64,000 nt of DNA from Neoconidiobolus thromboides FSU 785 (Eukaryota > Fungi > Entomophthoromycota). Positions 1 to 64,000 of this stretch are shown piece after piece; positions within the stretch are counted from its first letter, which is position 1; each line of letters opens with the position of its first letter. Where the stretch lies: assembly GCA_025603075.1 (NCBI GenBank), contig MU626360.1, positions 13,531 to 77,530 on the forward strand. The letters run 5' to 3'. Both the position numbers and the translations under genes were made by a program. Below the pieces are notes generated by a model. That model searched no databases. It was not told the origin of the DNA and saw only the letters and a list, made by a program, of their open reading frames with translations.

Positions 1-530
1 AAATTATGACATTGGAACTCTTTAGCATTATACCAAATAATATTGCCATTTTTGTCTTGCCTTATTAATATTTCCTCTTCCACATTATCTTGACTATTGA
101 AGTTGTATAACAAATCTTTTACTTTTTCATTATAAACTTCTAAAAATTGAATTTTAATGCTATACTCTTTTAACTTTGGTAATAAATCAATAATAAAATT
201 TTGAATTAGCCCATATTTCTGAATTTCTTGATGTTCAGTCGAGGTCCCTAAAGTGTACGTTTTCCCAGTACTCGTTTGTCCATACGTAAATAATGTTAAA
301 TTATATCCTTCAAGCATATTGTTTATGTATGGTTTCAAAACACCTTGATAAATTTGTCGTTGATTTTGGTATTGAAATATTTTATCAAAAGAATATTTTA
401 ATGCACCGGCGTTTAAATCATTAGGTGACTTGATGATTATCTCTTTATCATCGTGGTTGATAAAATTAAGGTCATCTATCCTTGTACTTCTTATTCTTAA
501 ATAAACTTTGATTTTAAGGGAATTAGTCAT
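1..530 (-). CDS. Kinesin motor-domain protein, 5' part (runs off the window start)
   Basis: Manual translation from ATG at 530: MTNSLKIKVYLRIR...YSFDKIF...MLEGYNLTLFTYGQTSTGKTYTLG...FLEVYNEKVKDLL. These are the kinesin P-loop and beta-strand motifs. Not in the ORF track because it is open-ended. Confidence 0.92.
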   Translation of the reverse strand, partial: MTNSLKIKVYLRIRSTRIDDLNFINHDDKEIIIKSPNDLNAGALKYSFDKIFQYQNQRQIYQGVLKPYINNMLEGYNLTLFTYGQTSTGKTYTLGTSTEHQEIQKYGLIQNFIIDLLPKLKEYSIKIQFLEVYNEKVKDLLYNFNSQDNVEEEILIRQDKNGNIIWYNAKEFQCHN

Positions 531-1371
531 TGTAATATTAAATTTAAAAATAAACTATCAAGCTCTTAATCATTTTATTTAGTACTATTTGTTTTTTATT
601 TACTCGTTTCATAACTGTTATGTTTTTAGTTAACTTTCAAAACGAGATTTATTTTAAGTAACTAAAATCCAATCAATTTGCATCTACTTTGCTTTTTACT
701 GGCTAACTATTTATTTACTATTCAAAATATTAATTCAAACAATTATAAATTCAAAGCATCTAGAACAATCAACTATATCATTTTACTTCAAGTTTTCAAA
801 TACAACTTTTTAAAGCTTGATCTTTTAAAACCTTTTCCTATATAACTTTTTTGAAACAAATGTGGATTTGGCTTTTAGAACCAAATCAATAGATAATGCT
901 AAATATGGTAAATCAAAAAAATTAATAGAAGCCAATTAAACCATTTGTACTTTGCAGCTGATAAAACTCTACCCCAAATATTTTAGACAAGTTTGACAAT
1001 AAGTATTAAAAACATTTGTTATAAATAAGTAGTAAAGGGTTTTTCGCAACCCTTCTTTCGTATTTAAAAAAATACTTACAAGCTAATTCTATAAAAACTA
1101 GTTTCAGAATAAGCTGAATTTCAGCTAAGAATTACTATCTAAAGCAATATACTGCAATACTATAAAGCTTATTGTAAACGCAGTGAATTTTACAATACAT
1201 TTGATATTTAGGACAAATTTTCTTTGGTGGTTATTTCCTAAATTTACCTGAATCATATAACATTGAATTTTAGCAAGTGTATAATAATCTTTTAAAAATT
1301 TACAAAAGGAATCCACTTTGATGCAAAGTTAAAATAAGTATTAATATTTTATTATTAATTGTTTAATTAAA

Positions 1372-1444
1372 GCCTTCTTGGCTCAGTTGGCAGAGCGTCC
1401 GCCTAGTAAGCGGAAGGTCATTGGTTCGATTCCGATAGAAGGCA
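1372..1444 (+). tRNA. tRNA-Thr(AGT)
   Basis: Cloverleaf: acceptor GCCTTCT/AGAAGGC, D-arm GCTC/GAGC, anticodon stem TCCGC/GCGGA with loop CT-AGT-AA, T-loop TTCGATT; T-run downstream. Confidence 0.95.
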
Positions 1445-2422
1445 TATTCATATTTTCTTTTTACTGATTTTCACCCTACCAGCCTGTCTCAATAAAACTT
1501 TTAAGCTTTTATAGTTTTTTTTCGACAATAATCGAAAGTGGACAAGATTAAAATCTAGTACAAAAGTTTTTCAGTTAAAACTACACTAATCTTAATTATG
1601 ATATTTTGCAATCATAAAATTTTTTCAAAGTTTGGTTAATATTTTTTAAAACAGCTATAATAGGACAAAAAGCCTGTAAATGCTGAGATTTTATGGTCAC
1701 ACAGTATTTGTAGCTTATTACTATAAAAGCTTTTTATCGTAGTAATTTTATTTTAAATTTATATAGAATAAGATTTTCGGCAACTTTAAATAAAAGATTC
1801 AACAATAACATCACATCTATTTACTTTTAAAGTTAAAATTGTGAAGCCTGGTACTCAATGATTGGAGTCAAAAACAGCTATTGCCTGGTTGACTACACTG
1901 TAAGTCGAAAGGTCTTAGTTCATGTGACTAATATAGACTTAGATTATGAAGAATACCACATAATAGGCTACAGACCATGTAAAACAAATACAATAGACAA
2001 TACTAATATAAAATCTACGTAAAATACTATTAAGTAAACTTAGTGGCTTTATTAAATGTACGAGATATCAGGGAATAATTTAGTTAAAAAGCCTCGGAGC
2101 TACTATGTTCTAGGGTCTCTTTTATATTCCAACAAGTATGGATATCAAAACGGGGAGATAATATCCTTCGGAGTCATGGGATAGAAATTCACATAACAAA
2201 TCAAAATAAGAGCATGGGATTGATTGCCTTTAAACTAGAGAGCATAATAGCTTAGGTGATTATTGTGCTATAGTTAACCATGAGGCTGACAAAGTGATAT
2301 TTCACAACTAAACATACTTTTTTAAATGTTAGTATAGAATTTACGCAATTTATACAATTTTTTTAAAAGACTTTTTTATTGCTATATTTATTTTGTTTTC
2401 AAGTAATTTTTCTTAATTATAT

Positions 2423-2519
2423 GAGGCTGTTTTTTTTAGTTTCATTATTTTTCCATTTTTTAAGCGCTATTTGAGTGGAAAGATTGTAGTAAAATTCTTA
2501 AACAAAAAAACACATCCCC
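2423..2519 (-). mobile_element. MITE family A copy 1 (~97 bp)
   Basis: GAGGCTG...CATCCCC flanked by ATAT/ATAT; nearly identical to the copy at 27160. Confidence 0.9.
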
Positions 2520-2536
2520 ATATACTAAATTCACAT

Positions 2537-2630
2537 GGTGATGTTTTTTTGTGTTTAAAAACTTTACCAACAGTTTTTCCACCCAAATAGTGCTTAAAGA
2601 ATAAAAAGGTGAGGTCAAAAAAACACCTTC
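2537..2630 (+). mobile_element. MITE family A copy 2 (inverted, 17 bp from copy 1)
   Basis: GGTGATGTTTTTTTGTGTTTAAAAACTTTACC...AAAAAAACACCTTC; diverged. Confidence 0.8.
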
Positions 2631-2941
2631 GTATATTAAAGCTATAGTCAATAATAATCCTATTTATTAGCTTTCGTTTCTTGTTTTCTTTAAACCATTA
2701 ATTTTATACATTACTTGATTAAGTTTATTATTGATAATAATAAACTTTAATCATCTTTATTTTATTTTATTTTGTTACAGAATCCTATAAATTTTGGATT
2801 ATTATAAATACCTGTTAAAATTAATATAAGTGAATTATAATATTTATTAAAAATCCAATAAGAATAAAACAATTAAAATAAGTTTTTTAAGTTAAACTTT
2901 TTTTTATTCGATTTAAGCTTTTTAAATTCAACTAACTATAC

Positions 2942-3030
2942 AGCGGTGTTTTTCCTGATTCATCACTTTTTCCATTTTTTTAAAGCACTGTTTGGGTGGA
3001 AAGGCTGTCAGTAAAATCCTCAAATATATT
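2942..3030 (-). mobile_element. MITE family A copy 3 (degraded)
   Basis: Core TTCATCACTTTTTCCATTTTTTTAAAGCACTGTTTGGGTGGAAAGG...AGTAAAATCCT matches the family; termini eroded. Confidence 0.7.
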
Positions 3031-3126
3031 AAAGACTTGTAAATTTAAAGCTCAAAACCTAGGTTAATTTTTAAATAAATTCCGGAACTGATTTGGACAT
3101 CCCCATATGAACTAAAATTAGTATAT

Positions 3127-3224
3127 GGGGATGTTTTTTTTGTCTCCATTACTTTTTCCATTTTTAAGCGCTATTTGGGTGGAAAAATTATTATCAAAAT
3201 TTTTGAACGAAAAAATATATCACC
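3127..3224 (-). mobile_element. MITE family A copy 4
   Basis: GGGGGATG...TATCACC with ATAT/ATAT flanks; an isolated terminus (CATCCCCC-ATAT) lies just upstream. Confidence 0.85.
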
Positions 3225-3830
3225 ATATTTTATATTAATTATAAATTAAGTATGCTTTTAGATTGATTTATTACTAGTTTAAATACATAAAACCTACTGG
3301 TTTAAAACTAATAATATACATGATTGCCTTATGAGTTATAGATTGCTTTTATTAAATATAAATTATAAAGTGAATAATAAAATCAAAATAATCCATCTAT
3401 GTAGATTTTATGACTTATATTTTTAATTGGTTTTTTTATATCAAGTCTTATGATCTATTTATTCAATTTTTAATCTGATAAAGGATTCATTGCAAATTTG
3501 AATATCCCGTATCTAATCGTTATATTATTATCCAAGGATTTATCTTTATTTGATTTTTTTCACTGATAATCTTGCAAGTATAAAAAAGAGAAAAAATATA
3601 AATTAAAAATTTCGGGCAAGTGTTAAAATAAGGTGTCAAAAATTCTAAAAGCAAGGATTAACTAAAAATAGCTATTATAATGACTACATAGTTTATCTCT
3701 GATACTTCATAGCCTTATTACGTTATTTGTTAATTGATTAATGTTGCTATTTACTCATAAATTTGTGCAATTTAAATTATTTAGAGTAAAGTGCGAAGTT
3801 AAAAGATATTAATATTTATGAATTTGAATA

Positions 3831-4877
3831 TTAAATAGATAGTTTATTAAAACACTTTAATTTACAGTCAAAGAACCTTGTATCTAGAAACGTTTCTTTT
3901 TTCTTTAACAAAAAATAGCCTCTAGTTTGATTAGTTGTTGAATCTAAACTTAACATTGAATCAAATAGCAATTTTAAGTCTACAAAAAATGGAGGGTATT
4001 TAAACCTAATTGTTTCAAGAGTTAGATCTAAATACAAAATTAGATATACTAATTTAGTTTACCTAGCCATATCTAAAACTAATACTTTATCAGTAATGGG
4101 ATCATAAGCTGCGATTGGTGAAAAATGGCCTGTCCCTGTTTGACCTAAGGTTTTACGATAAAAATTTAAAACTAAGCTTTCATTTTGTGAGCTACAAACT
4201 CTTTTTATATCTAAGCGAAATTTTTCTAAATCTAGGTTATCTCCACGCTGGCTTTGAACCTTGCAATGTCTTTTAGAAATACCTAAAAAAAGAACTTTTA
4301 GTATATAGACTGTAATATGATACTTTTACTTACAATGAAATTGATCAAACGTTACACCATTTTTTAGTATATATTCTGTAGGTATACATGCTTCCTCTAA
4401 TACAACACCTTCATCATACCTAATGAATAAAGTATTATTAAGCTGCTATTTTTAATATATAACTAGTTACCATCTCCAAACTCCTTTCCATTGTTTTAAA
4501 GGATCGATCCCCAAAGCGTTTAAGCACATTACTAGAGAGCTTACACCACAAACTAAAAATTATAAGCTGAAGTTTTAAGTATTTGGGATAATATTACATG
4601 CAGGTTCACTTTGAAAAGAGAAATGGCCAACTGTATTAAAATAAGCTTCGGTATATCCAGATTTCATAGAGTTTTTGAAGTGATCTTTTCCTTCTTTACT
4701 ACTCAAAGCTATTAAGTGTTTTGGTAATGGTTTTTGATAGTAACTCAGTGGTATATCTTTATTATTATCTGTAGCTAATTTGGCAGCGATCGGCGAACTT
4801 GTAAAAACATTGTTTGTATGTTGTAGGATGGTCGATAAACTAGATATTCTCTTAGTGGTCTGTTTTAACGAATTCAT
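3831..4877 (-). CDS. PCS1: Phytochelatin synthase (glutathione gamma-glutamylcysteinyltransferase), multi-exon
   Basis: Spliced reading gives QSEPAFCGVSSLVMCLNALGIDP..WKGVWRW, GQTGTGHFSPIAAYD and LDMARFKYPP, so the Cys/His/Asp triad motifs are all present. The 3' end is uncertain. Confidence 0.93.
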
Positions 4878-4980
4878 ATTTTAATAAATAGTTAGTTGAT
4901 ATAAAAAATAAAAAGAGATAAAATTTTGATTTATTAATAAATCAATTTTCTTTTATAGCTTAGCATTATCAGTTTTTCTA

Positions 4981-5338
4981 TTATCTGATTTTTTTTATTC
5001 GATTTAAGCCAATTATTTTGATGTAACTTGATAAGTTAATTACAATGTGATTTAAGTTGATTCATCTGATAATTTTTTTCATCTGATAATTTTTCATCAG
5101 ATATCTTTGTAGAACCCAGCTTAATTTTATAATAAATAAAACTTAAAAATTAATCTTACTGAATAAAGGTATTGTTTACATATTATAAATTGTTAAACCA
5201 ATATTAATAGAAATATGATTTAAATTGCCATTTTATATCAAAGTGTATCTAAATTAGTAATAACTGCCTATAAGTAGATAGGCTCTCTAGGTCTATTAAG
5301 CTTGATTATAATCTCTTAATATTAAAGTTATCAGATAT
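4981..5338. promoter_or_regulatory. Cluster of ATCWGATAW (extended GATA) sites upstream of PCS
   Basis: Sites at 4981-4989 (reverse strand, ATCAGATAA), 5064-5072 and 5081-5089 (ATCTGATAA), 5096-5104 (ATCAGATAT) and 5328-5336 (reverse strand, ATCTGATAA); all 100-460 bp upstream of the PCS ATG. Confidence 0.6.
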
Positions 5339-6293
5339 AATCAACAGCAGTTTATTAGTAAAACAACTACTAATAAGATCTTAAACCAATTATGAAGTTA
5401 TAATTCTTTGATATAAGTTAAAAATATCAGTACAAGTATAAAATGACCCATATTAAATAAACCAATAGCTTTAACGTATAACTGCGTTTTTTACCTATTT
5501 CCTTTTTTGCTATTTTAAAAGTTGAAATTGATCTGCTAATGCAACTATTTAAGTTCAAATGTGCGCTAATAAATGGCAAATTTTGTAATTGATTATTTGC
5601 TTATCATAATAGCTTGACACCTACTATCTAATTCTTGTTTTAAAACAAGCAATTAGCTAATACTTAACCAAGTTTGAACAGGATACTGTTCAATTAACTT
5701 CTAAACTTAAAGAAATAGCAAAAAAGGACAATCAGTAAAAAATATACCCATATGTATAATTTAACTTATAGCCACACCAATTACTTGCAAAATTAAGAAT
5801 GACTTCATTTGTAAGATAGATTTTTAGAATTGTAATATCAAATTTTTATCTGTTGAATATCAGATTAAAAGTATAGACGGAACTTTATATTTATATTAAG
5901 TATTTTAAAAAATATCAGTGGTCAAAAAAATATATAATATTTCACCTGCTTGCAAATTTTGTTTTCTGTTTAAAGAAAAAGGTTTTTTAAATAAGTTTAT
6001 TTGTAAGCTTTTACTATAGCTTTGTATCATTAAATGTACCAACAAAGTATAAGCCATACAATTTATATTTGATACTTGAATACAATATTTATTTACAATT
6101 AAGGCTAAATTTTCAAGTTCTTATTTATTACAATATAGCATTATTTTGCATCATTTTGGAAATAATGATTGATTCATGTTTTTTATCATTATAAAAGGAA
6201 TAATCTCATATTATCATCATTAGAATTAGATGGATATATAACTTATGTTAAAGTTAAATTGATAAAAAAGTTATTTTGAAAAAGCCAATGAAC

Positions 6294-6390
6294 GGGGATG
6301 TATTTTTGTGTTTAAGAATTTTACTAACAAATTTTCCATTCAAATAGTGCTTAAAAGATGGAAAAAGCGATGAAGCTAAAAAACACCCCC
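6294..6390 (+). mobile_element. MITE family A copy 5
   Basis: GGGGATGTATTTTTGTGTTTAAGAATTTTAC...AAACACCCCC; TSD imperfect (GAAC/AAAT). Confidence 0.88.
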
Positions 6391-6525
6391 AAATACAGAA
6401 GTGATTAAAAATGATTAAGGGAAAAAATAAAATACTAAAAGCAGACTTTAGGTAAAAACAGCTGCACGAATTGTAAGTCATTGTTTACAGTTTTAACCTA
6501 GTTCATTTTCAAGAGTAAAAGTAAC

Positions 6526-6596
6526 TTCCTCATGGGGAATCGAAGCCCAATCGCTCTGGTGAAAGCGAAAAACATCAGCCATTAGACCTTTAATCT
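6526..6596 (-). pseudogene. Degenerate tRNA-Glu(TTC)-like sequence
   Basis: The minus strand reads GGTCTAATGGCT..CGCT-TTC-ACC..TTCGATTCCCCATGAGGAA. Glu-type D-arm, anticodon loop and T-loop are recognisable, but the 5' acceptor strand does not pair with the 3' strand. Confidence 0.6.
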
Positions 6597-7083
6597 GTTT
6601 CAGTCTACCAATAAACGTTTACATGCCTTTTGACTCGGTTTCCTATACTTTGATAACAACTTAATCCACTTAACTAACCTTCAGTTAAATCCCAACTACT
6701 GGACCATAAAGAGCTAATATTAATGTTAAAAGTTTAATATAGCCTGTTTTTGAAATAAAGTTAATTAAATATTTTAGCCATTGGAGTTTATGTATTCCTT
6801 CTAGGTTTTTAAATAGAAAGCGTTCTAAACTCTTTTAAGAATATGACATTTTACATTATTTAGCTTGACAATGGTACTAATATTCGATTTTGTACTATTT
6901 ATATACTTAATTATATATATATTAGATATTTATAAGCTAATATTTTGAAGAATGTTAAAAGGTAACAAAGTTTAGATAATACTCATGACTAAATAATGGA
7001 TAATAATAAAACAGATAAAGTAAGATATATAATTATTTATTTTTTTCAAAAAAAGGCTATTTAACAAATGCAAACAAGCGAAC

Positions 7084-7998
7084 TTAGCAAAAGTTGCTAT
7101 CGATCAAAATACCAAAATACTCTACATGCGAAGGAAGGTCTAATACAACCCTAGGTACACCAAGGGAACAGTTAGGATCTTCTAAGGCTGTGTTAGAACA
7201 ATAGTGAGGCCCCCTTCTATCTAAGTAAATTTCGTTACCATGATGGGTATAATCCAAGACTATTCTTGGAGGGAGCCTTGGTATCAAGTCAGCAAACTGA
7301 ACTACTCGCGCTGTTTTTAACGGTTTTGAGTTATACCATCTAGCAAAATTGGAGTTCCCTACACGCGTTTGGCCATAAGTGAATAAGGAAATACGTTCCC
7401 AATCCAAGTCAAGGACAGCTTGGGTTCTAGCAGCTGCTAGAGAAGCTATCGAGCCACCCATAGAATGGCCAATGAATTTTATATTGTAATTCTTGTACTC
7501 TTCTTGTTGTAGCAATGAATCAATGATTTCCAAAAACTGTTTAGATACAGAATCCATTGCTCGATAAATACCAAGATGAACACGTATTTTGGTATCTCCA
7601 GCGTCTGGGAATTGAGTGTTTAATAGATAAGTGGTATCCAATAGGTTACTGATACTATTTAACCCACGAAATACTATAAATATTGATTTATCGTCTTCAT
7701 CAATACCTACATAGCCTTGAATTTCAAATAAAAAGTCACTAAACGCTTGTATAAATTTTGTATTTGGAAGAGTATCACATAACCTACAATCCCAGTTTTT
7801 TATTTTATTAGGGTTGCATAGACCACTAGCCGCGTACCATACATTTCTTTTGGCTTCTTTTATAGTCGCTCTTTTAGTAACATATTTTAGACCCAAGCTA
7901 TGATCTGCTATAGCTAAATCGTATATCTCTTCAGAGGTTATTAATTGGGAATATATAGTGTGAAAAGTTAAAAAGAATAAAAATAGAAGGGAGTTCAT
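7084..7998 (-). CDS. Secreted class 3 lipase (alpha/beta hydrolase), intronless
   Basis: Signal peptide; VFRG, GHSMGG nucleophile elbow, TYGQTRVGN, D in ADLIPRLPP, C-terminal His (HVEYFG). Confidence 0.93.
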   Translation of the reverse strand: MNSLLFLFFLTFHTIYSQLITSEEIYDLAIADHSLGLKYVTKRATIKEAKRNVWYAASGLCNPNKIKNWDCRLCDTLPNTKFIQAFSDFLFEIQGYVGIDEDDKSIFIVFRGLNSISNLLDTTYLLNTQFPDAGDTKIRVHLGIYRAMDSVSKQFLEIIDSLLQQEEYKNYNIKFIGHSMGGSIASLAAARTQAVLDLDWERISLFTYGQTRVGNSNFARWYNSKPLKTARVVQFADLIPRLPPRIVLDYTHHGNEIYLDRRGPHYCSNTALEDPNCSLGVPRVVLDLPSHVEYFGILIDSNFC

Positions 7999-9297
7999 TA
8001 TTAATTAGATAAACTTATTTCTTTTCTCAAAAAAATAATCAAAAGTTATGATAAATAAAAGAATTGAAGTATTATATATATATTAATTACTTCTTTAATC
8101 TAGTGCCATGCTTTCCGTTATTTAAACTGCTCTCAATATTAAAACTCAACATTTCTTTCAACGGGTAGAATTTGCTACTCTATTTTTGGAAACTGAGCAT
8201 TAATCGGTTTAAATTTCGAGTATACAGTTACTTCAACTCTATTTAACTTAATTTGCGAAGACTTTTAGAACTGATTATTTGTTTATTTAGCTTCTTTTAA
8301 CCTTAATTTGCAAACTTGGTATATTTTATCTAAAAAAATTCTTAAATGAACAGTTAAATATGTCACAATAAAGTTGCATCAATTGAAATTATTAAAGGAA
8401 TATTAATTGGTAGTTAAAAATATCACTCTACGTTACAATCTAGAAATTGAGATTGAAAATTTAATGCTCCTATTAAACAAGTTGACATTAAATATAGCCA
8501 TCATTTTCAAGGCAATTTTTAAAATGGAATTCAATGTTTAAAGATGTTCTGGCCTTCAAATCCAAAGTTTCTTTGGTAAGCCTTATATATCCTTTAACTA
8601 CTATCGATTCTATACTATTTGAACATTAAACTGACTAAAAATCACTTTTACAATGTCATCATTAAAATGCTTTTTATTACAATTAATGCCTATTTATAGG
8701 TTTATTTTCTAATGAGAAAGTTTATGTCAAGAACTATACAAAGCACATATTAGCTAAATTAGTACCCCAATCATTTATGCCTTATATTATTGAATTTGTA
8801 CTTAAAAAGTAGATAAAATACTAAAGAAATTATGTTATAACCTATATAATAGGACAACATATTTCAATTTGATTTTATAATATATCTGTAATTGAATTAA
8901 CTTATATTCAAATCTACCTTATAATTACTATAATGACTCAGACATTTAAGAAGCAAAACTTTTAAAGTCGAACATTCACTAAGTTTAACTCCATATAAAC
9001 TTGAAAGTTTTATCATCACAAAACTAATGTACAAACTAAGAGATGATGCCAGTATTATGAAACTGAAGCATTAAGGTGTTAATAAAACATTATTATCAGT
9101 AAATTTTAAAAGAATTTTTTATTAAGAAAAATGTTACAAGCTAAGCTTAATTTTTATTGATTTTTATTATAATTCATACTGCTAATAGCTTATACTATTA
9201 CTTTGTTATATAGATTTTTAAAATGATATAACAGCTAAAATATATATATTTGATGATGAAACTTGAGGATGCTAAAAATAATTAATAACCAAAATAT

Positions 9298-9396
9298 GAA
9301 GATGTATTTTTGTGTTTAAGAATTTTACCAACAAATTTTCCACTTAAATAGCGCTTGAAAAATGGAAAAAATAATGAAACTGAAAAAAACACTCCC
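9298..9396 (+). mobile_element. MITE family A copy 6
   Basis: GAAGATG...CACTCCC with ATAT/ATAT flanks. Confidence 0.88.
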
Positions 9397-10438
9397 ATAT
9401 TCTTCAAAAATGTCTTAATTATAGTTCTAGACAAATAAATATAAAAAAATACAAATGAAAAATAGTTGATTTTTTATAGCTAATAATTAATTAAAATACA
9501 ATAAAATTAAATAAAACCAAACTAGAATATAGTAACATTCAATAGTTACAAATATAAGAGGTTTTATTCCCAGGACCTTTATTTCCATGGTGTGTTTTTG
9601 ATATTAGTAGATATGGCAAACATACACTATCTACTATTTCAAAACAATGTGATTTGTATTAAGTTTCAAAAAAATAAAGACAAAGCGTAATACATCATAA
9701 TTACCTGATATTCGATATAAATTTCCGACCTAATGTTTATTTAAATAAACTATTTATTAGATCTTATTTTTATATTTTTTATGTAAACAAGATTAAATTA
9801 ACCACAATGCTATGCCTGAATTTACGAATCAGAGATAAATTATTGTATTTACAATTATTAAATAATTCTCTTATTGTTTATCTTTACGTTATTTAAAAAC
9901 TTTGAGTTATTTAACAGAATTTTGTACAAACTTTGTTTTGTAAGCTGTAATAGCTACTGGAAAGTAAATTAAAATAGTGCTAACAACCCAAAATTATAGT
10001 AATAAAATTAAAATCGAGATCATAAAAGAGAGATCATTTCAATGAAAGATGATTTCAAAATAAACTAAAATATTTATTTGATGAAAAATAGGAGGTAAAT
10101 AAAAGGTTAATTTAAACTAATCTAATATCATAGCAAATAGCATAAACATAAATTAAGGTAAAATACTAAAAACTTGCTTAAAAAAAAGATATAGAAATAA
10201 TAAACAGTGGTGACAAAATGACGACATAAAGAAGGTCAGACGGCTAATAGGTGGATTTAGAAAAAATAATAAATAAATAAACAAACATTTCACAACTAAA
10301 AATAACAAAATATTTATTATTATGAATCCTACAATTTATAACATTACACAAAACTTGAAAACAAAAAAAGTGAAAACACAACTCAAATGAGCTTACTAAT
10401 AGATTATGATTTTAATTTTTTCCTCTATGATACCAAAA

Positions 10439-11095
10439 TTAGTGCAATAAGCTTATTCCAACCATTGATAAACTGAACAAAATCGAACTACAAATTGAAA
10501 CTGCTGATGAGTCAACGTTGTTGAGGGCAGTATTCATTTTTTTGGATGTCACTACCAATACCACTGTAGAAGTAGATGAAATCTTTTTACCACCAATTTG
10601 AGTGGTTGTAACTCTAGTACTTGTTATTGTACTTTCACTATCGCTAGAATCCTTTGATTCCTTATCGCTACTTTTATCGTCACTACTGGTTTTACTATTT
10701 TTATTATTTTTGCTATCGGTAGTAGTATTGCCCCCATTACTCGTACTAGTATTACTATCATCTGTGCTAGTCTCAACCTCTTTACTAGTTTTTTTTTGCG
10801 TGGTAGTTGAAGATTCGGACGAAGAAGACTCAGAGCTTTTGCTACCTCCACTTTTGGCATTTATATCTACCCAATCAAACAAACATTTATTGTTGTCTCC
10901 ATACTCAAAACAATGAAATACATCTTTGCTCTCTTGCTTCCAACATGGTGGACAATCGACAGTACATACAGAGCTTTTATCACCACCTCGGTAACACACT
11001 TTACCATTGGTATCTGGTATTGATAAGCCATTAATACCTATGACTAAGCTGGCATAATAGATTAAGCTATTGGTAATAAAGGATTTAAACAACAT
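10439..11095 (-). CDS. Putative GPI-anchored cell-surface protein: small Cys-rich domain plus Ser/Thr-rich stalk
   Basis: Signal-like N-terminus, CYRG..CTVDCPPCW..HC..KC domain, long S/T/K/D-rich region and hydrophobic C-terminal tail. Confidence 0.75.
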   Translation of the reverse strand: MLFKSFITNSLIYYASLVIGINGLSIPDTNGKVCYRGGDKSSVCTVDCPPCWKQESKDVFHCFEYGDNNKCLFDWVDINAKSGGSKSSESSSSESSTTTQKKTSKEVETSTDDSNTSTSNGGNTTTDSKNNKNSKTSSDDKSSDKESKDSSDSESTITSTRVTTTQIGGKKISSTSTVVLVVTSKKMNTALNNVDSSAVSICSSILFSLSMVGISLLH

Positions 11096-11906
11096 TTTAA
11101 ACAAACAAAACAAAGTAATTAAAGTATAATAAAAAGAAAAGTGAAGTTTTAGTTATCTATTTTAATTGCTTTTATGCATTTTTTTTGTTGATTTAATCTA
11201 TTGACATTAAATTTAACGCTTGACCAGTTACTAGCTATTTTTGTTCGTTATATTGCCTAATTAATTAAAATCATTTGCATATAAAATGATCAAGTATGTG
11301 AAGAGCTTATTGGTTAAGAACTTTGTTGTTACATTTTTACTAAAAAATACGCTCCTATTTAATAACAAGTATTTTGTTATCATCTTACTTATCAATGGTA
11401 CCTCAAGTGTTAGTACGTTCAACATCTATTAAAATTTTGATTAACTTGGGGTTTATTACTATATACTAAATGGTAGAAGGCAATAAAGTAATAAAAATAA
11501 CCCTTTTTAATAATATAGTTACATAATAGTTCCCTTTTATGCATTTAATAGATTAGAAAACAAGTTAATATTATTAGTTTAGTCAATTCTTAGAATTTTT
11601 CTTGGCGATAAACTTATTTTTAAGCTGTGCCTATATCATTGGCTGATAAAAATGCCGCTTAATAGAGTAAAAATAGATAAGCCAAAACAAAAAAGTAGAG
11701 TCTTAAGGTACATCAATTAAAGAACATTTAATTAAAAAGTTGATCACTTGGTATGCGTAGTATTTTCATGGATTGATTTTTGAAAATGGCCTAATAAGTC
11801 AAATTAATCTTAAATCATGTGCCTACGATATAATCACATTTATTCATCATCTAATGTTTAAATCTAGTAAGCTAAAGTACAAAAACTGTACTAAAAACAA
11901 TAAGCA

Positions 11907-11979
11907 GCTTCTTTGGCGCAGCTGGCAGCGCGTGAGTCTCATAATCTCAAGGTCGTGGGTTCGATCCCCACAGGGAGCA
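11907..11979 (+). tRNA. tRNA-Met(CAT), elongator type
   Basis: Acceptor GCTTCTT/AGGGAGC, loop CT-CAT-AA, T-loop TTCGATC; lacks the initiator A1-U72 pair and the GGG/CCC anticodon stem. Confidence 0.93.
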
Positions 11980-12147
11980 TTTTTTGTCTTTTTCATACAT
12001 AATGATCAATGTAATATACCAAAGAAAAATATAAAAACATCAAATTAGTTTATTTGTAAGTGTCAATCAAACCGCAGAAGTAAAGAAAAAAATATGATTA
12101 AAGTGAAAAAAAACAAAGATAAACAAACAAAGCATCGATATTTTTTT

Positions 12148-13839
12148 CTAAATCATAAGCACCTTAAGTCGATTTCGTACCCCAGCAATTTTAGAATCTA
12201 GAGAATCTAGTTGTTGCTCTAATTCGTATTGCTTTAATCTTAATGTCTTAGTTACTTTACTGATAGGGATTTTAGAATAAGCTTGCGTCACTTTCTTTTT
12301 TTCTTCCATTAATTGATCTAATTTATTATTTAAATAATCCAATTCACTCTCTTCATTCTCTTTATACTCCATCGTTGGTGAGGATAATGGTGTATCATTC
12401 ATACTGCTACTAGTTTTTATTAGTTTGATTCAAATTACTATTGGAAGTTTTATACTTACCCTTCCTTAATGTTTTCACTATTATCGTTGTTTAAACTATA
12501 AACGGAGATATTAAAAAACACAAATATCAAATAAATAAAAGACTACCTTAAAGTAAGTGAGTGTCTCTTTTTAACTTCTTCCTTGATAATTGGGCTTAAA
12601 AATACTTGGAATTGTTCAACTTTATCCTAATCATAAATGTTAGCTATCGGATTGTTTAGCTGTTGTCTGATTTACTTTAAGATCCTGATTCTCTTTTTTA
12701 TAATTTTGAATATCCTTTTCATATTTCTGAACTTTTCTATATAAATGTTTAGTATAAAATCCCTTATTTGTAATGTTTAATCTTACTCTTCCAATTCTTG
12801 GATTTTACTCAAGTCTTCCTCGTTATTCTAAATAAATTTATTAAACACACTATTTTATATGTTATAATCGACTTGCCTTGTTTTCTTTAACTGTATTTTC
12901 AAGCTCACTACACAAAGCTGGTTAGCGTCTCAATAATACGTTAAAAGTATAACTTACTTAACCTTGACTAAATTTAATTTATAAACTGCTTTGAGTTCAG
13001 CCAATTCCAATCTAATAGAATCATTTTGATCCTAATAATGTAAATATTTTTTCTGATGACTTAATAAACTTTACTTTTTCTTCTTTGAGCCAAACTTTAA
13101 GTTGATCTCTTTCTAAAGTAAGCGAAGCTTTAATTTCACTTAACTCAGTTTCTTTAAATGTAAGGTCTAAAATCATCATTAATAACCTTCATATTATTAT
13201 TGTCTTTTATTTTTACTTTCAACTCTCTTTTTATTGTGCATATAATTAGTAGTAATATCGTCCATCTGTTTTAATAATTTCTTATTTTCTTCTTCAAGTT
13301 CCATATTCTAAATAGAAGCGATTACATTAAAAACAAAATATACAACAAGAATAATTACCTTTAAACTTAACTCCTCCTTTTCGTCCAAAACCTCTTGTAA
13401 ATTATTACTCTCTTCTATCATATCGAACTCTTGTTTGACTTGTAACTTATTTTCCAAAAGTTTAATTTTATTTAATAAACCATCAAGCTCTTTTTCTAAT
13501 ATTTGAATCCTCTCATTTTTCTCTGTTTGCTTCTTTTCCCCTTCCTTAACCTTGACTTCATAACTCTCTCTTTCTACTGACATTTGTCTCACTTTCTGCT
13601 GTAACATTTGTAACTCTTTTTCTTTTTCAAAGTTTACTTCGATCGGACTGGTCTTATTATTTTTTATACTAAAGGGTTTTTTTTACTCAATAGCTATTAA
13701 TTTAACTTTGATGTTATCAAAATTACCTAAATCCACTATCATGGCTCGCAATTTCTTTAATACTTAAGTCCTGGCTGCTTTTATTATCGACCTTCATCAA
13801 CCAGTTTCCGGTTTTAAATTTTAATTTACCAAGGCCCAT
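12148..13839 (-). CDS. Multi-exon coiled-coil protein of unknown function
   Basis: E/K/L-rich exons (ORFs 13308-13607 and 12148-12402) joined by GT-AG introns; the first exon reads MGLGKLKFKTGNWLMKVDN. Confidence 0.65.
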
Positions 13840-14389
13840 ATTTGTACTCTTTTAAATATTAATCAAAGCTAAAGTAGATGTTACTATTATTTAGTTTAGT
13901 TTGTACAATATTTAACTAAGTGGAAAGCAATTATAAAGAAATTAAGGATGTTGATTTTAAGCTTGAATTTTTTTTCTTTCCCAATAATAACACCGAGCCA
14001 ATTAAACTACTGCTTCTCCGTTTTTTTAATTAAATCGTTTTTGAACTGTTTGTGATGCTACTGTTTGAGTTAAATTGCTTATTAAGCGTTATGTCAATGA
14101 TTAGCATTATAATTTTAAAAAAATAAAATAAAGATAATACTGATGAAATCAGTAATAAATTTTATAATGAAGCTATTGATTATTAATGAAGGCAGTGTAA
14201 ACAATAGTAAAAGTAATATAAATAATAATTATATTAGCAATAAATAACTTTAAAACAAGTTTAATTGAAAACTTATAACTTAGACTTTAAATCCAAATAA
14301 GCGAAAAATTAATACCCAAACAAAAAAGCAAAAAAACAAAAAATAAAAGGTTATTGAAATTTTGTTTCTTATTTTTAAAAAACAAATAA

Positions 14390-15523
14390 ATGCGCAACCG
14401 AAGTGAAGATAGCAACGAAAATAGTAGAAGAAGAGGCAGGGATGATGAGCCTAATATAACCTCAGTAGTAGGATCCAATCCAGATTCACCTTTATCTATT
14501 GCATTACAAGAGCTACTGTCAGCCATAAATGGTAATAGTTTACAAGCTGGTTATCGTAGTCGTAATTTACGACAAAGAGGCAGAAGTGGGAGTACTAGAA
14601 GAATACGTAAAAAAATGATGTTACCAAAGGATAAAAGTTTAGCTATTATATCTTCTTCATTTAGAAATTTATCAAGCCGTAGTACAACAGAATATACATT
14701 GCATTTTGATGTAATTAAATCAGATGGTGGAGAGCATAAGTAAGTGTTTATTTTTAATGAATTGGGAAAGATTGTTAAGATTTAGTAGCCATATATATTC
14801 GATTAATAATATTTTAAGTGAGGATAGTGGGGTTTATAGGTAATATTAAGAAAATGATAATGATTAATGATGATAACTAAAATATTCTAGTTCCCAAAAA
14901 AAACAGAATGTAAATGTATTATTAAAATTTAATCCAGGGATCACAGGGGTAGCAGATCCAAGCTGTGTAATCACAAAAGCAACTGCTCAATCCCCCTTTG
15001 AAGGATTTACTGCGCCTTGTAATTTATTTTTTATCTATTAGTTTATATTGATCTTAAATTTATAAGGTACTGAAATAATTTTGTTTTTAAGTCACAAAGC
15101 GATTCAAATAGAAGGTATTTTATTCTTTTCAAGTTAATATAAAAATTATTTAATAATGGCACAAGATTTATATTAATATGATTTTCTTTTGTCAGATATG
15201 GAAAAATACGATGATATAAGCTATGAAGAATATAGACAATGTGTAAAAGAACCAGAAAAGCACCCATGGAGGGTTAAAGACTTGCCGGTTGATTCCTATA
15301 TTATATTAGACAAAGATAAAAATTACGTAAAAACACAGACTATACCATTTAGGTAACAATAATAACATCATCGCTTAAAAAACACATTTATTTACTTATG
15401 ATTTAATTGAATAGAATGGCACGTTATATCGGACTCAAATTGATTCGATCTCAAGGAGATTTAGGCAACATTGATTTTCAGTATTTTAGTGTTAAAGGTA
15501 AAAAAGAATCAAGAATAGGTTAA
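14390..15523 (+). CDS. Conserved-looking multi-exon fungal protein of unknown function
   Basis: Splicing gives an open reading: LHFDVIKSDGGEH..YSINNILSEDSGVYSSQKKQNVNVLLKF..QSPFEGFTAPC..RYIGLKLIRSQGDLGNIDFQYF*. Confidence 0.7.
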
Positions 15524-15660
15524 ATGAATCATTAATTTAAGAGCTAGGTTTTTCTGGCCCCCGTTCGTTTTCTAAGGCAGATATATGCTAAAAAAAGATA
15601 TAATATAGTATAATATAGTATAATATACTATTATATTATATTAGTAGCTATTTTTTTAAT

Positions 15661-16537
15661 TTAATTTAATAAATTCATTGGTTCAATTTCTAAACCTTGT
15701 ATTTTATCTTTAGTGTTTATCGGTTGGGATTTAAGATTTAACTATAATATGATAAATGTATTAATATTAAATTAGTAATAAATAAATTTACTTTATATGG
15801 AAATACAAATTTATCTTTAGAAGTAATTGGAGGTATATGCTCTTTAAACTGATCCATGGTATGTATAATACTCATCAGTATTTTTTTAATTTGTCTTTCT
15901 TTATTAGTGTTATTATAATTAGCGTTAGTATGATCTATTAAATTATTAGATTAGATTATTATACTAGCATAAATAGAATTAATTTGCCATTCAATATTAA
16001 ACTCCAATGCTCCCAGTCTACTTCTTCTTCTGTTACTGAAAACCAGGCCTTTCTATACTTGCGCTCCATTAAAGTTAGTTCAATCTAATATATAAATTAC
16101 CAATTATTTCTTTAATAACTTTTAATCCTTACCAGCCATAGATGCTCTTTATCGATTTTGATCCTATTTATTGCTTCATAAGTTATACTCTCAATCTTAC
16201 TTTTTAAAGCCTCATCTTTGACTTTTAACTAAATTAACATTACTATATTGCTTTCTTTCAATATTATTATATTGCTTAATTACATAATGTAGCTCATTTT
16301 CGCTTTCTATTGGTTGTATAATACCAAATACACGATGAAATAATATGGTATTTAAAATAGCTAATATTTATAATATAAATATCCCAATATTACTATCTAT
16401 AAGTTAATACTAACCTAATAAACTTTCTTTATCTATAGCAATCCATTTTTCCTAATTAAACAAGCAAGTCAATTTATGCTCTTATTCTTCGCTTAACTAA
16501 ATAAATTTACTAAATCAATTTTAAACTGTGCGACCAT
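15661..16537 (-). CDS. ATG101: Autophagy-related protein 101-like, multi-exon
   Basis: Manual exons: AILNTILFHRVFGIIQP, KAWFSVTEEEVDWEHWSLILN, HIPPITSKDKFVFPYK. These resemble ATG101 conserved blocks. Missed by the ORF track. Confidence 0.75.
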
Positions 16538-16835
16538 GATATAAATAATAAAAGAACAGAAATAAATTGATTCTTTTAATTTTTCTAATTGCTTGTTTTA
16601 ACCGTTTCTTTTTTAAGCTAAATATATTCCATAAAACTGAAATGAAACAATAAATTGAAATTATTGGCTGTTACTGGATTTAGCCAATGATCAATTAAAA
16701 TACTCAAATAAAGGGATGACCTCACAATTAAATACAAATTATGAAAAAATGAAAAAATGAAAAAACAAAAAGCTATAAATTAAAAGGAAAACCAACTTTA
16801 AGCTATTTATTTTGTATTTTTAAAAACAATCAAAA

Positions 16836-18855
16836 ATGTTATTATTGCTTCGTAATTTAAAATTAGTTAAAGCCCAAAACAAAGTGTTAAGCTCTTTGAT
16901 TAAAAATAATAGCTTTAGTACTACAAAGTCAGTTAAAAACGTCATTCAACTTCATAATGAAAGGGTAAGATTACTATTTGTTTTTATTGTCATTATTGAA
17001 TATTTATTTAGCTTATGAAAAATACGTTGTTAAATGAAATCAAGTCAAGTCTTGAGGATGACGGAGGCACTTTTTTAGTAAACGGTGAGATTACATACAA
17101 GTATTTATATCTGGCAATATAGTTAAAATAAAATTAGATCCATCAACTCAGTCTCCACTAGCTAAAGTAAAAGAGATGGGTAAAAAAGAGGGAGAAGACA
17201 AGATCAGGGAAAGTTATGATTTGTTTCATTCTCCTTCGTGGAAAGAACTGGGTATTAAAGTACTATTGGTTTCTCATTGATATCAAGTACTAATTCATGA
17301 TTATAGCAAAGGCACGATAAGTTACGACAATTATATGATTTAATGATCAAAAATGAAAAGGAGTTAGCTACTATCATTACTTTAGAAAATGGAAAGGTAA
17401 TTTTATTTGACTCAATAAAGGTGTATTAATTTAATGCTTTTATTGTAGACATTTAATGAGGTAATTATTTTAAGCTAGTTGTTATATGTAAATTAAAATA
17501 CTAGTCAATCGGTGAAGTAAGATATGCTGCTTCTTTTATAGAGTGGTTCTCAGAGCAAACATTACGTATTGATGGAAGTGTCATTAATTCCGAGAATAAA
17601 GATTCAAAATATTTAGTAGTAAAAGAACCGGTTGGTGTTGTTGGGATAATTACACCTTGGAATTTTCCATTAGCTATGATCACTAGGAAATTTGGCGCTG
17701 CTTTTGCTGCAGGTTGTACAACAGTAATAAAACCAGCCTCTGAGACCCCGTTAACCTGTTTAGCATTTGCTAATTTATTGAAAAAAGTTGAAATACCTGA
17801 AGCCTCTTTTTCTGTCATAACTACACATGAAAGCACTAAGGAGATTGGAAAGTTATTATGTCAAAGTGATTTGATTAGTAAAATTTCATTTACTGGATCA
17901 GTAAGTTGTTATTTTTATATCATAGTTGATTCATTTACCATATACTTAGACTATGGTTGGTAAGTTATTACTAAGAGATAGTAGTGATACTGTAAAGAAA
18001 GTAAGTATGGAGTTGGGTGGTAATGCGCCTTTTATTGTGATGGGTAATTCTTATATACCATACCATTATTATATTGATGCAATATTTTAAATTAGAAAAC
18101 TCTGATATTGGCAAAGCAGTGCAATGTAATCATATTATTATTATTTTTTAATAGTTACATAATAATTTTATTAGGCTTAGTTCAGGGCAAATTCCGTAAC
18201 TCTGGGCAGACATGTGTTTGTCCGAACCGAGTTTATATTCAAGATACTATTTATGATGCGTTCTTAAATAAACTAACTAAGAAGGTTGAAGAATTAAAAG
18301 TAGGTAATGGATTTAAAGAAGGAGTAACTGTAGGCCCATTGATCAATGAAAAGAGCATAATTAAGATAGAGAAATTGGTTAAAAATAGTATTGAATTAGG
18401 AGCTAAAATAGTATGTGGTGGGAATCGAGTCAATGATAATGACGTTGAAGGATATTTTTATCAGCCAACAATAATCAAAGATGCTAATCCTAAGATGGAT
18501 ATCTCATGCAATGAAATATTTGGTCCTGTCTTAGTGTGTTACAAGTTTAGTAGCTTAAAAGAGGCAATTGAGTTGGCTAATGATTCAGAATACGGGTTAG
18601 CTGCTTACGCGTTTACTAATGATTTAAAAGAGGCATTTGAATTAGCTAATAAAATTCAATCTGGCATGGTTGCTATCAATGCAGGTAGTGTGTCTAGTAC
18701 TTTGGCACCATTTGGTGGGGTTAAGCACTCTGGGTTTGGAAGAGAAGGTGAGTAGCTTATATTGATGATTATGAATGCTAATAGTAATTTTTTTAGGCTC
18801 AAAATATGGGCTTGATGACTATCTTAATATAAAAACGGTCAATTTAAACTATTAA
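16836..18855 (+). CDS. Succinate-semialdehyde dehydrogenase (ALDH family), mitochondrial-type presequence, multi-exon
   Basis: [63 protein letters not shown]. Confidence 0.93.
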
Positions 18856-18929
18856 ATAAATAAAGATCAAATGTATGTTAGCAAAGATATTATTTTATAT
18901 TATTATAATGTGCCGAAATAGAATAGCAA

Positions 18930-19003
18930 GCTCGTATGGCGCAATTGGCTAGCGCGTTCGACTGTTAATCGAGAGGTTGCTGGTTCGATCCCAGCTATGA
19001 GCG
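18930..19003 (+). tRNA. tRNA-Asn(GTT)
   Basis: Acceptor GCTCGTA/TATGAGC, loop CT-GTT-AA, discriminator G, T-loop TTCGATC. Confidence 0.95.
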
Positions 19004-19618
19004 ACAACCATGATTATATTTCTTTTTTTATTAAAATAAAGTAATGTTATATTTTAAGTAGTTTTTCATAATATAATAGATTGTTTGATAGTAAGACCAT
19101 AGCAGTCATTTTTCAAATAACGAAATCGAATATGCCTTTAAATGACTTATTGATTTATAATATAAATTAATCAATAAAAATAGAAGGGCATGAAGCCAAA
19201 CCTCATGTCTACTATAGTACCTTATTAAGAGAGCTTTTATAAAACCATTCTTCGGTCCATACATTTTTCAATTCATATCAAATGGATTGTAAAATAGGGT
19301 ATGAAGGCCCCTTTTAATATAGTAGTCTTGCGTGAACCCTGTGATAGTTCAAAAAACAGGTATTTAAAAGTTAGTTAAAAGTGATGTGGAAAGGCTCAAG
19401 GTAAAAGCCAATGTAATTGATGTTATAATTTAGTTCATGAGAATCTGGATAGATTAATAAAATTCTAGTACAGTAGACTTTTACTAAGGGATTGGCAAAA
19501 AAATCCATAACCTAATGAATTTTCTAAGTTATTATAAAGTAACTAGAATTTGTTTTGGATTTGGAATAAAACGTTATAATTATTTATTTAATACAGATTT
19601 AAAATATTTGGAAGTTTA

Positions 19619-21824
19619 TTAAATGGCAGCAGTTTGTTTCTTTAACCAACTTAAAGTAAAATCATCATCTTTAAGGAGTGGAGATAAAGTATTATAAACT
19701 CTTTGATGGTAAGAATTTAAATAATCAACTTCAAATTTAGATAATAAGTCCTTATTAATCAATTTAGTGTGAATAGGAACCTAAAAAACAAGATACATTA
19801 ACATTCATCATATTTGTTGTCACAAAATAAAATTTACCAAAGTTACATTTTCAAATCCATAATATTCTAGATTACCAAAATTCTTTAAACCTTTTACTTC
19901 TTTAACAATCAGTATATTTTCAGTACGAATACCAAATTTGCCATCTTCATAATACCCAGGTTCATTGGTAACAGTCATATTAGGCTGTAATGGGATATCT
20001 AAATAATTTCTACGGAATCCAATACCTTGTGGACCTTCATGAACGTTGAGGTAAGATCCTACACCATGTCCAACACCATGACGGAAATCTAAACCACTAC
20101 GCCATAATGGAGCACGGGTAATGGAATCTAAATGGAAACCTAATTATAAAAATTAAGAACCAATTGTCGATATTAAATAATATTCTATTTACCAGTTGTA
20201 CCCTTTGGAAAAGTTTGAGTTTCTAAGGTAATAACACCTTGTAACACTCTAGTGAAAGCTTCTTTTTCAAATTCTGTTGGTGAACCAAAATGCCAAGTAC
20301 GTGTTACATCGGTAGTACCATCTCTATTGAAGAAAAAATATGTATATTAAAATCCATCTAATAAAAAACTAAACTAGAATGAAGAATTACTTATATTGAG
20401 CTCCTGAATCACAAAGATACATTTGGTTAAGTTGGATTTGATCACATTTTTGATGAGTTGGATGATAATGAATGATTGCTCCATTAGGTCCAGTAGATGA
20501 AATAGTAGCAAAAGAATCCGAAACAAAATCTTGATTGACTTTTCTAAATTCTAATAATTTATCAGCAGCTTCAGCTTCAGTGATTGGATTTTTAGAATAA
20601 TCCGATTTGGTAAGTAAATCTTCTAAATAAGCAAAATATTTGACTAAAGCAACTGCATCACGTACATGACAATTTCTAAATCCATCTAATTCAATATCAT
20701 TTTTAATAGCTTTTGCTAATACTATTGGACTAACTCCTAAGGATACATTATCTTTTCCTAGACTTTCTAATAATGCTAAACTGGCATTTTTAGGCAATAA
20801 TATCTTTTCTTGTTTTATAGTGGTACTTAATGTAGTTAAATGTTTTAATATTTCTTCATATTCTTTAATTATTACTTTATCACCTAAATATTGTTTAATC
20901 TTGTCATTAATTTGTTCTTTATGAATATATAAAGTAACTTCATCATGAGTAATAGTAGCATAAGCAAAAAACACTGGATTATAGATGATATCAGAACCTC
21001 TTAAATTAAATAACCAAGCAATTTCATCTAAAGCAGAGATAACTAAACCAGAGTATTGATGTTGTAATAATTTGGATCGAACTAACTTCAATTTATCTTC
21101 AAAAGAAATACCTGAATATTTCAGTTCTAAAATTTCAATTTCATTTTTAGTTCTCTTTGGCTGATTGTTCCAAACTTGATCAATTAAATTCTCTTCAATA
21201 GAAACCAATTTTAATCCTTTGTTCTGAGCATTTAAATTACTTTTAACTAACTCAGCTTCTGAAATGGAAATTAGTTTTGAATCAACACCAACCCTTCCAT
21301 TTTCTGGTAATATACTTGAAATAAAATCATACCATAATGGGGTACTACTTTCTCCTTGTTTTTTTAGTTCCCAATTGCTATCCAATTGCTCATTAGCTTG
21401 TAAATAATATCTTCCATCGGTAAATAAATAAGCCTTTTCTAATCCAATAATAGCAATACCTAATAGGAGGAGAGGATTAATTTGTCTGAGTTATAAGAGA
21501 ATGTAGAATAATTTGAAATTACCTGCAGATCCATCGAAACCTGAGATATAACTACGACGTGCATCAACATCCGCAGTGTATTCACTCTATAATAGATAAG
21601 TATGGTATAATAATATATGAAATTAAGATTACTTGGTGAGCGTCACCGGAAGGTACAATATAAGCATGAATGTTATACTCCTGTTTTTTCATCAATTGAC
21701 GTAATTGATTGACTTGTGAACTAGTATCTATTGGACTCATTGTCGTTATTTTTCTTATAGAGAGTAATGGATTGAAGTAGAGTTTGGGTTTTAAAAGAGT
21801 TTTGGAAAGAAATGAAAATAACAT
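19619..21824 (-). CDS. Xaa-Pro aminopeptidase (M24B, aminopeptidase P), multi-exon
   Basis: [62 protein letters not shown]. Confidence 0.95.
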
Positions 21825-22088
21825 GGTAAATAAATTGAGGTGTTTATGAATTGCTTTTTTTCAAGATGGGAAAGAAGATTATTGGATAGTGATTTCATTT
21901 TAGTCATCTATTACGTGGATGGCGTTTTATTTGTTAAGTTTTTATTTTTTCTTCCGAATTGTGTTGCTGATTTTGAATGGAAATTACATTTCAATAATAG
22001 TCACTTTAGTTTATTAATTATATATAGTAGTAATGACAGAATGAAACAAAAATAATGAGTTAGTATATTTTTTATTTATTTATTTAAT

Positions 22089-22877
22089 TCAACTAAACTT
22101 TACACAATCCAAATTATTTTGTAAAAATAATTTAGCTTTATTTTCTTTTTCTAATACTTTAATACTTTCTTTTAATAATAACAAGGGTATATTAAAAAAT
22201 TCTATAATAAATAAACAAATAAAGTTAATATATACTCAATATTATTATACGAATACTATTATATTACCTTCATTCTTATGGTCTTCATCATCAATTAAAT
22301 CCATTAATAAAAAAGTTTTATTATTTTGACCGTTATCCTTTACCTGTTAAAAAAGAAACAGACGAATTAATTTATTGTATTATAAAAGAATTAGCAATAA
22401 TATCTATTACCCATTGATAAATAATATCAGCCCATTCATTAGGTTTTCTCCATAATATAATAAATTTCTCATCTTCGAATAATACTAATTTACATTTATA
22501 CATCTCAGTTACAATCTCTTTTAAAAAATCTAAATTCAATTTTCCTAATGAAGAAAATAACATTAACATTACATTCTATATTTTTATAGAATAATATAAA
22601 TATATATTGGAACTTACTTCCTATTTTTTTATTTTCGAAACATTCCATCGATATATCTTGTTTATTGAATAAATTTATGTCTAACAAAAATAGACGATGA
22701 TAATAATAATAATTTAGTATTATTTGTTTCCAATGTTCTATTTGTTCTTCTTGTATTTTAGGCACTATTTGTTTACTATATTTAGGTTAGCAAATAAGGG
22801 TTGAAAAGAGTTGGGGTAATACTAGATTACCTAAATAAAGGCGGAAAATCAAAGATCTTTGGATATTGAAAACTCAT
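22089..22877 (-). CDS. VPS25: ESCRT-II subunit Vps25, multi-exon
   Basis: MSFQYPKIFDFPPLF.. first exon, WRKPNEWADIIYQWV, C-terminal ..CVKFS*. Confidence 0.85.
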
Positions 22878-23041
22878 TTTATAGAAGGGGTTAGTTAATA
22901 AAAGAAAAAAATAAAGCTGTGAATGCTTCATAATTATTCGATTTTAATTGGGTGATGGTATTTTCAAATTTTAAATTTCACATTAATTTCTAAAGAAATA
23001 TTAATTTTTGTTTTTTTATTTGATTGTTCAATATTTCAATA

Positions 23042-24921
23042 ATGGAAAAAAATAAAGAAGACGTTATCGAGGATACTACACTCATTAATAAAATCAATAA
23101 AAAACTAACTTATTATTATGATACTGACTACCCAATAAAAAACTTTTTATTGATAGTATTAGTAGCCCTATTACTTCGATTAACTGTAGCGTTAGGTAAC
23201 TACTCAGGTAATTCAACACTCTTCTCACATTTACTTCTTATCCACTAACAATCCCCTTTAGGCTTTGGAAAATCCCCTTTATATGGTGATTTTGAAGCCC
23301 AACGACATTGGTTAGAAATTACTTTAAATTTAAAACCTAAAACATGGTATTTTTATGATTTACAATATTGGGGTTTAGATTATCCACCAGTAACAGGATA
23401 TCATTCTTTACTATTAGCTAAAATCGGAAATTATATTAATCCAAGTTGGTTTGAATTAGTTACTTCTAGAGGAAATGAGGATAAAAATTTAAAAATATTT
23501 ATGAGATTGACAGTAGTTTTTAGTGAAATATTGACTTTTGTTTTACCATTGTTTATGTTTGTTTTGGCTTGTATGGATATCAAAGCGAAAAAAGAATTGC
23601 AATTAAAATCGGTAAATTTATTTATTTATTATATTTAGTTACTTAATTATATATATTGTTATAGTTATTTACTCTATCATTTATATTATTTAACCCTTTA
23701 TTAATCATTATAGATCATGGACATTTTCAGTAAGTAAAATATAAAATAAATTAAAATAAACCAAATTAACTTAATTCATTACTTTAGATATAATTGTGTT
23801 ATGTTAGGATTCTTAATCTTTAGCTTATATTATATTCAACAAAAGGATTATATTAAATGTAGTGTATTTTTTTGTTTGTGCGTTGGATTTAAACAAATGG
23901 CATTATACTATTCATTACCGATATTTGCTTATCTATTAGCCAAATGTTTATTTCCAATGAATTTAATAAGGTTAATTAAAATTGGTGCTACAGTTATTGT
24001 TACTTTTGGTTGTTTATTATATCCTTTAATTTATCAAGAAAATGATTGGCTAGATATTATAAAGCAAGTTTTTATTAGAATCTTTCCATTACAAAGAGGC
24101 TTATTTGAAGATAAAGTAGCTAACTTTTGGTGTAGTTTGAATATTTTAATTAAATTAAGGAATTATTTTAAAGTGGATGAATTGGCTAAAATTAGGTAAA
24201 ACTAAACTTTTTATACATTAATAAGATTATAAACGTTAACTATTTATAGTGCTTTAACAACTTTAATCACGTGTTTACCCTCATTTTATAAATTATTAAG
24301 GAAACCTTCGATGCCCAGATTATTACTAACGTTAACTATCCACTCATTTTCGTTCTTCTTATTTTCATTTCAAGTACATGAAAAATCTATCTTGTTACCA
24401 ACACTTCCCTTGTTTTTATTTTTATTTGTTATTAAGGCTTATGATATTAAAAAATGGAATACTACAATTACAAATGAAAATGTGGTATTGTTTACTAATG
24501 TAGCGATGTTTAGGTAAGAATTTATATGATTTCATTAGTAGTTACTAATGACTAATATATTTTTTAGTTTATATCCCTTAATTAAAAAAGATAATTTAAT
24601 ATCCGAATATTATGGATTAATTCTATTTTTCAATACATTATTTAACAATACTTCTATAACTAATAGATATAATGTAAGTTTTTTATCTATCCATCATACA
24701 ACTCTCATAATCAAATTCATCAACCTTTAATTTTTTAGTTGATTTACCTACCGATTATTATATGGCATATAGCAGAATTGTTTTTATTACCTCCAACAAA
24801 ATTACCCGATATTTTTACTGTACTTAATCAAGCGTATGCTTCAGTTGTGTTCTTAGGTTTTTGGCTGATATTAAATGTTATTTCCTTCTACAAACCAGTA
24901 ACTAAAAGTAAAAAAGAATAA
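23042..24921 (+). CDS. ALG6: Dolichyl-P-Glc:Man9GlcNAc2-PP-dolichol alpha-1,3-glucosyltransferase, multi-exon
   Basis: PLYGDFEAQRHWLEIT, YWGLDYPP, DHGHFQ, FKQMALYY, RIFPLQRGLFEDKVANFWC, FQVHEKSILLP. Confidence 0.95.
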
Positions 24922-25435
24922 TAAAATAAAATAGCTAGCAATAAAAGTAAATAAAAAAATTAATATATTTTTATTTGATTTAAAATTCGCTGAATGTAAG
25001 CTGTACAGAAATTAAAATTACTGTTATTGTATGTTATGTTTGGATGATAAATTTTATAAGACTTTATTAGCATAAATGACATAGCTAAAGATTATGTCAA
25101 AATGACTGTTAATTGGAATTATTTATAGTAAATGCTTAATATTAGTAGAGGAATTTAATGCCAAAATAGTTGTAACTAAATCACAATCACTATTAAGTAG
25201 AATTATGATCATTATGTACTGAATTGAAATCGTTATGATAAACTTTATTGTTTCGTTGAATAAAACTTAATCCATTATGCATTAAAGTTATAGTAATTTT
25301 ACACAAGTATTATTCAACTAAGCTGGGATTAAAAAGTATATAAAATGGATATAATCAATCCTTTGCTTAATCTAATTTATAAAGTTTAAAATACAAGTAG
25401 ATCTAACCTTTTGTTTTCTTCCATTTCACTTCAAT

Positions 25436-26767
25436 ATGAGTTTAACCTTTGAGTTTCTATCTGAGATTTTATTAGAAGAAATTTTCAAATATGTGAGTCC
25501 AATCGAATTATTTAATCTACAATTCTTAAACAAATATCTATTTAAAGTTGTTAACAATGTTATTAAATTCAATTTAACTTATTCAATTTATAATGGATAC
25601 AAATTTAAGGAATACTATGAGTATCAAAATAAATTTATTAAGGAAAATGGAGGACTAATGAAACATGTCAGTATAGAAGGTAGGACGATTGAATGCTTAA
25701 AAGATTTTTTGAATGTAACATCTATAGAATATACACAACTATATAATAATGAAAATAATGATCAGAACAACAATAAACTAAAGATGCAACTACCAGGATT
25801 AAAGAAATTAGTTATACATTCATCTAATTACGCACAAACGTTGATGTTCTTTAAAGATTACTTAAAGCAACTTGAAGTAGTTCAGATTAATAGTCATAAT
25901 TTTACTATTGAAGATATTATCACAAATTTGAATCCAGCCAAGTTAGGATCACTTGTATTAAATGCAAATGGTAGTTCTTTATACCTTCAGGGATTAGATA
26001 TTATCAAAACAAAATTCAATAAGCTAAAGAAATTACAATTGAAGGCAGATAAATATATTTATTCTAGTGAGAATAACCCAAAAATAAATTTCACTTCTAG
26101 TTTAGAATTGAAAATTGAAGGAAAATTTAACAGAGATTTTAGTTTAGACATTCAATATTTTGGTAACTTACAGAATTTAAAAAGTGTGATGTTGTTACAT
26201 AGATATGGTGAATTCTTTAATAGAATAAATAAACGTGTCAACATAAAATCATTAAAGATATGTAATAAGGTTATTTTGGGGTATTTTGATTCAAGGCATT
26301 CGATTGATTACGACTTTTTAAGATTACCCAATCTTAAGCAGATTTATGTTAGTAGTTTAGATAATGAATTATTAAAATCAATTTTTTTTTTATCAAATAT
26401 TAAAACAATTCAAGTTCATGTTTTCCATACTTTTGGTTTTTATAGAGAAATGTTCTATAATATTAGTGATGCAAATAGTAAGAATCTTTATACAGAAAAG
26501 CGTGGATTGATCCAATGTCCATTTGTAAAAGAAATTGAAGTTAATATTTTTGCTAGTTCTTATGTTAATTTTCTTCTTTTTTTATCTTTATTCCCAAACC
26601 TTGAGATACTTAAGATTACTGATTTTTATTTAATGGGTATAGTAGACACAGAAGTAGAGCTTAAACTAACTACTCCGCTGTTATTACTTGTTACTATCCC
26701 AGATGAATCAAATTTAGCTTATGAAGAAGTGGAAAAGATCCCAATGTTAAATTGGATTAAATTGTAA
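25436..26767 (+). CDS. F-box-like/LRR (RNI-like) protein, the only intact member of a local five-gene family
   Basis: N-terminal FEFLSEILLEEIFKYV (F-box-like) followed by repeated LxxLxxLxL motifs; intronless, 443 aa. Confidence 0.75.
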   Translation: MSLTFEFLSEILLEEIFKYVSPIELFNLQFLNKYLFKVVNNVIKFNLTYSIYNGYKFKEYYEYQNKFIKENGGLMKHVSIEGRTIECLKDFLNVTSIEYTQLYNNENNDQNNNKLKMQLPGLKKLVIHSSNYAQTLMFFKDYLKQLEVVQINSHNFTIEDIITNLNPAKLGSLVLNANGSSLYLQGLDIIKTKFNKLKKLQLKADKYIYSSENNPKINFTSSLELKIEGKFNRDFSLDIQYFGNLQNLKSVMLLHRYGEFFNRINKRVNIKSLKICNKVILGYFDSRHSIDYDFLRLPNLKQIYVSSLDNELLKSIFFLSNIKTIQVHVFHTFGFYREMFYNISDANSKNLYTEKRGLIQCPFVKEIEVNIFASSYVNFLLFLSLFPNLEILKITDFYLMGIVDTEVELKLTTPLLLLVTIPDESNLAYEEVEKIPMLNWIKL

Positions 26768-27159
26768 ATTCAATAATTACTATAACTGCAGAATTTAGTT
26801 TATTAATATTAAAATATCCTTTACTTTATTTTAAATTAACTCTTGTTTTTAATTTATTCATTACTAATTATTTATCATATATTAACAGAAAATATTTGAG
26901 TTAATATATAAATTGAAACTATAAAAAATTATTATTATTAAACACCTTTTATTTTACTAATTACCAATATAAAATAATTCAATGTCTTAATAGTTTATTT
27001 AAATGCAAAGTAACAGCATCAATACTATACAACTTTAAACATATTCATAGTTAATATAATACAAGAATAATATGTACTCAATAGCACGTCAAAATTATTT
27101 TTTATACAAAAGCTTTTGAGTTATTTATAAAAAATATAAAAAATAAGGCATTTATATAT

Positions 27160-27257
27160 GGGGCTGTTTTTTTTTAGTTTCATTATTTTTCCATTTTTTA
27201 AGCGCTATTTGAGTGGAAAGATTGTAGTAAAATTCTTAAACAAAAAAACACATCCCC
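27160..27257 (-). mobile_element. MITE family A copy 7
   Basis: GGGGCTG...CATCCCC with ATAT/ATAT; differs from copy 1 by one substitution and one T in a homopolymer. Confidence 0.92.
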
Positions 27258-27602
27258 ATATGCTTATATGAAAGTTTTATGAAGTGTTCGTAAATAAAAA
27301 TAATAGGAAAAGTTCTAGACAATAAGACATACAAAAATGACTTAATGTATAAATTTGTCTTAATAAGGGTTAAAGTGATAGTTAATTAAAAATTATTAAA
27401 AATTATTAAAAATAGATTGAAGTTAATAATCTAAAGTCACAATATTTATAAGTTTAAATCAGTAATAGTTTTTCAAACAGAGGTTTTATCATAAATTAGT
27501 AAAAATTGACCATTTTACATACACTTATACACTTATAATGCATTTTGTTAGCTTTTTTTCATTGAAAAAACTGTGTAAATAATAATTTAAGTATAAATAT
27601 AT

Positions 27603-27700
27603 GGGGATGTATTTTTGTATTTAAGAATTTTACTAACAATTTTTCTATTTAAATAGCGCTTAGAAAATGGAAAAAATAATGAAGCCAAAAAAACACTCCC
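27603..27700 (+). mobile_element. MITE family A copy 8
   Basis: GGGGATG...CACTCCC, ATAT/ATAT. Confidence 0.9.
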
Positions 27701-27951
27701 ATATGTTTGTAATAAAGCTTAACCTTAGTAGTTAATTAAATGCTAAAATAATCGTAGTCAAGTCAAAGCACTATTGATTGATGTCTTAGTTACTGTATGT
27801 TAAAGCCTAACCCACTTTTATTAAGACTTCAATATGTCATACACTAAAGTTTATATCATTATAGGCAAATATCGTTTAGTTGGTGTGAGATTTAAAAAAT
27901 ATAAAAGGAAATTGAATAAAATCTTTTGTTTAATTTAAATCACACTTTAAC

Positions 27952-29335
27952 ATGAATATAATATTTGAGTGTTTATCTGAGATTTTACTAGAACAGGTAT
28001 TTGAATATTTGAATATTTGAATATTTAGACTCAGCTAAGTTGTTTGATCTATGTTTCTTAAATGGGTATTTGCTTAAGCTTACAAATAATGCTATTAATT
28101 AGAATTTAATCTATTTGATTTACAATCAACATAACGATGATGAATTTAAAGACTTTCAAGAAAGATCTATAAGGGACAACAGATCATTAATTGAGCATAT
28201 AAATATAAATGGTGATATAGTTAGATATCTAAATAGTTGTCCAAATATAATATCTATAGTCTATATTCGAACAACTAATAATAATCATAATGATAATACC
28301 AGTGTTTTTTTATATTTTTGGCAGTAACTACAATGGAATAAAGGCTGAATTACCAGGATCAAAAGGGCTAATCATAGATTCATCTAATTATTTACAACCC
28401 TTAACATATTTCAACAGGTATTTGAACCAAACGGAGTTTCTTAAAGTCTATGCAATACTATTGCTACAAATATCATTAATCCTTTAAATCCAATTGTATC
28501 GAAAGTATTAATATTAAGTTTTGGTTATAAGTTACAGCTTTACAGGTTAGATATTATTAAGAAATTCAAGAAGTTGAGCTTATTATGATTACAGTTAAAC
28601 AGCTCTGTTTGCACCTCTATTGTATTTAATTCTAAAATGAACTTTATTTCTAAAATTAGCAATTAGTGCAAAATTTGATAACCTTGATCTTAAATGTTTG
28701 GTGATTTAAATGAATTCATAAGTATAAACTTTTTAAATCACAGTACTCAATATTTTAATGTTGGTAATGAAACTAATAGAATGAATTTAATCATAAGCTG
28801 TAATGTTATTGCTTTGAGTGAGTTTGATTCAAATCATGTTATTCCTGATGATTTTTTAAAGCTAATAACGCTAAAAATAGTTTGTATTACTTATAAAGGC
28901 TTTGTTATGTTTAATTTCACCATTGACAAATATTCAAGGCACTCATTTTAGTAGTGTGTATTTCAATGTTGGGTATGTATTCAATAAATTAATTGAATTG
29001 GGAGCGATATTTATAATAAATAGTACGATTCAATAAATTAATTGAATTGGGAGCGATATTTATAATAAATAGTACGATTCAATTAAATGGAGTTTTAGAA
29101 AAAAGATAATAATTAATCATTTTGGCTATTCACTCGATATATTCTTATGCTTTTATCCCTTTTTCTAAATCTTGAGCAGCTTACAATTTCTCATTTTAAA
29201 GTAGAAGCCAAAAATACAAGAGTTTAGTATAATATCAACATTAGGTTATTACTTATTACACTTATTACGCTCAAATCTAACCTAACTTCTTATGAAGGGC
29301 TTGAAAAAATCATATTAAATTGAATAAAAATATAA
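27952..29335 (+). pseudogene. F-box/LRR paralog 2, pseudogene
   Basis: Starts ATGAATATAATATTTGAGTGTTTATCTGAGATTTTACTAGAA, homologous to 25436; fragments align through to the C-terminus; many stops and frameshifts. Confidence 0.85.
28979..29083 (+). repeat. Perfect 49-bp tandem duplication inside paralog 2
   Basis: ATTCAATAAATTAATTGAATTGGGAGCGATATTTATAATAAATAGTACG x2 plus a partial third start. Confidence 0.9.
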
Positions 29336-29464
29336 CAGCTTCCTTGTTAGACTTACTATATCATTTGTAATAAAATATCTTCATGTTTTATCTTTAAATT
29401 GTTTTTTTTTACTTTACAAGATCTTATTGAACAATTGAGTATTACTTTGATTTAGATAGCATAT

Positions 29465-29548
29465 GTGGATGTGTTCTTGTGTTTAACAATTTTTCCACTC
29501 AAATAATGCCTGGAAAATGGAAAAAGTAATGAAGCCAGAAACATCCAC
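29465..29548 (+). mobile_element. MITE family A copy 9 (internally deleted)
   Basis: GTGGATG...CATCCAC, still a perfect inverted pair; flanks ATAT/ATAC. Confidence 0.85.
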
Positions 29549-30208
29549 ATACATTATAGATTTTATAAGATTAAAATTAAGACAGTTGTTTAAATAATAT
29601 TCCCTTTGATCCCCTCTCTCACCATTGAGTAAGAACCTATTTGGAGATGAGAAGTAAAACGAATCTTATTTCGTCTTTTTGACTCGCTTCCTACCTTATC
29701 AGACAACTTCCTTTAATAACTTTGTCTCTTAAGTCAATAAAGTTGAGTAGTTGATTTTTGTTTTATCTAATAAAACACTTGTGACTTTGGTCTTTCAAGA
29801 GCAAAAAAAGCAATTTTCTAACAGTACTTAAATTAACGTTTAAAAGTTATTATTATCTTTGTATTAATTCTATTAGCTGATAGTATACAAAAATAGTCAA
29901 CTATTATTTGAAATGAATTTATACTTTGTTTACATTTAAGCTATTGTAAAAAATAAAATCAATTAGACAACATTTCACTATAAAATTAAAACAATTGAAT
30001 ACGGAATACATAAAGATAAATAAATAATTGAAGATCTTAAATGATGAAGAAATCAAGCTATTTTGTATACATTTGTAACGAATTTCAAAAGCTCTCTTTA
30101 TTTCTAAAAGTTAATTTTAAGTGATTAGAAATAACAAATTATTTATTCGAAATAATCTTTAGTATTAAATAATTTAGTCAAAATCATTATAGTCAGGTTT
30201 AAGTAATT

Positions 30209-30298
30209 GGGGATGTTTTTTGGTTTTATTACTTTTTCCATCTTTTAAGTACTATTTACGTGGAAAAATTGTTAGTAAAATTCTTGAAATACATCCCC
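30209..30298 (-). mobile_element. MITE family A copy 10
   Basis: GGGGATG...CATCCCC, TSD AATT/AATT. Confidence 0.9.
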
Positions 30299-30457
30299 AA
30301 TTATTAAAATTAGTTTTAGTCCTCATATGCTAAAGTAATTCATTGTATAGCAAAGTTTAAGTCATTAAGAGTAATTACTACTTGATTAAGTTAGCATTCA
30401 AAAAGTATAAAAGAAAAACAAAGTGGAATCTCCTTTATTTTACAATTTTATTTGAAA

Positions 30458-31491
30458 GGAGTATAAAATTTGAGTATTTATCCAAAATTTTATTATAAGG
30501 TATTTTCAAATATGTGAACCTAATTGAGTCATTGGACCTGTGTTTTTTAAATATTTGCTAAAAGCTATAGGCAAAGCTATCAAATTTAAGTTAACTCATT
30601 CGATTTATAATCAATATAAGTGTAATGGATATCAAGGCTATCAAGAGAACTTTATTAAAGAAAATGGAAAGCTAATGGGGCATGTAAATACAGCTGACAA
30701 AACACTTGAAAATTCAAATCATTATTCAAACATTGCATCTATAGTCTATAAATAATTAATTATTGTATACAAAAAAGGGTTTGATAATTATACCAAGATA
30801 GAAATTAAGCGTCCACAGGTAAAAAGATTAAATATGTCCTCAATAATTACACATATTCATTAACTTTATTTAATAACTATTTAAACCAACTTGAAGTGTT
30901 TAAACTTAATAGAGATAATTCCAAAATTAAAGACAGTATTAAAGATTTAAACCCAAATAAATTAAAGTCACTTATATTGAATACAAGTCATATATTATTG
31001 TACCTTTATGGATTATATACTATTAAAATAAGATTTAATAAGTTAAAAGTGTTATATTCAAGTACTCAGGAACATTTAGACGTTAGAGAAAATAGCTCAG
31101 AGATAGGCTTTATTTCTAGCTTGGGATCAAAAATTGTAAGAGTATTTACTTTTAATTTTAATGTCGCTTCCTTTAGCAACTTATGGAATTTAAAAAGTAT
31201 AGCATCATTTATTAGATAAGTGGGTTGATAAAATATGTATTTGTAGAACAAATCGAGATAGATTATTTTCATAGCATATTTGAAAACTTCTTTCATTTCT
31301 TATAACTAACTCTATTTCTAAATCTTAAGCTATTTGAAACTAAGGAGATTTTGCCTCTTGATGTAGGCTCAATATTTGAACTTAAGCTTATTACTCCACT
31401 ATTATTGTTTGGCAGTATTTTATCCGACCCAGATCTAGATTATTATAATCAAATAGAAAGTATTATAGTATTAGATTGGATAAAGCTATAA
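30458..31491 (+). pseudogene. F-box/LRR paralog 3, pseudogene
   Basis: Start codon is AGG, early TAA, internally shorter than paralog 1; ends ..LDWIKL* like paralog 1 (LNWIKL*). Confidence 0.85.
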
Positions 31492-31509
31492 ATCCGATAA
31501 GCAATATAT

Positions 31510-31610
31510 AAGGCTGTATTTTTGTGCTTAAGAATTTTACTAACAAATTTTCTACTCAAATAATGTGCTTAAAATTGGAAAAAGTAATGAAGCCAAAAAA
31601 AACACCCCTC
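31510..31610 (+). mobile_element. MITE family A copy 11
   Basis: AAGGCTG...ACCCCTC, ATAT/ATAT; 18 bp after the stop of paralog 3. Confidence 0.87.
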
Positions 31611-31779
31611 ATATCGTAATTATAATAAATTATCTTTCAACTTTATTTTAGTTTTTTCAGTCATTTTATCTATTGTATATTGATCTAGAAAAATATGGCA
31701 ATACATTGATCAAGCAATATTTAAAGTCATAGAACCTTGAAACAGTTTATTTTAATGCACAAAGTTTAAACGAACTGTA

Positions 31780-32220
31780 AGATAATATAACAACTCTCAA
31801 TATGTTTTGATGTTATTTATTTTCTTATAATGCTAATAAGAAACCAAAGAAAGTAGTTGAACATATTCAAAATATGAATAGTCTAATATCAATCCAGTAA
31901 GAAATAAAACATTTTATATAAAAAATCAAAATGTATATAAACTTTCAATTCAAAGTAGTGACTGAATATCTTTGTTCTCAGCAACTATGCCAAAGTTCCA
32001 GAGGCTCAAAAAAGGATATTGGTTTTATACATAAAAAGGGTAAGTTTTTAATTACTGATAAAGGTTTAAATAAGCTATTTTTATATACCAAGTTTGGTAA
32101 TTTAGTACAATTCATTAATGTTAATTTCCTTAATCATAAACATCTTGTGTTTAGGAAAAAAGCGGAAGTTAGAGGTAGATATTAAGGAATAGTTCATGAT
32201 CTAGTAAGCTTTTTGCTAAT
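31780..32220 (+). pseudogene. 5'-truncated relic of the secreted beta-propeller gene at 35305-36165
   Basis: Nucleotide homology: GTTCCAGAGGCTCAAAAA vs GTTCCAGAGGTTCAAAAA and TTTTATATACCAAGTTTGGT vs TTTTATATACCAAGCTTGGT; protein KLFLYTKFGNLV vs KIFLYTKLGILV. 5' limit approximate. Confidence 0.8.
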
Positions 32221-33410
32221 AAAGTTACCCTTCAAATAATTTTTAAGATTTATAAATTAGTAAGATAAAACAGTTTTTAGCTCAACATAAGTCAGTTGTT
32301 TAATATTATTTTTTATTGTATTTAACTTTAGTTAAATTATCGAATATACAACTATATACCTAAGTAGCTATGCAGCTATATAGCTAAGTAACTAAAATAA
32401 GGCTTTGTCTTTATGCAGTCACACATAGACTAGTTTAAACCTAAGAGATTCAATCTTTTTCCGATTAAGTTATTAAGGTTCTAAATTGATCACAAACATT
32501 ATAAAAATAGTATGATTTGTTTTACTTTAAATATCAATTGTTTTGAAAACTTATGCTATGTATAAAATGAACAAAATAGAATTAAACACCTTTAACATAA
32601 TTTCATAAATTTAAGCTTAAATTAAATTGAACAGTTTGATTTAAGTTTTTAAATTATTTAAAGCTATCTTGTACTTTTTGATATTTCAAAATAGTTGATT
32701 TAAACTTATTTTAATATACAAATAATTTAAGTTACTAACATTTTCTAGATAATACTTTTTAGTTACGTATCTATGAAGAAGGCTTAGTTTATTTAAGGAA
32801 TTTAAAACTAAAGATTCTAATGACACTATTTAATAATTGATTTCGTTATCATTTTGATATCTTTGATTATAAAAGTTTATTATTATTATTATTATTATTA
32901 TATTTATATTTATGTTATTAAAAAAGAATGATATTTAATAATAAATTAGTTTTATAAAACATTAATAACTCAAAAAATCAATTTAGTTATAGCTATTTAA
33001 TTTATTGTGCTATATCGTATAATATCGGAAAACAGTTATATCAAAAGCATGCTATAAAACTTGATTGTTAATTAATCTGGTTTTATATTATTTATTATTA
33101 GCTTTGAGCACTTTGAAATATAATTGGCTATTTATTAATTTATAGATTTTGATAAGATAGAATGGTAATTTAAGGGTAAGATTATGATTCAACAGCTAAT
33201 TGATTGATTTATTAAAAATTAGAACTTTAACTTTTTAATAAGTTGAAGAATAAAAAGTGGCAAAATAATCTCAAAGATTCAAAAATTGGAGAAATTACTA
33301 AAATTAATACTGCTTTAACCAAATATAGAATTTTTCAAAAAAAAATTCCTCCTTGAAAATAATAAAATCAAAATTACTGGAACAAAAGGTATAAATAATT
33401 GAACTTTCGA

Positions 33411-33441
<31 letters not shown>

Positions 33442-33450
33442 AATTAAATA

Positions 33451-34554
33451 ATGAAATATTTGTTACTTACATCTTTAATATTAAATTTAGTGGCTAGTCA
33501 TGCTACTATGGAAAAACCAGCTATTCGTGGAAATACCGAAAATTGGGGTTTCTGTGATAGTGAAGAAGGTTGTCCTGGACCTTGTGAAACACCCAAAGAT
33601 AAAGTAGATTATACTTATCGTCAAAAAGAAGTTTATCAAAGAGGAGCAAAGATTCCAGTTGAATGGAAAAGACTTAATCACCCTGGAGGTTTTGTAAGAC
33701 TTGCTATTGTACCAACCGAACAAAGTGATGATAAACAAGCTTTTGATCAAAATGTTTACCAATATTCTTGTTTTGAATCTAATTGTAAACAAGATGACAA
33801 TATTGATGATTCTTTCCATGGTTACATGGCTGGACCTAACTTTGCTAATAATCATCCCCAATGTAGTACTGAATTCGTTATTCCACCACATTTAGAAGAT
33901 GGTGATTATACTTTACAATGGATGTGGTTCTCTGGTGGCGTTAACACTGGTGATCGTTTCAGAGCCTTTGGTAATTATTATGCTTGTGCTGATTTAAAAA
34001 TTCGTGGTGGAAATAAAGGTGAAAAACCACCAGTAGCTTTTATTGGTAAAGATGCTGTAACTGAAGATCCAAAACAATGTCGATTCTGGGGTAAGAATGA
34101 TGAATATTCTTGTGAAAAGAGTTATGATGCAAGTAATCCAGATAAATGTCCAAGAGGTGGCCCTCGTCTTGGTGCACCTTCTGCTTTCTCTGTTGGTATT
34201 TCTGGTGAACAGTCTAATAGAGGTATCCCATTTGAAGCTCCAGAATGGTACAAACAAAAATATCCACAAGCTGATGTTATGCCACAAAGTCCAGTAAATT
34301 GGACTCCTCCAGAAAAGTATAACCCTAATCCATATAATCAAGGTGCTCCATTTATTGAAACTAATCATAACAAACAACAAAATCAAGAACAAAAGCCTGT
34401 AGAACAAAAGCCTGTAGAGCAACAAAAAAATGGACAAGATTCAGTTTGGACCCCACCTCCAGGTTATAATCCATACGCTGAAGGACAACCATTAGCTGGT
34501 AAAACTCCAGTTTGGACCCCACCTCCAGGTTATAATCCATATGGCCAAAATTAA
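33451..34554 (+). CDS. Secreted histidine-brace (LPMO-like) protein with Pro/Tyr-rich repeat tail
   Basis: A 16-aa signal peptide is followed by His17, the predicted mature His1. Also H..P..R, second His in RLNHPGG, YTLQWMW and NYYACAD motifs, and 8 Cys in the domain. Confidence 0.75.
   Translation: MKYLLLTSLILNLVASHATMEKPAIRGNTENWGFCDSEEGCPGPCETPKDKVDYTYRQKEVYQRGAKIPVEWKRLNHPGGFVRLAIVPTEQSDDKQAFDQNVYQYSCFESNCKQDDNIDDSFHGYMAGPNFANNHPQCSTEFVIPPHLEDGDYTLQWMWFSGGVNTGDRFRAFGNYYACADLKIRGGNKGEKPPVAFIGKDAVTEDPKQCRFWGKNDEYSCEKSYDASNPDKCPRGGPRLGAPSAFSVGISGEQSNRGIPFEAPEWYKQKYPQADVMPQSPVNWTPPEKYNPNPYNQGAPFIETNHNKQQNQEQKPVEQKPVEQQKNGQDSVWTPPPGYNPYAEGQPLAGKTPVWTPPPGYNPYGQN
34441..34542 (+). repeat. Duplicated ~34-bp coding repeat (VWTPPPGYNPY x2)
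   Basis: CAGTTTGGACCCCACCTCCAGGTTATAATCCATA occurs twice, 66 bp apart; EQKPV x2 just upstream. Confidence 0.9.
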
Positions 34555-35056
34555 AAAGCTTTATCGTTAATATTGTCTGTTATTTATCATTAATTAAAAT
34601 ATCAAAATTATTATTAATTTTTATCTAATAAATATAAATGCGTTTAATTTTTTATTTATTTAATAAATATTTAAAAAATTAATATATAAAATACTATTTA
34701 AGAACAGAATTTTAAAATGTCTAATTATAGTCTTGAGATAATTATAACTATTAAACAACTTTAGACTATGCTATTATTATCAATTGAATATTATAAAAAA
34801 CCCTTATAACCCCTCATCTCCTCGTTATCTTTTATTATTTAGAGAGGATGGTATTCTATAAAATAAACCATAATTATAGCCACAATTCTGATTACTTAAA
34901 TTATCCGAAAAAAGACTTTGAAGCTCCTAATACTTTTATTTCTTTATTGAATATTTAATTATTTTATCAAAGACTGGGTGATTGATACCTTAAATATTTT
35001 TAATAATAATCACAAACTAAACATATTGTTACACTAATATTTAAATAATATGAATA

Positions 35057-35154
35057 GGAGATATATTTTTGTGTCTAAGAATTTTATTAACAGTTTTTCC
35101 ATCTAAATAGTGCTTAAAAGATGCAAAAAGTGATGAAGCCAAAAAACATCCCTC
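35057..35154 (+). mobile_element. MITE family A copy 12
   Basis: GGAGATA...CATCCCTC-ATAT; diverged. Confidence 0.85.
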
Positions 35155-35304
35155 ATATCTTGGACAATTTTTTATAAAATAAAACTCTATTTTAGCTGTA
35201 TGTATAATAAGTTAAAGTTAAATGTAAAAAAGATTAACATTAAATAATCAGTTTATATTAAAGTAAATAAACATAATACTAAAGTGATATATAGTATAAT
35301 TTAT

Positions 35305-36165
35305 TTAAAGAGTAATTTCATCAACAAGAAGTTTACTTGACCCTGAATTATTTCCTAATACCCATACTTTACTTCCATCTTTTTCGCTAAACACGAGATG
35401 CTTGAGCTCAAAGAAGCTAGCATCAATGGTTTCCACTAAAATACCAAGCTTGGTATATAAAAATATTTTATTTGAGCCTTCACCAATAACTAAAATCTTA
35501 TCGTTTTTAATAGGTAAAATGGATACTACTTTTTGAACCTCTGGAACATTAGCAGTAATTGGTGCATAGAAACTTGCTTGATCATTGTACACAGAAAGTT
35601 CAAAAACATTCTTATCTTGGGCATAAAATAAGCTATCTTTTGCTTCATCCATAACGAAATGATTAAGATCTCCAAGATGGCTAAGTATTATTTTTGGTTT
35701 ATCAGTACCGTCACAAGAAAATAAAATACCATCTTTAGTAGCTCCAAAGATAGCTCCACTTTTAGTCAAAGCTAAGCCTGCCACCTGTTGAGTTGATAAT
35801 TCACTAAAATCACAATAAACTTCAGCACTATCGTATTGTCCAGCACCTTGTTTAGTAGCTTTATAAATTTTTCTATCATCCAAATTTGCAAAATAAAGAT
35901 TATTCTCATCAAATAAGGTAGCAGTTGCTTTAAAGTTTCCTGAGCGGATAAATAAGGCTTCTTTATACCCATTAATAATTCTAAAGTATCTACCTTTACC
36001 TTGAGATTCATTATGGAAAGAGGCATACACAGCTTTATGGGTTGGATCATAAGCAGGGGCATTTACAGAGGTATCTAGATTGGATAGCGATTCATTTAAA
36101 TAATTCTTAATTTGCATACCAGTAACCAGCTGGCCAAGAACTAAGGTGAATAAAAAATATTTCAT
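35305..36165 (-). CDS. Secreted protein with probable beta-propeller fold (SMP-30/NHL-like), intronless
   Basis: Signal peptide; repeated short beta-strand patterns (LYFANLDDRKIYK, GLALTKSGAIFGAT, KILVIGEGSNKIFLYT); 286 aa. Fold is inferred. Confidence 0.65.
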   Translation of the reverse strand: MKYFLFTLVLGQLVTGMQIKNYLNESLSNLDTSVNAPAYDPTHKAVYASFHNESQGKGRYFRIINGYKEALFIRSGNFKATATLFDENNLYFANLDDRKIYKATKQGAGQYDSAEVYCDFSELSTQQVAGLALTKSGAIFGATKDGILFSCDGTDKPKIILSHLGDLNHFVMDEAKDSLFYAQDKNVFELSVYNDQASFYAPITANVPEVQKVVSILPIKNDKILVIGEGSNKIFLYTKLGILVETIDASFFELKHLVFSEKDGSKVWVLGNNSGSSKLLVDEITL

Positions 36166-37090
36166 GATTATTTTGAATATATGATCCTAATTTCTAATGA
36201 ACTTCAATGTAACTTTTATATCTTTATATATTTTTGGTTCTTATAATATCTACTATTAATTAGAGTAATTCCATTTATTAAATGCAATTATATCACTGGT
36301 TATATATTCACTTATATTCATTATAGCATATATAATTAATTAAATGCGTGATATGATTGTTTAGTATTCTATGTCATGTAACTTATTTATTGTTATACTA
36401 TATTTCTGACGTGTTTTTCTTATAATTTAGATGTTTACAGTCCAATTCTTTTTTTGGTAAATAAAATACTCTTATTATTCTCGTGAGAAAAAAGACTATT
36501 ACTTTAATAAAAAAATAATTTAGGTAAAAAAATACTAAAGACAAAAATAAATGAAAATAGTGAAAAATCAATTTTGGCTCTACACAGACTCCTATTTAAG
36601 GCTCTAGACTTTGATAGTTATAATGCTAATATATTTGACAGTAAAATTATAAAATTGAATACTTTGGAACTTCATAAGAAAAATATATACATATTATTAA
36701 TAAATCCTTTTTAATGATAATAAATAAATACATTGACTCATTTAAAACCATATATTAATATGTAATTATTAATCATGAAATAATTCATATCTTTTCTGAA
36801 TAAATCATCTTTTTGTTGAATGTAATGCCCTCCAATGCTTCACCACAATAAAAATATTAGAAGCTCAAATTAGCTAATACAAAAGACAACAGTATATCAA
36901 CAAGGTTTTTTTATTCAGATAGTTTTATTTGATTATCTACTGCTTTTAGGATAAATAACATAGATATAAGTAAATAAATTAAACTATATCCACAATTTTA
37001 GCTTTGAATATATTAAGAATACAGTAAGTTCTTTAAAATAAATTAAATTATCACATTCTATGACTATTTACTATTTTTAAATTAATATAT

Positions 37091-37188
37091 AGGGGTGTTT
37101 TCTTGGCTTCATTACTTTCCCCATCTTTTAAATACCATTTGGACGGAAAATTTGTTAGTAAAATTCTTAAACATAAAAATATATTCCC
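37091..37188 (-). mobile_element. MITE family A copy 13
   Basis: AGGGGTG...TATTCCC, ATAT/ATAT. Confidence 0.87.
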
Positions 37189-37949
37189 ATATTTTAGTAA
37201 CTTGTAAGTCTCAAAAGAAAAGTCATATTTATTACAAATAAGAATAATTTTTGGATGTTTTCATGTTAATAGATAATAATTTTGGATAATTAGTCTTTGA
37301 TATTCATTAATTCAAATAATTATAAACAACTTGATTAAGTTATACTAAAGACAATATCAATAACTTTTATATCAAAAATATACTCCACAATACAAAATAG
37401 AATTGAAGCAAGCAATTTCTAATCAGGTTGATTTTTCCTTCTTTCTACTTAAAATTATGAATTTAAATCTATGAATTATGTTTTATGAATTAATACTTTA
37501 ATCCCTCTAAAATTATAAACGAAATATGCCTTCATTTCTACATAACCCTTTATGTATATTATATGATCTTTACTCATAACTCATAAATTTTATTACCTAA
37601 GATTTTGTGAAACATCTATTATATAATTGTATTAAATATTCTAGTTTCCCAATAACTTACAAATAGTTTAAAAGCTATTATGAAAGTCGATTTTACCGTC
37701 TGTTAAACTCAGTTCTCTTTATATAGTTTAAATATGAGTATTAAATATATAATTTATTTAAAATAACACTAAAATAAAGTTATAATAAGTTAAATTTTCT
37801 TTAGATGGAACAATGGCAAATAACAATAGAGGGGTAATAAGCTCATATTTAATTATTATATACATATCCGTTAGTTTAAAATATTTATTTTCAGTGTTCT
37901 AATATTTAGGAATATGGATAAAAGAAGGAGAGATTTATTATCAAAGTAT

Positions 37950-39177
37950 TACTAAAATGATTAATTTTAATCTACTTTACAAATGTATATTTGATTGAGT
38001 CATATTTTTTAGTATAAAGATGAGTTTTGTTATAATTGCAGCTATTGTAGAATAAATAATAGTAAAAATAATAGTCATGAAGATCACCAAATGTGTAATA
38101 ATTTGGATATTTAATAATAATAAAATATTGAACTCGATAAGCTCATTTGTTAAGCTATTGACATGAATTTGCTTCATATTTGGTAATTTCAAAAAATTAT
38201 AATATATTAATATTTTAAATCAAAAGATTCTAATCCTATAGCACAATATTTGTTTAAATTTAATATTATTACATTTGCTTGTGGTGTCAAAAAATGCACT
38301 GATATTATCTAATAGTGTCACGCTTTTCAGTTGTTTTAAGTTTCCTGAATAACTAATATTAAAATTAAAGTGAAATTTTCTTATAATTTTTAACTCTATG
38401 TTGGAAACAAAATTTATTTTAGATTATTTTCAGTAAATAAATATATTCATGAGTACTTGATTGAACTATAACACTTTTAACTCATTAAATTTCGTTTTAA
38501 TAGCATCTAATCCACAAAGGCTCAAATATCTATTATTTGGGGATGTTTTTTTGATTTCATTACTTTTCCATTTTTTAAGCGCTATCTAAGTAGAAAGATT
38601 GTTAGTAAAATTCTTAAACACAAAAATACATCCCTATTTGGATTTAATATAAGCAACTTTGACTTGCTTGAGTTTAAATCTTTAATAATACCCTTAATAG
38701 TCAAATTACTTTTGTTACCCCCGAATTCTTTAAACTGATTTAAATGGCTATTAAATAATTATTAAACAGTATCAATAATTGTGTATAATTGAATAATAAT
38801 AATCAACTTTCTTAATTCGGCCAGTTTAATTTCTAGCTTGATATTTTCTCCATTAAAAAATGTTTATATATAATCAATCTGTGGAAATTATGTTTGAACA
38901 GTCATTTAAATATTCAATTGTTCTATCATTCTATCATTTAGGTTGTTATGCTTTGTTAGTGATCCATTTTCTCTAATAAGGTTATTTCGGTAGCTATTAT
39001 ATCTCTTATATTTATGTTGATAATAAATTGAATGAGCTAAGTTGAACTTAATAACTTTCCTTACAATTTTGAACAGATGCCTATTTAAGAAATACAAGTT
39101 AAATAAATTGATCAGGTCCACATATTTAAAAATCTCTTCTAATAGAATTTGAGATAGATACTCAGAGTCAAACTCAT
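37950..39177 (-). pseudogene. F-box/LRR paralog 5, pseudogene interrupted by a MITE
   Basis: ATG at 39177 with an early 1-nt frameshift; EYLSQILLEEIFKYV; LILNPN-[MITE]-..GLDAIKTKFNELK; LPNMKQIHVNSL. 3' limit approximate. Confidence 0.82.
38539..38635 (-). mobile_element. MITE family A copy 14, inserted in paralog 5
   Basis: GGGGATG...CATCCCT with non-palindromic TSD ATTT/ATTT. Confidence 0.92.
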
Positions 39178-39288
39178 ATCGAAGTGAAATAAAGAATAAG
39201 CTCAATCTATCTTTTGCATTATTTAAATGACTAAAATAAGGCACAAAAATAATTTATACAAGTAATAGTAATAAGTCTGTCAAGGAGA

Positions 39289-40501
39289 TTATTTGAGTTT
39301 AATTAAATTCAACATTGGGATTCTTTCAGCTTCATCATAATAAGCTAGATCCGCTTCATATGCTATAGGGGCAATAAGTAACAGAGGAGTAGTAAGACTA
39401 TACTGAACTTTTATGTTTATACTTTCCAACTTAAAAGAGTCTCTAATTTTAAGAAGTCTAAGACATGGAAAAAGGGCCAAAAAACATAAAAGTGTATTAA
39501 ATGAAAAGTTAAATTTATCAATTGAAATTTCTCCTATAGAATTGCACTTAATTGAATTATATTTTTTATTATAAAGATCGTTTCCATTTAAATTAGTTTT
39601 GTTAAATATTTCCTTTACATTAAAACAAAGCTCATCAAAATAAATAGTTTGGATATTTGTTAATGGTGAAATTAAATGTAATATGTTTTTTGAAAATTTA
39701 TTGAAATAAATTTTTTTTAATGTTGGTAGCTTTGAAAAATTATAATGAATTATGTCGTTTGAGTTGAATTTTCCTAAAGAAACAATGTTGCCATTTTCAA
39801 TTAAAGTTAAACTATCATCCTCATTGTCAATATCAGAATAAGAAGTATTACAATCAAATAATTTCATCTTTCTTAATTGCTTCAAATTATCTAAACATTT
39901 TATATAAAGATTATCTGATCCTCCTTTGATTGTTGATTCTATATTTGCACTAAGATTAATATAGGAATCAAATAGAGTAGGAATAAGAATTGTTTTTTTT
40001 GATTTTAGATGTAGAAATCTTAATTTCTTAAACTTTTTAATAATATCTAATCTATCAAGATGAAATATACAATCAGAATACATTTCCAATACTTTTATTT
40101 TATATGAATCCAGGCCCTTGATATTGTCTTCAATAAGTGCAAGATTCCCATTAATTTCGGAAATTTAACGGTTAGTTTATTATAATGTTTATTGAATAAT
40201 TGTGTATAAGCTATAGATACTATATTAGGACAAAAGTTTAAAAGTTCAATTGTATCATCATTTATATTTATATGCTTTATCAATGCTCCATTTTCTATAG
40301 TAAATTTTTTTTGATAGTTGTAATATTTTCCATATTCATCATGATCATAAACCCAATGAATTAGATGAGACTTGATGACTTTTCCAACAACTTTAAACAA
40401 GTACTTATTTAAGAAACATACGTTGAATAGATCAATTGGATCGAAGTATCTAAAAATGTCTTTAGTAAAATCTCGGATAGATATTCAAAGGTTAAACTCA
40501 T
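39289..40501 (-). pseudogene. F-box/LRR paralog 4, frameshifted
   Basis: MSLTFEYLSEILL then a 1-nt frameshift, with a second break near 40090; the 266-aa C-terminal ORF is intact and ends IPMLNLIKLK. Confidence 0.8.
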
Positions 40502-40626
40502 TTTGAAGTGGGATATAAAATAAAAGAGTTTGATTTATTTATCTTTTATACTTTTTGAATATCATACCAATTAAATCATGTTTGTCTATAATGACTAAAA
40601 CTTTGTGTAATAGACTACTAGTATGT

Positions 40627-40721
40627 GGAGATGTATTTTTGTGTTTAACAATTTTATCAACAGTTTTTCCGCTCAAATAGCACTTAAAAAATGGAAAAAG
40701 TAATGAAACCAAAACATCCCC
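40627..40721 (+). mobile_element. MITE family A copy 15
   Basis: GGAGATG...CATCCCC, flanks ATGT/ATAT. Confidence 0.88.
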
Positions 40722-40772
40722 ATATAACAGACTGAAATTTATTCGATAGTACACTATCTTCATGAAAGCTAA

Positions 40773-41236
40773 GTACACATTAATAAAATAAAATATTATC
40801 AATTTTTAACGAAAGTTTGTGTCATTTTACATAAAAAAGTAGTAATTGACTTAAAAAGATTGATTTATTTTCAACCAAGAAATTTATCGATTTTTTGACT
40901 TTTATCTTTTAAAGCAAAATTATAAAATGAAACTTTAACTTCAAAAATCTAAAATGATGTCAAAAAGTTCTTTTAAGTGATATTAAAAGATTTGTTAGTT
41001 ATTCTATATCCAAAGCTTGATGTTTATTTAAAATCTGAGGATTTTGAATTTTATACCACATTAAATTTTAAGCTTAAATTTTATATCCTTCAACTAAGCT
41101 TTAATAAATCAATAGTATTTTTGCAATTTTACACACATAAATTTAGGCCATTTTTTGAAGTCAGTTACTACTTTTTTGTGTAAAATGACACAAACTTTTG
41201 TTAAAATTGATAACACTTTATTTTGTTAATGTGTGC
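40773..41236. mobile_element. Second non-autonomous element (family B, ~464 bp) with ~85-bp terminal inverted repeats
   Basis: 40773-40857 and the reverse complement of 41152-41236 align with about 8 substitutions and 1 indel (core AAAGTTTGTGTCATTTTACA..AAAAAAGTAGTAA). No clear TSD. Confidence 0.75.
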
Positions 41237-42558
41237 TACATAGTTTTTATAGAAATGCGTGGCGTGAATCATTTATAAAATAATGTAAACTGTAATTCTA
41301 TAATGATCTGAATTTTAATCTATGAGAAGTGGAACTTCGCCCAATAATGATTGGAGTTTAGTTATAAGTACTTAAATCATTTGTTGGGCTTAAATTTACT
41401 GTAAACAAAAATAACTTATTGATGCTAGAGCTATTTATATTTATCTATTAGTGATGATAGTCTTTAACTAACGAAAAGCTTTATAAGGAATCCATCATCT
41501 AAACTATGCCCATGATAGTTGTATTCTATATAACCAACTTATAAATAGTCAAAACTTAATATGAAGTTCATTATACTATATGATTTAAATTTACTTGGTC
41601 AACTATGAAAAAAGGCTCGATATCTTTAATTTAATCTTACATTTGATTATTTTATAACCAGGAATTAATAATGTAAATTTCCTTTTGCTAATACTGTTCG
41701 AATATAAATGATATAAATTTTAAGAGTGAATAATGATTGACCATTTTTTAATAAAAGCAAACTATAGGTTTCACAAAGTGAAGGGCTATTTTTTCTAGTC
41801 TTTTCTAACAAGCTAAATGGTCTACAGTTGTATTTATATTAAAGGGTTTAAGGATTTGATTGAATTAGATATATACTTTTTAGTTTGAAATAAGTTCAAA
41901 CTTACAAAATTAAGACTCTATTTTCTTAGCATCAACATCTAATTTACGATATTTAGATAATTTAACATGGAAAAAAGTTATACTTCAGATACAAATTAGT
42001 GCATGTCAGTAACCCAAAGCTAAAGAAGAATATCAAAGCTAGAAATATCATTTTTATTTTAATTAAAGCGCTTGAGTGATTAATTATTTAATAGTACTTT
42101 TGTTTTTTCAAAACAAAATAATATTTTTAAATGTGACTGCGATTTTGACTATAAAATTAAACTCTATTTTTATTCAAAAACTAGGATCATGATAATGTTC
42201 TATTAAGAATTTATAGAAAGAATATTGGTACTAATTTTATATTTATTATATATTTATTATATATGATAATGAAAAACAATAAAGTATAAAGTAATAAAAT
42301 TTTGTTGAAATTATTTTTTTGAGAAATGCTGACAAATAAATATTATTCAAACTCGGGAAAGCAGGTTTTAATAAGCAACCAATAAAGAATGAGCGACATT
42401 GAAGTAAATGTATAAAAGCACGCCATATTTTTTCAAAATGAAGTAAAAAATCCTTTTTATTACACCATTGAAAGCAAAATGTATTTAAACAAAACAATGA
42501 ACTATGAGTAAACAACAGTTAACATTTTTAATTTATTATTAACATTTATTTAAGTGAA

Positions 42559-43645
42559 ATGGGAAAAGATCGTAGTGTTGGTGAATTATTGAATTTATTA
42601 CAGATAAAGTTACCTATTATTGGTGCTCCAATGGCTGGAGTAAGTGGAGGTGAGTTAGCAGCAGGTGTACAATTAGCAGGAGGTTTAGGTTTTATAGCCG
42701 TAGGCTACAATAATGAAAGTTTTTTAATTGAGCAATTAGAACATGCAGTACTCCAATTAGAGTTATCACAACCAAGTTTACCAAACCCACAAAGAAGTTT
42801 ACCTATTGGAATCGGATTTATTACATGGAAAATTCAAGAGAGTGTATTTGATTTAGCATTAAATGCGAATCCAAAAGCACTTTGGTTTTCATTTGGGAAT
42901 TATAATTCTTATTTATCTAAGGCGCGCCATTTTAATCCTAATATTAAAATTTTTATTCAGGTAGATAATGTACAAGAAGCTTTAATTGCTGCTAAAGATG
43001 GAGCTGATGTTATTATAGCACAAGGTTTAGAGGCCGGTGGTCATGGTCCTAAAGAAGGATTATCTACTTTTGTTTTGATTAGTAATATACTTAGAGAGTT
43101 TGAAAATATAAAAAATCCACCTTTAGTTATTGCTGCCGGAGGTATTGTTGACTGGCGTGGTTTATCTGGCGCTTTAGCTATAGGTGCTACTGGAGTAGTT
43201 TTAGGCACAGCTTTAACAGTGGCTAATGAAAGCTTATTAAATCCTAAAGCTAAAGATTTAATTGTTAAAGCTGACTCAGATAGCACTTTAAGTACTGGAG
43301 TCGTTGATCAATTACGCGGTATCGATTGGGATTTAAATAGATTTGGAGCAAGAGTATTAAAAAATCAAGTAACAACAGGAGAAATAAAAATCAACAAAAA
43401 GGATTATGAAAGTGCTAGAAAAGAAGGAAATTATAATATTTTGGTAATTAATTTTAATTTAGTTTTTTTTTGTATTTAGTTTTATTTAGGGTATATTTGC
43501 AGGTATGGGAGTAGGTTTAGTAAAGGAGCGCAAAAGTGCAAGGGAAATTATTGATAAAATAGTTAAAGATTATTATTATTTACATTTACAACATCGTTCA
43601 CGCCAACAATGGATCCCAGTTCCTTCTACTCACTCTAAATTATAA
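42559..43645 (+). CDS. Nitronate monooxygenase family flavoprotein (2-nitropropane dioxygenase), C-terminal SKL
   Basis: PIIGAPMAG, AQGLEAGGHG, IAAGGIVD, GVVLGT; intron 43444-43489; exon 2 GIFAGMGVGLV...HSKL*. Confidence 0.9.
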
Positions 43646-43680
43646 ATAAACTGTTTTTTTATGCAACTTACTTATAACCT

Positions 43681-44682
43681 TTAGTTTATATTATCATCTT
43701 GTTTTAGCTCCTCATCTATAGGTATTATACTATTTATATTGTGTAATTCATTTTTTATTAAATTTAATTTATTATATTGATTAATAAGCTGTTGTAAAGA
43801 AATCTTGGAGTCATCCATTATTTGATTTAAACTCATTTCTAACTCAATTTTCTTTTTTGTAACATGACTATCTTTTTCAATAATTTGTTTGATTCCTTTT
43901 TCTTTTTTTAATTCCAATAATTCTTCCTTTAATGATATTGTTTCTTGTTCAATTGCATCATACTTTTCTTTAATTTCTACTTCTCTTTTTTCTGCTTGAA
44001 TACAACGAATAGTAACATTCTTTAACTTGTCATTACTCTCTTTCTGTTTATTTTCAGCATCGTTGATCCTATGATTTAATTCTGTTATGTGAAATTGAGC
44101 TTTTGATAATTCTGAGGATATAGTAGCAATTGTTTTTTTTTGTTGCTCAATTAAATTCTTATAATTCTCTAACTCAAGTTCCTTTTCTTGCTTAGGTGAC
44201 AATGGTAATTTTTTTGATCTTGAATTTAAATTAAAAAGTCCCAATCCATTACCATTCCTTTCCATTTCTAAATCAGATGCTTCACTATCAATATCTTGAA
44301 AATAATTGAGCTCTAAACTGTTTTCCTTAGCTTCGTTGATTGCACTAAACCCTGATTGATAATTTGGCGATAATTCGGACAAATAATGATTGAATGTCAG
44401 CGAACTGGACCTCGAATGTTGTCGGATACTAGGCAATTTCCTTTCATTACTTTTGTCATTCTTTAGACTTTGCGGGTTTAAATGAGACCTAGATCTTAGC
44501 TCATTAAAATTATTACTACTATTATCTAAAGGGCTGTTATTTAACTTTGGTGGAGTAGTAAAGAAAGGTGAGTTTATAGGATAATTTCTACTTTTTTCCT
44601 TCATTGTTTGATTCCATCTTTTGGTATTTGTCTCATAATTATCTGGTTGAAATTCTTTATTGTATCTTGGTAGTTGGTCCAT
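43681..44682 (-). CDS. Hypothetical protein: Ser/Asn-rich N-terminus plus coiled coil
   Basis: 333-aa ATG-initiated ORF with an E/K-rich heptad C-terminal half. Confidence 0.65.
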   Translation of the reverse strand: MDQLPRYNKEFQPDNYETNTKRWNQTMKEKSRNYPINSPFFTTPPKLNNSPLDNSSNNFNELRSRSHLNPQSLKNDKSNERKLPSIRQHSRSSSLTFNHYLSELSPNYQSGFSAINEAKENSLELNYFQDIDSEASDLEMERNGNGLGLFNLNSRSKKLPLSPKQEKELELENYKNLIEQQKKTIATISSELSKAQFHITELNHRINDAENKQKESNDKLKNVTIRCIQAEKREVEIKEKYDAIEQETISLKEELLELKKEKGIKQIIEKDSHVTKKKIELEMSLNQIMDDSKISLQQLINQYNKLNLIKNELHNINSIIPIDEELKQDDNIN

Positions 44683-45685
44683 CTTTAAAAAAATAATTTC
44701 TTATTTCTCCACTTTTTAAATTTTTATTTGGATTATTGTTATACCTCACATGTGGATAACTAATGATATCATTTTTGATTGGCCATACTGAGTTTAAATT
44801 GCCTCTTTAAGCCAATCAAATAGAATTAATTTATAGTTTCAAGTCATTTACCACCATGATCGTTTTAATTTATTCTTTTATAATTAAATTAATTAAATTA
44901 ATAGAAAACTTAAATATATTTAATGTTTTGAAACTTCTACATAAGAAAATACCGTAAAATATTATAGATAGCTTTGGGTTATTATTCTTTAAAAAATCCT
45001 ATTGTATTTTAATTTTTTTTGGATATTGAATCAAACTCCTTTCTACTCTCTTTTATTTTCCTTATATAAAGTGAGTTCTAGACTTTTAATAAATGCATAT
45101 TTTCGAAAATAATTTTTGCACTAAAGTCATAGTTTAGTCTTAGCCCTTTTGGTCTCATAGACGAGATATTTTGTCCAATTTAGTGTAGTTAGCAATAAAT
45201 TCTATTTATAGCGAGTTTATTTTTTAAAATTTACTTGGTACTAAAGGGGTAAAATAACTGAGTTTAAAAACTATAAAATAACAAAACAAATTATACTATA
45301 AAACGATAACTTGTAAATAGACTGATGGTATAAACTTCAATTTATGATAACTTAAATAGTATAGAAATCAGATTGTAAAAATAGACTGAGTATTTGTTAA
45401 CTTACTACTGCTTTTATAAAGAAATATACAAAATATTTAATATAAGATGCACTTTAAACTGACAAATTTAAAATCAATGATAAATGATAACTAAATAATA
45501 ACATTAATAAAGTACAGTTATATTCTTTGCTGATATTGTTCATTTGCTTATCAATACAACAGCATCATAGTTATTTTGATTTTTTCAAAACTTTAATTTT
45601 CCTTTTAACCAATAAAAACCGAACAATTTTAAGTCCATAATTGGTTTTCATTTTCAAACTTTATCTTTCTTATATTAAACAAGCT

Positions 45686-46881
45686 ATGGGATTAAGAAAA
45701 GCTAATACAACGTTCAAAGCCTTGAATCAAGTATTTAAAAGGAGCATAACCAATAATGCTAATGAAAAACAAGCCGTCCTTGAAGAATTGGGTAAAAGTA
45801 AAGTGGCTGAAAGAAGTAACAGGATTACGATATCTACCACGGATTTAAGACCTAGTCCATTTAATATTAGTTTGGAAAGTAAACAAAGGAAAGCCGATTT
45901 ATTGGGTTTGAGGAATTTTATTCCAGGAGATATAGAAAAGCCAAAGAAAGTTGAAAAGGCTGAGTTGAAATTGGATGAGGCTAGTAATCAACTTGAAAGG
46001 AAGAAACTGTAAGTTTAAAAAAAAAAATTGAACTATAGTTTACTTAATCGTTTTTTAGTACTAGGAAAATACTAACTCCCTATTATCAAGATTTTCATGG
46101 TACTTTTTAATTTTACTTTTTAATTTTAAGATTTTATATTAATTTTCAGACATTCGTAATACCGATGGTAAGCTTTTCGAAGCAATAGAAAAAGAAGTAG
46201 CCGAAAAGGTAAGGTGTTTTGACTAAAAAGAACAAAAGCAATAACAGAAAACAAATCCAGGAATCCTTTTATATGCCAAACATGGAGTTACAGCCTTTAA
46301 GTAATCAAAATGTACATAAAAAATCAAATTCAAAAGTGGAATTAATGGATATGTTGGATAAAAAAGTAAGCTTAGTTGCATTTTATTTATCTCAATATGG
46401 GGAAAATCAAGCTCAAACCTTCGTTCATCCTTTTTTAAACTTTTTAAAATCGGTACCAAAAGAAAATCAAAACGAACTACAGTTAATTGAAGTAAGTTTA
46501 ATGTATAGCTGTTTAATTTAAGGTGTTTATTTATTATAGATTAATGTGTCTGAACAATGGATGAAGGGGCTTATATCACGCTTGTTTCAATCTAAAATAC
46601 GTAATCAACTAAATGAAGAAAGACAAGTAAGTTTTTTAATAGTATACAATTATAATAGAGATTGATTGTTTATATCTTAATAGTTAAATTATTTATTTAA
46701 ATATGGAAGTATTGAACAAGTAAGAGAAAAGTTGGGAATGGTGAATGGGTTAATCGGTTATGTATTTTTGATCGATAAAAATTCAAAAATTCGTTGGTAT
46801 GCGAATGGAAATGCCACTAGTAATGAGATTACTACTTTATTAAGTTTGGCTAAACATCTTACATTGAATCCAAGGGCCTAG
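45686..46881 (+). CDS. ATP10: Mitochondrial ATPase assembly factor Atp10, multi-exon
   Basis: Presequence-like N-terminus; FYMPNM; GYVFLIDKNSKIRWYANGNATSNE matches the Atp10 C-terminal block. Confidence 0.78.
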
Positions 46882-47100
46882 TACTGTTTATAAGCTCTTC
46901 ATTCTATTCTTTAAATTTAAAAAATAATAATATTAGATGTTACATCATAGGTTTCATATTTTTAATGTTTTACTATTTAATTAATATTTATAATACAGTC
47001 ATATTGACCTATACAAATTTTAAACAATATAAAAAGTGATTACTGTTTAAATAAAAAAAGTTAAATTTTATTCGAATCTTAGTTACAAAGTGCTATTAAA

Positions 47101-48393
47101 TTATTCCCTTTCAAAGATAGCAGCCATACCCATACCAGTACCAATACACATAGAGATAGCTCCAAGTTTCTTGTTTTGTCTTTTAAGTTCTGGGAAGAGG
47201 GTGGCAACTTGGCGAGCTCCAGTACAACCTAAAGGATGACCAAGAGCAATAGCTCCTCCTTTTGGATTAACTTTGTTATAATCTAAACCAAGTTTTTCGA
47301 TACTGTAAACAGCTTGAGATGCAAAGGCTTCATTTAACTCAACGATTTCAATATCTTGGACTTGAACTCCGGCTTTTTTAGCAGCAGCTGGAATTGCATA
47401 AGCTGGTCCAACACCCATAATATGTGGTGGTACACCAACTACAGCTGAAGAAACATATTTACCTAAGATAGGTAATTTGAGTTGCTCAGCTTTGCTACGA
47501 CGCATTAATAAGACAGCGGCAGCACCATCGGATACTTGAGAAGCGTTACCGGCAGTGGTGAAACCATCCTTAGAGAAGGCTGGTTTAAGTTTATTCAAAG
47601 TTTCAAAGGTGGTTTCTGGGCGGATACCATCATCTTTAGTTATAGTAACCTTCTTTTCATTACCTTCTTTATCAAGAACAATGGTTTCAACTGGGATGAT
47701 TTCCTCATCGAAATATCCATTTTTTTGTGCAAGTGCAGCTTTTTGATGAGAAGTAGCAGCAAATTTATCTTGTTTTTCACGTGATACTTTGAATTCTTTA
47801 GCTACATTTTCTGAGGTGATACTAATTAACAAATATAAAAATTTAAGTAACACATATATATAATAAACTTACCCCATAGGTAAAAGAGATTCTGCAGCCT
47901 GTTTAGTAGAGTTTACAGCTTCAGAGATAGAAGTTGGTTGAGCTTGAGCACCATAATGCATGGTCATAGATTCAACACCAGCAGCAATACCAACATCAAT
48001 CAAGTTAGCTTGAATTGAGGAAGCGATGGCAGCAACAGCTTGAAGACCAGAAGAGCATTGTCGGTTAACAGAATAAATAGGAACAGAGTCTGGGATACCG
48101 GCATGTAAAGAGGCCATACGAGACATAGTGGCAGCAGTACCAGTTAATACATTACCTACAGCTATGTCTTCAACTATTTTTGGATCAATCTTACTCTTTT
48201 GAATAACAGCTTTGAATACGGCGGACAATAAGTCTTCGATATGAGTATCTTTGAAACCACCTTTACGTGCGCGAGTGATTGGGGTACGCAAAGCAGCTAT
48301 GATAACTACATCGTCACCTGATTTGTGACCTACCTTAGTAGCGTTTTTGGTAGATAACTGATTGCTGATTTGGTTTAATCTTTGAGAAGCCAT
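47101..48393 (-). CDS. POT1: Peroxisomal 3-ketoacyl-CoA thiolase, one intron
   Basis: NRQCSSG, NEAFA, GHPLG and CIGTGMG motifs; N-terminal PTS2 RLNQISNQL. Confidence 0.93.

Positions 48394-64000: not shown

Follow-up and report, generated by a model that had tools for sequence, protein, structure and literature searches.

An SreA/Fep1-type GATA box cluster upstream of a divergent phytochelatin synthase gene of Neoconidiobolus thromboides suggests expression at low iron

Introduction

Phytochelatin synthases (PCSs) are usually regarded as enzymes with constitutive expression whose activation by toxic metals is post-translational, and their role in organisms without cadmium exposure is a long-standing puzzle. 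The SreA/Fep1 regulon, for its part, is known mainly from Dikarya.

The closest described system is that of SreA in Aspergillus. The motif ATCWGATAA is over-represented in the SreA regulon of A. fumigatus and agrees with the sites that Urbs1 and Fep1 occupy in vivo (PMC2610380). The same motif was seen in silico in the promoter of the Mucor rhizoferrin synthetase (PMC9226013). The sequence Cys-X5-Cys-X8-Cys-X2-Cys between the two zinc fingers is the defining mark of Fep1 proteins (PMC4992955). Outside the fungi, vertebrate GATA-1 promoters carry the ATCWGATA palindrome, which is reported to require both fingers, as cited in PMC2610380.

Nothing was found in the literature that tied PCS to SreA or Fep1 regulation. 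The words 'phytochelatin' and 'glutathione' are absent from the text of the SreA paper (PMC2610380), and in an array study of iron and copper in S. pombe the expression of PCS could not be measured (PMC1929147). In addition, the PCS of Nitella mucronata is mentioned as implicated in iron(II)/(III) homeostasis (Fontanini et al. 2018, reference 77 in PMC8070800). What is cited there is a link at the level of enzyme activity, in a charophyte alga, whereas the case described here concerns transcription in a fungus and a putative iron-sensing GATA repressor.

In our study, the window was the whole analysed stretch of DNA (64,000 nucleotides; C103:13531-77530) from Neoconidiobolus thromboides FSU 785, the genome of which has 24.6 Mb and about 26% GC. 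It contains a PCS gene, named PCS1 here, for which the original prediction had proposed that a cluster of GATA boxes wires phytochelatin synthesis into the iron-starvation regulon. What is new is the target gene; both the cis-element and the regulators belong to types already described.

PCS1 gene and protein

The PCS1 gene has the following features:

3831..4877, minus strand: PCS1 gene, five exons, 280 aa, with PF05023 matches
4877-4598, minus strand: exon 1 of PCS1, ATG at 4877, with a PF05023 match
3831-3833, minus strand: stop codon of PCS1, within the gene span

The annotated product of PCS1 was KAI9294093.1 (P0121, 280 aa), which starts at 4877. The exons were searched one by one, and the database record P0121 was used for the whole-protein comparisons. 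In the Pfam search, the exons scored above the cut-off of PF05023. The columns of the Cys/His/Asp triad were conserved in the alignment, with the active-site Cys lying within SEPAFCG and the His202 and Asp220 columns invariant. Since the catalytic triad is intact, PCS1 is predicted to be probably an active enzyme, either a gamma-glutamylcysteine transpeptidase or a glutathione-cleaving enzyme.

The nearest known counterpart was NsPCS (Alr0975, PDB 2BTW/2BU3), a cyanobacterial half-PCS, to which residues 51-259 of PCS1 aligned with an E value of 4e-29 (2BTW). Like NsPCS, PCS1 consists of the catalytic domain only, with a similar length and conserved catalytic residues. Unlike NsPCS, it is eukaryotic and spliced, and it possesses an N-terminal extension of 45 residues rich in Ser, Thr and Lys. 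The C-terminal end, at 280 aa, lies about 20 residues past the catalytic domain, and the Cys-rich C-terminal regulatory domain of eukaryotic PCSs was absent from the protein. The identity between PCS1 and 120 other PCSs was 32-39%, and that between PCS1 and its paralogue PCS2 was 44% over the shared half. By these alignments, PCS1 is a divergent, short, catalytic-domain-only PCS paralogue, distinct from canonical PCS.

Boxes upstream of PCS1

The pattern ATCWGATAW gave six strand matches upstream of PCS1, at 4981-5338 and 104-461 bp from the ATG. The six strand matches correspond to five places, because 5328-5336 (minus strand) and 5330-5338 (plus strand) form one palindrome. The five places in about 360 bp upstream of the ATG that had been reported from the letters of the window were thus confirmed, and so was their assignment to the extended palindromic SreA/Fep1 type, the motif being that described in PMC2610380. 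The boxes and their surroundings are as follows:

4981..4989, minus strand: box 1, ATCAGATAA, ~110 bp upstream of the PCS1 ATG
5061..5103, plus strand: tandem repeat with a unit of 15-17 bp (TTCATCTGATAATTTTT), 2.7 copies, bearing boxes 2-4
5064..5072, plus strand: box 2, ATCTGATAA, ~190 bp upstream of the PCS1 ATG
5081..5089, plus strand: box 3, ATCTGATAA, ~210 bp upstream of the PCS1 ATG
5096..5104, plus strand: box 4, ATCAGATAT, weaker (T at position 9), ~220 bp upstream of the PCS1 ATG
5328..5338: box 5, a palindrome of ATCTGATAA (minus strand) over ATCAGATAT (plus strand), ~455 bp upstream of the PCS1 ATG
5857..5865, minus strand: distal box 6, ATCTGATAT, ~980 bp upstream of the PCS1 ATG, membership of the module uncertain
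3473..3481, plus strand: lone ATCTGATAA, ~350 bp downstream of the PCS1 stop, membership of the module uncertain
7084-7998, minus strand: lipase gene, the next gene beyond the PCS1 promoter

Within 1 kb upstream of PCS1 there were four strict ATCWGATAA and three relaxed strand matches at six places, and 8 of the 11 ATCWGATAW matches of the window fell in 2.4 kb around the gene. The positions of the PCS1 boxes, ~110-460 bp upstream, matched the range found in the other box clusters of this genome. In the array at 5064-5104, two copies were identical 17-mers and the third copy had diverged. Furthermore, the boxes at PCS1 had the flanks cATCWGATAAt, which were closest to those of the boxes at the C70 GATA gene (see below), while the boxes at the siderophore synthetase genes showed a preference for ATCWGATAAa. 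Small tandem repeats were frequent near PCS1, with seven TRF rows in 3.5 kb.

At 2.2 kb, the intergenic stretch between PCS1 and the lipase gene is long by the standards of this genome. It contains a MITE-like repeat and a tRNA relic. The earlier statement that no divergent gene is visible at the sites was borne out, as no plus-strand ORF of more than 41 aa was present between 5340 and 7083, and no Rfam family matched at 4800-7200. An origin of the boxes from a dispersed repeat, an objection raised along with the prediction, was ruled out, since the 523-bp promoter of PCS1 occurs only once in the genome.

The box cluster compared with chance

In the window, ATCWGATAW had 11 matches, compared with 5.85 expected from shuffles. 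In the whole genome, there were 2408 strand matches in 24.6 Mb, equal to one per ~10 kb on both strands, and about 1855 matches of the reversed control pattern. The frequency of one site per 7-8 kb estimated beforehand was therefore slightly generous.

The boxes at 5064-5104 are non-independent events because they are copies of the 15-17 bp tandem repeat. With the five PCS1 sites taken as independent, an analytic estimate gave ~0.002-0.01 such clusters expected genome-wide. When the array was counted once, the genome-wide estimate rose to 9-20 clusters of three 7-bp cores. At a Poisson rate of ~0.08 extended places per kb, obtained from the genome-wide count, the genome-wide expectation was ~0.5 for three extended places in 360 bp and ~0.1 for four extended places in 1 kb. 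The 1 kb upstream of PCS1 possessed four independent places, all of them extended matches. With the array collapsed, the significance of the PCS1 cluster was moderate. Beyond the boxes, the PCS1 promoter showed no enrichment of plain HGATAR, with 8 sites seen, of which 5 lay inside boxes and 3 outside, compared with 2.8 expected.

The spacing of the cores was also compared with the control pattern in the whole genome, with the following numbers of core pairs:

Gap 2-32 bp: 59 pairs, control 16
Gap 33-63 bp: 44 pairs, control 14
Gap 64-94 bp: 37 pairs, control 17

Pairs of the palindromic core were thus 2-4 times commoner than those of the control, and the excess fell with distance, as is expected of functional site clusters. 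Moreover, tight triples occurred at four loci in the genome and at none in the control. The non-coding tight triples were only those of the PCS1 promoter, the C98 SreA-like gene and the C70 AreA-like GATA gene, so that by tight triples the PCS1 promoter ranks among the most box-dense promoters of the genome. The tight triple on C48 was rejected as a promoter array, being an acidic coding repeat of E/I-S-D codons.

GATA regulators in the genome

The Pfam GATA scan revealed three two-finger GATA genes in the genome, C98, C85 and C70. The C98 protein (403 aa) had CX2CX17CX2C fingers at residues 57 and 145, and the C85 protein (480 aa) had the same type of fingers at residues 72 and 163. Both possessed the linker CX5CX8CX2C between the fingers, at residue 114 in C98 and residue 131 in C85. 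The linker sequence GTCxGDGxCxGTGGxxxCxGCP was invariant in an alignment of C98 and C85 with P0372, a homologue from Komagataella pastoris, and with homologues that bear the annotation Sfu1 or Urbs1. The top named matches of C98 and C85 were 'Suppressor of ferric uptake 1' from Basidiobolus, Entomophthora and Umbelopsis and 'Siderophore biosynthesis regulatory protein URBS1', all of these names being automatic annotation. In the Atlas, the C98 protein was annotated as 'GATA' only.

On the basis of fingers and linker, C98 and C85 are regulators of the SreA/Fep1/Sfu1/Urbs1 type and predicted iron-responsive repressors. The SreA/Fep1-type factor that the original prediction called for was found twice in N. 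thromboides, with two GATA fingers and a Cys-rich linker as in the SreA system (PMC2610380). In comparison with Fep1 of S. pombe and K. pastoris, Sfu1 of Candida and Urbs1 of Ustilago (PMC4992955), the fingers and the linker are shared with the aligned K. pastoris homologue and the homologues annotated as Sfu1 or Urbs1, and the presence of two paralogous repressors is a difference.

The third protein, C70 (650 aa), did not contain the CX5CX8CX2C linker, and its second finger was atypical (CX2CX18CX2C). The Atlas clusters nearest to it, found in a language-model look-alike search alone, bore the GATA_AreA domain. By this resemblance, C70 is a two-finger AreA/Gat1-like factor.

Box at other genes of the genome

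The genes next to box pairs were read for part of the pairs, about 60 further pairs being unannotated and nine closest-gap pairs standing outside the listed ones. The boxes upstream of the genes of interest were as follows:

NIS1 siderophore synthetase gene: 5-6 box cores within 1.2 kb upstream
NIS2 siderophore synthetase gene: 3 box cores within 220 bp upstream
C98 SreA-like gene: 8 box cores within 925 bp upstream
C85 SreA-like gene: 3 box cores within 590 bp upstream
C70 GATA gene: 6 box cores within 1 kb upstream, including four in 80 bp
DUF1636 gene: 3 box cores upstream
Siderophore-type MFS genes: a core pair 70-150 bp upstream in 2 of 5 intact genes
Multicopper oxidase promoters: one box each in 5 of 10
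PCS2, three ferric-reductase/NOX genes and two window neighbours: zero boxes

The enrichment at NIS1, NIS2, C98 and the DUF1636 gene had Poisson P values of 1e-6 to 1e-9, and C85 was outside that range. NIS1 and NIS2 lie on C247, on either side of a gene for a FetB-like permease. Their products contain IucA/IucC and FhuF domains, and the best NCBIfam match was the rhizoferrin protein FslA. A core pair was also present upstream of a mitochondrial-carrier gene. A further box cluster, on C1, sits in 6 kb without any ORF.

The N. thromboides boxes were similar to those of the SreA regulon of A. fumigatus and A. nidulans, with the identical extended palindrome, several per promoter, at siderophore biosynthesis genes. 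Unlike in the SreA regulon, the siderophore genes were of the NIS type and not of the NRPS type. As a further difference, neither FTR1 (PF03239) nor the HapX signature turned up in the genome. The 17-residue HapX/Hap4 Pfam model had no match anywhere in the genome and is hence uninformative. The three Ferric_reduct genes, which had no box, may be NADPH oxidases. Accordingly, the box marks iron-acquisition genes of N. thromboides, though not all of them. The siderophore synthetase genes and the regulators' own genes support the iron reading of the motif; the undetected FTR1, the box-free ferric-reductase genes and the single boxes of the multicopper oxidases count against it.

No Nramp, ZIP or gamma-glutamylcysteine synthetase gene was near any listed box pair. 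With FTR1 undetected as well, the earlier suggestion that phytochelatins detoxify metals entering through induced iron transporters gained no support. For nitrogen genes, the single ammonium transporter gene and four amino-acid permease genes had no listed box pair nearby, which is a weak test covering pairs only.

Regulation of PCS1 and alternative explanations

The box cluster suggests that PCS1 is switched on at low iron. In the explanation that we prefer, with a probability of about 0.5, PCS1 and the siderophore genes would be repressed jointly by SreA-like proteins in an iron-dependent manner. The PCS1 boxes would be a cluster of predicted binding sites for two-finger GATA factors, and their likeliest binders would be the C98 repressor, the C85 repressor, or both, which are of the SreA/Fep1 type. 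With ample iron, an iron-sulfur cluster would form on the Cys-rich linker of the repressor, by analogy with SreA, Fep1, Sfu1 and Urbs1, and the iron-loaded repressor would bind ATCWGATAA and keep PCS1 off. When iron is scarce, the repressor would leave the DNA, and PCS1 would be made alongside the siderophore synthetases. The observations are the sites with their non-random clustering, the two regulators and the occurrence of the box at siderophore genes; the identity of the binder, the direction of regulation and the iron dependence at PCS1 are what we infer.

The cluster might instead be functionless, consisting of chance matches in AT-rich DNA that were amplified by slippage of the 15-17 bp unit. 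Two identical 17-mers in the array and the small tandem repeats common in the neighbourhood (the seven TRF rows) would fit slippage, and the 9-20 three-core clusters expected when the array is counted once would fit chance. This explanation is unlikely, albeit a real competitor: only ~0.1 clusters of four independent extended places in 1 kb, as seen at PCS1, are expected genome-wide, and the other two of the three non-coding tight-triple loci in 24.6 Mb belong to GATA-factor genes, with none in the reversed control. The array of the C70 promoter has near-identical flanks too, so that local duplication seems to be how such arrays grow. The array could, on the other hand, be genuine and serve another GATA factor, most plausibly C70, with a signal other than iron, such as nitrogen or development. 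No promoter has this box more densely arrayed than that of C70 itself (four sites in 80 bp and six in 1 kb), the PCS1 box flanks are nearest to those of the C70 boxes, the Atlas clusters nearest to C70 bear the AreA domain, and the palindromic ATCWGATA is reported to be bound by two-finger GATA factors generally, for which vertebrate GATA-1 is cited in PMC2610380. However, the same class of box occurs at NIS1 and NIS2 and at the two SreA-like genes, the AreA-like label of C70 comes from the look-alike search alone and its second finger is atypical, the AreA site HGATAR is not enriched in the PCS1 promoter, and the ammonium transporter and amino-acid permease genes had no listed box pair close by. 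Regulation of PCS1 by C70 is unlikely, although C70 is the main competitor of the SreA-like proteins as binder, and of the objection that an AreA-type factor binds the boxes, what stands is the array in the C70 promoter itself and the likeness of the flanks, and what does not is the expected HGATAR enrichment and the link to listed nitrogen genes.

It is very improbable that the boxes serve an unannotated transcript, either a non-coding RNA or a small-exon gene, that runs away from PCS1 into 5340-7083. The unusual length of the 2.2 kb intergenic stretch and the similar C1 cluster in 6 kb without ORF would agree with such a transcript, but the stretch has zero plus-strand ORFs above 41 aa and zero Rfam families, it is partly made up of the MITE-like repeat and the tRNA relic, and the ATG nearest to the boxes is that of PCS1.

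With vertebrate GATA-1, as far as it is cited in PMC2610380, N. thromboides has in common that the palindrome lies in the factor's own promoter, here at C70 and C98. Unlike in the N. thromboides case, GATA-1 is an animal developmental regulator with no iron-sensing link.

PCS2, PCS genes of other fungi and the history of PCS1

PCS2 (C165) is the canonical paralogue, with about 50% identity to other PCSs and the long C-terminal part present. No box was found in its 470-bp intergenic region. Furthermore, ATCWGATAW was present within 1.5 kb upstream in 0 of 6 canonical PCS genes of other fungi, the promoters being those of Massospora, two Basidiobolus species, Syncephalis, Lichtheimia and S. pombe. 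The last of these is a difference from N. thromboides within a Fep1 species, its PCS promoter having no box within 1.5 kb. Conservation of the box upstream of canonical PCS genes in other fungi was accordingly not seen, conservation upstream of PCS having been brought up by the original prediction. Because PCS2 and the six promoters are without box, the box wiring is, among the promoters compared, confined to the divergent PCS1 and is not general for fungal PCS. The claim that phytochelatin synthesis is wired to iron was too broad for the same reason, PCS1 being divergent and the canonical PCS promoters having no box; what remains of it is the box cluster at PCS1.

If PCS1 is indeed controlled in this way, a PCS-fold enzyme would be under an iron-sensing repressor, which would point to a physiological function tied to an essential metal. 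The SreA/Fep1 regulon would then extend to a lineage that diverged early and infects insects, and its targets would include a new kind. As a speculation that we consider doubtful, the truncated paralogue may have been recruited to the iron-starvation regulon after duplication, and its product, possibly organellar, may have glutathione or gamma-glutamylcysteine peptides as substrates, the processing of which would serve iron handling or Fe-S/glutathione-based iron sensing and not cadmium defence. Such a recruitment would give the PCS fold a physiological function that is new for fungi.

No close orthologue of PCS1 was found in a set of 1.84 billion cluster representatives, in which P0121 formed a singleton cluster. 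The most PCS1-like fragment was P0124, which lies on a 1-kb Logan contig.

Box clusters in the genome

Boxes (the extended GATA site of SreA/Fep1-type iron repressors, ATCWGATAW/ATCWGATAA) and their palindromic 7-bp cores were found at these loci, among others, in the N. thromboides genome (G000), where L-numbers denote stretches of its contigs:

L035 3778-9901 and L036 (G000:C247:18.8-26 kb), siderophore cluster
L025 1499-1671 (G000:C18, ~80.98-81.15 kb), three palindromic ATCWGATAA boxes
G000:C113:19809-19904, pair of core boxes
L043 3085-3563 (G000:C1:191082-191568), 4-5 boxes in 480 bp

The intergenic DNA of the siderophore cluster contained nine box cores. Here, a FetB-like UPF0014 permease gene lay between two NIS synthetase genes, arranged divergently and tandemly, and both synthetases possessed IucA/IucC and FhuF domains and were FslA-like. 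A DUF1636 gene had the C18 boxes in its upstream region, at a distance of 240-400 bp. The C113 pair preceded, by 430-530 bp, a minus-strand gene (C113:18518-19377) for a mitochondrial carrier that may be mitoferrin. The 6-kb stretch around the C1 cluster contained no ORF reaching 80 aa.

A further array preceded a GATA factor gene on C70:

L040 3412-5364, minus strand, two-finger GATA factor gene, product of 650 aa
L040 5365-6400 (G000:C70, ~71.4-72.4 kb), its upstream region with boxes

The protein lacked the Cys-rich linker and, judged from its Atlas look-alikes, appeared to be AreA/Gat1-like. The gene's own promoter carried boxes of the ATCWGATAA type, with four of them within 80 bp and six within 1 kb. 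This array could reflect autoregulation, or the gene could be controlled by the SreA-like repressors.

Other iron-related gene families

The FTR1 iron permease (PF03239) was not detected in a search of the whole genome, although 12 multicopper oxidase genes were present. A single ATCWGATAW was found 540-760 bp upstream in five of ten multicopper oxidase promoters. Siderophore-type MFS copies were located as follows:

G000:C14:112855
G000:C70:85770
G000:C53:43220-45211
G000:C354:6420

Five copies of this family were near full length, and one of the five contained an in-frame TGA. Several others were disrupted by many stop codons.

Surroundings and N-terminal extension of PCS1

The following features were found in the window around the phytochelatin-synthase-like gene PCS1:

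2418-2640, 2950-3230, 6280-6395 and 9284-9410, MITE-like dispersed repeat of ~116 nt
~6526-6600, minus strand, tRNA-like relic in which sequence resembling a T-arm and a D-arm was recognised
4745-4877, minus strand, PCS1 N-terminal extension (first 45 codons)

The repeat copies were both direct and inverted, and none overlapped the GATA boxes in the window. The tRNA-like relic was called by neither ARAGORN nor Rfam. Ser, Thr and Lys were abundant in the extension, and acidic residues were absent from it ahead of position 37; by eye it looked like an organelle-targeting sequence.
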